IMG/VR virus record: IMGVR_UViG_3300025133_009669 | Span: 1-64,000 of that record | Direction: 5' to 3' (one strand) | Length of the DNA: 64,000 nt | Source: a virus | Part shown: positions 1-64,000 of the stretch, one piece after another | Position numbering within the stretch: position 1 is the stretch's first letter | How the letters are laid out: the number at the start of each line of letters is the position of its first letter | Position numbers and translations under genes: made by a program | The notes under the pieces: generated by a model | The model's database searches: none | The model's input: the letters and a program-made list of their open reading frames with translations, nothing else | What the model was told of the DNA's origin: nothing

Positions 1-816
1 AGTCTCGGCAGGCCTATAAGCAAAAATGTCTCATATATAGACCAATCTGTTCTAAATCGGAAGAAAGTGGATCTAATTATCGTCAGGAGCGTTGTTGATA
101 AAAAAAGGTATAGCTCCTTAAGGTCTGCATTTCCACAAAATAGACCTCCCGGAATTGCTGTAATTCAAACTCCAAACCCTTTTCCCGTTCCTAAATGGGT
201 AAGGTGTATGGTTTGGAACTCCGAATTTTCAATGAAAAAGTATAAAGGCTTATTTTCCGGAATAAAGCACTTCTATATTCCTCATGGCTTTGATCCGAAT
301 GAGTTTGACTATCTAAATCTTCCAAGGAAGAAGGAAATGCTAGCTGCAGTAAGTGTTTTCAAGAAAAGAGGAAAGGATCTTGGGTTTAAGGAGTGGAGGT
401 GGACCTCTGTTAAGCTCGGAGGCTCTGCCTTGCTTGGACATGGCAATGAAGATCTGAAGGAATCAATCGGATCTTTCTCTCTCGAAAGACTTGTGAAAGA
501 ATTTAACTCTTATTCTGTATTTTTAAATACAACGATTAAAAGTGCAATGCCAAGAACTCGTGGCGAAGCAATGATGTGCGGAACTCCATTGGTTAGCACA
601 GAGAACTATGGAATAGGCAAGTATTTGAAGCATAATAAGAATTGCATGATTGCTAATACAAAAGAAGATATGTATAAATATTGCAGGAGAATTATTCAAT
701 CTCCCGCAATGCAGGAAGACCTTGGGGCTGCAGCCAGAGAGACTGCGCAGAAATATTTTCATATTGATACCTATCTGGAAAGGTGGGATAAAGTGTTTTT
801 GGAGGCTATGAAGTGA
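1..816 (+). CDS. Glycosyltransferase, GT4-like (5' end outside window)
   Basis: Frame is open from base 1; C-terminal GT-B motif region (YIPHGFD...EAMMCGTPLVS...AARETAQKYF). Confidence 0.75.
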   Translation, partial: SLGRPISKNVSYIDQSVLNRKKVDLIIVRSVVDKKRYSSLRSAFPQNRPPGIAVIQTPNPFPVPKWVRCMVWNSEFSMKKYKGLFSGIKHFYIPHGFDPNEFDYLNLPRKKEMLAAVSVFKKRGKDLGFKEWRWTSVKLGGSALLGHGNEDLKESIGSFSLERLVKEFNSYSVFLNTTIKSAMPRTRGEAMMCGTPLVSTENYGIGKYLKHNKNCMIANTKEDMYKYCRRIIQSPAMQEDLGAAARETAQKYFHIDTYLERWDKVFLEAMK

Positions 817-1523
817 AGCGCGGAATGGTCACTATTTGCATAGGGACAGTTGGGAGTCCTACATTTTCAAAGTGCAAAAGAATTATATATAAACATTTTG
901 AGTCTCATCCACGCGTAGACAAAATTATAATTATAAAGAATAAGCAACCTCAGTCTGCTTGGCTAAACGAAATGAGGAAAGCCTGTTCTGATACAGAATG
1001 GTGTCTTCAGGTTGATGAAGATATGTATTTAAATAAAGAGTCTTTAGATGAGCTAGTAAGCTTATATCAAAAAGAAAGCAGAAAGGGTGTTAAGATCTTG
1101 AATGCGTCATCCCTTCTCTATGATATATTTTTAGAAACCAAGATAGGCTCTCTGAAGCTATGGAGCTCCAAGGCCTTGCAGAAGATGGAGTTCAGAGATG
1201 TGCTTGGAGGAGACAGAGATTTCGCAAAAAGAGCCTTTAAAAAGGGGTACTCAAACGTAGAAACTCACTTAGTACTTGGAAAGCATGATTCCGCTCCTAC
1301 TCCAGCTATAGCTTTTTCGAAATATTACGAATATATTCAGAAGATACGAAAATTCTCCGGTGATCATGGAGCAGAAGGATTTCTGAGCTTTCTGAAGGAA
1401 AAATATGAAAAAGATAAAACAAATTATATAAATAAAAAAGCATTTGATGGTGCAAGAAAGGGGATTAAAGACAATATAGCAAACATCAGCAAAAGACCTG
1501 TATTTTGCGAAAAAAATAGCTAG
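813..1523 (+). CDS. Putative GT-A fold glycosyltransferase
   Basis: DxD-like motif QVDEDM after a hydrophobic strand; glycan cluster context; GTGA overlap with upstream stop. Confidence 0.55.
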   Translation: MKRGMVTICIGTVGSPTFSKCKRIIYKHFESHPRVDKIIIIKNKQPQSAWLNEMRKACSDTEWCLQVDEDMYLNKESLDELVSLYQKESRKGVKILNASSLLYDIFLETKIGSLKLWSSKALQKMEFRDVLGGDRDFAKRAFKKGYSNVETHLVLGKHDSAPTPAIAFSKYYEYIQKIRKFSGDHGAEGFLSFLKEKYEKDKTNYINKKAFDGARKGIKDNIANISKRPVFCEKNS

Positions 1524-1536
1524 TTGAATTTAAAAA

Positions 1537-2472
1537 ATGACATATAGAATTGGAGTGTTTTCGAGATATAAACAAAAAAGGGATCCCTATCAAGGGTATC
1601 ATGGCTCTCCATGCAAAATTTTCAAGATAATCAATGAGCTAAACTCTTTCTTTGATTTTAAATGCTACTACAATGATTATAGCGAACCTTATGATTTTGC
1701 AATTGTTGACAGAATTACTCCAAGGAGAAGAATTAAATCAAATTATATCTTAGGAATCTTTGAGGCAACGCCAGGAGGAAAGTGGGCTACCGATTACTGC
1801 TCTATCTCTCCTTCGTCTAGAAAGGTTAGAGACGGACAGTTTTTTTTGTTAAATTATTGTCATGGAAAAAAAATAACTCTTAATACTTTGAGTAAAAATA
1901 GATCAAATGGCGTTTATCTAGGCAGACTGGATAGCCCAGCAGAGCTTAAGATAAAGGCCTTAAACAGAGAGAGGTTATCGTTAGATATTTTTCCAATAAA
2001 GTATTGGGATGGGAAAAGGGTTCTTCGATTTCACAGACCTCATCCTGAGGCTAAGCGCAATATTGCTTTTTTGAAAAAAAAAATTCCCAAATCAAACATT
2101 CTTTATCCCGTTAGGCATGACAAATTGTGCGACTCTTTGAACAAAGGAGGTTATGCATATGGATTTGTTCCGTCAATATATAGTCTGCAGTCAAAAAGGT
2201 CGCAAATTGAGAGTTCATCGAAATTCTTTGAATATATTGGCGCCGGCATACCAGTCTTGATAGAGAAGAGTGTTCCTGAGGCAAGCATAGTTAGAAAGGC
2301 CCCTTTTCTTGGAGAAATTTTCAGCGGAGAGGCAGATATGATAAGAAAGGCAAGAAAGCTTTCTTCTAATAAATATTCGTATTTAAATATTTTAAAGTTT
2401 TCACAGCGAGAGCACTTCCCAGACTCTCGTGCATTACTTCTTTATAATGAATTTATAAAGGATAGGCTATGA
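1537..2472 (+). CDS. Putative GT-B fold glycosyltransferase
   Basis: SSKFFEYIGAGIPVL resembles the GT4 C-terminal K-x-x-E-Y-x-A-x-G-x-P-V motif. Confidence 0.55.
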   Translation: MTYRIGVFSRYKQKRDPYQGYHGSPCKIFKIINELNSFFDFKCYYNDYSEPYDFAIVDRITPRRRIKSNYILGIFEATPGGKWATDYCSISPSSRKVRDGQFFLLNYCHGKKITLNTLSKNRSNGVYLGRLDSPAELKIKALNRERLSLDIFPIKYWDGKRVLRFHRPHPEAKRNIAFLKKKIPKSNILYPVRHDKLCDSLNKGGYAYGFVPSIYSLQSKRSQIESSSKFFEYIGAGIPVLIEKSVPEASIVRKAPFLGEIFSGEADMIRKARKLSSNKYSYLNILKFSQREHFPDSRALLLYNEFIKDRL

Positions 2473-3296
2473 GGAAAATAGCATTTTCATCTATAAAGGA
2501 TCGTAAGGGGACCTACTCCGGAAAGGTATCTGTCATAATAACCAACTATAAAAAAGAGCCTTATTTGAAGAAGGCAGTCTTGTCATGCTTAGCGCAGACA
2601 TACAAAGATATAGAAATAATTGTTGTAGATGACTGCTCCAACAAGCCCTTAGTTGCAAATATTCTTCGAGAAATAAATAGCGATAAAATAAGGCTGTTAT
2701 ATACTACCAGAAACTATGGGCATTATGCATGTTGCAATTACGCAATAGATCAGGCTAATGGAGATTTTGTTACATTTTTAGGCGGAGATGATATAATTAC
2801 ACGCGATCATATTGCAGGCCTGCTTCTCTCTTTAGAGAAGTATTCTTTGAAGGCTGTCTGCTCAACATACGCTAGATACTCTGCGGATGGAAAAATAGTA
2901 GGAAACAAAGGCAGATTGTGTGAAGCCTCTATTCTTTTTAAAAAAAATAGAGTGATTAAAGATGTTGGCCACTTTCACATGGTAAGATGCGCCGCAGATA
3001 CTGAATATAGAGAACGCATAATTAGGTTTTATGGAAGCAGTCAGGTTGGATTATTATGCAGAGATTCTTATCAGGCCCTGTATTCCGAGGGGTCTTTGAC
3101 AACAAGCCGTAAAACTAAAAGAGGATCGCCAAGTCGAGCAGGATATGTCCAGGCGTTTATGCGCCGCATTAAAGGCTCAAGAAGTAGGGGAGACTTATAT
3201 TTTAATTACAAAAGAGATAAAATGAACTTTCCATTGAAAGCAGAAATAAAAGTAGCCTTCTTTGACAGAAGAACCTTTGGGGAAGTTTTGTTATAG
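2469..3296 (+). CDS. Glycosyltransferase family 2
   Basis: VSVIITNYK...LAQTYKDIEIIVVDDCS...GDFVTFLGGDD. Confidence 0.85.
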   Translation: MRKIAFSSIKDRKGTYSGKVSVIITNYKKEPYLKKAVLSCLAQTYKDIEIIVVDDCSNKPLVANILREINSDKIRLLYTTRNYGHYACCNYAIDQANGDFVTFLGGDDIITRDHIAGLLLSLEKYSLKAVCSTYARYSADGKIVGNKGRLCEASILFKKNRVIKDVGHFHMVRCAADTEYRERIIRFYGSSQVGLLCRDSYQALYSEGSLTTSRKTKRGSPSRAGYVQAFMRRIKGSRSRGDLYFNYKRDKMNFPLKAEIKVAFFDRRTFGEVLL

Positions 3297-3306
3297 ACAT
3301 TTTGAA

Positions 3307-4308
3307 ATGAACTATGAAATAAAGAAAAGAGCCAGTTATATAAAAGAAGATGGAAAATATTCCTGTATATTAGCGTCTTTCCCTCTGAAGACTCCATATG
3401 TTTTGTCATTTAAAACGATAAAGGCTTTTGATACAATTTATGTATTAAAAGAGCACGATGGTATTATCGGGATAGGAGAAGTTACTGCTCTTCCAGGCTA
3501 TTCTGAAGATACTATAGAGAAACTATGGGCCATCCAACAGGGTCTTTTGAGCAAAAGTGAGCCAATCTCGCTTCAGAGCTTGAGCGGTGGATTTAAGACA
3601 GTTGCACTAGAAACCTGCAGAGAGTCATTCGACAGAAGGCTTCTTTATCAGAAACGAGATATAATAGCCAAGTCTGCGCACCTATTAGATCCGCCAATAG
3701 GGATTGATCTTGACGTAATAAAGTTTAAAATTGGGAAGAATTTAACTGCAGACATAGAAAAGATTCGTAATGCTCAAAGTTATAACTATAAGTTTAGAGC
3801 AGATGCAAATCAAGGATATTCTTATTCAGAGGCCAGAGAGATATTGGCAGAAGTATCTGGAGAAAGAGCAGAGTATATCGAGCAACCAATAAGATCAGAG
3901 AATTGGAATGAAATGATAGCTTTGGCGCATGAATATAAAGATATTAGATTTTTGCTTGATGAGTCAGTCTGCTCTATAGCTGACATAGACAGAGTTATTT
4001 CGACCAAGATCATTGATGCTATTAAGCTTAAACTCTTCAAGTGCGGATCTATTAAAAATACACTTGAAATGGCAGAATATGCGCTCAATAGAGGGCTTGA
4101 GGTTGTTCTGGGCAATGGGGTTCAGACTATAGTTGGAGCATATTACGAGTTATTATGTTATAGTGAGCTTCTTGCCTATACTAATTTTAATAAATATTCT
4201 GAGATTAACGGACCTTATAAAGTAAGCGGATTTGCAGATATGAATAAAAATATAATAAATATTCACTCTGAGCAACTTAGGTCCTTTGCCGAAAGTATAA
4301 TTGTTTAA
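3307..4308 (+). CDS. Enolase superfamily enzyme (muconate cycloisomerase / dipeptide epimerase-like)
   Basis: KxK motif (KFKIG), metal ligands in RADANQG, YIEQP and LDES, and IKLKLFKCG; ATG at 3307 preferred over TTG at 3262. Confidence 0.75.
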   Translation: MNYEIKKRASYIKEDGKYSCILASFPLKTPYVLSFKTIKAFDTIYVLKEHDGIIGIGEVTALPGYSEDTIEKLWAIQQGLLSKSEPISLQSLSGGFKTVALETCRESFDRRLLYQKRDIIAKSAHLLDPPIGIDLDVIKFKIGKNLTADIEKIRNAQSYNYKFRADANQGYSYSEAREILAEVSGERAEYIEQPIRSENWNEMIALAHEYKDIRFLLDESVCSIADIDRVISTKIIDAIKLKLFKCGSIKNTLEMAEYALNRGLEVVLGNGVQTIVGAYYELLCYSELLAYTNFNKYSEINGPYKVSGFADMNKNIINIHSEQLRSFAESIIV

Positions 4309-4320
4309 CGGAGCATTGAA

Positions 4321-5778
4321 ATGAGTGAGAAGCCAAACGTTTTAGTTATTTGCGCTAGCATAAGATCTTCTGGAAAGAAAGGATCTGAAATAATCAGTTT
4401 AGTAAGCAAAGAGGAGTCTGCAGCGAAAGTCCTCGAGGCTTATAGAGCTCTAGATAAGCGGGCTCTATCTAAATATTGTAACTCAGAAATTATGTCTGGA
4501 ATAGCAATGGCTGCCGCCAAAAGTGCAGGGGCTGATGTAGATTACTTCTCCCTAAGAAGACTGTTTAAGGTTGACGATGCTTTAAGGATTCCAAAGGATA
4601 AATCTGTAGGACTTGATGACGAGATGTTCTATATAGATACCACTAGTATAAAAAAGGATGTTTTGAGCAATCTTATCAAGAAGGTTGAGCGGGCAGATTC
4701 TATTATCTTAGCATCACCCGTATACTTTGGAGACAGATCTTCTATCGCAGATCATTTCCTAAAGCTTTTACATGATCGGGATTTGATTAAAGGTAAAGCT
4801 TTTTCCACAATAAGTATCGGAGCAAAAAGAAATGGAGGCCAGGAAACTGCAAATGTTTATGCCCTATATGATGCGATATCTATGGGAGGATTAGGGCTTG
4901 GTAATGGGCCAAAAACCTCTCAGTATGGAGGAACTTGCGTCGGCGGCGATCGCGGAGATATTCTTGATGATGATTACGGAATAGAAACAACTATAGGCAC
5001 AGGCCGTCGCAGCGCTCAAGTTGCAAATATATTAAGGCTATCAAGGGGGCTTTCTGACGTGAAGGCTCCATTGGCAAAGATTGGTGTTATCATTATGGCA
5101 GATAACGCAAATAAAGATATACAGAAAAAGACAGAAGATGCCCTATCTAGACTTGAATCATCCTCTGTAAAATTTGAAATAGTAAACCTTATTGATCACA
5201 AGGTTGAAAAATGCTTAGGATGTAATATTTGCCCATACCCTCCTATGGTTAATATCGGCTCCAAAGGAAAAACTTCACTCGGAAAGACTGATTATTCTTG
5301 CATAATTGACAATGGAAGAGACTCTGTTGAAGTAGTTAGAGAGAGCTTAAAGGAGATGAAGGGGCTTATTGTAGTTGGAGTTAGTGACGACAAAGTCGAT
5401 AACCTAGTAGATCAGTATCAGTCTTTTACAGAAAGAACAAGATTTATAAGAAGAAACAATTTTGAATGGATGAATACAGTATTTACATCACTTGTGTTTA
5501 AAGAGGTTGGCTCTTCGCGGGATAATCTGTTTGGACTACGATCTACAACCTCCTACCTTAGGCATAATACTATGGCAACTTCCCCAAGTACTATTTTGGC
5601 ACTAAATGGGGCAGAGATTAGCTTTCCAATGGACAGTCTTAATGAATTTTTAAAAACAGTATCTTCTTTATCCCGGGCCAGAGAGCTTACCGACCCTGTT
5701 GACATAAGCTACGTAGCAGGAGGAACCGGAGGCTATACAGATACGAGGCTTGATCACACGACCTCTCGTAGGAAATAA
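4321..5778 (+). CDS. Two-domain flavodoxin / iron-sulfur flavoprotein (NADPH-dependent FMN reductase-like)
   Basis: ILASPVYFG and GAKRNGGQE motifs; second domain has CLGCNIC. Confidence 0.7.
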   Translation: MSEKPNVLVICASIRSSGKKGSEIISLVSKEESAAKVLEAYRALDKRALSKYCNSEIMSGIAMAAAKSAGADVDYFSLRRLFKVDDALRIPKDKSVGLDDEMFYIDTTSIKKDVLSNLIKKVERADSIILASPVYFGDRSSIADHFLKLLHDRDLIKGKAFSTISIGAKRNGGQETANVYALYDAISMGGLGLGNGPKTSQYGGTCVGGDRGDILDDDYGIETTIGTGRRSAQVANILRLSRGLSDVKAPLAKIGVIIMADNANKDIQKKTEDALSRLESSSVKFEIVNLIDHKVEKCLGCNICPYPPMVNIGSKGKTSLGKTDYSCIIDNGRDSVEVVRESLKEMKGLIVVGVSDDKVDNLVDQYQSFTERTRFIRRNNFEWMNTVFTSLVFKEVGSSRDNLFGLRSTTSYLRHNTMATSPSTILALNGAEISFPMDSLNEFLKTVSSLSRARELTDPVDISYVAGGTGGYTDTRLDHTTSRRK

Positions 5779-5779
5779 G

Positions 5780-6835
5780 ATGAGACCAATAAGAATTTTG
5801 GTGACATCGTCCGGATCGCCTGGAACAACTACATTGGTTCGAAAGCTAAGAGGAGTCTCAGAAAGAGAGGTATCTGTTGTTGCGGTAGACATGAATAATG
5901 AAGCAGGAGGGAGATTCTTAGCCGATGCCTTTTACCCTATCCCGCCAGCTTGTGATGAAAAGCTATACATTCAATCTATTATAGACATTTTGATAAAAGA
6001 AAAAATAGATGTTTTCTTTCCAGTATCTGACGCCGAAGTGCCAATTGTTGCTAGAAATAAAAAGTATATTTCTAGCAAAAGTGGTGCTAAAATCATAATA
6101 AATAATTATGAAGCGATTCTCTCCTCGGGCAATAAGCACACTTTGTACGAAACTTTAATTTCTCGAACAGATGTCCAGGTTCCTAGATATTACTTTCCGA
6201 GCAATCTAGATGAATTTATTTCCTGTGCAAAGTTACTGGGCTTTCCTGACAAAAAAGTTTGCTTCAAGCCTCCTGTGTCTAAGGGGTCTCGTGGATTTCG
6301 CATATTAATCGATTCAGTAAATAGGCGAGATTTGCTCCTAAACTATAAGCCCAATTCTCTATATATGTCCATGGAAGAGTTTGTATCTATTTTTAAAAAT
6401 GAAAAATTTCCAGATTTATTGATAATGGAATTTTTAGATGGGAAGCATTATGATGCGATGGTCCTTGGCAATGGGGAGAGGTCCTTGTTAACTACCATAA
6501 AAATAAGAGAAGATACTCGATGGGGAACCATAGTAAAGGGGGAGGTTGTTAGGAATCAATCTATTGCTAAAGCTTGCACCCAAATAGTGAAAGAATTTGG
6601 CCTTATATATAACAATAGTATTCAGTTTATTGAAGATAAAGTAATCGAGGTTAACCCGAGGACTTCAACGTATATTTATGACAAAGACTTTAACGAGCCA
6701 TACTTTTCTGTTAAAAAGATATTGGGAGAGTTGACTGATTCTGAAATAGAAAAAATGTCAGACGAGATTCCTTATGGGAAACGTATCTGTCGGTATATGG
6801 ATCAGGTTTCATTTTGGAATGATGATGTTCTTTGA
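5780..6835 (+). CDS. ATP-grasp ligase (CarB-like stand-alone family)
   Basis: KPPVSKGSRG, MEFLDGKHY and IEVNPR ATP-grasp motifs. Confidence 0.8.
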   Translation: MRPIRILVTSSGSPGTTTLVRKLRGVSEREVSVVAVDMNNEAGGRFLADAFYPIPPACDEKLYIQSIIDILIKEKIDVFFPVSDAEVPIVARNKKYISSKSGAKIIINNYEAILSSGNKHTLYETLISRTDVQVPRYYFPSNLDEFISCAKLLGFPDKKVCFKPPVSKGSRGFRILIDSVNRRDLLLNYKPNSLYMSMEEFVSIFKNEKFPDLLIMEFLDGKHYDAMVLGNGERSLLTTIKIREDTRWGTIVKGEVVRNQSIAKACTQIVKEFGLIYNNSIQFIEDKVIEVNPRTSTYIYDKDFNEPYFSVKKILGELTDSEIEKMSDEIPYGKRICRYMDQVSFWNDDVL

Positions 6836-7457
6836 GGGCAAAAAAATACTGATACTTTCTCCGCATACTGACGATGGAGAGATTGGAGCCGGAGGGTTTA
6901 TTTCTAAGTTTTCAAAATGCAACGAAGTGTTTCACGCTTCGTTCAGCTTTGCAAAAGACTCTATTCCAAGCTCATTTCCAGAGAACTCTACTGAGATGGA
7001 GTTCTCTCTTGCTGCAAATATTCTCAGTATTCCAAAGAAAAATAGAATAAACTTTGACTATAAAGTCAGAAGATTTTTGTCAAAAAGACAAGAAATATTA
7101 GACGATATTATTTATCTAAAGAAATTTATCAATCCAGACTTAGTGCTGACTCCTAGTAGCTCTGACACCCATCAGGATCATGAAGTCATCTATAAAGAAG
7201 GATTTCGAGCATTTAAGAACAGTACTGTTCTTGGATATGAGATGATGGCGAACAATAGAGGGTTTCTTCCGGGAGTTTTTGTGGAGCTAAGCGACGAAGC
7301 TTTCTCTGAAAAAATAGAAGCTATTTCTCAATATAAAAGTCAGTTATTCAAAATGCCTAATCTTATTTCTATAATTTCTGCAGGAGCAATATGCAGAGGC
7401 TCTCAAGTCAATCGACAATATGCAGAGGCTTTCGAGGCAATAAGATTAGTAATATAA
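6819..7457 (+). CDS. PIG-L/LmbE family de-N-acetylase
   Basis: SPHTDDGEIGAGG and DTHQDH zinc-binding motifs; YKSQ...AEAF C-terminus. Confidence 0.85.
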   Translation: MMMFFEGKKILILSPHTDDGEIGAGGFISKFSKCNEVFHASFSFAKDSIPSSFPENSTEMEFSLAANILSIPKKNRINFDYKVRRFLSKRQEILDDIIYLKKFINPDLVLTPSSSDTHQDHEVIYKEGFRAFKNSTVLGYEMMANNRGFLPGVFVELSDEAFSEKIEAISQYKSQLFKMPNLISIISAGAICRGSQVNRQYAEAFEAIRLVI

Positions 7458-7472
7458 TTAAAAAAGGAAATA

Positions 7473-8252
7473 ATGCGTTTTTTTAATAAAAATTCAAAAG
7501 TTGTTTGCGTTGTAGCCGTCCACAAGAGATTCGAGGTTAGCGTCGAGACAATAAGACTTCTAAACGCTCAAACCCATCAGATAGAAGTCGTTGTGGTCGG
7601 CGCAAAGCCGGAGAGATCTCTTATTGCAAAAAATGTAGACTGCCATTTTTTGCGATTCTCGAATGATAAATTAGGAAAAAAATGGCAGGCAGGCCTTAGC
7701 TTCGCAAGAAAGCTTTCTCCAGACGCAGTTATGATATGTGGCTCAGATTCATGGCTTACCCGAAATTGGGTCGAAAAAATGCTTCCCAACTTGAATAACG
7801 CCGATGTTGTTGGCAAAAATATATTTTATACTTGCAATGCCATTTATAATAGGCCATTAAGCATAATAAAAAGAACATATGCAAATAATAACAATTTACC
7901 TGCCGGAAGTGGAAGAATTATATCTGCAGATATCCTTAATAAGATCGATTGGAAAATGTTCCCTCCCGACAGAAATAAGGGGCTAGATACGGCTTGTTAT
8001 CAGACGATAACGGCGGCCAACGGTGTTTATTCTGTATTCAACGACGATGATGAGGCTAATATTCTTGGTATTAAGTCGCACTGGGATGTCATTACTAGCT
8101 ATAGCCGTCTAAAGACTTCTAAAAATTTAAGAGAATTAAAATTCAATGAAAAGTGTGAAAGCTGGATCGAAAGGAATTACCCAGGAGGTGTGAAGATAAT
8201 TAAAAATCTAAGTATCATATCTCATGACAGACTGCAACGAAATTCTGAATAA
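7473..8252 (+). CDS. Putative GT-A fold glycosyltransferase
   Basis: LGKKWQAG...ICGSDSWL resembles the GT2 N-x-G...DxD region; cluster context. Confidence 0.5.
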   Translation: MRFFNKNSKVVCVVAVHKRFEVSVETIRLLNAQTHQIEVVVVGAKPERSLIAKNVDCHFLRFSNDKLGKKWQAGLSFARKLSPDAVMICGSDSWLTRNWVEKMLPNLNNADVVGKNIFYTCNAIYNRPLSIIKRTYANNNNLPAGSGRIISADILNKIDWKMFPPDRNKGLDTACYQTITAANGVYSVFNDDDEANILGIKSHWDVITSYSRLKTSKNLRELKFNEKCESWIERNYPGGVKIIKNLSIISHDRLQRNSE

Positions 8253-8269
8253 TACAAGGAGAGCATAAG

Positions 8270-8890
8270 ATGACTGCCAGAGAGAGCAAGGATCGAGAGT
8301 ATTACGAAAATGTTATGACTTTTAGCAATCCTAAGTCAATTAATCGATATTACGAAGGAAGTTATGCCAAGCGAAATGACTTGCTGTTCAATCTGATGAA
8401 GGACTATCTTCCATCTAGCCTGCGAGTTATTGATATTGCCTCTGGGAGCTGTCAGATGGCCACAAATTTCATTGATCTTGATTCGTTAGACTCATATTGT
8501 TGGAATGATTTTAACAGAAATGTTATAAAAGATGTTGAGGTAAGGATTCAGGAAGGGTATCTTGGAAAAAATAGCAATTTATTATCTGTGCATGGATTTG
8601 ATGCAGAGGACTTGACTGCTTACAAGGATTTATTGGCCGCGTCTAATCTTATGATTGGAGTTAGCATGGAACATATTCAGCATGATGTAGAAATTATCTC
8701 GGAACTTAACAGCGGGACCTTGGTCGGGCTTTGCTCTCCAAACTTTGGAGGAAAATCCCACGTAAGAAGCTTTGACAGTATGGAGGATTTTATAAAAAGA
8801 TATAATTCGCTAATTTCAGTTAAAGATACATCTCGTGTAATTTTGAAGAATGGAAAGGAAAAATTCTTATTATTTGGAGAAAGACTCTAA
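8270..8890 (+). CDS. Putative class I SAM-dependent methyltransferase
   Basis: VIDIASGSC motif I; SMEHIQHD post-motif. Confidence 0.6.
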   Translation: MTARESKDREYYENVMTFSNPKSINRYYEGSYAKRNDLLFNLMKDYLPSSLRVIDIASGSCQMATNFIDLDSLDSYCWNDFNRNVIKDVEVRIQEGYLGKNSNLLSVHGFDAEDLTAYKDLLAASNLMIGVSMEHIQHDVEIISELNSGTLVGLCSPNFGGKSHVRSFDSMEDFIKRYNSLISVKDTSRVILKNGKEKFLLFGERL

Positions 8891-9471
8891 TGTCACTGGA
8901 CGCAAAAAGACTCAATCGACTTTACGAGCGAGGATGGTATGACTACCTGTGCTCAGATGAGTTCGAGGAGGTGTATCGACATATCTCTTCTCAGTTTATT
9001 TCACATAAGGCAAAAAATATTCTTGACATAGGCTGTTGGAATGGGATGTTCTACAGGGCATTGGATAGGATGGGCTATGATCACAACTATTTCGGATTTG
9101 ATTTATGCAGCAGTGCCATAAAGGATGCGAAAAAGTGGCATCAAAATGAAAGGGTGCGCTTTTCAACATATGACTGGAATGGAGAGCCCATTGAGGGCGA
9201 ATTTGACGCATTATATTTTGGCGGAGTGCTTTACTACATAGAAGACAAGCTTTCCTTTGTAAATAAATATATACAAAATTATAAACCCGATATCGTTATA
9301 ATTCAGGACCTTCAGCAAACTGACTTGTCATGTTTTGATGAGGAATATACTACAAAAACAAAAACATTCAATATTGATATAGCCGTAAATGAGGCAAGAA
9401 GAAAGCGACAGGTTAAGGTTTTTGAGACAAAGCTAGGTGGGCAAAACGAATATGAAAGTACCACTATTTGA
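8890..9471 (+). CDS. Class I SAM-dependent methyltransferase
   Basis: ILDIGCWNG, YFGFDLCSSAI, FDALYFGGVLYY. Confidence 0.8.
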   Translation: MSLDAKRLNRLYERGWYDYLCSDEFEEVYRHISSQFISHKAKNILDIGCWNGMFYRALDRMGYDHNYFGFDLCSSAIKDAKKWHQNERVRFSTYDWNGEPIEGEFDALYFGGVLYYIEDKLSFVNKYIQNYKPDIVIIQDLQQTDLSCFDEEYTTKTKTFNIDIAVNEARRKRQVKVFETKLGGQNEYESTTI

Positions 9472-10528
9472 TCTGAGCAGAGTTTTGAGCCCGTACAAGT
9501 TAGATTTGCTGAAGGCAGCAGAAGCGGTCATAAATAAATCTGATTTTATAATGGGAGATAGTGTTTCATTATTTGAGTTAAATTTTAAAAAAAATATTGG
9601 GTCAAAATATTGTGCTGGAGTATCTAGCGGTACAGATGCAATATTGTCAATATTTATGGCGCTTGACCTCCCTCCTGGGAGCGAAATAATCGTTCCGTCT
9701 TTTACATTTGTTGCCTCAGCGACTTCTATTTTGAGGGCTGGCTATAAGCCGATATTCGCAGACATAGGGAGGGAATCCTATCTTACAAATCTTGAAGAGA
9801 TTAAAAAAGTTTGGACTGAGCGAACACGAGGAGTTCTGTTCGTACACTTATTTGGAGAATATGCAGATTTATCTGATATCAAAAAGCATTGCGACACAAA
9901 TAATGCCTATTTAATTGAAGATTGTGCTCAATCTTTTGGATCAAGATCTGCACATCAAGGTCTAGCCTCTGCCTTTAGCTTTTTTCCTGCAAAAAACTTA
10001 GGGTGCCTTGGAGATGGAGGAGCGGTAACTACTGACGATAAAGATCTTTTTCAAAAAATAAAAGCAATCAGAACTCACGGAAGCATCATAAAGTATGAAT
10101 ATACGCTAATCGGCGGAAATTTTAGGTTAGATACAATGCAGGCTGCATTTTTAAATGTTCTCTTGGAAAATTCAGATGTATGGATAAGCAAAAGAAAAGA
10201 AAACGCAAACTATTACAACGAAAAACTAAAGGGGATTAAAGGCTTATCTTTGCCTCCTATTGCCAGTGACCACGCATGGAATCAGTATACAATAAAAACA
10301 GGAAATAGAAATGGACTGCTTAGATCTCTGCGATCTAAAAATATTGGAGCTGCCGTTTACTATCCGAGTCCAGTTCATAAATCTGTCATTTTCAACGATG
10401 AAAGAGAACTGCCAAATACAGCTCTTGCTTGCAAAGAAGTTCTCTCCATTCCAATTTATCCGGGTCTTCAAATAGATGAGAGGGCATATGTAGCTGATAG
10501 CATAATTGAGTTTTACAATGAAAAATAG
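9452..10528 (+). CDS. DegT/DnrJ/EryC1/StrS sugar aminotransferase (WbpE-like)
   Basis: SSGTDA, VHLFG, IEDCAQSFG, SFFPAKNLGCLGDGG (PLP lysine), NFRLDTMQAA. Confidence 0.9.
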   Translation: MKVPLFDLSRVLSPYKLDLLKAAEAVINKSDFIMGDSVSLFELNFKKNIGSKYCAGVSSGTDAILSIFMALDLPPGSEIIVPSFTFVASATSILRAGYKPIFADIGRESYLTNLEEIKKVWTERTRGVLFVHLFGEYADLSDIKKHCDTNNAYLIEDCAQSFGSRSAHQGLASAFSFFPAKNLGCLGDGGAVTTDDKDLFQKIKAIRTHGSIIKYEYTLIGGNFRLDTMQAAFLNVLLENSDVWISKRKENANYYNEKLKGIKGLSLPPIASDHAWNQYTIKTGNRNGLLRSLRSKNIGAAVYYPSPVHKSVIFNDERELPNTALACKEVLSIPIYPGLQIDERAYVADSIIEFYNEK

Positions 10529-11009
10529 GCATCAAGTCAACGTCAATGTTATTGGAATTGGAATGCCAAGGACTGGAACCACAAGTTTGTCGGCGGCCCT
10601 CGAGATCCTCGGCTATTCGGGCACACACTTCTGTAAGGTCAATGATATAGAGCGGAAAAGTAGCGCAGGTGGCCATAAGTCTTACATTGTGGACAATTCT
10701 TATTACTCAATTCTAGAAGAAATTGTCAGTTGCAATACTGAGTCTAAGTTCATATTGACAGACCGAAAGCAAAAAGAGTGGAGAGACTCTGTAGGCTCAT
10801 TCGATGCAAAAATAGAAAAAGAAATTACAGAATATAAAAAAGAATGCATCTCTCTTTTTTCAAAAAATTCTGCCGAAGATAATTTGCTTATTCTAAACGT
10901 AATAGACGGAACATCAAATGAGTGTTGGGCTTTATTATGCGCTTTTCTTGGAGAAAAAGTCCCGGACGTTAGCTTTCCATCAATAAATCAGAATAAAGGA
11001 GGATTATGA
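10518..11009 (+). CDS. Sulfotransferase-family protein
   Basis: [26 protein letters not shown]-binding loop; SKFILTDR; WALLCAFLG...FP. Confidence 0.75.
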
Positions 11010-11407
11010 GTTTGATTCACAAAACTGCGAATATCTATGAGACGGCAGTAATTGGAGAACATTCAAAGGTAGGAGCCTTTGCAGAGATAGGGAGGGACGT
11101 TACTATTGGAGAAAGATGTTCAATTGGATGCTCTGCCTTTATTCCAGAAAATGTTATTGTAAAGGATAATGTTTTTATTGGACCGCATGTTGTATTCACT
11201 AATGATAAAAATGCACCTTCAAATGGCGCTTGGAGAGGCCTTCCGCCTACAGTGGTTGAGTCTGGAGTTTCAATTGGGGCAAATGCGACAATCTTGCCAA
11301 ATTTAATTCTAGGGAAAAATTGCAAAATAGGTGCTGGAGCAGTTGTTACAAAGGATGTGCCGGAGGGTGATATTGTTGTTGGTAATCCTGCAAAAAGCAT
11401 AAGATAA
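11006..11407 (+). CDS. Hexapeptide-repeat N-acetyltransferase (WbpD-like)
   Basis: [32 protein letters not shown]...VGNPA. Confidence 0.9.
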
Positions 11408-11433
11408 TTACTATTTTTTAAACATTAATTGTT

Positions 11434-12342
11434 ATGAATAAAAAATTTGCCTTAATCGGCGCAGCAGGCTATATAGCCCCCAGGCATATGCGCGCAATCA
11501 AAGAAAATAATGGAGATCTAATTGCGGCAGTTGATCCGAACGATTCAGTAGGGATCATCGACTCATATTTTCCTGATTCAGCATTTTTTACAGAAATAGA
11601 ACGATTCGATCGACATGTTTATAAGTCGTTAAAGACAAATAATAAGATTGACTACTTCAGTATATGCTCTCCAAATTATTTGCATGATGCTCACATCAGA
11701 ATGGCCCTAAGAAATGAGGCTCATGCCATATGCGAAAAGCCCTTGATCTTAAGCCCTGATAACATTAAGTATTTGAAGCAATTAGAAGATAGTACTGGAA
11801 AGAAGATATATACCGTTTTGCAGCTGAGGTATCACGATAAAATTATTGCGTTAAAGAAGCTATATGGAAATATTTCTAATCGTGTAGAAGTCGACTTAAG
11901 ATACATCACGTCAAGGGGCTCTTGGTATAACCATTCTTGGAAAGGCGATGAAAATAAGTCTGGAGGTCTTGCCGCAAATATAGGCATACATTTTTTTGAT
12001 ATGCTTATATGGATTTTTGGAGATCCAATTTCAAATGAAGTTTTAAGAAAGGATTCGTCATCAATCAGCGGAGTTTTGACATTAAAAAATGCAAGGGTCA
12101 AATGGTTCTTGAGCGTTGATCGATCAGAGTTGCCAAGCGGGCACTGGGACTCCGGAAGGTCATCATTTAGAAGTCTAACGGTAGATAAAAAAGAGGTTGA
12201 ATTCAGTAACGGATTCACGGATCTGCACACAGTTGCTTATAGAAATATTTTAAATAATAATGGATTTGGAGTAGATGACGCCTATACATCTTTATGTATA
12301 GCTAGAGATGTATCTTTTGGAGTTGGAATCTATAAATATTAG
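11434..12342 (+). CDS. wbpB: UDP-GlcNAcA 3-dehydrogenase, Gfo/Idh/MocA family (WbpB/WlbA-like)
   Basis: FALIGAAGYIAPRHMRAIK, CSPNYLHDAH, ICEKPL, NIGIHFFDML, GFTDLHT, characteristic of WbpB/WlbA. Confidence 0.85.
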   Translation: MNKKFALIGAAGYIAPRHMRAIKENNGDLIAAVDPNDSVGIIDSYFPDSAFFTEIERFDRHVYKSLKTNNKIDYFSICSPNYLHDAHIRMALRNEAHAICEKPLILSPDNIKYLKQLEDSTGKKIYTVLQLRYHDKIIALKKLYGNISNRVEVDLRYITSRGSWYNHSWKGDENKSGGLAANIGIHFFDMLIWIFGDPISNEVLRKDSSSISGVLTLKNARVKWFLSVDRSELPSGHWDSGRSSFRSLTVDKKEVEFSNGFTDLHTVAYRNILNNNGFGVDDAYTSLCIARDVSFGVGIYKY

Positions 12343-12352
12343 GAAGAGTAGT

Positions 12353-13165
12353 ATGGTCATCGCACAAATAGGAAACGGATTCGTAGGAAGCGCATTGCAT
12401 AGATCTTTTAGAAAGAGAGGATCTGATACTTCTATTTACGATAAATATCAAAAATTAGGCTCTATAGAAGATGTCCTGTCCTCAGATATCTTATTTATGT
12501 GCCTTCCAACTCCCTATGTAGACGGATATGGATTTGACTTAAGCGCATTGACTGAAAATTTAAAGCTTTTATCTCAAAGAAATTACAAGGGCCTTATAGT
12601 TATAAAGAGCACAATTGAGCCGGGAACTACTGAGCGGCTCAACTCTCAACATGACAATCTTCTACTTTCTCATAATCCTGAGTTTTTGACTGCAAGAACT
12701 GCTTTTGAAGATTTTGACAGCCAAAAGCATATTGTACTTGGAATTACCAATAAAACAAGGAAGAACGGCATCGAACTATTTGACAGTCTGAATAAACTTT
12801 ATGAAAAGTTATATCCAGATGCAGAAATCTCTATCTGTAAGTCAGAAGAGTCTGAGGCCATGAAGCTTTTCTGCAATAATTTTTATGCAATGAAAGTCCA
12901 AATTTTTAATGAGTTTTATTATTTGTCGCAAAAAGTTGGGATAGATTTTGAAAATGTTAAAGAAATGATGTTTAAAAACGATTGGATCAATCCAATGCAT
13001 ACAACCATTCCAGGCCCAGATGGAAAGCCTTCCTATGGAGGGCTATGCTTCGTTAAAGATACAAATGCTTTAAGCCATATGATGAAGACAATCGGAACAC
13101 CCGGCGATGTCCTTGACGCCTGCATAAAAGAGCGAAATAAGATGAGGGAGTTTAATCTAAAATGA
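12353..13165 (+). CDS. UDP-glucose/GDP-mannose dehydrogenase family protein (short form)
   Basis: IGNGFVG, CLPTP, IKSTIEPGTT, HNPEFL, YGGLCFVKD; C-terminal UDP-binding domain absent. Confidence 0.8.
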   Translation: MVIAQIGNGFVGSALHRSFRKRGSDTSIYDKYQKLGSIEDVLSSDILFMCLPTPYVDGYGFDLSALTENLKLLSQRNYKGLIVIKSTIEPGTTERLNSQHDNLLLSHNPEFLTARTAFEDFDSQKHIVLGITNKTRKNGIELFDSLNKLYEKLYPDAEISICKSEESEAMKLFCNNFYAMKVQIFNEFYYLSQKVGIDFENVKEMMFKNDWINPMHTTIPGPDGKPSYGGLCFVKDTNALSHMMKTIGTPGDVLDACIKERNKMREFNLK

Positions 13166-14091
13166 GCAAAGTGGTAGTAACAGGATCTGCCGGGTTTATT
13201 GGAGGCCACCTTACAGACAGGCTTCTTCGGCTTGGGATAGAGGTATTGGGTATTGATAATATGTCAAGCGGGCTTGAGTCAACCCGAAAGCTTCACTTGA
13301 CTGACCGTAACTTTAGATCAGAAGAAATTGACATTGGAAGTTCTGATATTTCAACTATTTTTGAAAATTTTAAACCAGAGTATGTATTTCATTTGGCTGC
13401 GAAGCCCGGCGTTACACCCTCTGTGGAAAATCCAACATTTTCTGACCTCAATAATATTAATGGAACAGTAAATCTCTTAGAGGCTGCAAAAAATGCTGGA
13501 GTAAAGAGGTTTATTTTCTCCTCTTCTTCCTCAATATATGGAGGCTCTACAGACCTTCCTACGAAAGAGGCCCTTCCTGCCAACCCGAAGTCTCCTTACG
13601 CCCTGCAGAAGCTAACCGGAGAGAAGTATTGCGAGATGTTTTCAAAGCTATACGCTATGGACACAGCCTCTCTGAGATACTTCAATGTATTTGGTCCAAG
13701 GCAAAGATCTGACTCTGCTTATGCCGCAGTTATTGCTGCATTTTGTGATGCAGAGAAGAAAGGCGTAGCTCCCGTGATTTTTGGCAGTGGAGAACAGTTT
13801 CGGGACTTTTGTTACGTAGAGAATGTTGTCGATGCTAATATAGAGGCTGCGTTAGCAGAATCTCCACTAAGAGGGGAAGTTTTCAATGTTGGCTGTGGCG
13901 GAAGAATAACTGTAAATGAATTATGTGAAAAAATATGTTCCATAAGCCCAACCTACAAAGAGAAACGGGCCGGAGATGTCTTCTGTTCTCAAGCAGATAT
14001 TTCGAAAGCAAGGGCGTATCTTGGATACAATGCAAGGCATTCTTTCGAAGAAGGGATAAAAAAGACCCTAAGCTGGCACCTTGATAGCTAA
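13162..14091 (+). CDS. NAD-dependent nucleotide-sugar epimerase (WbpP/GalE-like SDR)
   Basis: VTGSAGFIGGH, SSSSIYG, SPYALQK (YxxxK), LRYFNVFGPRQ, RDFCYV. Confidence 0.9.
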   Translation: MSKVVVTGSAGFIGGHLTDRLLRLGIEVLGIDNMSSGLESTRKLHLTDRNFRSEEIDIGSSDISTIFENFKPEYVFHLAAKPGVTPSVENPTFSDLNNINGTVNLLEAAKNAGVKRFIFSSSSSIYGGSTDLPTKEALPANPKSPYALQKLTGEKYCEMFSKLYAMDTASLRYFNVFGPRQRSDSAYAAVIAAFCDAEKKGVAPVIFGSGEQFRDFCYVENVVDANIEAALAESPLRGEVFNVGCGGRITVNELCEKICSISPTYKEKRAGDVFCSQADISKARAYLGYNARHSFEEGIKKTLSWHLDS

Positions 14092-15909
14092 ATGTGCGGA
14101 ATCTTTGGTACAGTCGGAAGCAGCGATGCTTACGAAGAAATAAAAGAAGGACTAGAAAGACTTTCTTACAGAGGCTATGACTCTGCTGGAATAGCTATTC
14201 TTGATGAAGATTTTACCATTGAAAAGACCAAGGGGCATCCAGAAAATCTCCCAGATGGGCCTATCGGAAGCAGAGTCGGCATCGGGCATGACAGGTGGGC
14301 TACACACTCTCTTCCTACCAAAGAAAATGCTCATCCTTATTTGTCAAATGACAATAGCATTGCCTTAGTTCATAATGGAATTATAGAGAACTATTCAGAA
14401 GTTCAGAGCTTCCTTCGATCAAATGGTTTTTGTTTTAAAACAAAAACTGATACAGAGGTTCTTCCGAATCTTATTCAGCACTTCTTATCTCAAGACAAAA
14501 CCATGCAATCTGCCATCATCAATATGACGAAAGCCATACGTGGCGCTTATGCTATTGCTTTTTTGCATAAAAATCATCCTGAGAAAATCTTCGTAGTAAG
14601 ACATGGATCTCCAATTTGTATTGGACGAGGAGGCAGCACTCATTATATATCTTCAGATACAAACTCTTTTCCCAAAGGAATAGAAGAAGTTATTACCTTG
14701 GAAGATGATCGCTTTGCGATTATCACCCCTGATTCTGTTAAACTGAAAACATTTAAAGGCGGAAACAAAAAGCCTAAATGGGAAACCTCTATCAGTGATG
14801 ATGAAATTTACAATTTAGGTAAATACTCCACATATATGGAAAAGGAAATAAGCGAACAACCTATATATCTGAAAAACGCCATTAATGGTAGAGTAATCCA
14901 GAATCCTCCAGATATTCGTATCGCAGGAATCTCAGACTATCTTGATAAGATTATTGAAGCCGACGAAGTGGTTTTCGTCGGCTGCGGATCTGCCTTTTAT
15001 GCCTCCCAAATTGCAGCAAGAGCAATGGAAGACATAGGGGGAGTTAGGTCTCGAGCCTTAAGCGCTGGAGAGCTTCAATACGACAATCCCATTATAACTC
15101 AAAAGACTGTTTTGATTGCTGTCTCTCAATCTGGCGAAACTGCAGATACGATTGGGTGTATAAAACTCTATAAAGATCGCGGAGCAACAACCTTAGGGAT
15201 AGTAAATGTTGTAAATTCATCGATATCTAGGCTTGTAGACGCAGGGATATACATTAGAGCTGGACAAGAGACAAGCGTTGCATCTACAAAGGCTCTGACA
15301 AATCAGGTTTTCAATCTTTTAATGATAGCTTATGCAGTGGGAGGCAAGAATGGTTTATCACGTTCTGATTATCTGTCTTTCATTTTAGAGTCAAAGGAAA
15401 TGCCGAAACTAATCAAGAAGGTTAACGGCTTAACTACAAGTTATAAGGAAATAGCGAAAGAGCACTCGGGCTCTCAAAGCATGATCTGTATAGGAAGAGG
15501 ACTTCTAGAGACCATTGCGTATGAGGCTGCTCTAAAAATCAAAGAAATTAGCTATATTCATGCGGAAGGCTATTCTGCATCAGAACTAAAACATGGGCCT
15601 CTAGCTCTAATCTCTCCAGAGGTCCCTACAGTCGCGTTCATACAGTCTGGGCTGCTTGGGCATAAGGCGCTATCAAATCTACACGAAATTGCTTCTCGTG
15701 GCGGCCTGTTAATCGTGGTAGGCCCTCCTGGCAGTCAGCCTTTAGATATTCCTAGTTTGTTTATTGAAATACCAGAAGTCACCAACAAATATCTTAATTC
15801 CATGCTTCATCTTGTTGCAGCTCAAAATATAGCATATTTCTTGGCAAGGAAATTGGGTCGAAAAGTTGACCGGCCGCGGAATTTATCAAAAATTATTTCT
15901 GTAGAATAG
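14092..15909 (+). CDS. glmS: Glutamine--fructose-6-phosphate aminotransferase
   Basis: N-terminal MCGI, YRGYDSAG, RWATH, SQSGETAD, ASTKA, ELKHGPLAL, C-terminal RPRNLSKIISVE. Confidence 0.95.
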   Translation: MCGIFGTVGSSDAYEEIKEGLERLSYRGYDSAGIAILDEDFTIEKTKGHPENLPDGPIGSRVGIGHDRWATHSLPTKENAHPYLSNDNSIALVHNGIIENYSEVQSFLRSNGFCFKTKTDTEVLPNLIQHFLSQDKTMQSAIINMTKAIRGAYAIAFLHKNHPEKIFVVRHGSPICIGRGGSTHYISSDTNSFPKGIEEVITLEDDRFAIITPDSVKLKTFKGGNKKPKWETSISDDEIYNLGKYSTYMEKEISEQPIYLKNAINGRVIQNPPDIRIAGISDYLDKIIEADEVVFVGCGSAFYASQIAARAMEDIGGVRSRALSAGELQYDNPIITQKTVLIAVSQSGETADTIGCIKLYKDRGATTLGIVNVVNSSISRLVDAGIYIRAGQETSVASTKALTNQVFNLLMIAYAVGGKNGLSRSDYLSFILESKEMPKLIKKVNGLTTSYKEIAKEHSGSQSMICIGRGLLETIAYEAALKIKEISYIHAEGYSASELKHGPLALISPEVPTVAFIQSGLLGHKALSNLHEIASRGGLLIVVGPPGSQPLDIPSLFIEIPEVTNKYLNSMLHLVAAQNIAYFLARKLGRKVDRPRNLSKIISVE

Positions 15910-15970
15910 ATATTCTCTAGGAGTAAAATCTAGGAGCACCCTAGATAGACGGGGTTCTGTGGAGATGAAG

Positions 15971-16969
15971 ATGAGAGAAAACGCACTAGGGCCTACGGCT
16001 ATCATAACAGGAGTTGCAGGACAGGATGGATCGTATTTAGCAGAGTTTCTGCTGGAGAAAGGATACAGAGTTGTAGGCCTTGCAAGGCGTCATGCTTCTG
16101 TTAAGGAGTATACTAACATCAAAGATTTGCTTGTCAACAAAAACTTTAAACTTTTTGAAGGCGACATTACAGATACAACGTTAATATCCAGAATTCTTCA
16201 TGATTATAAGCCGCATGAGTTTTATGCCCTTGCGGCAATGAGCCACGTTGGTCAATCATTCCGAGAGCCTCTTGCCACATTTGATGTGAATGCCAGGGCC
16301 ATTATTGGTCAGCTAGAAATGATAAGGCAATATTCGCCTTATACGAGAGTATATTTCGCCGGAACTTCAGAGCTTTTCGGAGGGATCTCCTGCCCAGAAA
16401 CAGGGTATACCGAAGAGTCTCCTTTTCACCCCAGATCTCCCTATGGAGTGGCTAAGCTGGCTGCATATTGGGCTACAGTCAACTACAGAGAGGCGTATGG
16501 GATGTTCGCGGTAAACGGAATTCTGCACAATCACTGCTCACCCCGAAGAGGTTATGACTTCGCAACCAGAAAGATAACCAGAGGAGTTGCGAAAGTTAAA
16601 CTTGGCCTTGAGAGTACTCTTAAGATGGGAAATCTAGATGCCTTTAGGGACGAGGGTCACTCCAAAGACTTTTGTAGAGCTATGTGGATGATGCTGCAGG
16701 CGGAAGCTCCTGAGGATTATCTTGTAGCAACAGGCGAGGGAGCAACTATCAGAGAGATGTTGGAATATGTCTGCTCTTTGGCCGGCTTGGATATAGATGA
16801 TGTTTACGAGAGAGATGAGCGTTTTATGCGACCATCAGAAGTTCCATTTTTACTTGGAAACCCTGCAAAGATAAAAAGGGACCTGGGATGGGAGCCTCAA
16901 ATTTCTTGGAAGGAAACTCTGAAAGAAATGTATGAGAATGATTTGCTCCAGTTGACGCAAAATTCATAA
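15971..16969 (+). CDS. gmd: GDP-mannose 4,6-dehydratase
   Basis: ITGVAGQDGSYLAEFLL, MSHVGQSF, PRSPYGVAK, TRKITRG, RPSEV; GGAG 6 nt upstream of ATG 15971. Confidence 0.92.
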   Translation: MRENALGPTAIITGVAGQDGSYLAEFLLEKGYRVVGLARRHASVKEYTNIKDLLVNKNFKLFEGDITDTTLISRILHDYKPHEFYALAAMSHVGQSFREPLATFDVNARAIIGQLEMIRQYSPYTRVYFAGTSELFGGISCPETGYTEESPFHPRSPYGVAKLAAYWATVNYREAYGMFAVNGILHNHCSPRRGYDFATRKITRGVAKVKLGLESTLKMGNLDAFRDEGHSKDFCRAMWMMLQAEAPEDYLVATGEGATIREMLEYVCSLAGLDIDDVYERDERFMRPSEVPFLLGNPAKIKRDLGWEPQISWKETLKEMYENDLLQLTQNS

Positions 16970-16993
16970 TCACACAATATAAATGATTACTAA

Positions 16994-17021
16994 TATTAAC
17001 TCCTTCTTTTAGGAGTTAATA
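16994..17021. terminator. Perfect 11-bp hairpin after gmd (possible terminator or processing signal)
   Basis: TATTAACTCCT-tctttt-AGGAGTTAATA; no clear downstream U-tract. Confidence 0.4.
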
Positions 17022-17035
17022 CGAGGAGACAAGGC

Positions 17036-17467
17036 TTGGACAATTTAGAGAGAATCGAGAAGCCTTGGGGCTATGAGGTTATATGGGGCAAGAGCGCATC
17101 TTCTGATGGATATATTGGAAAGCTCCTCTTCATAGATGCCGGAGAAAGGCTTTCTATGCAATTTCACGAGATAAAGGAAGAGACAATTTTGGTAAAAACT
17201 GGAACTCTTTATATACAGACGGTAGGAAAGGCATCCGGAAATAATGATTTCTCTGAGCTTATGAAATCCGCTATAGAAGAGATTGTTTTGCGCCCTGGGG
17301 ATGTGATACACATCCCTCCATTCACAACTCATAGGTTTATTGCAAAAGAAGAGAATGTTGAGCTAATAGAGGTCAGCACCTGTTTTTTAAATGATGTAGT
17401 CAGAATCGAAGATGATTATGGAAGGTCCGATGAGAGCATTGATGAGGACCTTTGGGACGATTGCTAA
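17036..17467 (+). CDS. Cupin, mannose-6-phosphate isomerase type II C-terminal-like
   Basis: IEKPWGYE, LSMQFHEIKEET, HIPPFTTHR, IEVST...DVVRIEDDYGR; TTG start with GAGGAG. Confidence 0.8.
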   Translation: MDNLERIEKPWGYEVIWGKSASSDGYIGKLLFIDAGERLSMQFHEIKEETILVKTGTLYIQTVGKASGNNDFSELMKSAIEEIVLRPGDVIHIPPFTTHRFIAKEENVELIEVSTCFLNDVVRIEDDYGRSDESIDEDLWDDC

Positions 17468-17820
17468 ACTTTTCTTTCTAACGCTCTTAGGCTTTTCTTT
17501 GTAGATCTATTTTTCGAAGTTTCCCTCAGAGATCTTAAGCGCTTTTTTATTTTATCTAAAAAATCACCATTATAATCTTCGTTGCTCTTAAAATAAGCAG
17601 GCACTTTTATCTCTGCCTCTTTTGTGCCAAGAATACTTGCTCTTGCAAACAGATGCGGATTATTTTCAATAAAACTATAAAGAGTTTTTAGTTCATCTTC
17701 GCTCATTTCGCTTAATAGAGATTTTCCGGTTATTTCCATGCTTATGGACATAAAAGAAGGATCATAATCCCATGCAATATTCATGGTTTCGGCCAGATGA
17801 ATAACGTTTTCTTTTAGCAT
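17464..17820 (-). CDS. Hypothetical protein
   Basis: 118-aa ORF filling the gap, upstream GGA; one of few minus-strand genes. Confidence 0.55.
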   Translation of the reverse strand: MLKENVIHLAETMNIAWDYDPSFMSISMEITGKSLLSEMSEDELKTLYSFIENNPHLFARASILGTKEAEIKVPAYFKSNEDYNGDFLDKIKKRLRSLRETSKNRSTKKSLRALERKV

Positions 17821-17876
17821 AATATTTCCATATCTATTTTTAAATAATAATAGTTCGCTAGGAAGGCTCGGGATTA

Positions 17877-18269
17877 ATGACTAATCACTTATTATTGGCT
17901 ATATTCTACTTGGTTATGGCCAACTCCTTGGCATGGTTTCAGGTGAACTTACAGTTCATATCTGAATGGTGGTACAATCGTCCACTTTTTACAATAATTT
18001 CTCTGTCGTTACCAACCACATTCTTTTTTTATTACGGCTGGAGATATTTGGTGGAATTTTACAATCAAGAAGTTTGGACAGCCAGAGTTGTGTCCTTCTC
18101 TATAAGCATTCTTTTATTCTGGATCTTTTCTTCAATTTTTAAATTGCAGCCTATAAATTTAAAAACTGGAATTTGTATAATGCTTTCATTCGCAATAATT
18201 TTAGTTCAGTCATATTGGCCGGACAGCAATCAGGCAATAGAGGTTGTGGATAAAGTTATCAAAAATTAA
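17877..18269 (+). CDS. Small membrane protein (about 4 TM, SMR/EamA-like)
   Basis: Four hydrophobic segments in 130 aa. Confidence 0.55.
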   Translation: MTNHLLLAIFYLVMANSLAWFQVNLQFISEWWYNRPLFTIISLSLPTTFFFYYGWRYLVEFYNQEVWTARVVSFSISILLFWIFSSIFKLQPINLKTGICIMLSFAIILVQSYWPDSNQAIEVVDKVIKN

Positions 18270-19219
18270 TGAAAATAACATTTATAGGGTTTAATCTTGG
18301 CCCAACAAGAGCATTTACAAATGGTCCTGGGATGTCTTTTTATAACTTCTTAACCGCAATACAAGAAGATGTCGAGATAGACGTTTTTACGGTGCTCCCT
18401 GTTGAGGAGAAGATAGGTGGAATAAATTTTTTCTCAATAAATGACACCGCGCAGCTGGCAGGATCAATTGGCTCCTCAGAGGTTCTTCATCATTGGAGCG
18501 GAATTGATAGAAGGTTCGTAAAAATTATAAATGCTGCAAGTTTATTGGGAAAGAAGATAGTTTGTGGCCCAAATGTTCTAGACACAGTGCAAATCGAGAA
18601 AGAGAAGAGCTATCTTTTTGGCTCAGATATAAGTCTTTTTCTGACGACAAACGATAAGCTTAAACATGCTTTGTCCCATCAACACGCAATTCCAATATCT
18701 AAAATAAAAAGCTTTATAGTTGGCCCCGACTTAGATCTATGGAGTCCGGCTGAAAACAGAGGCTCTGGTGGCATATTATGGAAGGGCAATTGCAACCATG
18801 AGGTTAAGGACGTAGATTTCGGCCTAAGGCTGCGAGATGCTTTGCCTCAATATAAGTTCATGTTCCTAGGGCATCCCGCTCCGTATAAATACGAGGAACA
18901 TATTTCTGTGGCCAAAACGGCCAGGGTGTATATAAATACATCGATGTCAGAAACGAAATCCCAAACGCTTATGGAAAGTTGGGCATCTGGAGTCCCGTCA
19001 GTAACACATCCTAAGATTTACTTGCATGGCGTAAATTACAAGACGGGAATTATTACGAATAAAACCATCGCAGATTATGCGGAGGCAATCTGCGAAATTA
19101 TGGAGGACAAAGTTTTGTATTCAGTTCTCTCCGATGGAGCGCTCTCTTACGCCAGAGAGCACCTCTCGAAAGAAGTTATAAGGGCAAGATATTTCTCCCT
19201 ATTAGAAGGCAAGCTATAA
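18269..19219 (+). CDS. Glycosyltransferase, GT4-like
   Basis: NTSMSETKSQTLMESWASGVP (E-x7-E motif). Confidence 0.75.
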   Translation: MKITFIGFNLGPTRAFTNGPGMSFYNFLTAIQEDVEIDVFTVLPVEEKIGGINFFSINDTAQLAGSIGSSEVLHHWSGIDRRFVKIINAASLLGKKIVCGPNVLDTVQIEKEKSYLFGSDISLFLTTNDKLKHALSHQHAIPISKIKSFIVGPDLDLWSPAENRGSGGILWKGNCNHEVKDVDFGLRLRDALPQYKFMFLGHPAPYKYEEHISVAKTARVYINTSMSETKSQTLMESWASGVPSVTHPKIYLHGVNYKTGIITNKTIADYAEAICEIMEDKVLYSVLSDGALSYAREHLSKEVIRARYFSLLEGKL

Positions 19220-19926
19220 TGCTTGTGGATATTATTATTCCGGCGTACAACCCTGGCCCCTATCTGCTTGACGCGCTGAAAAGCTGTACTCGTCAAAAAT
19301 ACAATAATTATACAGTCACTGTGATCGATGACAATTCGACCGAAGATGTAAAGTCAATTGTCGATAAATTTGCGGGATTCAATTATATCAGAAATAATGA
19401 AAACTTGGGCCCTGCAGGCGCTCGCAATGTAGGGATAAGGAATACCAGCGGAGACCTTATCAGTCTTCTGGATGCAGATGACCTGATGCACCCGGACAAG
19501 CTTAAACTCTCAGTAAAAGAGTTTAAGGATCAAGAAGTTGGTCTTGTTTGTGGGAACTATCAGATCCTGGTAAACAGGAAGAGGCTCCTAAGGCCTTTCT
19601 ATAGGAAGCCGGTTAAGATTGACCGCGATGTTTTGATGACGCAAAACTTTGTAGCGTCAGGGTCGACTACCTTTCGACGCACTCTGATCGAAGAAATCGG
19701 AGGGTTTGATGAGCGGTTCTGGATCTCCGAGGATTACGCTTGTTGGATAAGGATGTCTGAGATCTCTAAAATAAAATATATTCATGAAATACTATATTAT
19801 TATGCGGTATCCCCTGGGAATGACTCATTGACGCAGAGGGCAGATATTCAGAAAGATCACGAAAAGAATATAGAGATGATTAGACGAGAATCCAGAGAGA
19901 GAATGAGGATTACAAATGGGTCTTGA
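19219..19926 (+). CDS. Glycosyltransferase family 2
   Basis: IIIPAYN, VIDDNST, NLGPAGARNVG, LLDADD, GGFDE...EDY. Confidence 0.92.
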   Translation: MLVDIIIPAYNPGPYLLDALKSCTRQKYNNYTVTVIDDNSTEDVKSIVDKFAGFNYIRNNENLGPAGARNVGIRNTSGDLISLLDADDLMHPDKLKLSVKEFKDQEVGLVCGNYQILVNRKRLLRPFYRKPVKIDRDVLMTQNFVASGSTTFRRTLIEEIGGFDERFWISEDYACWIRMSEISKIKYIHEILYYYAVSPGNDSLTQRADIQKDHEKNIEMIRRESRERMRITNGS

Positions 19927-22318
19927 TTACAAGAATAAGAACATTCTTATAAAAACGTATCTTTCTGAATCTGGACTGTTTTATCTTGGAAAATCTCTCG
20001 GCAAGCATTTAGAGCGCCATAATAACGTAGTCTTTATGGCTAAGGAAAAATACAAAAAAGATGATCGCGGAATGTTTCGCCGCTTTTATCCCACGCCCTA
20101 TGATGAGGCAGCTTTAGACGGACTGAGTATCGTAAAGGTTAATGCGCGAGACTCAATAGAAGGCCAGGTTCTAAAGGCAATAAAAACACATCGTATAGAT
20201 GTAATTATTTCGTTAGAAACATTCATGAGAAAAGCTCAGTGGGTTCGTAAGGCAAGGATGGCCGGAGTCATCGTATGCGACGTTCCAATGCCAGAGTGGA
20301 CAAGCAAACAGTTTATCGAAAATAATTCTTATTCAATTTTTAATAAAATCCTTTGTCTTACAGAGACTTCATTAAAGGTTTTCTCAAAATACAAGACGGC
20401 TGAGCGATATGAGTGGGATTACGTAGATCGGGAATTGTTCCGTCCCAAAACAACTAAGGCATCGCTTCCAGCACTGACTTTTTATCACCCTGGAGCCTTA
20501 AATCCTGGGTTTTCTCAGAAAAATACAACTCAAGTTTTAGAGGCATTTTCTTCATTCTCTGAGAAGACAAAGGGGGATTATCAGCTGTTGGTAACAGGAA
20601 GGCTTGACGAAAAACAAGCAAATATAGTTAATAAATGCAAGAAAATCATACTAATACCAGAAGTATTAGATAGAGAGAAAGTTGCTGAGTTATATGATGA
20701 ATCCCATTGCCTGATAATCCCCTCTACGAGAGAGGGTCTTGGGCTTAGCTTTTATGAAGCCAAGGCTATGGGGTGCGAAATTATTACTGTAGATGCAGAC
20801 CCGATGAACAAGCACGCGAATTACCTTTCAAAGGTTTTATCGTATAATAAGAATGAAAGTCCCGTTCCATTTGCTGTGACTTCCTCCGAGAATATCGAAG
20901 AACAAATAACGAAATATTATAAGGATCATAAGATGAAAGAGAAAAAGACCCAAGAAGAAATTGAGCATGAAAATAATCAATTACTAGAGGCCTTTGAGGC
21001 TCAGACTGAAGACGCGAGCCCTCAGCCAGATGGTATGGACCCTGCTGTTTTGGCTAAGCTAAAAAGCAAAATGAGCTCTACAACACCCAGCTTGGAGGAA
21101 GAAGTGGATATTGTTAATCAGAGAAAAGTAAGCATAGAGCTTGCTGTAATTGGAGTTGGACAGGCTGGCTCACGAATCGCAGAGGTATTTCACCAGAAAG
21201 GATATGATGTCGGCGTCATTAATACTTCTGAACAAGATCTTGAGTTCATTGATGTTGCGCCAGGACAAAAGCTACTGCTAGAAGGTAGTCTCGGTGGAAC
21301 AGGTAAGGATCTAGATCTCGGAAGAGAGATTTTTGCAGAAAGCGCTGGTCAAATTTCTCCTTTTATTGAGGATGTAATTAGCGGAAACAATATGGCTTAC
21401 CTCGCAATCTCGGGCGGCGGCGGCTCAGGCAGCAGTTCCGTTGATACCCTAGTTCCCATGCTTTACGAGACTGGACTTCCGGTTGGCGTGATATATGTAC
21501 TTCCGAAGGCGACCGAAGATGCGCAATCAAAGAAGAACTCAATAGAAACTCTGTCTAGGCTGGCCAAGCTAACTGCGGATAATATGGTTTCCAACTTAAT
21601 CGTTGTTGATAACGCTAGAATTGAGCAGATTTATGCAAATCTCAGTCAGGCCGACTTCTGGGAGGCCTCAAACAATGCAATTGTAGAGCCGTTACATATT
21701 TTTAACTCACTAACATCTACTGCATCAAGATTTACTTCGTTAGATCCAAGTGATTTCGGAAGAATTATTTCATGTGGAGATTGCTCTATATACGGGGTAA
21801 TGTCAGTTGATGACTATATGGAAGAAACTGCTTTAGCAGAAGCTGTCATTGAGAGTTTGAACTCAAATATGTTGGCATCTGGCTTTGATATTTCGCAAAC
21901 ACGAGCTGGCGGAGTAATCATTACGGGTCCAGAAGAAGTTCTTCGAAAGATTCCAGCGCTAAATATTAATTACTGCTTCCATATGATATCTGAACAAACG
22001 AATGGAGCATCAGTTTATCAGGGTGTTTATGCGGTAGACTCTGACGAAGATTGCGTCAAGATCTATAGCTGGTTTGCCGGGTTAGGCCTTCCTAAGGATC
22101 GCGTTGAAAACCTGAAGAAAGAAAGCATGGAGCATGCTGCCGTAGCCACAGAGAAAGAGAGAAATCGCGCATCGGCAATGACTCTTGATCTTGGTGATGA
22201 CAAGGTGAATACTGTTGCCGAAGAAGTTACGAGGAAAATCCAGAAAAAGAAGTCAAGCTTCAGCCGCCTACAGCGAGGATCAAGGCCTTCTCTTATAGAT
22301 AAAAGAAGGAAGGGTTAA
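19916..22318 (+). CDS. Fusion: N-terminal GT4 glycosyltransferase + C-terminal tubulin/FtsZ-family GTPase
   Basis: GT4 motif PSTREGLGLSFYEAKAMG; tubulin/FtsZ loops VIGVGQAGSRIAE, INTSEQDL, GGTGKD, SGGGGSGSS, VVDNARI, SLDPSDF; one continuous frame; internal AAGGA + in-frame ATG at 20933. Confidence 0.8.
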   Translation: MGLDYKNKNILIKTYLSESGLFYLGKSLGKHLERHNNVVFMAKEKYKKDDRGMFRRFYPTPYDEAALDGLSIVKVNARDSIEGQVLKAIKTHRIDVIISLETFMRKAQWVRKARMAGVIVCDVPMPEWTSKQFIENNSYSIFNKILCLTETSLKVFSKYKTAERYEWDYVDRELFRPKTTKASLPALTFYHPGALNPGFSQKNTTQVLEAFSSFSEKTKGDYQLLVTGRLDEKQANIVNKCKKIILIPEVLDREKVAELYDESHCLIIPSTREGLGLSFYEAKAMGCEIITVDADPMNKHANYLSKVLSYNKNESPVPFAVTSSENIEEQITKYYKDHKMKEKKTQEEIEHENNQLLEAFEAQTEDASPQPDGMDPAVLAKLKSKMSSTTPSLEEEVDIVNQRKVSIELAVIGVGQAGSRIAEVFHQKGYDVGVINTSEQDLEFIDVAPGQKLLLEGSLGGTGKDLDLGREIFAESAGQISPFIEDVISGNNMAYLAISGGGGSGSSSVDTLVPMLYETGLPVGVIYVLPKATEDAQSKKNSIETLSRLAKLTADNMVSNLIVVDNARIEQIYANLSQADFWEASNNAIVEPLHIFNSLTSTASRFTSLDPSDFGRIISCGDCSIYGVMSVDDYMEETALAEAVIESLNSNMLASGFDISQTRAGGVIITGPEEVLRKIPALNINYCFHMISEQTNGASVYQGVYAVDSDEDCVKIYSWFAGLGLPKDRVENLKKESMEHAAVATEKERNRASAMTLDLGDDKVNTVAEEVTRKIQKKKSSFSRLQRGSRPSLIDKRRKG

Positions 22319-22319
22319 C

Positions 22320-23225
22320 ATGGCGATTGACAAGGTTTTTTACAATAGATCTAGCGCGAACTCTTTGGGATGGGAGCCGAGTTGGTTTGGAGCAGAGCAT
22401 TTTGATGAAGACCTTACTTCTAAGGTAAGAAAGTGGCAGCGAGCCAGAGGCTTAGTGGCAGATGGTCTCGTTGGTCCAACTACTTATCGAAGGATTTGGA
22501 CTGAGCGAGAAGAAGAGAGCAATCATCGTCCTATGGAAATTTCGCGTTCTAGCGAAGAGAGCTTTATTGTTCATAATGGTCGGCATATTCCGATAAAATG
22601 GAACAAGGTTATTCGCTGGGATCAGCCAAACGGATTGAGGTCTAATAAGGGCAACTATTATGATTACTCCGGAAAGCCTGATCGAAAGCCTACTTTTTTC
22701 ATAAATCATTGGGATGTATGTCTGTCTTCGGAATCTTGCGCCAAAGTTCTAAATAAAAGAGGTATCTCTGTTCACTTCTGTATCGATAATGACGGCACAA
22801 TCTATCAGCTTTTAGACACTCAGCATGGAGCATGGCACGCAGGAAGCACAGAGGCAAACAAGCGCTCTATTGGAGTTGAGATAAGCAACGCTTATTATCC
22901 CAAATACCAGTCTTGGTATGTGAAGAATGGATTTGGAGAAAGACCCATCAAGAGCGGGGCGCAAGTTCATGGAGGAACATTAGGTGATTTCACATGGTTT
23001 TATCCAGAGCAGATAGCTGCACTAAAGGCTCTTTGGTCAGCAGTCAGTTCGGGACTAGATATCCCATTAGAGTACCCTAAGGATAGCTCTGGAGCCCTGA
23101 GCACAACGGTTCATGAGGAATGTCGAAAGGCAACCTTCCGTGGATTCTGCAACCATTATGATCTGAGCAAGAGAAAGATAGATTGCGCAGGCCTTCTTAT
23201 TGATGAACTAATTGAAGATCTTTGA
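22320..23225 (+). CDS. N-acetylmuramoyl-L-alanine amidase with N-terminal peptidoglycan-binding domain (endolysin-like)
   Basis: WQRARGLVADGLVGPTT (PG_binding_1); SVHFCIDNDGTIYQ...AWHAG...SIGVEISN...HYD...DC (Amidase_2). Confidence 0.85.
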   Translation: MAIDKVFYNRSSANSLGWEPSWFGAEHFDEDLTSKVRKWQRARGLVADGLVGPTTYRRIWTEREEESNHRPMEISRSSEESFIVHNGRHIPIKWNKVIRWDQPNGLRSNKGNYYDYSGKPDRKPTFFINHWDVCLSSESCAKVLNKRGISVHFCIDNDGTIYQLLDTQHGAWHAGSTEANKRSIGVEISNAYYPKYQSWYVKNGFGERPIKSGAQVHGGTLGDFTWFYPEQIAALKALWSAVSSGLDIPLEYPKDSSGALSTTVHEECRKATFRGFCNHYDLSKRKIDCAGLLIDELIEDL

Positions 23226-23279
23226 TCTTAATTGATTTTATGGCCATAGCGCAAGGCGCGGCTATATTCAGTAGCGAAC

Positions 23280-25652
23280 ATGATAGATCTCATATTAAAT
23301 AATATAGACTGTGAAATCCGAGGAGCCATAGACTCTAAGGACGTTAAGGCTTTGGATAAGATCATGAGTTATGATCATCCCGGTTATGCCTTTATGAAAG
23401 GGGCCAGAGGTGGGTATGGAAGCGGCGGCGCTCATGGAGGTTGGGATGGGAAAGTAAGGCTTCTGACGAAAGCCGGAAGATTTCCGATCGGGCTTCTGAG
23501 TATGGCTGAAGCTTTTTTTAAAGAGCATAAGATTGAGTATAAAGTCAAAGATTTAAGGTCAAAGATAAAATATGGACCTGAGATCCCGTTGGTGGTTGGA
23601 GATAAATTTGAAGCCAGAGATTATCAGGATAAGGCGATTGTTAAGGCTTATAAAGCTGGAAGCGGAATTATAAAAATGGCCACAGGCTGTCATGCAAAAG
23701 GAACTAAGGTTCTTATGTATGATGGGTCAACGAAGAAAGTAGAAGATATAGTCCCCGGAGATCAGGTTATGGGCCCTGATTCGAAGCCTAGGGCCGTGCT
23801 AGAGCTTTGTCGCGGTAGAGATAGGATGGTAAAAATAATACCCACAAAAGGGCAGCCCTTTACTATCAATCAAGAGCATATACTATCCTTAAAGCGAACT
23901 AAGAGAAAAGCTGGGGATAAGTTCGCCGGAAATATAGAGGATATAAGCTTCTCTGACTGGGAGAAGCTAACTCCCTATGGAAAGCATATTAGAAAGCTAT
24001 ATAGAGTTGGCATAGAATTTCCTAAAAAAGATTTACCTATAGAGCCATATTTTCTGGGATTATCTCTGGAAAATGGAGATCTTGATTTATCTACAGGCAC
24101 TACTCCTGGGAGTAAGTTTATACCGAATAAATACAAGACCTCAAATCGAGAAGATAGACTTCAAGTATTGGCAGGCCTTATAGACGCAGGCGGCCATTAT
24201 AATGGAAGGATTTATGATTATGCATCTAAATCTAAAGAATTAGTTAATGACATAGCATTTATATCAAGAAGCCTAGGTTTAGCTGCATACATAACAAAGC
24301 AGGACAAAATTTGTATGAGCAATGACGTTGCAGGGCGTTATAGGGTAACGATTTCTGGAGATCTAGACATTATTCCCTGCAGGTTGCCCAGAAAAATTGC
24401 AAATCCAAGAAGGCAGAAGAAAAATGTATTAGTTACTGGCTTCAAGTATGAGGAGGCTGGCGAGGATGACTACTTTGGATTCAAAGTAGATTCCGATAAT
24501 AGGTATTTGCTGGAAGACTTTACCGTTACTCATAATTCTGGAAAAAGCTTTACAATTGCTTCGTTAGTCGCAAAATATAATATACCAACTGTAGTTTACG
24601 TTATTGGAATCGAACTTCTTTATCAAATGAAAGAAACAATTGAGGCCTCTTATGGAATAGAGTGCGGAATTGTTGGCGGTGGAGAATGTGACACATCAAA
24701 GGCGGTAACTATTATGACTATTTGGTCTGCTGCCGCTGCATTTAATAAGAAGATTAAGATAACAGATAACGATACAACTGGAGACTCCAAAAAGCATACA
24801 GATAAGCTTAACAAAGAGATGGTTAGGAAGCGAGTTCAAGAAGCTCAGCTTTTCATCTTTGATGAATGCCAATATGCAGCATCAGAAACTCTTCAGTTTC
24901 TTCATAAGGCTAGCGTGTCCGCAAGACATAGGTTCTTGTTCTCGGGAACGCCCTGGAGAGATACTGGCGATGATATTCTGATCGAAGCAGTTTCAGGCCC
25001 CAGGATAGTTGACGTTAGCGCTACCTTTTTGATCGAAAAGGGATATCTCGTTCAGCCAAAGATTTACTTTTTAGACGTACCAGTGATGAGAGGAGTAGGC
25101 AAGACTTACCATGATGTCTATAAGAATTACGTTGTAGAAAATGAAGATAGAAATGATCTAATTATAAAAGCAGCAAAGCAGTTAGTGAGGCAGGGCAAGA
25201 AGGTGCTCATTCTTGTTGTTCGTGTAGGTCACGGAAATATTCTTTTAGAGAAGCTGCAAGATGATTTCCGGATAAAGTTTTTAGATGGAACAAAGTCCTC
25301 AAAGCTAAGGATGGAGTCGATAGAGGAGATGAAGGCCGGCAAGCTCGACATAATGATAGCCTCCAAGATCTTCGATCAGGGGGTTGACATTCCAGATCTT
25401 GACGCCTTAATTCTTGCCGGCTCAGGAAAGTCCTCTGGTCGGGCCTTGCAGAGGATTGGTCGAGTAATTAGAAAAGCGGATGGAAAGAAAAAGGCCATTG
25501 TTGTTGAGTTTTTTGATAACTGTAAGTACTTAAGAGATCATTCTGAAGCAAGAATAAAAGTTTATAGAAGCGAATCAGGATTTGATATTAAGAGGCAGAA
25601 GAATAAGGCTCCAATGACCTATCCGAAACGTGCCCCAGTAAAATGGGTTTAG
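23280..25652 (+). CDS. Superfamily 2 DNA/RNA helicase (UvsW/XPB-like) containing an intein
   Basis: RDYQ, Walker A restored as ATG|SGKS after splicing, DECQ, SGTP, DQGVDIP, QRIGRVIR. Confidence 0.88.
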   Translation: MIDLILNNIDCEIRGAIDSKDVKALDKIMSYDHPGYAFMKGARGGYGSGGAHGGWDGKVRLLTKAGRFPIGLLSMAEAFFKEHKIEYKVKDLRSKIKYGPEIPLVVGDKFEARDYQDKAIVKAYKAGSGIIKMATGCHAKGTKVLMYDGSTKKVEDIVPGDQVMGPDSKPRAVLELCRGRDRMVKIIPTKGQPFTINQEHILSLKRTKRKAGDKFAGNIEDISFSDWEKLTPYGKHIRKLYRVGIEFPKKDLPIEPYFLGLSLENGDLDLSTGTTPGSKFIPNKYKTSNREDRLQVLAGLIDAGGHYNGRIYDYASKSKELVNDIAFISRSLGLAAYITKQDKICMSNDVAGRYRVTISGDLDIIPCRLPRKIANPRRQKKNVLVTGFKYEEAGEDDYFGFKVDSDNRYLLEDFTVTHNSGKSFTIASLVAKYNIPTVVYVIGIELLYQMKETIEASYGIECGIVGGGECDTSKAVTIMTIWSAAAAFNKKIKITDNDTTGDSKKHTDKLNKEMVRKRVQEAQLFIFDECQYAASETLQFLHKASVSARHRFLFSGTPWRDTGDDILIEAVSGPRIVDVSATFLIEKGYLVQPKIYFLDVPVMRGVGKTYHDVYKNYVVENEDRNDLIIKAAKQLVRQGKKVLILVVRVGHGNILLEKLQDDFRIKFLDGTKSSKLRMESIEEMKAGKLDIMIASKIFDQGVDIPDLDALILAGSGKSSGRALQRIGRVIRKADGKKKAIVVEFFDNCKYLRDHSEARIKVYRSESGFDIKRQKNKAPMTYPKRAPVKWV
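23688..24536 (+). mobile_element. Intein (283 aa) in the helicase Walker A motif, with a degenerate LAGLIDADG endonuclease
   Basis: Starts CHAKGTKVLMYDG, block B TINQEHIL, LAGLIDAGG, ends FTVTHN followed by Ser. Confidence 0.92.
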
Positions 25653-25742
25653 CCCTACTGTCTTAGCTGCAAGACAAAATATCTGTAAATTTATAGGTCC
25701 TATCTGATTTTTCCCGTATGATATATCCATCGGGAGGGCCCT

Positions 25743-26342
25743 ATGGATCAAGACGAATTTTATCAAAAAATTCCAGAATGGATTTCCAAGCCTAAGGATA
25801 CGTGGAATCACATAACTCTTATGGCGTACTTTTGTCACAAGTATGAAAAAGTACACGGAGTTCGGTTTAGGCTGGTCAGATGGCAATCTGACCCAGGAAA
25901 AGGAAAAGAAAGTAGGGACTTCGCCAAGTTATTCAAAACATTGGCGCCAGAAGGCTATTCTGCACTTCCTGCGTTAAAGAAGAAAGAGATAAGAGCTCAA
26001 ACAAACATCAAGATATATAACTATATAAATTGGATTTTTGATTATAAGTTTAGGCGTGGCGATCGTTCTGTTACAGGAACAAAACTTTTTCTTTTGCCAT
26101 CCATGATTAATGAATTTGAAAGAATGTACTCTACTTTCTTAAAGAAAAAGCAGTCAACAAATAAATTCGAGATTCTTCTAAAATGGGCAAAGCTGGAGAC
26201 TCCGACAATATTTGAGCATCATCAGGTTGAACATCCTGAGGATGTAGGTATGATAAAAACATATGCGGAAAGCTATCATTTGGAAGACGGTTCTGTTGAG
26301 CTTATGTTTTTAGATAAGGCCAAAGGATTAGGTTTAATATGA
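25743..26342 (+). CDS. Hypothetical protein (possible replication initiator or loader partner)
   Basis: GGAGG RBS; 199 aa; lies upstream of DnaC/DnaB-like genes; function from context only. Confidence 0.5.
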   Translation: MDQDEFYQKIPEWISKPKDTWNHITLMAYFCHKYEKVHGVRFRLVRWQSDPGKGKESRDFAKLFKTLAPEGYSALPALKKKEIRAQTNIKIYNYINWIFDYKFRRGDRSVTGTKLFLLPSMINEFERMYSTFLKKKQSTNKFEILLKWAKLETPTIFEHHQVEHPEDVGMIKTYAESYHLEDGSVELMFLDKAKGLGLI

Positions 26343-26785
26343 AGGAAAAGAAAACTCTAGAAAATATGGAGGTGACCCTCTATATGGACGGAGGTTGGGA
26401 AGTCTCTGGAAAGGTGGAAAAGGTAGACCCCGATAAATTTATTATCGAAAGCAATGGCTCTCTCGTTATGGCCTTTAGAGATAAAATCTCATGCTTGGCA
26501 GTCTCTGAAGGACAGAGGGCAGCCAAGCCAGGGCCCGCTGTTCAATTCCAGCAAAAGAAGGACGAGCAACCAGAGGACTTAGAAGGCCCCTTTCCGATGA
26601 ATGGTCTAATGTATGATGAGACCTCTATGTCTATTCCTGCTACTCTTCTTGGCAAGTCTAGGGCTCAATTTGATTCTGATGATGACTTATCTGTCTTTTA
26701 TCCAGGCGGAGCAGGGATCTCTGATTCAAAGGATGGCTCTAGCTCTAATATCTCTTTCGGAATAGAAGATGATTCCGAAGAATAA
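26339..26785 (+). CDS. Hfq/Sm-like fold protein with acidic C-terminal tail
   Basis: VTLYMDGGWEVSGKVEKVDPDKFIIESNGSLVMAFRDKISCL aligns by eye with Hfq Sm1/Sm2 (VSIYLVNGIKLQGQIESFD...MVYKHAISTV). Confidence 0.55.
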   Translation: MKEKKTLENMEVTLYMDGGWEVSGKVEKVDPDKFIIESNGSLVMAFRDKISCLAVSEGQRAAKPGPAVQFQQKKDEQPEDLEGPFPMNGLMYDETSMSIPATLLGKSRAQFDSDDDLSVFYPGGAGISDSKDGSSSNISFGIEDDSEE

Positions 26786-27446
26786 GCTGGACAGAATAAA
26801 GGAAAAGGTATTGGCGGAATGCGATAGCTGCTCCAGAGAGGGGTGCCCTAGGTGCTTGTCTAAGGCGTCAAGGCTTGACCGATACTATATTGCGGATATT
26901 CCTGTGGAATATTGGTCGCTTTCTTTCAGGGATTTTGCCGGTGATCCGAACTTTAAAGCCTTAATAAAAGAAAAGATGAAGAATATAGACTCCCTATATG
27001 ATTCGGGTAAATCTTTTATGTTCGCTGGAAATCTTGGAACCGGAAAAACGTATACCGCATGTTGCATCTTAAAAAGGGCTGTGAGCACAGGCTATTCTGG
27101 CCTTTATACTACAATGGCAGATGTTGTAGCAAATATGTTATCTCGCGAAATTGATACTTCAAGATATTATGCAGAATTAACTGGAAAGGACTTCTTGGTT
27201 ATTGATGAATTTAGTTCACATTGGATCTTTCCATCAGAAAAAGCAGAGCAACTATTCGGGACTTCAATAGAGTATGTCTTAAGAACTAGGTTTCAAAATC
27301 AGCTACCAACGATACTGTGTACAAACGATAGCGATGTAGACAAGATCTTTGGAGGCTTTAACGCTAAGTCATTTAAATCACTACGCAGTCATCATGTAGA
27401 ATTTTTCGTCGTAGGCGGAAAAGATCATAGGAGAAAGAATGCTTGA
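26769..27446 (+). CDS. DnaC/IstB-like AAA+ helicase loader
   Basis: CxxC...CxxC zinc site, GNLGTGKT, LVIDEF, RTRFQNQLPTILCTN, GKDHR. Confidence 0.82.
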   Translation: MIPKNKLDRIKEKVLAECDSCSREGCPRCLSKASRLDRYYIADIPVEYWSLSFRDFAGDPNFKALIKEKMKNIDSLYDSGKSFMFAGNLGTGKTYTACCILKRAVSTGYSGLYTTMADVVANMLSREIDTSRYYAELTGKDFLVIDEFSSHWIFPSEKAEQLFGTSIEYVLRTRFQNQLPTILCTNDSDVDKIFGGFNAKSFKSLRSHHVEFFVVGGKDHRRKNA

Positions 27447-28806
27447 TGCCAAAATTTTAAATTGGATGATGCAAGGTTCCTCCAATTTGAATGACGTATA
27501 TAGAGAAGTTCAGCCAGACCTCCTTAGGTCTATCTTTCTTTCGAAATATAAGGCTAGCTTTATTAGTATTGACGATTATTATTCGAGACATAAAATTCCG
27601 CCTTCTTATACAGTTCTTAAGAAGATCCTTATTAATGAAGGTGAAGATCCGGACATTCTCGATTTTGTCGAAGACAAGGAGTGTCAGGGAAATGAGGTAG
27701 GCTTTTATCTCGATGAGATTAAGCAAAGATATAATAAGTTTTTAATCGCAAAGCTTGCAGAGAAGGCCGAAGAAATAGAGGAGAATGACGAGGGCCTAGA
27801 GGACTTTAATGATGAGCTGAAAAAAACCATCTCTAAGACGGAAAGGCTTTATAAGAGCGATGTTTTTACTCAAGGAGATATAACTGATTCTGTAGGCCAG
27901 AGGATTGACAACTATCTGTATACAAAAGAGAATCCTGATGAGATCAAAGGCTTTCTTTCTGGCTATCAAGAGATAGATGATTATACATGGGGAGTTAAAG
28001 ACTCTGAAATGTTAGTGATAGCTGGAGCGAGCTCATCTGGCAAGTCTATGTTAATGCAGTGTATGGCTGTTAATGCGTGGCTTGGCAGCAACGTTCCATC
28101 CGAAGGAATTGTTGGTCATAATGACGGGAAAGACGTACTTATGATTACTCTTGAGATGAGTAAGAAGCAATATGAGGCGCGAGTAGACGCAAACGTCGCC
28201 AAGGTTAGGCATAGAGGAATTGTCCGAGCGCAATTATCTGCCGAAGAGAAGCTTCGATGGGATAGCTGCCTTGAGTTCCAAAAGAATTATGATAAAAAAT
28301 TCTATATATTGGATATGCCTCGCGGAACTACGATGGGTGAAATTGAAGCAAAATATGAAACGTTGCTTGGCGAATTTACTCCTGATGCAGTATTTATAGA
28401 TTACCTGCAGCTAATGAAACCGACGGTTGGGCAGAAGGGCCAAGACTGGCTGGACGTAGGCCATGTCTCGGAAGAATTGCATGAATTTTGCAGAAAGAAA
28501 AATAAGCCAGTCGTAACTGCTGCTCAGAGGAAGACTGCACAGAAGAAGTCTGGAGGAAAAAGAATTGATGACGTAAATCTTGAAGACTTAGGGCGAAGCA
28601 AGATGATTGGAGATAATGCGGCGATCGTAATGATCATTGCAAATCGAGAAGACGAGCATCTTAGAGAAGACATGGAAATTCATCTAGTAAAGAATAGAGA
28701 TGGAGCAAAGGGAAAGGTTCTTCTGCGAAAAGATTTTGCAAGATCCCGCATAGAAGCACTTCCTGATAATTGGACAGAGAGCTTTGGCGAGGAAAATGAA
28801 CTCTAA
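27439..28806 (+). CDS. dnaB: Replicative DnaB-like helicase
   Basis: AGASSSGKS, ITLEMS, FIDYLQLM, VTAAQ, KNRDG. Confidence 0.85.
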   Translation: MLDAKILNWMMQGSSNLNDVYREVQPDLLRSIFLSKYKASFISIDDYYSRHKIPPSYTVLKKILINEGEDPDILDFVEDKECQGNEVGFYLDEIKQRYNKFLIAKLAEKAEEIEENDEGLEDFNDELKKTISKTERLYKSDVFTQGDITDSVGQRIDNYLYTKENPDEIKGFLSGYQEIDDYTWGVKDSEMLVIAGASSSGKSMLMQCMAVNAWLGSNVPSEGIVGHNDGKDVLMITLEMSKKQYEARVDANVAKVRHRGIVRAQLSAEEKLRWDSCLEFQKNYDKKFYILDMPRGTTMGEIEAKYETLLGEFTPDAVFIDYLQLMKPTVGQKGQDWLDVGHVSEELHEFCRKKNKPVVTAAQRKTAQKKSGGKRIDDVNLEDLGRSKMIGDNAAIVMIIANREDEHLREDMEIHLVKNRDGAKGKVLLRKDFARSRIEALPDNWTESFGEENEL

Positions 28807-29107
28807 TAATAAGATCTTGAAAACATTAAGAAAAGATGACATCGTGGTGATTGAGACTAGCTTAGATATAAGCTATGGAGAGGCCGCAAGATACCTTATA
28901 AGGAAAGTCGATAAAAAGAGTCGATCATTATCGGTTTTATCTTTAGAGCCTTTTTTCTTTGGAAAAGAGCAAGTAGAGGCCCCGGTTCTAATGATGCCTT
29001 TTTCGATGATCAAGAAGATCAAGCACGGAAACAAAAATGATCTCTTGTTCCTGTTTGATCAGATTAAAAATCCGCACATTATGGAGGCAATCAGGGGTCT
29101 TAAATGA
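28796..29107 (+). CDS. Hypothetical protein
   Basis: Coupled ORF downstream of dnaB; ATG at 28796 in the frame of the 28784 ORF. Confidence 0.55.
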   Translation: MNSNNKILKTLRKDDIVVIETSLDISYGEAARYLIRKVDKKSRSLSVLSLEPFFFGKEQVEAPVLMMPFSMIKKIKHGNKNDLLFLFDQIKNPHIMEAIRGLK

Positions 29108-29289
29108 GAGAGGATAAAGTTGGGCATATAAAGAACATAATGTTTGATGATGAAACGAAAAATATGGAAATAACCCTTATCATAACAGACAATAAGTTTA
29201 AGAAAAAAATTCTGAGAGACTTTTCTCTAGCAGGAAAGCTTAAGTTTGAGGAAGACAAAGTGATCTACATTACTAATATAACGGAATAA
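29104..29289 (+). CDS. Hypothetical protein
   Basis: 61-aa ORF in a tightly packed operon. Confidence 0.55.
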   Translation: MREDKVGHIKNIMFDDETKNMEITLIITDNKFKKKILRDFSLAGKLKFEEDKVIYITNITE

Positions 29290-29293
29290 ACTA

Positions 29294-29581
29294 ATGGCTA
29301 TCTATAAATATAGATGTAACCTCTGCTCCTCTGTAGAGGTATTTAATATTTCTATAAAAAAATATGCGCAGTTAAGTCAGGAAGACGCTTTTGGCAAGAT
29401 GATTTGCAAGAATTGTAACAAATTATCTGAGTTCACCAGAACCTTTGGGGTCTCTTCTAGTAAGATAGAAAAAGACAGAGAGGAGACGATGAGGCAGATA
29501 AAGGAAGACTCTAGAAGGATTGTTCAGAGTATTAAAAGCGGAAACACAAAAACCATCAGAAATATTTACGGAGAAGAATAA
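29294..29581 (+). CDS. FmdB-like zinc-ribbon protein
   Basis: MAIYKYRCNLC...CKNC...TRTFG. Confidence 0.65.
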   Translation: MAIYKYRCNLCSSVEVFNISIKKYAQLSQEDAFGKMICKNCNKLSEFTRTFGVSSSKIEKDREETMRQIKEDSRRIVQSIKSGNTKTIRNIYGEE

Positions 29582-31500
29582 TGCCGCGGAAGAAAAAGAA
29601 GAGTCTTTTGGAGGCTCTGAGCAGCCACGTTAACGCAGAAAGCGCCTTGGAGTGGGAGGGTACTTTGGCCGAGTATGTGGAGATGATTGTAGAGAGTCCC
29701 AGCCTGCATAGAAGCGCTCACCAGCGAGTTCTCGATATGATTGAGCTTGCTGGAACCGAAAGAAATGAGGATGGACTTATTACTAAGTATAAGTTTTTTG
29801 AGCAAGACTTATTTGGAATTGAAGAGTCTATTTCTGAGATAATGTCATATCTTCGGGCAGCGGCAGCCGGAAGTGAAGTCTCTAGGCGGATCCTTCTTAT
29901 GTACGGCCCCACTTCATCCGGAAAGTCTCAGCTTGCAGTTCTCTTAAAGAAGGGTCTTGAGCATTACTCTAAGACAGACGCAGGAAGGACCTACTGCCTA
30001 ACTGATTCTCCGATGTATGAGGATCCCCTGTGTGCGATTCCAATGGAGTTGCGCCCCAGGTTCAAAGAGGAGTATGGAATTAAGATAGACGGAGTTCTTA
30101 GTCCATACATGGATCTCGTTCTCAGGGAGACTTATGGCGGAGACTTCCTCAAGCTCCCCGTTAAGCGATTCTTTTTCTCAGAACAGTCCCGAGTTGGAAT
30201 CGGAACCTTTGTTCCATCAGATAAGAAGAGCCAAGATATTTCAGAGCTAGTTGGCTCCATGGATCTTAGTAAGATTGGAGAATATGGCTCAGAATCAGAC
30301 CCTAGAGCGTATCGATTCGACGGAGAGCTAAACGTAGCAAATCGAGGTGTTATGGAATTCGTTGAGATGCTCAAGGTAGATCAGAAGTTCCTATATGTGC
30401 TCTTAACTCTTGCGCAAGAAAAGAATATCAAGACTGGCCGCTTCCCATTTATATATGCCGATGAGTTCTTGCTTGCACATAGTAATGAGACCGAGTACAT
30501 GAGGTTCTTGGCAAAGGATGAAATGGAAGCGCTTCATGATAGGATTATTGTTGTCAAGGTTCCTTACAACCTAACTGTTTCAGAGGAAATAAGGATTTAC
30601 GAGAAGCTAATTGGCCAAGCACGGTTTGACGGAGTTCATATTGCACCATATACACTACATTGCGCAGCAATGTTCGCAGTTCTGTCTCGTCTAAAGGATT
30701 CAAAGCATGAAGGTCTAACCAACTTGAGCAAGATGAAGCTTTACGATGGAGAAGATGTAGAGGGATTCTCCAAGGTTGATGTTCCTGTTCTTAAACGAGA
30801 GTTTGATGCGGAAGGTATGACTGGCGTTTCTCCGAGATATGTTATAAACAGAATTTCTTCGATGCTAGCAGAAGAAGGATCTGATTGCGTCACTCCAATC
30901 GACGTGATTAGGGCAATTCGAGATGGCTTTAGCAGCAACCCCAAGCTAGATAGAAAAGAAATCGACAGACTAGAGAACATTCTTACTACAGTTATTGAAG
31001 AATATAGCAAGATGGCTAGAAATGAGGTTCAAAAGGCATTCTTCGTCAACTTTGAAGAAGAAGTTCAGAGTCTGCTTTCAAATTACATGGATCATGTAGG
31101 AGCATATCTTGATAACACTAATCTTCTAGATGATTGGGGTGAGCCGAGCGAACCTAATGAAAGGCTTATGCGCTCAATTGAAGAGAAGGTTGGTATTTCC
31201 GAGACAGGAAAGAAGTCTTTCCGCCAAGAAGTCTACCGTAAGATGCTTCGCTCTGCCTCTGCAGGGGGCAAGGATTACAACTACAAGGATCACGTCAAGC
31301 TTCGTGAGGCTCTGGAGAAGCAGCTCTTCGATGAGAGGCAGGATGTAATTAGGCTAACTGTTAGCACAAGAAACCCCGATGAGGACGAGCTAAAGAAAAT
31401 TAATGTTGTAATAAAGACTCTATGCGATAAGCATGGATACACCGCTAAGAGCGCGAATAAGCTGTTGAGGTACGTAAGCTCATTGATGGCCAGGAACTAA
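29581..31500 (+). CDS. prkA: PrkA/YeaG family AAA+ serine protein kinase
   Basis: RRILLMYGPTSSGKS, SQDISELVG, YGSESDPRAYRFDGELNVANRGVMEFVEMLK, EALHDR, GMTGVSPRY. Confidence 0.93.
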   Translation: MPRKKKKSLLEALSSHVNAESALEWEGTLAEYVEMIVESPSLHRSAHQRVLDMIELAGTERNEDGLITKYKFFEQDLFGIEESISEIMSYLRAAAAGSEVSRRILLMYGPTSSGKSQLAVLLKKGLEHYSKTDAGRTYCLTDSPMYEDPLCAIPMELRPRFKEEYGIKIDGVLSPYMDLVLRETYGGDFLKLPVKRFFFSEQSRVGIGTFVPSDKKSQDISELVGSMDLSKIGEYGSESDPRAYRFDGELNVANRGVMEFVEMLKVDQKFLYVLLTLAQEKNIKTGRFPFIYADEFLLAHSNETEYMRFLAKDEMEALHDRIIVVKVPYNLTVSEEIRIYEKLIGQARFDGVHIAPYTLHCAAMFAVLSRLKDSKHEGLTNLSKMKLYDGEDVEGFSKVDVPVLKREFDAEGMTGVSPRYVINRISSMLAEEGSDCVTPIDVIRAIRDGFSSNPKLDRKEIDRLENILTTVIEEYSKMARNEVQKAFFVNFEEEVQSLLSNYMDHVGAYLDNTNLLDDWGEPSEPNERLMRSIEEKVGISETGKKSFRQEVYRKMLRSASAGGKDYNYKDHVKLREALEKQLFDERQDVIRLTVSTRNPDEDELKKINVVIKTLCDKHGYTAKSANKLLRYVSSLMARN

Positions 31501-31501
31501 C

Positions 31502-32689
31502 ATGTCCAAAAAGTCAGGTACAGGCGAAGGCCTGTCAGACATATGGAGGCTTAAGCAAAGAGGAAAGAGAGACTCCGATAGGCATAAAAAGCTTATCAAC
31601 GATGCCATTAGGAAGAACGGAAAGGATCTGATTACAGAATATAATATTATTCAATCAGATGGCGATAAAAAGATTAAAGTTCCAATTCGTTTTTTGGATC
31701 GCTATAAGTTTAAATATGGAAAGCTTAAGGATAGATCTGGAACAGGTCAGGGGCTTGACGTAAATTCTGGGGATAAATACCGAATAAAAAAAGGCAAGAA
31801 AAAGGCCAAAGCAGGAAATAAGGCAGGAGACAAAGAGGGAGAGATTGCTTTTGAGGCAGAAGTTTCTATAGACGAGCTTGTAGATATTCTTTTGGATGAA
31901 CTAAACCTTCCTTGGATGGAGCCGAATAAAAGTTCTGCAATAGAAGTAGAGACGGAAGAGCTAGCCTCTGTGGAAAGAAAGGGTATATATCCAGATTTAG
32001 ATCTAAAGAAAACATTGATCGAAAATCTAAGGCGAAATGCGGCCAAGGGTGACGCCAAAATTGGTGGGATTAATGAAAACGACTTAAGATATAGGTCGTG
32101 GGAGACTAACACAGAATATCATTCAAATGCTGCGGTATATCTTATGATGGATCGAAGCGGCTCTATGAGTGAAGAGAAGCGTTATATAGCCAAGAGCTTT
32201 TACTTTTGGATGGTCCAGTTTCTCAAAAGACGATATAAGAAGATAACCCTGGTTTTTATTGCTCACGACACCAAAGCTCATAAGGTAGAGGAGAAGGACT
32301 TCTTTAACGTTACAAGCGGAGGCGGCACCAAGTGTAGCTCTGCCTTTAAGATGGCGTACGAACATATGGTCGCAAACCATCCTCCTGAGACATATAATAA
32401 CTACGTTTTTGAATTTTCAGACGGAGATAATTTTGGCGTTGACAACCAATTGGTCTTAGAGTATGTAGAGAAGATGCTGCCACTTGTTCGGGCTATAGGC
32501 TATGGTGAAATTATTCCAGATGACGAATACACATGGAGCACTGAAGAGAATCGGCTATCAACTCTTTTAGAAAAAGAGGTAAAGAGAACGAGGTTTGTTT
32601 CTATTCGAGTTACCTCTAGAGATCAGGTTTTTGATGCGCTTAAAATGTTCTTTAATATCGATGGTAAGGCTGTAAAGGCAAAAACATAA
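31502..32689 (+). CDS. yeaH: YeaH/YhbH (DUF444) vWA-domain protein
   Basis: DSDRHKK, DLRYRSW, MMDRSGSM, FIAHDT, SGGGTKCSS, FSDGDN; directly after prkA. Confidence 0.9.
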   Translation: MSKKSGTGEGLSDIWRLKQRGKRDSDRHKKLINDAIRKNGKDLITEYNIIQSDGDKKIKVPIRFLDRYKFKYGKLKDRSGTGQGLDVNSGDKYRIKKGKKKAKAGNKAGDKEGEIAFEAEVSIDELVDILLDELNLPWMEPNKSSAIEVETEELASVERKGIYPDLDLKKTLIENLRRNAAKGDAKIGGINENDLRYRSWETNTEYHSNAAVYLMMDRSGSMSEEKRYIAKSFYFWMVQFLKRRYKKITLVFIAHDTKAHKVEEKDFFNVTSGGGTKCSSAFKMAYEHMVANHPPETYNNYVFEFSDGDNFGVDNQLVLEYVEKMLPLVRAIGYGEIIPDDEYTWSTEENRLSTLLEKEVKRTRFVSIRVTSRDQVFDALKMFFNIDGKAVKAKT

Positions 32690-32730
32690 ATATATAGCGT
32701 TTAATTGTCACGGTTTAGCGGTCTGAATCA

Positions 32731-34494
32731 ATGAAGAAAAAAGAAATAAATCTTGACATTTTACGAAAGCTCTATGTCGATGAGCGACTGTCTTCTGTTA
32801 AAATCGCAAAGAAGATGGATGTATCTTCAACTACGATATTGAAGGCTCTTAAAGACAATGGAATAATTAGACCTCCACTGCTTTGCGACGACAAAGCGTG
32901 GCTTAAGCGTCAATATATAGAGCTCAATAAAAGCTGCAGAACGATATCAGAAGAAAATAATATAAAGAAGCATATTGTTTCTTCGCGCATCAAAAGGTTT
33001 AAGCTGACAAAGAGCAAAGAAGACATTACTGCAGAGGCGAAAAGGGTGCGATCAAAGACAAACTTAGAAAAGTTTGGACATAAAAACCCATTTCAGAACC
33101 AAGGCGTAAAAGATGCTATCCGCGAATCCTTTATGAGCAAATATGGGGTTGACCATCCAATGAAAGACCCTACATACAGAGAGCGGGTAGAGGCCTCAAA
33201 TCTGAAGAGATATGGAGTAAAAACTACACTCTTAGACTCGCAGGTTAAAGTTAAATCTGCAGAGACTAATCTTAAAAAATATGGGACACCAATTCCACAG
33301 CAATCTGACACTGTAAAGAGCAGGACTCGAAAGACTAATTTAGAAGCCTATGGTGTTGAGCACTTTTATCAGAGCGAAGAGTTTAAGGCGTCTGCAGCAG
33401 AAACAAACCTGAAGAGATATGGCGTCAAAAATCCAATGCTCAATGCGGAGGTCAAAAGCAGAGCTCTTGCGAGCAGAGTGAAAGGCAACTCGGCAGAGAC
33501 ATCAGAAGTCTCCGGAGAGAAAGGATCTCACAAACTAATCTTTGGAGTCCCGGCCTTTGTCGTAGCTGAAAAGAATAAAATTCCATATAATACATTTAAT
33601 CAATGGTTGAATAGAAGAATCTTTCCGCTATCCAAAGAAGACCTAGAGGTTTATCTAGAGGGATATAGGAGCAATGATACTTCTATCGAGATGACTCTAT
33701 CAAGGGCCCTAAACCTTCCTCGCCATAATAAAAAGTTTGATAAAAAAAGATATCCAGATTTAAATTATAAGCCGGATTTTAAACTGTCAGATAAAATTGC
33801 GGTCAATGTTGATGGTCTTTATTGGCATTCCGAAAAGTTTAAAGACAAAAGATATCATTTTAAAATGCGGAAAGATTTCGAGAGTCATGGGCTGCATATG
33901 CTGCAGTTCCGCGAAGATGAGATCGACAATAAACTAGAGATTGTAAAATCGATTATAATGGCAAAATCTGGAAAGATTAGCAAAAGGCATTTCGCAAGAA
34001 AACTTAACTTGGTAGAGGTCTCAAATAGTGACGCAAGAGTCTTTCTCGACAAGACTCATTTAAAGGGTCATCTCGACGCAAAGCATATTGGTCTTAAGTC
34101 CGGCAATGATCTTATTATGATCATGTCCTATAAGATTTACTCCTCCAGGCTTAAGATTGAGCGACTGTCTTGTAAACTAAATACCATTGTTACTGGAGGC
34201 TTTTCTAAGCTTCTAAAGTTTTTAGAGAAAAAATTTTCAGATAATATTCGGCATGTAGATTACTGGGTAGATCTCAGATATGGCACAGGTAATTTTTTAA
34301 GTAAGTTAGGGTTTTCCGCTGAGCGAGAAACGCTGGGTTTTGAGTGGACTGATACATATCATGTTCATAATAGACTTAGGTGCGTTGCTAATAATAACGG
34401 GAACGGCAAGACTGAGGCAGAGTCTGGGAAAGAGCTTGGCTGGGTAAAGATTTATGACGCAGGCCAAAGGCTATGGACAAAGGAGCTGAGATGA
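32731..34494 (+). CDS. Putative free-standing homing endonuclease (HTH + KYG repeats + Vsr/PD-(D/E)xK-like domain + Hef-like C-terminus)
   Basis: PDFKL...VDGLYWHS...QFREDE nuclease-like core; C-terminal GGFSKLLK...DLRYGTG...IYDAGQ; inserted between yeaH and spoVR. Confidence 0.7.
   Translation: MKKKEINLDILRKLYVDERLSSVKIAKKMDVSSTTILKALKDNGIIRPPLLCDDKAWLKRQYIELNKSCRTISEENNIKKHIVSSRIKRFKLTKSKEDITAEAKRVRSKTNLEKFGHKNPFQNQGVKDAIRESFMSKYGVDHPMKDPTYRERVEASNLKRYGVKTTLLDSQVKVKSAETNLKKYGTPIPQQSDTVKSRTRKTNLEAYGVEHFYQSEEFKASAAETNLKRYGVKNPMLNAEVKSRALASRVKGNSAETSEVSGEKGSHKLIFGVPAFVVAEKNKIPYNTFNQWLNRRIFPLSKEDLEVYLEGYRSNDTSIEMTLSRALNLPRHNKKFDKKRYPDLNYKPDFKLSDKIAVNVDGLYWHSEKFKDKRYHFKMRKDFESHGLHMLQFREDEIDNKLEIVKSIIMAKSGKISKRHFARKLNLVEVSNSDARVFLDKTHLKGHLDAKHIGLKSGNDLIMIMSYKIYSSRLKIERLSCKLNTIVTGGFSKLLKFLEKKFSDNIRHVDYWVDLRYGTGNFLSKLGFSAERETLGFEWTDTYHVHNRLRCVANNNGNGKTEAESGKELGWVKIYDAGQRLWTKELR
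33055..33468 (+). repeat. Six tandem 23-aa (69-nt) repeats, consensus about TNL.KYGV..P
   Basis: Asn codons recur at 33061, 33199, 33268, 33337 and 33406 (period 69; the unit at about 33130 is FMSKYGV). Confidence 0.85.
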
Positions 34495-37082
34495 ACAAGG
34501 TATTGAGCGAAAGAGTTAAGATTCTAGAAAAAGAAGGCCGAGAGCTTGGCCTAGATTTTTATCCAATTATTTATGAGGTGGTGCCGCAGGAGACTATGCT
34601 TGAAATAATGAGCTATGGTCTGCCAACTAGGGCTAGGCATTGGTCCTATGGGCAGTCTTATGAATACCAGAAGATGCAGGGGGAAATGGGGTTCTCCAAG
34701 GTTTATGAGGTCATTCTTAATAACGACCCCTCTTATGCCTTCCTCTTAGACACCAATTCTGATGTAATAAACACTCTTGTGATAGCACACGTACTCGGCC
34801 ACTCACATTTTTTTAAAAATAACTATTTATTCAAGCAAACCGATAATAAAATGGTTTATCACGCTGCCGAGCGGGCGCAAAGGATAGAGGGATACATAGA
34901 AAGATTCGGAATTGATGCGGTCGAGAGAACTATGGATATAGGATTTGCCCTTGATAGGCATATTGACTGGCATAAGGGCGTTCACAGAAAGCTCTATGAG
35001 AAAGAATCGAAGTTCTATAAAGATAGGGAGGTTGATGAGTTTTCAGACTTATTAGATGAAAAAGGTTTTTCGAAAGTGGAGGTAAAACCTGAGAACAAAT
35101 TCCCTCCAGCTCCCGAGTTCGATATATTATGGTTTTTGATTAATTACTCTAAGAGCCTTGAACCGTGGCAGGTCGATGTGCTTGATATCATTAGGAAAGA
35201 GTCATACTATTTTTATCCTCAGTATCTCACAAAGACAATGAATGAAGGACTTGCCTGTGTTACGGGAGATTCCCTAGTATTTACTGAGCAAGGAATTCTT
35301 CCAATGGAAGATCTTGTCAAGGGTGATGCAAAGTTTGTAAATGATAATGAGACTAATAGACTTATTCTTGCCAGAAGTGCTATGGGGGAAAAGCGTTGCA
35401 TAAAGATAACTACAAAGCGTGGTTACGAAATATGTGGTGCAGATAATCATAAAATCCTTTCCAATGGAGAGTGGGTAGAGCTTCAGGACTTGTCGCTAGG
35501 AGATCGTGCAGATCTTGCTGTTGGAGCCCAAATTTGGTCAGAAGAGTATAGAGAAATTATTTATAATAAGAAAAGAAGAGAAAAGACGATAGCTGACGTC
35601 GCGGCTCTTGCCGGAGTATCGTCTGGAACTATTTGCCGAAGACTAAGGGGAAAGAATGTTTTGAATTCAGATCATATAGATTCTTTTATTAAAATTTATA
35701 AGGAAGAAAAGGCAGATCCAGACTTCAGAAGTAATTTAGGAAATATGGGAGAGTTTTCTATTCCAAAAATTGTGGACGAAAAACTAGGCCGCTTCTTAGG
35801 ACTTCTGGTTGGAGATGGCCATATATCTAGGGCGAACAGAAGCTTTGGTCTGACCTCAGGCGATAAAGTCCAAGCTGAAGAGTTTAGAGATTTAGCAAAA
35901 AGCCTGTTCGGCGTAAAGACAAAGATCAAAAAAGATGAGGGAAGATATAGGGCGAACTGCTACTCTGAAGGCGTTTCTAATTTTCTAGAAAATTACATAG
36001 GATGCACGACAGGCGTGTCTGCTAGAAGAAAGAATGTTCCGAAATCTATAATGGAATCTCCAAAGAGCGTAATGTCCGCCTTTATCAGTGGCTTATTCGA
36101 CGCAGACGGATGTGCTCATAAAGGTGGAATAACATTTGTTTCATCCAGCAAATCTATGGTGAAGAATCTTCAAATAATCTTAACTAATTATAATATCATA
36201 TCGAGTAGGAATCTAAGAAAGGACGAGACATATGCTTTGACTATAGGTGGGATTTCAGCAAAAAGATTTTATGACCAGATTGGGTTTGGCCTAACACGAA
36301 AGCAGGAGGTCCTTAAGACCTATATTTTTGATAGAAAGTGGTTTTGCAAAGAGAATTCCTTTGACTCCATATCTAAAATAGAAGAGCTTAAAGAAGTGGT
36401 TTATGATATCTCTGTAGAGAAGACTCATAGGTATTCTTCAAATGGCTTTATAAATCATAACTCACTCACACATGCCGAATTGATGTTTTCAACAGACTGC
36501 ATAAATCATTCTGAGCATCTAAACTTTTGCAAAGTTCACGAAAAAGTTGTTCAGCCTGGAGGGAACAAGCTTAATATCAATCCTTATTTCCTTGGGTTTT
36601 CAATATTTGGAGACATTATAAAGAGGTGGGATGCAAAGAAGGAGGCTGGCGAGTCCGAAATAGGAGGCTGGGAAAAAGTTTTTCAGGTGGTCCAAGATGA
36701 AGACGACATTTCCTTCATCAGAAATTATCTGACAAAAGAGTTGGCGGAAGAGCTAAAATTGTTTACATATGTAGGGATGAAGATGGCCTCGGGTGACGAG
36801 GCGATTCACATCGTCGGAACAGAGCTGGATATAATAAAGGAATCTTTGGTTAAAGACCTTTATCATTATCGGGCCCCCCTAATCTGCATTACGTCTATAG
36901 AAGATGGCGTCTTGCAGTTGCAACATAAGAGCGGAGATATTGGAACTTTAGATTACAAGCACTTGGAAGCTACGCTAGAGTACATCTACGAGGCTTGGGG
37001 CGCTCCGGTAAATATTGAGACGGTAGATTCGAGAGGAAACCCAACCCACTTCACCTATGACGAATTAGGTTTTGGTGGATAA
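34491..37082 (+). CDS. spoVR: SpoVR/YcgB family protein containing an intein
   Basis: YGLPTRARHWSYG, YEVILNNDPSYAFL, AHVLGHSHFFKNN, YFYPQYLTKTMNEGLA|SLTH, INPYFLG; ATGA overlap with upstream stop. Confidence 0.92.
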   Translation: MNKVLSERVKILEKEGRELGLDFYPIIYEVVPQETMLEIMSYGLPTRARHWSYGQSYEYQKMQGEMGFSKVYEVILNNDPSYAFLLDTNSDVINTLVIAHVLGHSHFFKNNYLFKQTDNKMVYHAAERAQRIEGYIERFGIDAVERTMDIGFALDRHIDWHKGVHRKLYEKESKFYKDREVDEFSDLLDEKGFSKVEVKPENKFPPAPEFDILWFLINYSKSLEPWQVDVLDIIRKESYYFYPQYLTKTMNEGLACVTGDSLVFTEQGILPMEDLVKGDAKFVNDNETNRLILARSAMGEKRCIKITTKRGYEICGADNHKILSNGEWVELQDLSLGDRADLAVGAQIWSEEYREIIYNKKRREKTIADVAALAGVSSGTICRRLRGKNVLNSDHIDSFIKIYKEEKADPDFRSNLGNMGEFSIPKIVDEKLGRFLGLLVGDGHISRANRSFGLTSGDKVQAEEFRDLAKSLFGVKTKIKKDEGRYRANCYSEGVSNFLENYIGCTTGVSARRKNVPKSIMESPKSVMSAFISGLFDADGCAHKGGITFVSSSKSMVKNLQIILTNYNIISSRNLRKDETYALTIGGISAKRFYDQIGFGLTRKQEVLKTYIFDRKWFCKENSFDSISKIEELKEVVYDISVEKTHRYSSNGFINHNSLTHAELMFSTDCINHSEHLNFCKVHEKVVQPGGNKLNINPYFLGFSIFGDIIKRWDAKKEAGESEIGGWEKVFQVVQDEDDISFIRNYLTKELAEELKLFTYVGMKMASGDEAIHIVGTELDIIKESLVKDLYHYRAPLICITSIEDGVLQLQHKSGDIGTLDYKHLEATLEYIYEAWGAPVNIETVDSRGNPTHFTYDELGFGG
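35256..36461 (+). mobile_element. Intein (402 aa) in SpoVR with HTH and LAGLIDADG endonuclease
   Basis: Starts CVTGDSLV, block B GADNHKIL, FLGLLVGDG and FISGLFDADG, ends GFINHN followed by Ser. Confidence 0.93.
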
Positions 37083-37103
37083 TGAAGTAGACAGGAAGGA
37101 ATA

Positions 37104-37664
37104 ATGACGATAGACGAGCAAACCTCCATGCCACCTGAGCCGCAAAGAAAGTTTTCTTCTGCTGATTTCTCTTTCCAGTTTAATGCTGCGAAGGAATATC
37201 TGAAGGCCGAAAAGAAAATCTTTAAAGTATTATGCGATATCTCCAAGGAGAATAGGGCCAAGCCAAAGAGCTTGGGCATCCTTGTCGTTCTTGGAGTGTT
37301 TGATAGTGCAAATGAACATATAATTCCCGGCATGAGGCAGATAGGAATTAATCCTATTCAGAAATATATCAATATATGCGATGATTCCTTTAAAAAGGAT
37401 ATCGCTACAATATTTCGAGAAGGAGCAGACGGCGCTATTATTATCAATAGAGATGGGCAAGTTATCGGAACCAAAGTCTATCTGGTTGTAGATGATTCTT
37501 CTCTGGAGGTTCCGGATGGCTGCGGAACTAGGCACATTAGTGCTGCGTCATTCTCCACTAGGGAGGACGTGCTTGCCGCCTTTACGCTTTCCGAGGAGAG
37601 TTCAATCGTAAGAAATTGGAAGAAGGGTTCGTTCGTAGAGCAGTATAACCCTGCCGATGAATAA
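37104..37664 (+). CDS. Diadenylate cyclase (DisA_N/DAC domain, stand-alone, DacZ-like)
   Basis: GADGAIII (DGA motif), GCGTRHISAA (RHx motif), LSEE. Confidence 0.8.
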   Translation: MTIDEQTSMPPEPQRKFSSADFSFQFNAAKEYLKAEKKIFKVLCDISKENRAKPKSLGILVVLGVFDSANEHIIPGMRQIGINPIQKYINICDDSFKKDIATIFREGADGAIIINRDGQVIGTKVYLVVDDSSLEVPDGCGTRHISAASFSTREDVLAAFTLSEESSIVRNWKKGSFVEQYNPADE

Positions 37665-37851
37665 TAAAAAAAATTTACATTAATAATCAAAGAAAAATTT
37701 AAGGAAAGAATATTTTATTTATATTTTGAAGCAGAAATCTTCTATTTAAAATGCTTTTGTATATATTTGGCCAAGTCCATTTCTGCATATAAAAATGATA
37801 TCAAATACTCTTAATAACAAAATTTTTTACAAATTTAAATAATAGACGAAT

Positions 37852-37879
37852 AGCCACCATAGTCGGTGGCTTATTTTTT
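37852..37879 (+). terminator. Intrinsic terminator after the prkA-spoVR-dac operon
   Basis: AGCCACC-atagtc-GGTGGCT stem followed by TATTTTTT. Confidence 0.7.
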
Positions 37880-37952
37880 ATGCAATTAAAGAATCGTTAG
37901 GGCGGGCCACCTTTAACAATTATGGGCTAATGGCCTGCAAGTGGAGAGAAAA

Positions 37953-39566
37953 ATGGAATTGGCGTCAAAAATTTTATCTGATATAACCGTGCATATGAAA
38001 TACGCACGATATCTCGATTCTGAGAACAGGAGAGAGAACTGGGAAGAGCTTATTGCAAGAAGCGAGAATATGCATATTAAGAAGTTCCCCCATTTAAAGG
38101 ATGAAATTAAAAAGGCGTATAAATTCGTATATGATAAGAAAGTTCTTCCGTCGATGCGCGTCCTCCAGTTTGGAGGTAAGCCAATTGAGATTGCGCCAAA
38201 TAGAGCCTATAATTGCGGGTATTTGCCGATTGACGACATTCGGGCTTTCAGCGAAACAATGTTCCTTCTTCTTGGTGGAACAGGAATTGGATACTCTGTT
38301 CAAAAGCACCACGTTGAGCAGCTTCCTGAAATCAGGAAGCCTAATCCGAAAAGAACAAGGCGTTTTTTAATCGCAGACTCTATTGAGGGTTGGGCGGATG
38401 CCGTTAAGGCTTTAGTGAACTCTTATTTCAGAGAGACATCTAAGCTTCGATTTGATTTCTCCGATATTCGTCCTAAGGGCGCAAATCTGGTCACGTCTGG
38501 AGGCAAAGCTCCGGGCCCTCAGCCGCTAAAGGAGTGCTTAGTGAGGCTAGAGGGCATCCTCGATTCAAAAGAGACTGGAGACAGGCTCAGCCCCATAGAA
38601 GTCCATGATATGATGTGTTATATTGCGGATGCTGTTTTGGCTGGAGGCATTAGAAGGGCGGCATTGATTGCTCTGTTTTCTGCGGATGATGAAGAAATGA
38701 TATCTTCAAAGTCAGGAAACTGGTCTGAGGCAAATCCTCAGCGGGGAAGAGCAAACAACTCCGTTGTCTTAATGAGGCATAGAATTAAGAAGGAATACTT
38801 CATGTCTCTCTGGGAGAAGATTAAGGCCTCTGGGGCGGGAGAGCCTGGTTTCTACTTTACAAATGACAAGGACTGGGGTTGTAATCCATGTTGCGAAATT
38901 GGCTTAAAGCCTTTTCAGTTTTGCAATCTTGTTGAAATAAACGCCTCTGATCTAGTCGACCAAGAGGACTTTAACTCTAGAGCCAAAGCTGCGTCATTCA
39001 TCGGAACCCTCCAAGCCAGCTATACAGACTTTCATTATTTGAGGCCAATATGGCAAAGAACAACCGAAAAGGATGCTCTCTTAGGAGTTAGTCTGACGGG
39101 CATTGCAAGCGGAAGAGTATTGGAGTTAGATGCGACATATGCCGCAGGAGTAGTTGGCGAAGAAAACATTCGAGTGGCTAACCTGCTAGGCATAAACCCC
39201 GCAGCAAGAACAACCTGTATCAAGCCTGCTGGCTGTCAAGTTCCATCCTCTGTGATTAGAACTTCAGAGGGAGATATGAGTCTGCATGATATCTTCGCAA
39301 AGAACGGAATTGATTTAAGTGACCATCTAGATGAATATAGAGAGTGGTATGACGTTACTTCTGACATAAAAGTTCCGAATCAAAATGGTGAAATGAATTC
39401 CATAACAAGGTTGTTCGTAAATGGATTCGAAGAGTCTATCCGATTTACAATGGAGGATGGCTCCACTATAGAGTGTACGCCACATCACAAATTCATGATG
39501 GCCGATGGAGAATGGAAGCAGGCAATCGATATTACAGAGGAAGACGACTGGATGCATGTAGGGTAA
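37953..39566 (+). CDS. nrdJ: Ribonucleotide reductase (class II NrdJ/RTPR-like), N-terminal part + split intein N-fragment
   Basis: VLPSMR, AYNCGY, GGTGIGYSV, GGIRRAA, NPCCEIGL (thiyl Cys), TTCIKPAG then intein; GGAG before ATG 37953. Confidence 0.85.
   Translation: MELASKILSDITVHMKYARYLDSENRRENWEELIARSENMHIKKFPHLKDEIKKAYKFVYDKKVLPSMRVLQFGGKPIEIAPNRAYNCGYLPIDDIRAFSETMFLLLGGTGIGYSVQKHHVEQLPEIRKPNPKRTRRFLIADSIEGWADAVKALVNSYFRETSKLRFDFSDIRPKGANLVTSGGKAPGPQPLKECLVRLEGILDSKETGDRLSPIEVHDMMCYIADAVLAGGIRRAALIALFSADDEEMISSKSGNWSEANPQRGRANNSVVLMRHRIKKEYFMSLWEKIKASGAGEPGFYFTNDKDWGCNPCCEIGLKPFQFCNLVEINASDLVDQEDFNSRAKAASFIGTLQASYTDFHYLRPIWQRTTEKDALLGVSLTGIASGRVLELDATYAAGVVGEENIRVANLLGINPAARTTCIKPAGCQVPSSVIRTSEGDMSLHDIFAKNGIDLSDHLDEYREWYDVTSDIKVPNQNGEMNSITRLFVNGFEESIRFTMEDGSTIECTPHHKFMMADGEWKQAIDITEEDDWMHVG
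39234..39563 (+). mobile_element. Split intein N-fragment (110 aa)
   Basis: Begins with Cys after KPAG; block B IECTPHHKFM and GEWKQAIDI; then a stop with no HN terminus. Confidence 0.9.
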
Positions 39567-39646
39567 TTTGCCATTATAAACATTTGGGATAGCGACTGGC
39601 AAACAAATAGGGATAATGTAAAGCAGATGCTTAAGGACATAATAAA

Positions 39647-39748
39647 ATGAAAATAGTAAAAAAAGAAGTAACACAATCATTTACAGTAGATATAGAAGTT
39701 GAGAATACGCCTGTTTACCAGATGGCAAACGGATGCGTTTCTCACAAT
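39647..39748 (+). mobile_element. Split intein C-fragment (34 aa)
   Basis: MKIVKK...TVDIEVENTPVYQMANGCVSHN followed by Thr (blocks F/G). Confidence 0.9.
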
Positions 39749-40330
39749 ACTACTTCACTTACACTGGGCACTTCCTCTGGAATTCATGCATGGCATAATG
39801 ATTTTTACATAAGAAGGCTTCGCGTTGGAAAGAACGAGTCTATCTATTCTTATCTTGAGAATAATCATCCAGAGCTTATCGAAGATGAATTCTTTAGACC
39901 GCATGATACTGCCGTGATTTCAGTGCCTCAGAAGGCACCCGCAGGAGCTATTACGCGAAGTGAAACGGCGACTGATCTGCTTGAAAGAGTGAAAAGAATG
40001 ACAGTTGACTGGGTTAATCCCGGCTATCGAAAGGGTCAAAACACGCATAATGTTTCTGCCACAATTACTGTGAAAAATGATGAATGGGATACCGTTGCAG
40101 ATTGGATGTGGGAAAATAGGGACGTGTATAATGGCCTATCTATTCTTCCGCATTCAGAGCATACGTATGTTCAGCCCCCATTCGAAGATTGTACGGAAGA
40201 AGTCTACAATGAGATGATGCACTCTCTAAAAGAAGTGAGAATAGAGAGCGTTTTGGAAGAGACAGATAATACAGATCTTTCGGGAGAGCTGGCCTGCTCA
40301 GGGGGATCGTGTTCGATCTCTTACTTATAG
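39647..40330 (+). CDS. nrdJ: Split intein C-fragment + ribonucleotide reductase C-terminal part
   Basis: Own RBS (AAGGA 39633-39637); 34-aa IntC, then TTSLTLGTSSGIHAWH, HNVSATI, YVQPPFE and C-terminal ACSGGSC. Confidence 0.88.
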   Translation: MKIVKKEVTQSFTVDIEVENTPVYQMANGCVSHNTTSLTLGTSSGIHAWHNDFYIRRLRVGKNESIYSYLENNHPELIEDEFFRPHDTAVISVPQKAPAGAITRSETATDLLERVKRMTVDWVNPGYRKGQNTHNVSATITVKNDEWDTVADWMWENRDVYNGLSILPHSEHTYVQPPFEDCTEEVYNEMMHSLKEVRIESVLEETDNTDLSGELACSGGSCSISYL

Positions 40331-40354
40331 GGCATAAACCGTAGGGAGCTTGTT

Positions 40355-43057
40355 TTGAGAAAGTTAATTGCGCTAAATAAATGGCTAAAGACTAATGGCC
40401 TGAAGAGAGAATCTCTCTCTATTTCTAGTCTGAATAAGCTATATAAGTATGCTGTCTCAAGAGCAGAGATAGCAGACCTGAAAGACTGGCTAGATGACGA
40501 TTATTCGCAACTAAGTTTCGATGAGCTTTTTAAAGGCAAACTTCGTTTGGTGATTCCGTTTAATACGAAAGAAGATAGGCAGCTCTTGAGCCTTGTCCCT
40601 TTTCTAAAGGAGACTGGATGGCTTCCGGCTGGTAGAGGAAGTTCGTTTAACACGAAGAAAGTTAAGCAGAAAATGCGCAGACCTGATACCGGAGAGGAGT
40701 ATGAAGAAGAAGTTGAAGTTGCAGACCTGAAGATTTCTAAAGAAGAAAAAAGAGTAATTCCCGCTGGCCCAAGAAAGGGCGAAGAAATTACAAGAGAAAA
40801 GATTTTGTCTATTTCTAAGGTTTTATCTGATCCGAAAAATAATGCACCTGTTGGAATGGCGGATTGGTGGAAGGGTAAGCAAACAGAGTATACAAGGGAC
40901 TATAATTGGAAGCAAATTGAGTCCGTCTTTAAAGACGGAGACCTTAAAGCAGAGCATTCGATTATTATATCTAGAGATCCGATTGACGTACTTAGGATGA
41001 GTGACTATGAAAATATACGCTCCTGCCATAGTGAGCATGGATCTTACTTTAATTGTGCAATCTCAGAGTCAAGAGGCAATGGCCTAGTTGCCTATCTGGT
41101 TAAGAGTTCTGATTTAGAAGAAGCCTTGAATCCCCCAAGTCACTGGAGTGAAGATGCGGCGGCGCAAGACGAGCAGCAGAGGGGCATCCAGATAGGAGAT
41201 CTGGATGGACAAGAAATATTCGCAGATAGAGGAAGGGAGGTCTTAGGCGTAACTCCCAAGTCTAGGGTTAGGCTGCGAAAATATGTAGATACAGCTAGAG
41301 ATTATGAGTTTGCCGCTCCAGAAAATAGAACATATGGACCACACCCTCCTGGTTTTATAGATTTAGTTAGAAATTGGGCATGGCAGCAGCAGAAGCACCT
41401 GTTCGAAAATAACGGAGAAATATCCTTGCCCAATCAAGGTAATTTGCAAATGCACGGAGGATCGTATAGAGATACGTATGATGGAGACATATTGAACTCA
41501 TTCTTCGAAGAGGGATGCGATTATGCAGATTATCGTGGAAATGTAACAACTATATCTTCTAACGAAGAAAGCACGTATGAAATGTGGGTTGCTGAAATTG
41601 AAGAAATATTGGAAGATGCCGAGGCTACTCTCGAACATGTCTCTTTTTCATCAGAGGTTGATGATGATGGAGAAGGGAATCCATACTTATATGCACACGC
41701 TTATTTGAGCTATAGCCTTCCTCTTTACGGATGGGAAGAAATATCTATTGAGAATAGGTTTGCTAAAACAAATAATCCGCTTATAAGAGATATCCCGGTT
41801 AGTTACGATTATGATTTTGAAAAATTGTTTGACCATCCGGAAGGTGGGGAAGTTGTTTCAGTAGAGTTAAATGAGAAAACTAAGTCTATAGATATCTCCA
41901 TTGAGTTTTCTTGTGATAGCTGTTATAATCCAGATGATGTAGAGGAGTATTTCGAATATATAAGAGATAGTATTGATTCGAAGTATTTAGAATATGTTGA
42001 GTCAGTTAGAAGGAAACTAGTTGCGGCAGAATATATAGAGGGGCTTGAATTTGATCGAGCAATAATCCGACTTGAAGATATGGAGTTTGAGAACTTTGTA
42101 ATGCTTGATGTAGAAGAGGACGAGTCGGAAATAAAAGTAAATATGAAGCCGAAAGCGACGCTTTTTAAGTTACAAATTCCATATGCCATTAAGAATAGTC
42201 CAGTACCCTTTGAGCCTAAAGACTTTGCAAAAATATTTGATGCAGAAGTTATTTCTACTTGGGTAAAAAGTTTTCGACTGAATAATGTTTCCAAGATTAT
42301 TGGAAGCACGCTAGATAAGCTTGCGGCCCAAGAGAATCAGGACAAATTGCAGCTTCGTTTCGACTTTCTCCCTGAACCTGAAGCCTCTCCTAGTTTGGGG
42401 GCGCTTTTGGATGTAGACAGAATTCTTACGGCTAATCTTTTCTTAGCAGATACGGCCGTCTATGTAGAGCTTTCATTTTCCCTACAAACTTCTCATACGA
42501 ATGATGAAATTTTACTTATAGAAAAGTTCATTAAGGTCTTTGACGAAAACTTTCATTTAATAGGAAGAGCCTTTGAGGACTATTTGGCACAGAGGCTTGC
42601 GAAAGCTGGAGTTGAAGCCAAAGGCATATCAAAGAATTTTTTCTCAGGAGAGCTGGCAAAGCCAATCATAGAGCGTCTAAAAAAATCTTCTACGAATGAC
42701 GTTAGAAGATTAGCCACTTGGATTGAGGCAAATTGGAACGTCTTTAGCAACGCAGAGAAGGATCTTGCTTATAATAAATATCTTCTTCCGACCGAAAGAT
42801 ATGGAGACTATATACACGATCATAACTTGGATTGGCCAAATTCTTGGAACTCAGAAATGCAGAAAAGAAAAGATACTGATATAGGATATAGATGGAATGG
42901 TCTTTCGATGAAAGATGTTTCTTTGCAATCTAATCAGATTATGCCAGAAGAAGAGAGAGAAGGGGGTCTTTCGGAAGATTCACATGTAGATACGCTCGAA
43001 GAAAATTCCGAAGCAGAACAAGACGCAGAGCAGGAAGGCGCCTCAACTATAGTCTAA
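40355..43057 (+). CDS. Large hypothetical protein (900 aa, acidic)
   Basis: Long ORF, TTG start with GGGAG; conserved-looking ISRDPIDVLRMSD...SCHS segment; no function recognised. Confidence 0.75.
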   Translation: MRKLIALNKWLKTNGLKRESLSISSLNKLYKYAVSRAEIADLKDWLDDDYSQLSFDELFKGKLRLVIPFNTKEDRQLLSLVPFLKETGWLPAGRGSSFNTKKVKQKMRRPDTGEEYEEEVEVADLKISKEEKRVIPAGPRKGEEITREKILSISKVLSDPKNNAPVGMADWWKGKQTEYTRDYNWKQIESVFKDGDLKAEHSIIISRDPIDVLRMSDYENIRSCHSEHGSYFNCAISESRGNGLVAYLVKSSDLEEALNPPSHWSEDAAAQDEQQRGIQIGDLDGQEIFADRGREVLGVTPKSRVRLRKYVDTARDYEFAAPENRTYGPHPPGFIDLVRNWAWQQQKHLFENNGEISLPNQGNLQMHGGSYRDTYDGDILNSFFEEGCDYADYRGNVTTISSNEESTYEMWVAEIEEILEDAEATLEHVSFSSEVDDDGEGNPYLYAHAYLSYSLPLYGWEEISIENRFAKTNNPLIRDIPVSYDYDFEKLFDHPEGGEVVSVELNEKTKSIDISIEFSCDSCYNPDDVEEYFEYIRDSIDSKYLEYVESVRRKLVAAEYIEGLEFDRAIIRLEDMEFENFVMLDVEEDESEIKVNMKPKATLFKLQIPYAIKNSPVPFEPKDFAKIFDAEVISTWVKSFRLNNVSKIIGSTLDKLAAQENQDKLQLRFDFLPEPEASPSLGALLDVDRILTANLFLADTAVYVELSFSLQTSHTNDEILLIEKFIKVFDENFHLIGRAFEDYLAQRLAKAGVEAKGISKNFFSGELAKPIIERLKKSSTNDVRRLATWIEANWNVFSNAEKDLAYNKYLLPTERYGDYIHDHNLDWPNSWNSEMQKRKDTDIGYRWNGLSMKDVSLQSNQIMPEEEREGGLSEDSHVDTLEENSEAEQDAEQEGASTIV

Positions 43058-43062
43058 TATAG

Positions 43063-43419
43063 ATGATTACAAAAATCCTAACCGACCGTGTAAATTTCTC
43101 AAATGACGTAAAAGAAGTACGACAGCAATGGTTGTGCGATCTCTTCTTATATATAGGCCTAGATGGATATGAGATGCTTAAAATGCCGAGAGATCAGGCA
43201 ATTGATTATATGTTGGAGAATAACGTCGAGCTTATAGAGTATAAAGGAATAGAGGCCTTGGAGGTTAGATATGAAGGAGAGACGATAGGGGAGTGGGCAG
43301 GGCCCGAATACAGAATAAAAGAAGATCCAAGTGATCAATCTCTTTATTTTGAGGCAACAATAGAGCATTGGTCAATTAAAGAAGATGATATGGACATTAG
43401 TTCAGCGGAGATACCTTGA
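43063..43419 (+). CDS. Hypothetical protein
   Basis: 118-aa ORF whose stop overlaps the next start. Confidence 0.6.
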   Translation: MITKILTDRVNFSNDVKEVRQQWLCDLFLYIGLDGYEMLKMPRDQAIDYMLENNVELIEYKGIEALEVRYEGETIGEWAGPEYRIKEDPSDQSLYFEATIEHWSIKEDDMDISSAEIP

Positions 43420-44705
43420 AGCACAATAAGAAAAATTTCATATTAGATACGTCAGTTTTAGTTTATCATGAAGATTCGATTCATGGATTTCCCAATCAAA
43501 ATGTGATTATTCCCATGGAAGTCTTGGAGGAGATAGACAATCTAAAGTCAAGACATGATGCCGTTGGAAACGCAGCTCGTTATATAAATAGATTTTTGGA
43601 TGGCCTTAGAGGGCTTGGCTCACTAAAGGACGGGGTGACGCTAGAAAATGGAGAGACTATTTTCGTACATGTTGAGTCTGAATATACAAAGCTCCCATCC
43701 TCAATGTCCGAATCTAATGATAATAAGATTATAGCAGTCGCGCTAAGTTTGTCTAAGAAGCTTGAGGATGTTACTCTTATCTCTAGAGATATCAACGTAA
43801 GGGTGAAGTGCGATTCCCTTGGGATTTCCTCTGAAAATTACGAAAAGGAAAAGGCAGTCGTAAACAGAAAAGGTGCATATACTGGCGTAGCGGTAAAGCA
43901 TTTTAGCCCAGAGGAGATTCAAGGCTTTTATGACAAAAAAGAGCTTGAGTATGTGGAAGAAGACTTATATCCTAATGAATTTGTAGTATTGAAAGGAGGG
44001 GCTCAAAGCGCACTTGGTCTACATAAAGACGGCCTAATTAAGCCCCTAGCGCATTCGAAAGGTACTCCATCTGTAAACGGTATTCGCCCAAGAAACAAAG
44101 AGCAGACTTTTGCACTAGAATCTTTGCTTAACCCTAACATACATATGGTCACTCTAACAGGAATTAGTGGCTCTGGAAAGACTATCCTCTCTTCTGCTGC
44201 AGCAGCCCATATGCTTACAAGTGGGATTTATGATAAAATCATAATCTCACGACCAGTTCAATCTCTTAGTTCTGAGATGGGGTTTCTGCCAGGAGACAAA
44301 GAGGAGAAGCTGGCTCCATGGATTCAGCCTATTATTGATAATTTCAAAATTATTTTTAAAAATGGACAAGTATATTTCGATATGCTGCTAGAGACAGGCC
44401 AGCTAGAGATAGAGGCTCTCGCTTATATTCGAGGAAGAAGTCTTCCGAACACTATTTTTATTCTTGATGAGTCTCAAAATATAAGCTATGCTGAAGCCAA
44501 GGCAGTGATTACAAGGATGGGCGAAAATTCAAAACTAATCATGCTAGGAGATGTTGAGCAGATAGACGCGCCGCATTTGGACGCGGCAACCTGCGGCCTA
44601 GGAGCTGTTGTCGAGAAGTTTAAAGACTTTCATCTATCTTCTCATATAACCTTGCTCAAGGGAGAACGAAGCCCGCTAGCTGCGCATGCTGCAAAAATCC
44701 TCTAA
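43416..44705 (+). CDS. phoH: PIN-domain PhoH family protein (PhoH2)
   Basis: ILDTSVL...NDNKII...SRDINVRVK (PIN); PRNKEQ, GISGSGKT, GFLPGD, IRGRSL, LDESQN, TRMGENSK, GDVEQID. Confidence 0.92.
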   Translation: MKHNKKNFILDTSVLVYHEDSIHGFPNQNVIIPMEVLEEIDNLKSRHDAVGNAARYINRFLDGLRGLGSLKDGVTLENGETIFVHVESEYTKLPSSMSESNDNKIIAVALSLSKKLEDVTLISRDINVRVKCDSLGISSENYEKEKAVVNRKGAYTGVAVKHFSPEEIQGFYDKKELEYVEEDLYPNEFVVLKGGAQSALGLHKDGLIKPLAHSKGTPSVNGIRPRNKEQTFALESLLNPNIHMVTLTGISGSGKTILSSAAAAHMLTSGIYDKIIISRPVQSLSSEMGFLPGDKEEKLAPWIQPIIDNFKIIFKNGQVYFDMLLETGQLEIEALAYIRGRSLPNTIFILDESQNISYAEAKAVITRMGENSKLIMLGDVEQIDAPHLDAATCGLGAVVEKFKDFHLSSHITLLKGERSPLAAHAAKIL

Positions 44706-44709
44706 TCTT

Positions 44710-44874
44710 ATGAAGGTCTATGACTTCATTTATGATAAGCTGAATAAGAAGAGAAAAAGAAAGAAAAAAAGACCACGCGTTCAGATTCCTCTTCCCAAAT
44801 ATAAGACTCCTAAGGAAGAGCTTAAAAAAGAAGAGAAGAAAAGTGATCGTGGAGTTATTATTATTGACCTATAA
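44710..44874 (+). CDS. Small basic hypothetical protein
   Basis: 54 aa from ATG 44710, ending RGVIIIDL. Confidence 0.55.
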   Translation: MKVYDFIYDKLNKKRKRKKKRPRVQIPLPKYKTPKEELKKEEKKSDRGVIIIDL

Positions 44875-44885
44875 AGCGTGGAGGA

Positions 44886-45635
44886 ATGATGATTAAGCCA
44901 TTGGTTTTACTTGCGAATAGTTTGGACAAAAGAGGTCTTTATAAAGAGGCAGACAGCATAGATAGAGTTTTGTCTGATTTGAAAGGTCGACATTTGCGCT
45001 CTCACGTTGTTTCTTCGGGAGAGGTTCTAGGGGCAATAGCTGAAAAGTATAAGGTAACTGTAGAGGGAATTATTCAAGCAAATGATCTAGAGTCGGCTGA
45101 CAAAATTGGCATTGGCCAAAAATTAATAATTCCTGATCAAGTTGGATTTTCAGAAGAAAAGCCTTCGCTTCAAGGCGCAGAATATGAAGTTTCTGATGAC
45201 GAAATAGTCGCCGCAACTCTAATGGGAGAAGGGGGATCTATGTACAGCATAGATCTTATGAAGAGGGTTTATACTGTAATTGTCAACAGAAGTAATTACA
45301 GCGGAAAGTCTCATAGAGAGGTCGTTTTGAGTCCGAGACAATTTTCGTATTGGAACAAAGGTGTAGACTCAGAGCGCGTTGCAAAAGAGGTGAATAAGTG
45401 GAAGCTTGGAACCTTGCCAGCAACACAGGCTCGATGGGAAAAAGCTCTCGAAATAGTACGGGGAAACTTAATCGCTCCCGAGGTAGGAAGGTCTGCTTAT
45501 TATCTGAACAAAGACCTAGCAGGAAGTGGCTTTATAGGGCCTAACTGGAAGCTTATTTACAAAGGAGATGCTGGCGATCCGCATTCCTATGGACTAAATG
45601 GACCTCCATGGGATAATCATAAAAAATCTGTTTAG
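44886..45635 (+). CDS. LysM + SleB/Hydrolase_2-like cell wall hydrolase
   Basis: HVVSSGEVLGAIAEKYKVT...IGQKLIIP (LysM); ATLMGEGG...VIVNR...RQFSYWN. Confidence 0.78.
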   Translation: MMIKPLVLLANSLDKRGLYKEADSIDRVLSDLKGRHLRSHVVSSGEVLGAIAEKYKVTVEGIIQANDLESADKIGIGQKLIIPDQVGFSEEKPSLQGAEYEVSDDEIVAATLMGEGGSMYSIDLMKRVYTVIVNRSNYSGKSHREVVLSPRQFSYWNKGVDSERVAKEVNKWKLGTLPATQARWEKALEIVRGNLIAPEVGRSAYYLNKDLAGSGFIGPNWKLIYKGDAGDPHSYGLNGPPWDNHKKSV

Positions 45636-45637
45636 TT

Positions 45638-46180
45638 ATGAATAAGAAGTTACAGATTATTAATTGCAAAAGTACTTGCAAAATGTCAAGACAAATACAG
45701 GATAGCAATCACTGTAATAAAAAAGCGTCCATTGTAGACGGAGGAGTCTTTTTTGGCTGCAAAGAGAGCTTGAAGAAAGAGCCTAAAGAGGTAAGGCAGT
45801 TTTTTGCCTGTGATTTATGGAATATGGGCCTTACTGAGAGTTGCGATTCTTGTGAGTTAGAGTGTATAAACAACAAAAATGAAAAAATGAAAGCTGTCTT
45901 GGCTGAAAAGAAAAAATTAGATTTAGTAATTGATAAACTTAAGCCGAATATGATGCTCTATGGAGTGTCTGCAAAGCAAGTAGAGGATATAAGCTCCAAA
46001 TATACAAAGAAGGGAGCTAGCGGAAAGAAGGACAGAATGGGTTCTGAGGCAATTAGGGCTGCAGGATTTGCTAACGAGGCTTTAAAGATGATTCTTAATG
46101 GAAGGCCAATTGATGCTGCATTCTTTTCTTTATATGCAAAGAAAACTTCTGGTAGGCTAAAAAAGCTGAAGAAGAAATAG
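45638..46180 (+). CDS. Cys-rich hypothetical protein
   Basis: 180-aa ORF with several Cys in the N-terminal half. Confidence 0.6.
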   Translation: MNKKLQIINCKSTCKMSRQIQDSNHCNKKASIVDGGVFFGCKESLKKEPKEVRQFFACDLWNMGLTESCDSCELECINNKNEKMKAVLAEKKKLDLVIDKLKPNMMLYGVSAKQVEDISSKYTKKGASGKKDRMGSEAIRAAGFANEALKMILNGRPIDAAFFSLYAKKTSGRLKKLKKK

Positions 46181-46939
46181 TTAGTTTTCTAAGAACAGCT
46201 TGATATCGTTAGCAGATGCGGCAAAGCCTCCGTATTGTGGCAGTGCTCCAAATAAAATTCCGATAACTTCACCATCTAAGGTGAAGATAGGACTTCCGCT
46301 GTGTCCGGGAAGAATCTCTTCTGAGATCATAATGAATTTATTTCCAGATGTTGAGAGCGAAGATAGACTTATTCTGTCTCTGTCGAGAAAAGACGATATA
46401 TAGGTATCTAGTATAATGGGGAAGTCTCCTGCTGGAGCGCCAATTACATAAACTTTTTCAAATAATTGTGGAAAATAAAGATCGTCTATCAGCTTTACAG
46501 GCTTGATGAATCCTCTTGCCTGGATGAGGCACAGATCTAATGCGGGGCTAGTTTTCATGACTCTTAAATCGCTGTTCCCTTCAGACCAATCGATAAGTTT
46601 TTGGCTATAATCCTCAATATGAAGCGTAGAATCTGCAGTTATTTCGTTGCAAAAGTGATCATTGGTCAAAACAAGAGACGAATCAGTAGTTACATCATAA
46701 GCTATAGAGAAGCCTGTGGCAGAAGTCGAAAAAGCTGACTCATCAAATTCTTCTTTTCCAATATGTGTAACTTTTACTACAGAGAGGAGCATCGCTTTCA
46801 TTCTTACGATTGCTGGCTCAGAGTGAGCTGGTTTTTCTTTAACTCTTATCTTAGTGATATTGAAAGTCAAAAGAAATATATTAACTGCTAAAAATAATAG
46901 AAATGAGAAAATAAATGTAGTTTTTAATATTTTTTTCAT
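46181..46939 (-). CDS. Trypsin-like serine protease with N-terminal membrane anchor
   Basis: Catalytic triad LTNDHFC, DLCLI, PGHSGSP; hydrophobic N-terminus from ATG 46939. Confidence 0.85.
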   Translation of the reverse strand: MKKILKTTFIFSFLLFLAVNIFLLTFNITKIRVKEKPAHSEPAIVRMKAMLLSVVKVTHIGKEEFDESAFSTSATGFSIAYDVTTDSSLVLTNDHFCNEITADSTLHIEDYSQKLIDWSEGNSDLRVMKTSPALDLCLIQARGFIKPVKLIDDLYFPQLFEKVYVIGAPAGDFPIILDTYISSFLDRDRISLSSLSTSGNKFIMISEEILPGHSGSPIFTLDGEVIGILFGALPQYGGFAASANDIKLFLEN

Positions 46940-47019
46940 ATTGCACCCAATACATCCGGTAATATTACTATGAATAAAGCACCCAAAGAAATGGGAGATA
47001 GACAATAGTAGGAGTAAAT

Positions 47020-47160
47020 ATGGGCTGTGGATGCGGAAAGAAGATTTCTAGAAGCAGAAAGTCTTCTGTGAAAAAAAAATCAAATAATAAAAAGAAAACA
47101 GTAATCAGAAAGAAAAAAGTTAATAAACTAATTTCAATTCCCGGAACTATAAAGAAGTAG
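47020..47160 (+). CDS. 46-aa highly basic protein MGCGCGKK... (not in ORF track)
   Basis: AGGAG RBS at 47010-47014, ATG 47020, TAG 47158-47160. Confidence 0.65.
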   Translation: MGCGCGKKISRSRKSSVKKKSNNKKKTVIRKKKVNKLISIPGTIKK

Positions 47161-47165
47161 CAGCC

Positions 47166-47390
47166 TTAGCAGCCTTCGGCCCCTGTGTGCGGAGCAGAAA
47201 CATAGGCCGCAAATAGATTCTCTTCAGATATGGAACTAATATTAGATGAGTAGTGAATGGTCTTTTGATCTTTTATTAACTCTTCTATAGTATTGTTTAT
47301 CTTCTTTATAAGTTCCTCCTTGTCTTCTTGCGTTATCTCAATAACGCAGTCTAATTGAATTTCTACAAAATACTTATTGCCTGTTTCCAT
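47166..47390 (-). CDS. Hypothetical protein
   Basis: 74-aa ORF with GGAG RBS on the minus strand. Confidence 0.55.
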   Translation of the reverse strand: METGNKYFVEIQLDCVIEITQEDKEELIKKINNTIEELIKDQKTIHYSSNISSISEENLFAAYVSAPHTGAEGC

Positions 47391-47505
47391 AATGGCTCCA
47401 CTAGGTTGTTCTTAAGGTAGCTGAAATATTCATAGAGAAAAAGGTGACAGGGCAAACGCGAGGCCTACCTTGTGCAGGAACCCGCAGAGAATCAGGAGAA
47501 GAAGA

Positions 47506-48021
47506 ATGGCGAACAGAAACGTAAAGATACAACTACTAGAAGACGGAGCAGAAGTTCCTTCGAGAGCGCACTCTACAGACACAGGTTATGACCTGAAGTT
47601 TACGGGGATTCATAAGATAGTTGGTGATGTTATCTTTTTTAAAACAGGAATTTCCCTACAGCCTCCAGGGGGCTACTACTTTGAGGTTGTGCCTCGTAGC
47701 AGTATAGCGAAGTTGCCGTTAGCTATGGCTAACTCAGTAGGAATTATTGATGAAACTTATACTGGAGAAGTTATTGTGCCGGCTAGAGTAATGCACAAGC
47801 ATCCCGATATAGATATGGCATTCTCTCGATTTCCAAATGGAATTGTTAAGATCTTTGGAATTAGGCCCCAAACTATGGACTCTTTGGCGGGGCTTATTCT
47901 CAAGAATAAGCCGAAGCTTTTCCAAGCCATTTTAAGAAAGCGGAATAATTGCAAGTTTATCGTAGAAGAACTCGAAGAGACAGAACGATCAGATGGAGGC
48001 TTTGGCAGCACAGACTCTTAA
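47506..48021 (+). CDS. dut: Trimeric dUTPase
   Basis: TGYDL, PRSS, NSVGIIDETYTGE, TERSDGGFGSTD; AGGAG before ATG 47506. Confidence 0.92.
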   Translation: MANRNVKIQLLEDGAEVPSRAHSTDTGYDLKFTGIHKIVGDVIFFKTGISLQPPGGYYFEVVPRSSIAKLPLAMANSVGIIDETYTGEVIVPARVMHKHPDIDMAFSRFPNGIVKIFGIRPQTMDSLAGLILKNKPKLFQAILRKRNNCKFIVEELEETERSDGGFGSTDS

Positions 48022-48080
48022 GTAGCTAATAAAGTCCATCTATATAGACGCAGCGCCCGAATAGGGCAGGGAGGATTAAG

Positions 48081-48278
48081 ATGGACCCTACTTTTGGTGA
48101 CATAATAGCTTTCTACAGCTATTCAAAGGATAACGAATCTAAATTGTTTATTGAATATATATTGGCAAAATATTTTAATGACAAGTCTTTTTTCATGAAA
48201 ATAAGAGAGGCTCTTCCGTACTTGGAAGAAAATGATAAAGAAATGCTTTTCTCCATCGCAGATAAGGTAGAGCTTTAG
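48081..48278 (+). CDS. Hypothetical protein
   Basis: 65-aa ORF with GGAGG RBS. Confidence 0.55.
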   Translation: MDPTFGDIIAFYSYSKDNESKLFIEYILAKYFNDKSFFMKIREALPYLEENDKEMLFSIADKVEL

Positions 48279-48303
48279 CCTCTCGAAAAAGAGCAAGCGG
48301 ACC

Positions 48304-48355
48304 AACAGAAGAGGATCTGAGTTTTTATTGACAGATCCTCTTCTGTTCGTACGTT
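48304..48355 (+). promoter_or_regulatory. Perfect 16-bp inverted repeat overlapping a sigma70-like promoter upstream of topA
   Basis: AACAGAAGAGGATCTG (48304-19) / CAGATCCTCTTCTGTT (48332-47); TTGACA at 48328-33 and TACGTT at 48350-55 (16-nt spacer). Confidence 0.55.
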
Positions 48356-48376
48356 GTTCTTAACGAAGGAGCGCGT

Positions 48377-51300
48377 ATGCCGTTAGTTTTGATCGAGTCC
48401 CCCAATAAAATTTCAAAGTTGAGGACAATTCTTGGGCCCAATTACACTGTGATGGCTTCTGTAGGCCATATCATGGATCTTTCGAAAAAGAACATGGGAG
48501 TTGACCTCGATACCTTTGAGGCGATTTACAAGGTAAATCTTGATAAGAAAGATATTGCAAAGAATATTAAGGCTGAAGCGAAAAAGCATGAGGTCATTTA
48601 CATTGCTACTGACCCCGATAGAGAGGGTGAGGCTATTGCGTTTCACATAGCCTCCCTTCTGCCGAAAAGGGGCGTTAAGATTCATCGTGTTAGGTTCAAC
48701 GCGATTACCAAAGAGGCCGTCAAAAAGGCCATGAAGAATCCTGAGAAGCTAGATCAGAACCTGTATGATGCTCAGCAAGCTAGACGAATCACGGACAGGC
48801 TGGTGGGCTTCAGGGTCAGCCCTGTCATGTGGAATAAGGGGTTGCGCGGAACGAGTGCCGGCAGAGTTCAGTCTGTTGCCTTAAAATTTGTTGCAGACAG
48901 GGAAAAGGAGATAAAGGCTTTCGTTCCAAAAGAATATTGGACAATAAACGCGGAAACTTCCTCAGGCTTTAGTGCAGATTTCTATGGAATAGATGGAAAG
49001 AACTTTGTTCCATCAAATAAGGTCGAGTCCGATGACGTTACAGATGAGATGAAGTCCAAGAAGACAGACCTTGTTGTAACAGAGTATGTCGCAAAGCAGA
49101 GAACCCGAAAGCCTTACCCCCCGTTCATAACATCTACTATGCAGCAGTCTGCAAGCAACAGCTTAGGCTGGGGGGCGAAGAAGACTATGAGCGTGGCTCA
49201 AAGCCTTTTTGGATACGGCCTGATTACTTACCATCGCTGCTTCCCTGGGCACGTCAGAATCTCAACCAGTGCCGGCATGGTTCCGATTAAAGATATAAAA
49301 CTGGGAGAGATGGTCGACACGTTACGCGGGCCAAGGCCAGTAACGGATATTGTTAAAAATAAAAATAGAGAAATTTACTCGCTACAGACGAAGCATGGAT
49401 ATATGCTGGAGGGGAGTCACAACGAGCCGCTATTAGTAATGGGCGAAGACTTGTCAACATCGTGGGTAAAAATGGAAGACTTGAAGCCGGGAGATCACGT
49501 AGCTTTGGCTAAGAATTTCTCATGGAGTGACGAGCAGCTGTTTGATTATGAGTGCCCATTTGAACGAGAGAGGAGTCAGGTTAACACTCTTACTTGTGCT
49601 ATCTGCGGCCGGGATGATCTAAAAAGCTTATCGCCACATTTAAAGCGTCATCATAAGCTATCTGGCCCCGAATACTTGAAGCAATATGATAAAAAGCTTT
49701 TGGATGTAAGCCTAGTTAATAATTTTAAAATACCGAAAATTATGACAAATGAACTTGCCAGAGTTCTTGGGTATTTGTCATCAGAAGGTACATTTTCCAA
49801 GAATGGAAAAAATATTATTTTTTATAATTCCAATAAAAGCCTGCTTGATGACTTTGCAAATTGCTTTAATAGTCTGTTTGGAACAAGTTATAAACCTTTT
49901 TATGCCTCAAATAAGTTCGAAGCTAATTCTCAAAGAATTTGGAACTTTTTAAACTGGCTGGGGCTGGAGCCAGTGGACGCAAAGAAGAAGCGTGTTCCCC
50001 AGATCATGAATACGGCTCCAAAGTCTTGTGCTATTCAGTTTTTGAAGAGCTATTGGGAGGGCGATGGCTCTTACGATAAGTTCATTACAGACTCACTTTT
50101 GATGGCTAGAGACTTAAAATTGTTACTTCTCAGAATTGGAATCCCAACCGGATTACATATTAGCTGTGACACAAACGGCTTTAGTGCTGGAAATCCGCAG
50201 TATTTGATTCAACTTACTGGATATGTTCGTCGTAACTTTTTTGCTCAAATTCAAATGCCACATTCGGAGGCGAAACGAGATCAGGCTGAGAAAATGCTGC
50301 TCGGGACTACGGATGGCAAATACGAATATCATTGGAGTGACAGGATTCCACATACGAAAGGATTAATTGAGTCTATTTATAGTGAAAATTTTAAAAGCGG
50401 ATGGAGTGGAAGCGATCTCGATAAATATAGGGTGAAAATAGGGATAGACTCCAGGTGGAATAGAAAATATGGAAGCCTACACCGTAATCAAGTTAACGAT
50501 TCAAGCTGGGGCTATATAAACTTCGGAAAGGAGAAAGAACATAACAAACCATCGGGGCTAACTCCTATTCAGTTCATTAAACTTATAGACGAGAATCTCG
50601 GAGATGTAATCTCTAAAACATTAGAAGATGATATTATTTGGGACAAAATAACAAAAGTAAAAACCTCACATTACGAAGATACATGGGATCTGACGGTCGA
50701 AGGCCAACATCATTATGTGGCGGAAGGATTTTATGCACATAACACAGACAGCACGAGGAGTGATCCTCAGAAGATCACAGATCTGAGGGCCAAGATTACG
50801 AAAGATCATGGAAAGAAATATCTTTCGCCATCTGTTATTAAGTATGGGGCAAAATCTGGAGCACAAGACGCGCACGAAGCTATTCGACCTACTTATGACA
50901 AGGCTGTCTCGGCCCTCTCCACAGATGAGAAGAAACTGCTTAGGCTAATCGACAATAGATTTACTGCATCTCAAATGGCTAATGCAAAATTTGACCAAGT
51001 AGCTTTAAAGATGGAATTCAAAGGAAAGGGTCGAGCTTTTAACTTCAAGAAAAATGGTAGCGCGCTCAAGTTTGATGGATTTTTAAAAGTATATGGAGAG
51101 ATCAAAGACGACGTAATTCTTCCATCTCTTGCGGTTGGAGACAAAGTGCCGTGGGATAAGGTTGTATCCGGCCAGCATTTTACCAAGCCGCCGCCGCGCT
51201 TTTCTGATGCATCTATCATCAAACTCCTAGAAAAGGAGGGAGTTGGAAGGCCTAGTACTTACGCCTCTATTTTAGATACCATTCTTAATAGAAAATATGT

Positions 51301-51961
51301 CACGAGAAATAAGAAGGCCCTATGTGCAACAGAAACAGGAATCATGGTGTCAGATTATTTGACGGCGAATTTCTCTAAAATAGTTGATGCTAAATTTACT
51401 TCAAAAATGGAATCAAATTTAGATACCATTGCAACAGGTGGGTTGTCGTATAAAGACTTGCTGAAAGACTTTAATGAGAAGTTAGATGAGCAATTAAAGA
51501 CGGCAAATCAAGCTGGGCCTCCGAAGGCTTTCATTGTAGACGTGGGATGTCCAAAGTGTAAATCAAAGATGACAAAGAAGATATCTAAGTCAGGACCTTT
51601 CCTTTCTTGTCTTACTTGGCCCAAGTGTGATGGAACTGCATCTATAGACGGAAAGCCTAAGGCTGTTGCCGTTGAGACAGGACATAAGTGTCCTGAGTGT
51701 TCAAATATCTTGGTTAAGAGAAAGAGCAAGGCAAAGGGGACGGAATTTTTAGGCTGCAAGACCTTTCCCACATGTAGGTATGCTGCTTCTATCGATTCTG
51801 ATGGAAATCCTGTAAAGAAGTCTGCAAAAGCTCCTCTCAAGAAGACTGGACAAAAGTGTCCTAAATGCAAACAGGGAGATGTAGTTGAGAGGAAGGGTAG
51901 GTACGGCCTCTTCGCCGGCTGCTCCAAATTTCCAAAATGCAAGCAAACTATGAAGATCTAG
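48377..51961 (+). CDS. topA: DNA topoisomerase IA with intein and C-terminal zinc ribbons
   Basis: LIESPNK, ATDPDREGEAI, SAGRVQS, ITYHR|TDS catalytic Tyr motif, AQDAHEAIRPT, GVGRPSTYA, three CPxC...C...C ribbons. Confidence 0.95.
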   Translation: MPLVLIESPNKISKLRTILGPNYTVMASVGHIMDLSKKNMGVDLDTFEAIYKVNLDKKDIAKNIKAEAKKHEVIYIATDPDREGEAIAFHIASLLPKRGVKIHRVRFNAITKEAVKKAMKNPEKLDQNLYDAQQARRITDRLVGFRVSPVMWNKGLRGTSAGRVQSVALKFVADREKEIKAFVPKEYWTINAETSSGFSADFYGIDGKNFVPSNKVESDDVTDEMKSKKTDLVVTEYVAKQRTRKPYPPFITSTMQQSASNSLGWGAKKTMSVAQSLFGYGLITYHRCFPGHVRISTSAGMVPIKDIKLGEMVDTLRGPRPVTDIVKNKNREIYSLQTKHGYMLEGSHNEPLLVMGEDLSTSWVKMEDLKPGDHVALAKNFSWSDEQLFDYECPFERERSQVNTLTCAICGRDDLKSLSPHLKRHHKLSGPEYLKQYDKKLLDVSLVNNFKIPKIMTNELARVLGYLSSEGTFSKNGKNIIFYNSNKSLLDDFANCFNSLFGTSYKPFYASNKFEANSQRIWNFLNWLGLEPVDAKKKRVPQIMNTAPKSCAIQFLKSYWEGDGSYDKFITDSLLMARDLKLLLLRIGIPTGLHISCDTNGFSAGNPQYLIQLTGYVRRNFFAQIQMPHSEAKRDQAEKMLLGTTDGKYEYHWSDRIPHTKGLIESIYSENFKSGWSGSDLDKYRVKIGIDSRWNRKYGSLHRNQVNDSSWGYINFGKEKEHNKPSGLTPIQFIKLIDENLGDVISKTLEDDIIWDKITKVKTSHYEDTWDLTVEGQHHYVAEGFYAHNTDSTRSDPQKITDLRAKITKDHGKKYLSPSVIKYGAKSGAQDAHEAIRPTYDKAVSALSTDEKKLLRLIDNRFTASQMANAKFDQVALKMEFKGKGRAFNFKKNGSALKFDGFLKVYGEIKDDVILPSLAVGDKVPWDKVVSGQHFTKPPPRFSDASIIKLLEKEGVGRPSTYASILDTILNRKYVTRNKKALCATETGIMVSDYLTANFSKIVDAKFTSKMESNLDTIATGGLSYKDLLKDFNEKLDEQLKTANQAGPPKAFIVDVGCPKCKSKMTKKISKSGPFLSCLTWPKCDGTASIDGKPKAVAVETGHKCPECSNILVKRKSKAKGTEFLGCKTFPTCRYAASIDSDGNPVKKSAKAPLKKTGQKCPKCKQGDVVERKGRYGLFAGCSKFPKCKQTMKI
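49238..50743 (+). mobile_element. Intein (502 aa) in TopA with C2H2-type zinc finger and LAGLIDADG endonuclease
   Basis: Starts CFPGHVRI, LARVLGYLSSEG and FLKSYWEGDG, ends GFYAHN followed by Thr. Confidence 0.93.
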
Positions 51962-51967
51962 TAATAT

Positions 51968-52015
51968 TCGGGCTATATGGTGTGCAAGCATTCCATTGCA
52001 CCATATAACCCGGAG
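51968..52015 (+). promoter_or_regulatory. Long stem-loop overlapping the RBS of the HNH endonuclease gene
   Basis: CGGG-c-TATATGG-tg-TGCAA pairs with TTGCA-CCATATA-a-CCCG; GGAG at 52012-15 overlaps the stem base. Confidence 0.55.
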
Positions 52016-52020
52016 ATATT

Positions 52021-52812
52021 ATGACTAAAAAATGTAGCAAATGTAATATAGATAAGCCATTAACAGAGTTTTCTTTAAGAAAAGAAGTCGGAAAGAAGGG
52101 ATCATATACAAGGCCTAGAGCTGATTGTAAAAAATGTGTGGCGAAGAGATCAAAAGAGTATATTAGGAAAAAGAAAGAAGCGATTATAGCGCGCGGCGGG
52201 CATGATTATAATATAATTTATCAAAATTATTTCAAATGCCCTAAGTGTAATTCAAATAAGTTGGGCAAGTTTTTTTATAAAACACAGGAGCATAAAACTG
52301 GGCTAAGCGTATATTGTAAGTCTTGTGATAAAAAATATGCTCAAGATAGAATGTTTGCAAGGAAGCACGAATACACAGAAGAGCAGTTGGCAATGATAAT
52401 GAGAGAGTGCAAGATCTGCAAGAAGACTAGGCCGCTCGGAGAATACCATAGATCTCATAGTTCAAAATCAGGAAGACGGATCAATTGCAAATTTTGCATA
52501 AATAAAAAAAATCAGAAGAGGAGAAGTTCAAAAAAGGGCCGATTGGGCGTTTATAAAGAGGCGGCAAGAGGTAGGAAAATAGAGTGGAACCTTTCTGATG
52601 AAGAATTCTTTTCGTTTTGGCAGTCGGATTGCTCTTACTGCGGAGATAAGATAGCGACAATAGGAGTTGATCGAGTTGATAACACAAAGGCATATTCTGT
52701 AGATAATGTACGCTCATGCTGTATTGTCTGTAACAGAATGAAAATGGCTATGGGCCTCGATGAGTGGCTCTCTCATATGAGAAAAATAATTAAAAATTCG
52801 GATAAACAATAG
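52021..52812 (+). CDS. HNH-type homing endonuclease with three CxxC...CxxC zinc-binding repeats
   Basis: KCSKC...CKKC, KCPKC...CKSC, ECKIC...CKFC; C-terminal CSYCG...GVDRVDN...YSVDNVRSCCIVCNRMK. Confidence 0.8.
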   Translation: MTKKCSKCNIDKPLTEFSLRKEVGKKGSYTRPRADCKKCVAKRSKEYIRKKKEAIIARGGHDYNIIYQNYFKCPKCNSNKLGKFFYKTQEHKTGLSVYCKSCDKKYAQDRMFARKHEYTEEQLAMIMRECKICKKTRPLGEYHRSHSSKSGRRINCKFCINKKNQKRRSSKKGRLGVYKEAARGRKIEWNLSDEEFFSFWQSDCSYCGDKIATIGVDRVDNTKAYSVDNVRSCCIVCNRMKMAMGLDEWLSHMRKIIKNSDKQ

Positions 52813-52916
52813 GATAATCATGCTTAATAACGATGAGCCAAGTCTTTCCTCCCTGAATGAAGGCGGCTATTAAGTGCGGAGAATTAAAATATGCAAATGA
52901 ATACTGAGGAGATAAG

Positions 52917-52994
52917 ATGACCTGGAATCATAGAGTAATTCGGCGCAAAGAGCAAGGGCTTGCTATTCAATTTAAGCTTAAAAATGAAAGCTAA
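52917..52994 (+). pseudogene. Truncated remnant ORF MTWNHRVIRRK...
   Basis: GAGGAG RBS then only 25 codons; N-terminus resembles phage proteins starting M-x-W-N-x-R-V (from recall). Confidence 0.35.
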
Positions 52995-53019
52995 AGACAA
53001 GAAACACTAAGGAGCCAAT

Positions 53020-53355
53020 ATGTCAAAAGATAATAATGAAAATTCTACGCAGCAATCATGCCCTCCCGATCTCTTTAAAGAGCCTTTGCTTATAACGGAG
53101 AAGAAGCCTTTATCTACAGGTCTTGAGGACGCGCTGAGAGCAGTTAGGTCGGTCAGGCAGGGAAAGGCGATGGCCTCAAGACAGTGGTCCCTTCTGGTCT
53201 GGCTACTCTCTGATGACTCTAGAGAGATAAGCGATGATGCCTCTCCTTTATTGAGGCAGTTGGTCATAATGGCTAGATCTAAGAATTATCAGGAGATCAC
53301 AGAGATGCTTATCTTTGCAAAAGAATCTGCGAGAAAGGAGCATAAGGAATCATAA
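53020..53355 (+). CDS. Hypothetical protein
   Basis: AAGGAG RBS; ORF in co-directional array. Confidence 0.6.
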   Translation: MSKDNNENSTQQSCPPDLFKEPLLITEKKPLSTGLEDALRAVRSVRQGKAMASRQWSLLVWLLSDDSREISDDASPLLRQLVIMARSKNYQEITEMLIFAKESARKEHKES

Positions 53356-53564
53356 TGCAGGACGAGGGCGAGATAGTTTCAGAGAAGAAGAGCTGGTTTA
53401 ATGCGGATACAGGCAGTCTAACTTTTATAGATTCGTGTCAGTCAGCTTACGATTTACCTCTTATATGGAAAGAGAACGTAATCTGCTATGTTGAGGATGA
53501 AGAAGTTATATATATTAGCGCCGGTCCAGCAGTTTGGAAGCGTGTAACAGAAACACCCTTTTAA
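53355..53564 (+). CDS. Hypothetical protein
   Basis: TAATG coupling with upstream gene. Confidence 0.55.
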   Translation: MQDEGEIVSEKKSWFNADTGSLTFIDSCQSAYDLPLIWKENVICYVEDEEVIYISAGPAVWKRVTETPF

Positions 53565-53574
53565 AGGAGAATCA

Positions 53575-53994
53575 ATGAATAATTATAATCATGAGTGGTA
53601 CGAGATGAGTAGTCATCCGGGATGGTTTGAGTGCGAATTTTGTCCGCTTCAAAAGCACGGAGAAGAAGTAAAGAAGGGAGAAGAAATAGTAGATTACTGT
53701 CCTTCGCGACTTCTTACTGCATTAAAATGTTCTGAGGAAAAATCTCGCATATTTGGACCATTAAATAGCACTGCCGATGCCGCCAAGGCTTGGGAGAAGA
53801 AGATAAGAAGAGAGTTAGAAGAAGAAATTGGCATTTGGAAAGAAGCTGGTGAAGATTACCAGAATATGGCTCTTAAATGGCATAATGCTGTGACTCGTGC
53901 AGAAAGAGCCGAAGCCTTGAACGCTTCTCTGCAGCAAGAAATAGAGGCTAAGGTTCAGCATGCCTACACAGCTATAAGGTCTGAGGAGAGCTAA
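53575..53994 (+). CDS. Hypothetical protein (Cys motif + coiled coil)
   Basis: AGGAG RBS; CEFC...YCP. Confidence 0.6.
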   Translation: MNNYNHEWYEMSSHPGWFECEFCPLQKHGEEVKKGEEIVDYCPSRLLTALKCSEEKSRIFGPLNSTADAAKAWEKKIRRELEEEIGIWKEAGEDYQNMALKWHNAVTRAERAEALNASLQQEIEAKVQHAYTAIRSEES

Positions 53995-54003
53995 ATTTTT
54001 ATT

Positions 54004-54402
54004 ATGCTAGAACTTACAGAAGAAGAAGTCTCTCTCTCAAAAAGGGCTTTGTCTTGCGCCAATTGGCGTTGGAAAATAGGAATGAGAGGCGGAGTTCCTG
54101 GCGACTGGTACCGTGCGTGTGATCAATCAGAAAAGATATATTGGCATGGAGAGACCAATGGAGGATGGACCATTGAGGTTGGTAGTGATTGGATTCCAGA
54201 CTTTAGGGATGCGGCAACGCTAGGCTGCCTATTGGAAATAGTTAGAGAAATTTCTGGAGATCCGTGGCTTTATGTCTATGTTAGGTCTAGAGCAGATGGA
54301 TCGGAGCACGAATGGACGGGCACCGTATGGGATGAGCGCTTTTCCGCCGATAGCGAAGAGGGCGTTCTTGTGAAAATGCTGGAGAGCTTAAATGAGTCGT
54401 AA
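54004..54402 (+). CDS. Hypothetical phage protein, paralog of 54854-55204
   Basis: Shared motif W.PD..DAAT.GCL. Confidence 0.65.
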   Translation: MLELTEEEVSLSKRALSCANWRWKIGMRGGVPGDWYRACDQSEKIYWHGETNGGWTIEVGSDWIPDFRDAATLGCLLEIVREISGDPWLYVYVRSRADGSEHEWTGTVWDERFSADSEEGVLVKMLESLNES

Positions 54403-54850
54403 TCTATGTACATCATCTTGTGAAAGCTGTGGATATACTGTTCGATTGTCAGATATCCGAGGAAAGCCAATAGAGTTTCGGCAATATGGAAAGTATGCTC
54501 CGCAGCTTGGCTGCAGGTTTGATTGCCATTGCGGGGAAGTGTACTTCGCTATTTGGAGGGCCCAAGAACAATTTTGGGGCAGAAAGGCATTGTCTGACGG
54601 GTCTTGGAAGAAGCCAACTCTTGATATCAATGGATATGAATTTGACAATAATGAGCATGGAAAGTTTGCAATTGAGCATGCCAGTCATACGGAGGAGACA
54701 GGGGTTTTTACCATTGATCTTTCTCATTATGCAGCATACAATGATGAGAAGTGCGGCAATTCCTTCCTAGAAGAGCAGATTCTTAATGGAGAAAAGGATC
54801 CACGGCATTTGTGTGTAGATAACGCTCTTGATACACAGCTGGTGTGGTAG
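54392..54850 (+). CDS. Hypothetical Cys-containing protein
   Basis: GGAGAG RBS; CESCG...CHCG. Confidence 0.6.
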   Translation: MSRNLCTSSCESCGYTVRLSDIRGKPIEFRQYGKYAPQLGCRFDCHCGEVYFAIWRAQEQFWGRKALSDGSWKKPTLDINGYEFDNNEHGKFAIEHASHTEETGVFTIDLSHYAAYNDEKCGNSFLEEQILNGEKDPRHLCVDNALDTQLVW

Positions 54851-54853
54851 AAG

Positions 54854-55204
54854 GTGGCCAACGAAGAGCTGTCAAAGCGTCTGCTTGCATGTTCACGATT
54901 TCAATGGATACCTGGAATGTTGGGACGAGATGGGCCCGTAACACAACGAATATTTGATTATAAAATTCCTGATAAAGAAAGATGGCTGCCAGACTTAAAC
55001 GATGCAGCTACGATCGGTTGTTTGATAGCCTTGGCCCGCATTATCTATAAGGATAATTCTCTTATAATTGCATCTATTGATTATGGGCCCGGAGGAATTA
55101 TGTGGCAAGCAAGAAAGACTATTGGAGGGGTTTGGCTTAGTGAGCGTCATTATCCCTCAGAGGCAGAGGCTATAGTCGCAATTTTTGAAAATAAAATAAA
55201 ATGA
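54854..55204 (+). CDS. Hypothetical phage protein, paralog of 54004-54402
   Basis: LSKRLLAC...WIPGM...WLPDLNDAATIGCL. Confidence 0.65.
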   Translation: MANEELSKRLLACSRFQWIPGMLGRDGPVTQRIFDYKIPDKERWLPDLNDAATIGCLIALARIIYKDNSLIIASIDYGPGGIMWQARKTIGGVWLSERHYPSEAEAIVAIFENKIK

Positions 55205-55211
55205 GGTTAAT

Positions 55212-55670
55212 ATGAAAAGAAACAAACCATTATCACCAACCATGAAGCGTAAATTTGAGCGATCAGGATGTGTCTTCAAAGAGCATCCAGACGATGATGA
55301 GCATAGGCAAATCGGAGGAGGAAGCGGCCTCGGACTATGTGGATTCGGGCCGGATGGAGGCTTTATTGCTCCCGAAAGTGACGGCGATTATTTCAGGTGG
55401 CTAGCCAGATCTGGAATATATGCTCCCCTTAGGGCTGACTCTGCTCATAGCTCCGCATCAATAGGCAAGATAGGAATAGGAGAATATGCTGGCAAATGGG
55501 CCGGATGGTCACATCGAGCAAGCTTAATGTTTGGAATAGGTGATCTTTTGTTTGAGGAGAAATATGTTCTTACTGATGAAACTTTATTTCGAAATGCAGG
55601 AGAAGTTGTTATAAAAACGGAAGAGCAAGCAAGACAGGCTGCTTCTAATTTCTCAAAATATGTCTCTTAG
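55212..55670 (+). CDS. Hypothetical protein
   Basis: GAGG RBS; KWAGWSHRA...FGIGD conserved-looking segment. Confidence 0.6.
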   Translation: MKRNKPLSPTMKRKFERSGCVFKEHPDDDEHRQIGGGSGLGLCGFGPDGGFIAPESDGDYFRWLARSGIYAPLRADSAHSSASIGKIGIGEYAGKWAGWSHRASLMFGIGDLLFEEKYVLTDETLFRNAGEVVIKTEEQARQAASNFSKYVS

Positions 55671-55680
55671 GAATGTCAAT

Positions 55681-56085
55681 ATGAAAAAGGAAACTTTGGA
55701 AGAATTTCGTCAGCGGTTACATAGCGGACATGTTAATACGGACTCTATAATTGAGTAGCTATGGGAGGCTAACAACGTCATTAATACTCTTAGAGATGAG
55801 TCTGTTTTTCTAGAAAAACTAGCTGTGTTTGAGCACAAACAGTGGGCTCATTGGACTAAATATATGTTAAAAACACTAGACCCTCTCTTATCATATGGTC
55901 AAGGCGTTGTTCTTGAGGCAATAAAGCAAGGGCAGAAAGATGAGGACGCTATTTTTGCAATAGATGCGGTAAGACGTTGGTGGAAGCAGATTGACACGCC
56001 TTATTTTAAGCTTTCTGAGAAAGAAAAAGAATCTGATAGAGAATGGGCTCGAAAAGTAATGAATATAGTTGTTCCAATAAATTAA
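55681..56085 (+). pseudogene. Hypothetical gene interrupted by an in-frame TAG (55756-55758); C-terminal RyR-like motif
   Basis: ATG 55681 with AGGA upstream is in frame with the 55825 ORF; PYFKLSEKEKESDR resembles the RyR-domain PY..L.E.EK..DR motif. Confidence 0.5.
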
Positions 56086-56094
56086 AAAAATTTT

Positions 56095-56433
56095 ATGAAA
56101 ACATTAACAAAAGTACATGAGGAGCAGGCAGAAAAAGAGAGAATTAACCTCGAAGACAGAATGATTGCAAGAAAAAGGCTTTTAGAAAGCTCTGCCTCTA
56201 TACTTCCACTTGAAGGTAGAGTCTCGAATAGACTTATTTATAGAGAACTTTTAAAGAAAAAAATCCATGTTTCTTCTCGTAACATTATGTCCAATGTTGC
56301 TTGTGATAATTGCAAAACAGAACTAGTCTTCAAAAGCCCTGATTCTATCGTTATGAGCTATCCTCCGCGACGATGTGTTGTATGCGTTGGTTGCGGATTT
56401 AGCGGCCATCTGAGGTTGAACGCAAATGTTTAA
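56095..56433 (+). CDS. Hypothetical zinc-ribbon protein
   Basis: CDNC...SYPP...CVGCGF. Confidence 0.6.
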   Translation: MKTLTKVHEEQAEKERINLEDRMIARKRLLESSASILPLEGRVSNRLIYRELLKKKIHVSSRNIMSNVACDNCKTELVFKSPDSIVMSYPPRRCVVCVGCGFSGHLRLNANV

Positions 56434-56905
56434 CAAAATAGAGATGTGGAGAGATGAGGACGAAACTGGAGTCTCTGGAATCGGAAAGGTTGCAGAAGGC
56501 GTAAGGTTTAGCGATGGGAAGATCGCATTAAGATGGCTAACTAGCACTAGCTCTACTTGCCTTTATGACTCTTATGGTGATGTTCTGGCAATTCATGGTC
56601 ACGGAGGGAAAACAAGGTTCATAATATGCGGAACTCCGTGGAAACGCGGAAAGGAAGATGCGATACAAGATGCTGCAGAGAACGCTCCCTTCAACTGCAT
56701 TAGGGGAGGTCGAAAGGCTCCGCCCCCTATTAAAAGAGTAGAGTGGACTCTTCCAGCGTGGATAACAAAGGATGAAGAAGAAGCCTATCTCGCAGGCTAT
56801 GAGGCCGGCTGCATAAGCCTTTACGGAGAAGAATGGGAGACTTGTTCGTGGGAATGGCACAGCACAGTTTCAATAGGAGGTATAACGAATGTCGGACAGA
56901 AATGA
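56426..56905 (+). CDS. Hypothetical conserved phage protein
   Basis: RDEDETGVSGIGKVAEGVRFSDG...HGHGGKT motif. Confidence 0.65.
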   Translation: MFNKIEMWRDEDETGVSGIGKVAEGVRFSDGKIALRWLTSTSSTCLYDSYGDVLAIHGHGGKTRFIICGTPWKRGKEDAIQDAAENAPFNCIRGGRKAPPPIKRVEWTLPAWITKDEEEAYLAGYEAGCISLYGEEWETCSWEWHSTVSIGGITNVGQK

Positions 56906-57263
56906 CGTAGTGGCTTTGTCTGGAACGATAATTAGCCTTAGAGATTCGCTACGCAAACTAGACGCACATTTGCGCAAAGTTTACATGCTTGGAGCAGAAG
57001 GTTTGGATAAAAATCTGTTGGCCAAAGATCTAGTGAAGGCAGACGGCCTACTTTTGGGGACAGAGACTTCTCTGGAAGGTCACTTAAAAAAAGTAAGAGC
57101 TGTTGAGCTAAGAAAGCAGGCCAAAAGCTTTTATGCTGAAGAAAAGTTTTTGATTGACAAAGGATGCTGTGCCGACCTTGAGTATTGCGATATTGCATCA
57201 ACATGGTTTACGGCAGCTACAGCATTAGAGGTCGAAGCCGATAGACTAGAGGGTAATAAATGA
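56889..57263 (+). CDS. Hypothetical protein
   Basis: GGAGG RBS; overlapping array. Confidence 0.6.
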   Translation: MSDRNDVVALSGTIISLRDSLRKLDAHLRKVYMLGAEGLDKNLLAKDLVKADGLLLGTETSLEGHLKKVRAVELRKQAKSFYAEEKFLIDKGCCADLEYCDIASTWFTAATALEVEADRLEGNK

Positions 57264-57799
57264 ACAAGGAAATTACAAAGTTAATATTAAAACTAAGAAA
57301 GGCTGTAGAAGGAGAAGTCTCTGGCCAGCATCCAATGCTAAATCGTGTGGCTTGGAATAAAGTCGAAGACTCTTTTTCGGCTATGTTTTCTCAGAATCAG
57401 CAAAAATATGGAAGAGATCCTCGCTTAGATCCTATAGGGGCGAAAGTTAGGAAGACTTTGAACGATCGTAATGAGAAAGAGATTATTCTTAACGCTCAGC
57501 GTTCCGAAATAGAAGATGCTCATTTAGCTCTTGATGCAGAAGGAGTTCCTCGCAAGCATCAAGATGACGAGGGAACTCCAATGGGATTCTCTCTTAAGCA
57601 GCGGATCAATCTTCTTCTGGATAGAAAAAGAGAGGAGCATGGGGACAACCTTAAGGAGTAAACGGCAAGAGCCTGTGCAGAAGCGCTGAAAGAAATTGCC
57701 TCTAGATTCAAGACAGATCACTACCTATGGCCATCAGCGGAAGTAGCTGATTGGATATATAAGAAGTCTGAATTCCTCATAAAAAAGGAAGAGAGATGA
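57260..57799 (+). pseudogene. Hypothetical gene probably interrupted by an in-frame TAA (57659-57661)
   Basis: Frame stays open 45 more codons to TGA 57797-99, which overlaps the next ATG. Confidence 0.45.
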
Positions 57800-58155
57800 C
57801 ATTCGGACAAAAGGAAATAGATGAAATTTATAATTTGCTATCGGAGCTGAACTCTAGTAAATGGGAGCGGGTAGCGGAACGCCTTGCAGATGAAGGTCCT
57901 GATATAATTGCTGCTCTTTTAAATAAGGTTGAGTCTCTAAAAGAAGAGCGGGACGCATGGATGGAGACTGCGAGGCAAGAGTCCAGAAATAGAGATTATT
58001 ACAGAGGCCTTCTTGAGAAAACATCGTCTTATCTTGGCGTAGCTATTTTTACGCAAGATGATAGAGGCATATCCGAGAGCCCTCCTCTCTCCAAAGTTCC
58101 AGAGCTAGTCAAAGATCTCAGTTTGCAGACTGGAGGATTATCAAATGAACGATAA
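57796..58155 (+). CDS. Hypothetical protein
   Basis: ERDAWMETARQESRNRDYYRGLL coiled segment; packed array. Confidence 0.6.
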   Translation: MTFGQKEIDEIYNLLSELNSSKWERVAERLADEGPDIIAALLNKVESLKEERDAWMETARQESRNRDYYRGLLEKTSSYLGVAIFTQDDRGISESPPLSKVPELVKDLSLQTGGLSNER

Positions 58156-58573
58156 AGATCAATATAGTCTTATGAAAGAATATCTGGAAAGCAATAGGCC
58201 GGAAGAAGAGTTTCCAACTGGAACTCTCATGGGAGGGCCAAGGCATGACTTTGAAAAAGATGAGGTAAGGCGTTTGCGTCTTGAGTTAAAAGATCTTCGT
58301 GCTTCACATTCCTACCTGTGCGATCGCATTAACGAAATAGCAGAAGAGATAGGCCCAAAAGAGTCTGAAGGTATGTACGGGATCTGCAATCTTTTAAATG
58401 GCGCACTAGCGGCCTCTTCTTGGGCACCTTTTCTTGAGCGAAGTGAAAATGACATTAAGGCAGAAGCATTGATGGAAGCCGCTAAAGATGCCGAGCCCAT
58501 GAAAGATGGAGCCGGGATAAATGCAATGATCGATTGGCTTCGCTCTAGGGCGGCAGTAATCAAAAAGGGCTAA
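58145..58573 (+). CDS. Hypothetical protein
   Basis: GGAGG RBS. Confidence 0.6.
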   Translation: MNDKDQYSLMKEYLESNRPEEEFPTGTLMGGPRHDFEKDEVRRLRLELKDLRASHSYLCDRINEIAEEIGPKESEGMYGICNLLNGALAASSWAPFLERSENDIKAEALMEAAKDAEPMKDGAGINAMIDWLRSRAAVIKKG

Positions 58574-58589
58574 GCCCAGAGGAGAGGAT

Positions 58590-59297
58590 ATGAGTGATCT
58601 ATATGGGGGAGAGAGAGTAATCGTTGATGCCTGCAACATATGCGGGGCGCCTATATATGATTTCGCTATATGGTATGGAATTACTCCCCCACCACGTCAA
58701 TATAGCTGCCTCTGCAGAGGCAACAAGTTGGATGTGCAGTTAATGGAATTTCTTCGAAATTCATATCCAAAGAAGGAAAAGCCTCCTATGGCCTGGGAGT
58801 GTTCTCGCTGCAATGCTATTAACGCTCCACATGTAAGCTCTTGCTCTTGCACCGCCTTGGATGATTCCGACCTAGAAAATGGTGACGATGAGGGCTTAGA
58901 TGTAGTTAGATTTAATCATGAATTTCATGATCAAGTTTGCATTCACTGTAATTTATCTGACCTTTGCGAGGAAACAGAGTGCCCGGCGTTGCTAAGAGAT
59001 GAGGTAGAGCGCTTGTTTGACTTCAATGAAAGCGGCTTAATGTGTTCTAAGCATTGGATTCATCCGTCAAAATGTTGTTCTGGATCATACTCAACACGCC
59101 TTGTCAGCCAGGGCCTCTCTGGGAGGCTGGACAAGCTTCAAGGAAAGCTCAATATAGCCAAGCCTTTGCTAGAAGAGATTCAGAAGACACTGAGACTAAT
59201 AGAATCTGGTGTCATCCCTTTTCATAGGGTTCCTCGAAAAACTGCCCCACTATTGCTAGGGCTAATTACTGTTGCCTTAGCGAAAATGGAAGAATAG
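58590..59297 (+). CDS. Cys-rich hypothetical protein (several zinc-ribbon motifs)
   Basis: CNICG, WECSRCNAINAPHVSSCSC, CIHC...ECP. Confidence 0.6.
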   Translation: MSDLYGGERVIVDACNICGAPIYDFAIWYGITPPPRQYSCLCRGNKLDVQLMEFLRNSYPKKEKPPMAWECSRCNAINAPHVSSCSCTALDDSDLENGDDEGLDVVRFNHEFHDQVCIHCNLSDLCEETECPALLRDEVERLFDFNESGLMCSKHWIHPSKCCSGSYSTRLVSQGLSGRLDKLQGKLNIAKPLLEEIQKTLRLIESGVIPFHRVPRKTAPLLLGLITVALAKMEE

Positions 59298-59301
59298 TAA
59301 A

Positions 59302-59610
59302 ATGGCCAGAATATCTGTCTGCAATCGCCATGCAGCCCTTGTCTGTCTGTCGCGCATTAGGCTCTCTTTTAATGGCACAAGCGGTTTTCTGAGGCCTAAT
59401 CAGGTTAGGATTTTGAGCCCCTGTCAGCTTTGCAATAATTCTATTGCAACAGAATATGGTCCGCATGAAAAAGATCCGGACGCTTTGCCGGCGACCTTGA
59501 TGATTTTTGAGCATGGCTTTTTTCAAGATGCTGGAGCTGTTAACAGCCAGATGGATATAATGCAAGACGCAGCTGATTTGGCAAAATCAATTATTTTTAA
59601 AAGATATTAA
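59302..59610 (+). CDS. Hypothetical protein
   Basis: 102-aa ORF filling the gap. Confidence 0.45.
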   Translation: MARISVCNRHAALVCLSRIRLSFNGTSGFLRPNQVRILSPCQLCNNSIATEYGPHEKDPDALPATLMIFEHGFFQDAGAVNSQMDIMQDAADLAKSIIFKRY

Positions 59611-59639
59611 TATTTTGTTATAAATCGCAAAGGAATATC

Positions 59640-61907
59640 ATGTTTAAAATTTCATCTGAAAACTCAGAAGAGAGAAGAGCGTACGCTCTTCTTGGCTTTC
59701 TTTCAAAGCTGACGGAAGACTTCGGAAGCTTTGTTTCGCCAAGTGGCAAGAGCGTAAAGATCGCGGATCATATTTATGTCGTCGGAGGAGCAGTTAGAAA
59801 CTACTTAATCAATAAGCCTGTTAAGGATATAGATATAGTTATTGACGCAGTGAATTTGAGTGTTGACGGAAAAAGGCGAGATGCAAAGTGGCTTGCTGAT
59901 TTAATCGTGAAAAATTCTCCAAAAGAAGGCTGTGTAGAGAGAAGTCCTCCGAATAACTTTGGAGTAGAACTTGTTCATGTTAAAGGCGATTGGTTTATAG
60001 ACGGAGTAAATCTTAAAGGCGAGGATATCGAAATTGCTTATGCTAGAACGGAAACGTATAAGCCGGGAGGCTTTAAGCCTGATCATGTAGAGAAAGCTAC
60101 AATAGAAGAAGATTCGCTAAGGCGAGAGTTTACTGTAAACACTTTGTTGTGGAAGTTTTCGGATCTAAAGGAAAAGGGCCCGAGCAAAGAAATCGTAATA
60201 GATCCTCTTGGAGTTGGACTCAGAGATCTAGAGAATAATGTTTTGGATACGCCATTGGATCCCAAGCAAACCTTTAAAGATGACTCTACTCGAATGATGC
60301 GAGTAATGAAGTTTCAGTTTAAATATGGATTCGATGTTGCACCTAGAGTAACAGAAGCTCTCCGATCTAATCCAGAATACATAAGAAACGCAGAACCTAA
60401 CGTCTTGGCCGACTTGCTGAAGAATACCATCTTAAATCAAGACAGATATCTAGATGCCCTCGAAGAGATGAAGAGTAATCTAATCCTTGAGGAAATAGTT
60501 CAGCTCTTAGATGAAAATGAAGCGTTTAGAGCTTCGATTATGAGCTGGATCCATGATAAAAAAGATTTAAACTTCTTATTTGACCTCTTGGATTACGGTC
60601 TGCCCGTTGGTGATAAGATTTCTTTTTTACCGGAAGAAGAGCGGTTTATGTTTAGAACAAATATCAAAGGCCTACCAAAATTTGATCAGTACGAATATTT
60701 GCGAGGACTGAAGAGCCCTGGAAACTTGATTAAAGATAAGTCATTTTTTATGACGCTTTATAACTCCGCAAAAGAGTTAAGTCCAGACTTATCTAGAGCA
60801 GAATTTAATGCAAATTATTATCAACCGGAGGCAAAGAGGGTTCTTCTGAACAAACCAGAAGTAGCCTTCTCTCCGGAGGCCCTCAGAAAAGAGGTAGAGG
60901 ACGCAGTTATGAAAAAGATAGATTTGAATCCGGCCATAAGAGGCGGCTTTGTAGATGTAAGGCTGGATAAGTTGGCAGGCTATCTATACAACATAAAGCA
61001 GGAACAATACGCAAATTCAACTCTTCTTTTAAAGACTTCGGGAACTAACTATGAAGAGGAGTTAAGTAGAATGATTCCGCAGGGCAGTGGAGATATTTAT
61101 GTCTTTGATATGGACGACACCTTGTTCTGGACTCCTGATTGGGCAGACCATGTTGCTTTAAGCGAAGAGAATGTTGCAGTAAGTGTATCAGAAGAGTATC
61201 CAATGATATTCGGAAAGGCAATCAGCCTTATAAATAAGATTAATTCAACTCCAGAAAATTACGTGCGAAAAAATAAAGATGGTACCATTAACGAGTCTTT
61301 GCTAGAAAGAGCAAGGGCATTTCTTCCATTTTCTTTGCGAAAGAAGATTGTCGACATCCCTGTATTAGGCAAAAAAAACCAAACAATATTTGTACTTACC
61401 GCAGGCAATGGAAGCGAGGTCTCTATTAATGATTATAAGGAACTATTTTCATCAAAAAACCAAAAACTTTTTGATATGCGAGCAAAGTATTATCCTAATG
61501 CAGTTGTAATTACTGGTGATCCGAATTTCTACAAAATACCAGAAACACTTGGAACGATTCCAAATGATGAGATTATCCCCATCTATAGAGAGCACGCTGC
61601 GAACTCTTATGTCCTAACTGCAAGAGAGGCCGCGCAGGGGATGTCAGAAGGAGTTATAAGCAGATTAGCCTCTCTGGGGCTTCCTGCTCCGCTAAAAGTT
61701 TTTACAAGACCTGCTGGCATGTCTGGTAGCGAATACAAAGGCTATGTAATAGGTGAGCTCGCAAAGCAGCCTAAAATCACAAGTATAACATTTTACGATG
61801 ACAATAAAAGATATATAAATGGCATCCGCAAGATTTTGAGAGAAAACTATTTCGAATTTGAAGACAAAGTAACTCTAAATCTAGTAAGCATTGAGGCTAA
61901 ACCGTAA
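59640..61907 (+). CDS. tRNA nucleotidyltransferase (class II CCA/poly(A) polymerase family) fused to a C-terminal HAD phosphatase
   Basis: YVVGGAVRN...KDIDIV, ARTETY, EEDSLRREFTVN, FKDDSTRMMR; then IYVFDMDDTLFWTP, VLTAR, EYK, FYDDN. Confidence 0.82.
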   Translation: MFKISSENSEERRAYALLGFLSKLTEDFGSFVSPSGKSVKIADHIYVVGGAVRNYLINKPVKDIDIVIDAVNLSVDGKRRDAKWLADLIVKNSPKEGCVERSPPNNFGVELVHVKGDWFIDGVNLKGEDIEIAYARTETYKPGGFKPDHVEKATIEEDSLRREFTVNTLLWKFSDLKEKGPSKEIVIDPLGVGLRDLENNVLDTPLDPKQTFKDDSTRMMRVMKFQFKYGFDVAPRVTEALRSNPEYIRNAEPNVLADLLKNTILNQDRYLDALEEMKSNLILEEIVQLLDENEAFRASIMSWIHDKKDLNFLFDLLDYGLPVGDKISFLPEEERFMFRTNIKGLPKFDQYEYLRGLKSPGNLIKDKSFFMTLYNSAKELSPDLSRAEFNANYYQPEAKRVLLNKPEVAFSPEALRKEVEDAVMKKIDLNPAIRGGFVDVRLDKLAGYLYNIKQEQYANSTLLLKTSGTNYEEELSRMIPQGSGDIYVFDMDDTLFWTPDWADHVALSEENVAVSVSEEYPMIFGKAISLINKINSTPENYVRKNKDGTINESLLERARAFLPFSLRKKIVDIPVLGKKNQTIFVLTAGNGSEVSINDYKELFSSKNQKLFDMRAKYYPNAVVITGDPNFYKIPETLGTIPNDEIIPIYREHAANSYVLTAREAAQGMSEGVISRLASLGLPAPLKVFTRPAGMSGSEYKGYVIGELAKQPKITSITFYDDNKRYINGIRKILRENYFEFEDKVTLNLVSIEAKP

Positions 61908-62440
61908 TGATAAAATCACTTAATGAAGTAAAAGATTTCATGAGAAAAGAATCTGTTGAAGAAGAAATGGCCGAAAGAATCGAGCGTCTGATCGAGAAGG
62001 TTTCTTCGAAAAAGAACAGGAAGCCTATTTATATTGCTGCTTTTCTAACAAATGAAGGTCAAAATGATTTGAAAAATTGGTGGGAATCAAACGTAAGAAA
62101 ACCTTTGCACTCAAAATCTTTTATGCACCATATGACAATTAAGCTTAAGCCTTCAATGGAAGAAGTTTTAGCCCTATCTATCGGAGAAGAAGTAGGCCTT
62201 TCGATTGTAGGGTTTGGAGAAGATGAGCAAGGTCAGGCCGTAGCAATATCTACGCATATTCCTGTCGCTGCAAACATTCCGCATATTACTGTCTCTACAG
62301 CAGAAGGTGTAAGTCCAGTTTATTCGAATAAGCTTTTGGAAAATAATTTCAAAGAAATTAGTGGACCAACGCTTATGGCGCGAATAGGATATTGGAATGG
62401 AAAAGAGGCTAAATTCGACTATCCAGAGGTCAACGAGTAG
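61907..62440 (+). CDS. 2H phosphoesterase (cyclic phosphodiesterase-like)
   Basis: Two HxT motifs (HHMTI, PHITVS) and VYSNKLL; TAATG coupling to the CCA gene. Confidence 0.72.
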   Translation: MIKSLNEVKDFMRKESVEEEMAERIERLIEKVSSKKNRKPIYIAAFLTNEGQNDLKNWWESNVRKPLHSKSFMHHMTIKLKPSMEEVLALSIGEEVGLSIVGFGEDEQGQAVAISTHIPVAANIPHITVSTAEGVSPVYSNKLLENNFKEISGPTLMARIGYWNGKEAKFDYPEVNE

Positions 62441-62452
62441 GGCTGTTGAGTT

Positions 62453-62995
62453 ATGAAGCTCTCTGTCGGCTCAAATCTAAAAGAATTTCTTTTCTTATCT
62501 CTAGAAAACTCCATTCAAGAACAAGAACTGTCTCTTCCTATTGAAATAAGGCATTATATCTTAGAGCTTCTGCTCTCAGTGAAGCTCTGTCTTCCTTTTG
62601 ATGAACTGACTACTTTGTCAGAGACATATCTGGTTGCAAAAAGTAAAAAATATAATTTTCAAAAAATAAATTTTTACAAAAAACTAGGAGACGCAACCAT
62701 AGTCAGAGCAGGACTATTCCCAGAAAGCCTTAATCGTAGCGTAGGGGCTGAATATTATAGAAATATGGGAATTTTAGGATATAAAGAGACATATATATAT
62801 TCGAAAAATAAAATTTATGATAATTTATCAGCGAATTATGATATATGCATTGATGCGATACATGGGATTAATATCCTCTCAATAAAGAATGATGTTATAA
62901 AGCTTTATAACTTTTGGGAGAAAACAAATAGTAGAGCTGCAAAGAAAAGACTTGCAAAATTGGGGCTTGTGAATACGGGGGAGATAATAGAATGA
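62453..62995 (+). CDS. Hypothetical protein of probable host origin
   Basis: LGDATIVRAGLFPESLNR...YYRNMG...Y resembles an uncharacterised bacterial family (from recall). Confidence 0.6.
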   Translation: MKLSVGSNLKEFLFLSLENSIQEQELSLPIEIRHYILELLLSVKLCLPFDELTTLSETYLVAKSKKYNFQKINFYKKLGDATIVRAGLFPESLNRSVGAEYYRNMGILGYKETYIYSKNKIYDNLSANYDICIDAIHGINILSIKNDVIKLYNFWEKTNSRAAKKRLAKLGLVNTGEIIE

Positions 62996-63014
62996 AAAAA
63001 AACGAAAATTCTCA

Positions 63015-63221
63015 ATGAAATTCTTTAAGGAACATCTTGAAGATATTGACGAATCTTATTTTAAGCATATGGTGTATGCTATAAGCTATAGCTTAAACCT
63101 TTTCCTAGCAGGAGCCTGCTGCATGCTTCACGCCTTTTTTCCATTTTTATGTAAAGAAATAACTTCTGACATCATTAGCAGTATAAATGAATCTATAAAA
63201 TATAGGGGAGATGAACAGTAA
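63015..63221 (+). CDS. Small membrane protein (DUF6356-like)
   Basis: HLEDIDESYFKHM...HAFFPFL. Confidence 0.6.
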   Translation: MKFFKEHLEDIDESYFKHMVYAISYSLNLFLAGACCMLHAFFPFLCKEITSDIISSINESIKYRGDEQ

Positions 63222-63223
63222 AC

Positions 63224-63793
63224 ATGAATAAACCAAGTACAAATGTTGAGAGCAATGAACAGATATCGCCTCCTAAGTTATTAAACATTGTTTATGGACC
63301 GCATTCTACCTTGAAAACAAAAAGCGCCCCAGTAGAAGACCATGAATTTGGTGAGGCTTTGGATAATTTTACCAAACTTATGCAGATAACAATGGCCAGC
63401 TTAAGTGGCGCAGGGCTGGCCGCAGTTCAGGTTGGTCTTCTTAAAAGAATGTTTGTTGCAAATATTAAAGGCAATGAAATTGTGATGGTCAACCCAGAGA
63501 TTATCGATTCATCAGAAGAAATGGTTGCAACCCAAGAAGGTTGCCTCTCTCTTCCCTTGTATCGTTTTGGAGCTACAAGGCATAAGACTATTACCGTTAA
63601 GTTTCAAGATACATTTGGAAATGAACTTGAAGAAGCCTATTCGGATGAAGAGGCTGTCGTTATTCAGCATGAAATGGAGCATTTAGACGGAATAACCCTT
63701 TTGGATAAAGTAAGCAGGCTTAAGCAGGACATATATAAAAGAAAATTCAAAAAGCTTAAGAAGAGAATGAGCAGGAAGCCTTTGGGCGGGTAA
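63224..63793 (+). CDS. def: Peptide deformylase
   Basis: GAGLAAVQVG, EGCLSLP, QHEMEHLDG. Confidence 0.95.
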   Translation: MNKPSTNVESNEQISPPKLLNIVYGPHSTLKTKSAPVEDHEFGEALDNFTKLMQITMASLSGAGLAAVQVGLLKRMFVANIKGNEIVMVNPEIIDSSEEMVATQEGCLSLPLYRFGATRHKTITVKFQDTFGNELEEAYSDEEAVVIQHEMEHLDGITLLDKVSRLKQDIYKRKFKKLKKRMSRKPLGG

Positions 63794-63799
63794 GCAAAA

Positions 63800-64000
63800 A
63801 TGTCATTTGATAAATATTCAGACCAACATACCGTAAGAATTGGCGCTGCCACAGCAACATCTCCTGCTGCAGCAGGAGATTATCTTATAAACACGGAAAA
63901 TGATTTAATCTTAGAAGCAAATAACAACCTAACAGTAAGATCTGATGATACAATTGTCATTCAATCTGGAAGCGGCAGCGCCAATCTTACTTCTAATTTA
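63800..64000 (+). CDS. Partial ORF running off the window (beta-strand-rich, possibly structural)
   Basis: ATG 63800, open to the end: MSFDKYSDQHTVRIGAATATSPAAAGDYLINTENDLILEANNNLTVRSDDTIVIQSGSG... Confidence 0.55.
   Translation, partial: MSFDKYSDQHTVRIGAATATSPAAAGDYLINTENDLILEANNNLTVRSDDTIVIQSGSGSANLTSNL

Follow-up and report, generated by a model that had tools for sequence, protein, structure and literature searches.

Tubulins encoded by phages are familiar as motors, of spindles (PhuZ) or of partition (TubZ). The TubZ/RepX proteins are type III partition tubulins of low-copy Bacillus plasmids (pBtoxis, pXO1-like; PDB 2xka, 2xkb, 3m89, 4ei7) that combine intact T1, T4, and T7 loops with a long C-terminal helix and a basic, flexible tail; the TubZ tail contacts TubR, a DNA-binding adaptor whose gene lies next to that of TubZ, as do centromere repeats. 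PhuZ is the tubulin of the nucleus-forming jumbo phages 201phi2-1 and phiKZ, and its tail is acidic. The retaining glycosyltransferases (GTs) of family GT4, among them BshA, MshA, PimA, and the chlorovirus NY2A enzyme (PDB 3oy2), have a GT-B fold with both Rossmann halves, a Glycos_transf_1 domain, and an E-x7-E motif. Phage T7 gene 4A/4B and E. coli infB each yield two in-frame isoforms by means of an internal Shine-Dalgarno (SD) sequence and ATG, the short product being the C-terminal part of the long one.

The gene analyzed here shares features with each of these systems. It lies in a window of 64,000 nucleotides, the whole stretch of DNA that was analyzed (positions 1 to 64,000 of IMG/VR record IMGVR_UViG_3300025133_009669), and belongs to a clade of uncultured marine jumbo phages whose complete relatives measure 316–395 kb. 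Comparison with related loci indicates that it is a real, conserved frame-merge of two neighboring phage genes. Its features and immediate context, in window coordinates, are as follows.

18269–19219, + strand: GT1-like gene, upstream context, kept in 12 of 15 related viral loci
19219–19926, + strand: GT2 gene, directly upstream, kept in 13 of 15 related viral loci
19916–22318, + strand: whole fused frame, 800 aa, ~89.0 kDa, ATG start; GT4 domain, linker, tubulin, and basic tail
19916–20932, + strand: GT4-type GT-B glycosyltransferase domain with both Rossmann halves, aa 1–339, from AF2, Foldseek, and a PDB profile search
20732–20758, + strand: E-x7-E motif EGLGLSFYE (E273, E281), aa 273–281, read in the sequence
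20921–20925, + strand: internal SD-like AAGGA, 7 nt before the internal ATG, within codons K336–D337
20933–22318, + strand: predicted short isoform, free tubulin, 461 aa, ~50.0 kDa, starting at Met340 (ATG 20933–20935, in frame)
20933–21130, + strand: acidic N-terminal extension or linker, aa 340–405, 66 aa, pI 4.5, low model confidence
21131–22150, + strand: tubulin/FtsZ core, aa 406–745, comprising the GTPase domain, the C-terminal domain, and the start of a long C-terminal helix
21152–21172, + strand: T1 loop GVGQAGS, aa 413–419, read in the sequence
aa 436–438: NTS motif, read in the sequence
aa 460–465: GGTGKD motif, read in the sequence
21413–21433, + strand: T4 signature GGGGSGS, aa 500–506, read in the sequence
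aa 565–566: DN motif, read in the sequence
21740–21757, + strand: T7 loop LDPSDF, aa 609–614, from alignment to M. jannaschii FtsZ
22151–22315, + strand: conserved basic C-terminal tail, aa 746–800; pI of the last 30 aa 12.0
22320–23225, + strand: Amidase_2 and PG_binding_1 gene, directly downstream, in only 6 of 15 related viral loci

The initial annotation had described a single 800-aa frame with a GT4 enzyme, an acidic linker, a tubulin/FtsZ GTPase, and a basic tail, a reading borne out by the open reading frame, Pfam matches, and inspection of motifs. The 5′ end of the frame and the 3′ end of the GT2 gene share 11 nt, and the start is preceded by GAGGA. The AF2 model of the GT domain (pLDDT 90.5, pTM 0.87) has the two-Rossmann GT-B fold, and its top Foldseek matches, over 328–451 alignment columns, are GT4 enzymes: BshA (2jjm/3mbo) and the chlorovirus GT (3oy2). 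A PDB profile search with the domain recovered BshA at 8e-11, and Pfam placed Glycos_transf_1 (PF00534) at aa 200–343 (E 1e-13; 51.6 bits, cut-off 26.4), with Glyco_trans_1_4 also recovered in the 800-aa frame (E 5.6e-11). The E-x7-E motif is intact, as first reported; it is unchanged in each of the 11 GT domains compared, fused and split, and in all 49 fused proteins. K202, like E273 and E281, is invariant across fused and split enzymes. As far as sequence can tell, the GT4 domain looks catalytically intact. It differs from described GT4 enzymes in being only 12–16% identical to any solved GT, and in being covalently joined to, or translationally overlapped with, a cytoskeletal GTPase.

Within the tubulin part, Pfam Tubulin (PF00091) was recovered at aa 409–573 (E 2.3e-10; 41.5 bits against a gathering cut-off of 33). 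The consensus of T1 is G-x-G-x-x-G and that of T4 is GGGTG(S/T)G-like; the GTPase loops initially read as GVGQAG, NTS, GGTGKD, GGGGSGS, DN, and LDPSDF were all confirmed. The acidic residues of T7, which in this superfamily contribute to the catalytic site of the adjacent subunit, are present, D610 and D613 aligning with both aspartates of M. jannaschii FtsZ N-V-D-F-A-D. None of the GT and tubulin motifs listed above varies among 49 fused homologues, and the GTPase of the fused frame looks intact. The structural model also contains a long C-terminal helix (aa 727–757).

TubZ/RepX proteins are the closest to this tubulin in both PDB sequence and fold. The best PDB sequence match is RepX/TubZ 4ei7 (E 1.5e-16 over aa 399–734), and the best Foldseek matches are TubZ-Bt and TubZ-Bc (E ~5e-21, target TM 0.72–0.79). 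At E up to 1, the TubZ C-terminal domain (PF22453) was not among the matches listed for the 800-aa protein, whereas many relatives carry it as a precomputed match and distant homologues also contain it. No PhuZ chain occurs among the best 60 PDB sequence matches listed or among the Foldseek matches listed, and PhuZ gave no match by tblastn in 50,697 phage records at E up to 1e-5; a PHROG labeled 'tubulin PhuZ' matched weakly (phrog_4733, E 5.9e-5). The sole tblastn match in those records, and the only one in a cultured phage, was Bacillus phage G gp138 (24.7% identity), which has no GT neighbor. The tubulin is TubZ-like, not PhuZ-like: it has in common with PhuZ that it is encoded by a jumbo phage, but its tail is basic. 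The parallel first drawn with capsid trafficking by PhuZ filaments does not hold beyond mere analogy, the tubulin being TubZ-like and a phiKZ gp054-like shell gene being found in none of 5 records, 4 of them 94–100% complete (a single-sequence search, and so a weak negative).

The phage protein shares with TubZ/RepX the intact loops and the basic, flexible tail, and the helix at aa 727–757 of its model is a candidate counterpart of their long C-terminal helix. However, the two are only ~18–21% identical, the phage protein carries the 66-aa acidic N-terminal extension and the fused glycosyltransferase, and it resides in lytic-type phage genomes of roughly 300–400 kb rather than on low-copy plasmids. 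No TubR-like adaptor gene was found beside the tubulin, its neighbors being the GT and amidase genes; among the adjacent genes scanned in related loci, none was a small DNA-binding gene.

Two conserved helices were identified in the linker, E-N-x-x-L-x-x-A-F (aa 352–360) and V-L-x-x-L-K-x-K (aa 378–385). The first helix occurs in 118 of 120 clade proteins, as against 1 of 64 viral-locus tubulins outside the clade and 1 of 64 distant representatives. It was considered as a GT-docking peptide and dropped, a looser form of the motif being found also in GT4-less metagenome loci (L158, L165, L169, L172, and L176, each with at least 1.4 kb of upstream sequence present). Complex prediction between GT aa 1–339 and tubulin aa 340–800, with 49-row alignments, scored 0.00 against a mark of 0.32, a result that speaks neither for nor against binding.

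A fused frame in one contig could reflect an assembly or sequencing artefact, or a one-off loss of a stop codon near position 20920, as the initial annotation had itself recognized. Contigs from three runs (X1, X4, and X8) span positions 20920–20935 with 0 other letters and 0 gaps, at word depths of 1175, 45, and 6.3, respectively, though these runs are possibly the source campaign. The same 800-aa protein occurs, letter for letter, on 13 contigs, the longest of 309,051 bases; blastn of the gene against phage records returned no match. At the DNA level, 66 distinct related junctions were compared, drawn from 96 loci after 16 duplicate junctions and 14 without the motif or anchor were set aside. 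While 24 of these are split, 42 are fused, and the fused junctions come from many projects. Artefact or one-off stop loss is vanishingly improbable on this evidence, and we regard it as already refuted within what sequence data can do; the architecture recurs in related phage contigs, and the fusion is both real and conserved.

Among the best 120 homologues listed, 81 have in-frame GT sequence upstream of the junction (at least 250 GT residues in 74, cut fragments in 7), and 39 begin at the junction. GT4 is immediately upstream of the tubulin in 15 of 15 viral loci, fused in 8 and split in 7. Where the genes are split, the final GT4 codons contain the SD and ATG of the tubulin in a different frame; in five distinct overlapping viral split junctions (L009, L011/L012, L014, L015, and L016), the GT4 stop falls 8–23 nt past the tubulin ATG, again out of frame with it. 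Programmed frameshifting in split relatives was considered, but frame offsets vary by lineage, and no canonical slippery heptamer stood out in the overlaps.

The SD-like AAGGA and in-frame ATG at the junction are as initially claimed, and had been taken to permit a free tubulin alongside the fusion. Within the window, in-frame ATGs that follow a 5-mer SD inside a gene are no rarity (9 of 264), so the weight of this proposal rests on conservation across relatives and not on the single copy. The ATG follows an SD core in every one of the 42 distinct fused junctions, all of which keep it in frame, and in 22 of the 24 split ones; in the fused frames the spacing from SD core to ATG is 7–8 nt, through an unstructured, A-rich stretch. 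Of 81 fused proteins, 78 have methionine at the Met340 column and the remaining 3 have one within a few positions, and stand-alone tubulin relatives begin at this same column. An 80-nt window on the internal ATG has a predicted minimum free energy of −0.3 kcal/mol, against a gene mean of −14.1, and ranks 1 of 233 as the least structured; among 40 fused loci (2 of the 42, with <1800 nt of frame, were left out), the internal ATG falls in the least-structured 5% in 29 and in the least-structured 10% in 37. The linker is Lys/Glu-rich, however, and A-richness by itself would lower predicted RNA structure.

Conservation of this site might be expected even if only the 800-aa fusion were made, the internal SD and ATG being a relic or kept for a reason other than initiation: Y-Y-(E/K)-D belongs to the last GT helix and could be kept as protein, and internal sites can be occluded by elongating ribosomes. 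The residue encoded at the SD codon varies between Glu, Lys, and Gly, however, and yet the purine core and G-ending synonym are kept in 42 of 42 junctions. The codon is GAG in 30, AAG in 9, and GGA in 3, and never GAA or AAA; background use is 0.48 for GAG and 0.45 for AAG, and 8 invariant control Glu/Lys sites use both synonyms (A-ending codon 21–57%). The sequences behind these SD and codon counts are related rather than independent events, a kinship for which the control sites answer only in part. Retention of Met340 within a poorly conserved linker and the placement of the internal start in the least-structured part of the mRNA likewise argue against production of the fusion alone, which we consider very improbable.

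These comparisons indicate that Met340 is the retained start of a formerly separate tubulin gene, and that the internal SD and ATG are kept by nucleotide-level selection. With the site retained in this way, the predicted 461-aa tubulin, made free as well as within the 800-aa fusion, appears well founded by comparison, and it is likely that ribosomes start at both ATGs, yielding a GT4-tubulin of 89 kDa and a free tubulin of 50 kDa. No RNA run with the sequence was listed among sequencing runs, a result that is uninformative on expression. As in T7 gene 4A/4B and E. coli infB, a second ribosome-binding site would then operate in one frame; here, by contrast, the internal site is the start of a once-separate gene, and the isoforms would differ by a whole enzyme domain. 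The initial annotation had gone on to propose that a minority fusion isoform co-polymerizes and might glycosylate capsids or host division targets, a conjecture that the present comparisons neither support nor oppose.

The wider tubulin family places this arrangement in context. The fusion gene does end a glycan island, as first described, with an amidase gene downstream; the amidase, however, is not a fixed partner. The island's GlmS, GDP-mannose 4,6-dehydratase, and UDP-glucose dehydrogenase point to candidate sugar donors for the GT. Throughout the wider family a variable glycan island always has the tubulin at its 3′ edge, and the gene immediately upstream of the tubulin varies (epimerase-like, GT25, or UDP-glucose dehydrogenase then NUDIX). 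The tubulin occurs without GT4 in 73 of 80 viral loci of the wider family, so its core job is independent of the GT4 enzyme; even close relatives with 61% identical tubulin (L154, L156, and L157) lack GT4 altogether. The GT4 was never found apart from the tubulin, and a search of five relatives without it at this position, three of which are 100% complete, gave no orthologue. Only the GT4 clade shows tight overlap or fusion: among the 65 distinct GT4-less loci whose upstream frame reaches 150 aa, a median of 38 nt separates that frame from the tubulin, and no more than 7 overlap it. Among 10 long homologues scanned, out of 150 listed, none fuses the tubulin to a GT: 8 contain inteins, 1 is a TubZ-PilM/FtsA fusion, and 1 has a tubulin domain only.

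The tubulin tree (FastTree only) shows at least 6 switches between the fused and split states, implying that fusion is dispensable in some lineages; the tree is not outgroup-rooted, and the direction of fusion or fission is inferred only from the GT4-less wider family. These changes are compatible with a neutral frame-merge, a serious rival in which the overlap makes fusion an easy accident, one made tolerable by the long linker and by continued production of free tubulin from the internal start. Tethering would then have no role of its own: the GT4 part would serve the glycan pathway, and the tubulin part would position DNA or particles. Junction comparison shows that one-base indels are enough for such a merge, 14 distinct split GT4/tubulin junctions persist alongside the 42 fused, and variable genes upstream of the tubulin at the island's 3′ edge are as expected of an insertion hot-spot. 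However, fused and split members group strongly on the tree (6 changes, where shuffled labels lead one to expect 33 and 0 of 500 shuffles came as low), and the fused frame remains open down to 50% protein identity. The confinement of tight overlap and fusion to the GT4 clade, and the failure to find GT4 apart from tubulin, also weigh against neutrality, which we judge rather unlikely.

We favor instead, as the probable explanation of the whole, a conserved frame-merge with two isoforms, possibly with GT4 held on a tubulin filament. GT4 closes a glycan-biosynthesis island, directly before a TubZ-like tubulin gene; one-base indels have brought the two frames into register in many lineages, the old tubulin initiation site being retained within the fused frame, and ribosomes would start at both ATGs. 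Free tubulin would build GTP-dependent, TubZ-like filaments that the long isoform would join via its tubulin part, and the 66-aa flexible linker would hold GT4 on the filament surface, localizing the final step of the island's glycan pathway. We advance this last part, from filament formation through co-assembly to localization of the glycan step, only tentatively, as possible though somewhat doubtful.

The initial annotation knew of no described GT-tubulin fusion, and none was found in the literature searched, nor any other enzyme joined to a phage tubulin: the passages of PMC7824862, PMC9123017, PMC12619734, and PMC13282480 found by term search make no mention of one, though it might appear in the tables of domain architectures in PMC7824862 or of genes in PMC9123017. 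The locus represents a natural gene-fusion experiment, in which the same pair of genes is overlapped and fused in close relatives and the old start is kept under selection. If the long isoform rides the filament, nature would here be using a bacterial-type cytoskeleton to place a biosynthetic enzyme, and the case would join the large glycan islands and the tubulin genes of huge marine phages, which are usually treated apart.

Across the family, the tubulin closes a variable island of sugar-nucleotide and glycosyltransferase genes, and in the marine clade the terminal GT4 is overlapped with it or welded to it. A broader and more speculative proposal, which we think unlikely, is that the jumbo-phage tubulin family-wide serves as the scaffold of a phage glycan factory rather than as a DNA- or nucleus-positioning motor, its filaments carrying a glycan-finishing enzyme. 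Were this true, virions passing by, or the cell envelope ahead of lysis, might for example be where the glycan is finished, and the system would be a viral counterpart of cytoskeleton-guided cell-wall synthesis.

The gene is read as one uninterrupted frame, and each motif listed in the initial annotation (E-x7-E, the T1, T4 and T7 loops, AAGGA and the in-frame ATG) was found where it had been placed.

Window 19916-22318, + strand: GT4-tubulin ORF, single open frame, 800 aa
aa 200-343: Glycos_transf_1 (Pfam, E 1e-13, above gathering score)
aa 273-281, + strand: E-x7-E motif, read in the sequence
Window 20921-20925, + strand: SD-like AAGGA, read in the sequence
Window 20933, + strand: in-frame internal ATG (Met340), read in the sequence
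aa 340-405: acidic linker, pI 4.5
aa 409-573: Tubulin/FtsZ GTPase domain (Pfam, E 2.3e-10, above gathering score)

The source record, a viral contig fragment of 87 kb, is 26% complete by CheckV; complete relatives measure 316-395 kb. The catalytic-type residues E273, E281 and K202 are invariant across 11 GT domains from both fused (one-frame) and split (separate-gene) arrangements, and the T1, T3, T4 and T7 loops are kept across 49 fused proteins. A whole-protein AlphaFold2 model based on an alignment of 49 fused homologues reaches a pLDDT of about 90 over the GT part (aa 1-343) and 57-88 over the tubulin part (aa 406-745); confidence is mostly low across aa 344-405, which include two short helices, and the C-terminal tail is disordered. 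In fold, this model comes closest to B. thuringiensis and B. cereus TubZ (E about 5e-21), with FtsZ and CetZ next, and the nearest solved relative by sequence is RepX/TubZ 4ei7 (1.5e-16 over aa 399-734). Modelled separately (pLDDT 90.5, pTM 0.87), the GT domain matches the GT4 enzymes BshA, a chlorovirus GT, GlgM, MshA and PimA; BshA was also recovered by PDB profile search (8e-11).

The C-terminus is strongly basic (pI 12.0 over the last 30 residues of the 800-aa protein). This K/R-rich tail (window 22151-22315), with conserved S-x-F and D-(K/R)-R-R, is common to the GT4 clade and to distant GT4-less tubulins (alignments A1 and A3); its retention with and without GT4 suggests a conserved partner, or contact with DNA or membrane.

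The junction is identical in contigs of three sequencing runs, which may be the source campaign, and the same protein occurs letter for letter on 13 contigs; an assembly artefact is rejected on these grounds. Among the best 120 of 281 homologues passing E 1e-3, 81 carry GT sequence in frame ahead of the junction (50-83% identity), with at least 250 GT residues in 74 and the other 7 being cut fragments, and 39 start at the junction itself. At the DNA level, 96 loci (the window, 15 viral and 80 metagenome) yielded 66 distinct junctions, after 16 duplicates and 14 loci without motif or anchor were left out. The GT4-tubulin architecture recurs among these relatives: 42/66 junctions are fused, which rejects a one-off stop loss, and 24/66 are split. 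GT4 lies directly upstream in 14 of the 24 split junctions and is absent from at least 1.4 kb upstream in 5; in the remaining 5 the upstream DNA is too short to judge.

All 15 viral loci have a GT4 gene immediately before the tubulin gene, fused in 8 and split in 7. In split loci L009, L011/L012, L014, L015 and L016 the GT frame reaches its stop 8-23 nt past a tubulin ATG that is out of frame with it, and L010 has a gap with no overlap; one-base shifts separate the junctions compared. By sequence comparison, these overlaps and shifts indicate that the fused gene arose when two overlapping genes merged into one frame, with Met340 as the original start of the tubulin. In a FastTree tree of the tubulin part, the fused/split label changes at least 6 times and clusters beyond chance (6 changes vs 33 expected; 0/500 shuffles as low).

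The merged frame retains this start. Of the 81 fused proteins, 78 have Met in the Met340 column and three have one a few positions away, within a poorly conserved stretch of linker. Across related sequences, 42/42 fused junctions place a GAGG, AGGA or GGAG core ahead of an in-frame ATG, at a distance of 7-8 nt (L004 is exceptional in spacing, at 4-5 nt), and 22/24 split ones also have SD core and ATG. The residue encoded at the core differs (Glu 30, Lys 9, Gly 3), and among these related sequences the codon is GAG, AAG or GGA in all 42, keeping the purine core, and never GAA or AAA. Background use in the same frames is 48% GAG among Glu codons and 45% AAG among Lys codons, and eight invariant Glu/Lys control positions use both synonyms. 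The 80 nt around the internal ATG fold at -0.3 kcal/mol (gene mean -14.1), the least structured of 233 windows in the gene, and the site falls among the least-structured 5% in 29 and 10% in 37 of 40 fused loci, in a linker that is A-rich for protein reasons. In-frame internal ATGs behind an SD are not rare in this window (9/264), and SD sites are used by 25/38 of its genes. The internal start is under selection. The earlier proposal of a fusion plus a free tubulin is borne out as to the retained start; the Met, SD core, codon choice, low structure and SD use make two products, predicted at 89.0 and 50.0 kDa, likely.

PhuZ-like identity is rejected, there being no close PhuZ match in the phage records. 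PHROG PhuZ matches this tubulin weakly, and phiKZ chimallin found nothing in four relatives (94-100% complete), a weak negative. The only match in phage records, Bacillus phage G gp138 (24.7% identity), is without a GT neighbour. No TubR-like gene lies adjacent to the tubulin, so on that feature the locus differs from TubZRC partition systems. With an E cut-off of 1e-3 the wider tubulin family numbers 1407 representatives, and with one of 1e-30 it numbers 155. Eight distant homologues of 795-983 aa (P0139, P0147, P0149, P0177, P0182, P0210, P0244 and P0261) carry an intein with homing endonuclease inside the GTPase domain; P0225 (818 aa) is a tubulin-actin-family fusion, with a TubZ-like tubulin (aa 9-333) and a PilM/FtsA-type actin-fold domain (aa 516-791).

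Among 80 viral loci (L019-L098) retrieved by a profile built from distant members, GT4 occurs in only 7, all on contigs of the marine jumbo-phage clade, and is lacking in 73. Upstream genes are usually sugar-related (epimerase/dehydratase-like in 68/80, GT2 in 42/80); downstream lie a UvsW-like helicase (69/80) and a GH25 lysozyme (21/80), placing the tubulin of this wider jumbo-phage family between a variable sugar/glycan island and the helicase. Near relatives without GT4 have GT25, UDP-glucose dehydrogenase plus NUDIX, or an epimerase-like gene upstream; GT4-less loci have a median gap of 38 nt before tubulin, with overlap in only 7/65, and no GT4 orthologue was found anywhere in five such relatives, three of them complete. 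The window's island comprises GlmS, GDP-mannose 4,6-dehydratase, epimerases, UDP-glucose dehydrogenase, GT2 and a GT1-like protein. The gene (+) does follow this island and precede an Amidase_2/PG_binding gene (+) as first described; the amidase is present in only 6/15 related loci. Within the island, a 130-aa protein between the cupin and GT1-like genes (17877-18269, +) has no Pfam match, looks hydrophobic and membrane-like by eye, and occurs in 2/15 related viral loci (L007, L008). Downstream, the window's UvsW-like helicase (23280-25652, +) bears an intein of ~280 aa (aa ~137-415), in which Hint and LAGLIDADG homing-endonuclease domains are recognised; 3 related viral loci match across it, 1 is cut and 11 match only at two adjoining flanks (15 in all). 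An IstB-like ATPase (26769-27446, +; Pfam IstB_IS21, E 1.5e-7) is kept in related loci.

The main rival, which we consider less likely, is that the frames merged neutrally where the tubulin gene borders an island-insertion hot-spot. We hold, with moderate confidence, that this is a dual-product gene. Beyond the demonstrated steps (architecture, conservation, frame-merge origin and selection on the internal start), both starts are probably used, and the short product would polymerise into TubZ-like filaments. More tentatively, the long product may co-assemble, its flexible linker holding GT4 on the filaments in a tethering that has a role. No glycosyltransferase-tubulin fusion is described in the literature searched; the gene joins an enzyme, with a retained internal start, to a TubZ-like phage tubulin whose short form would build filaments and whose long form would carry GT4 on them.
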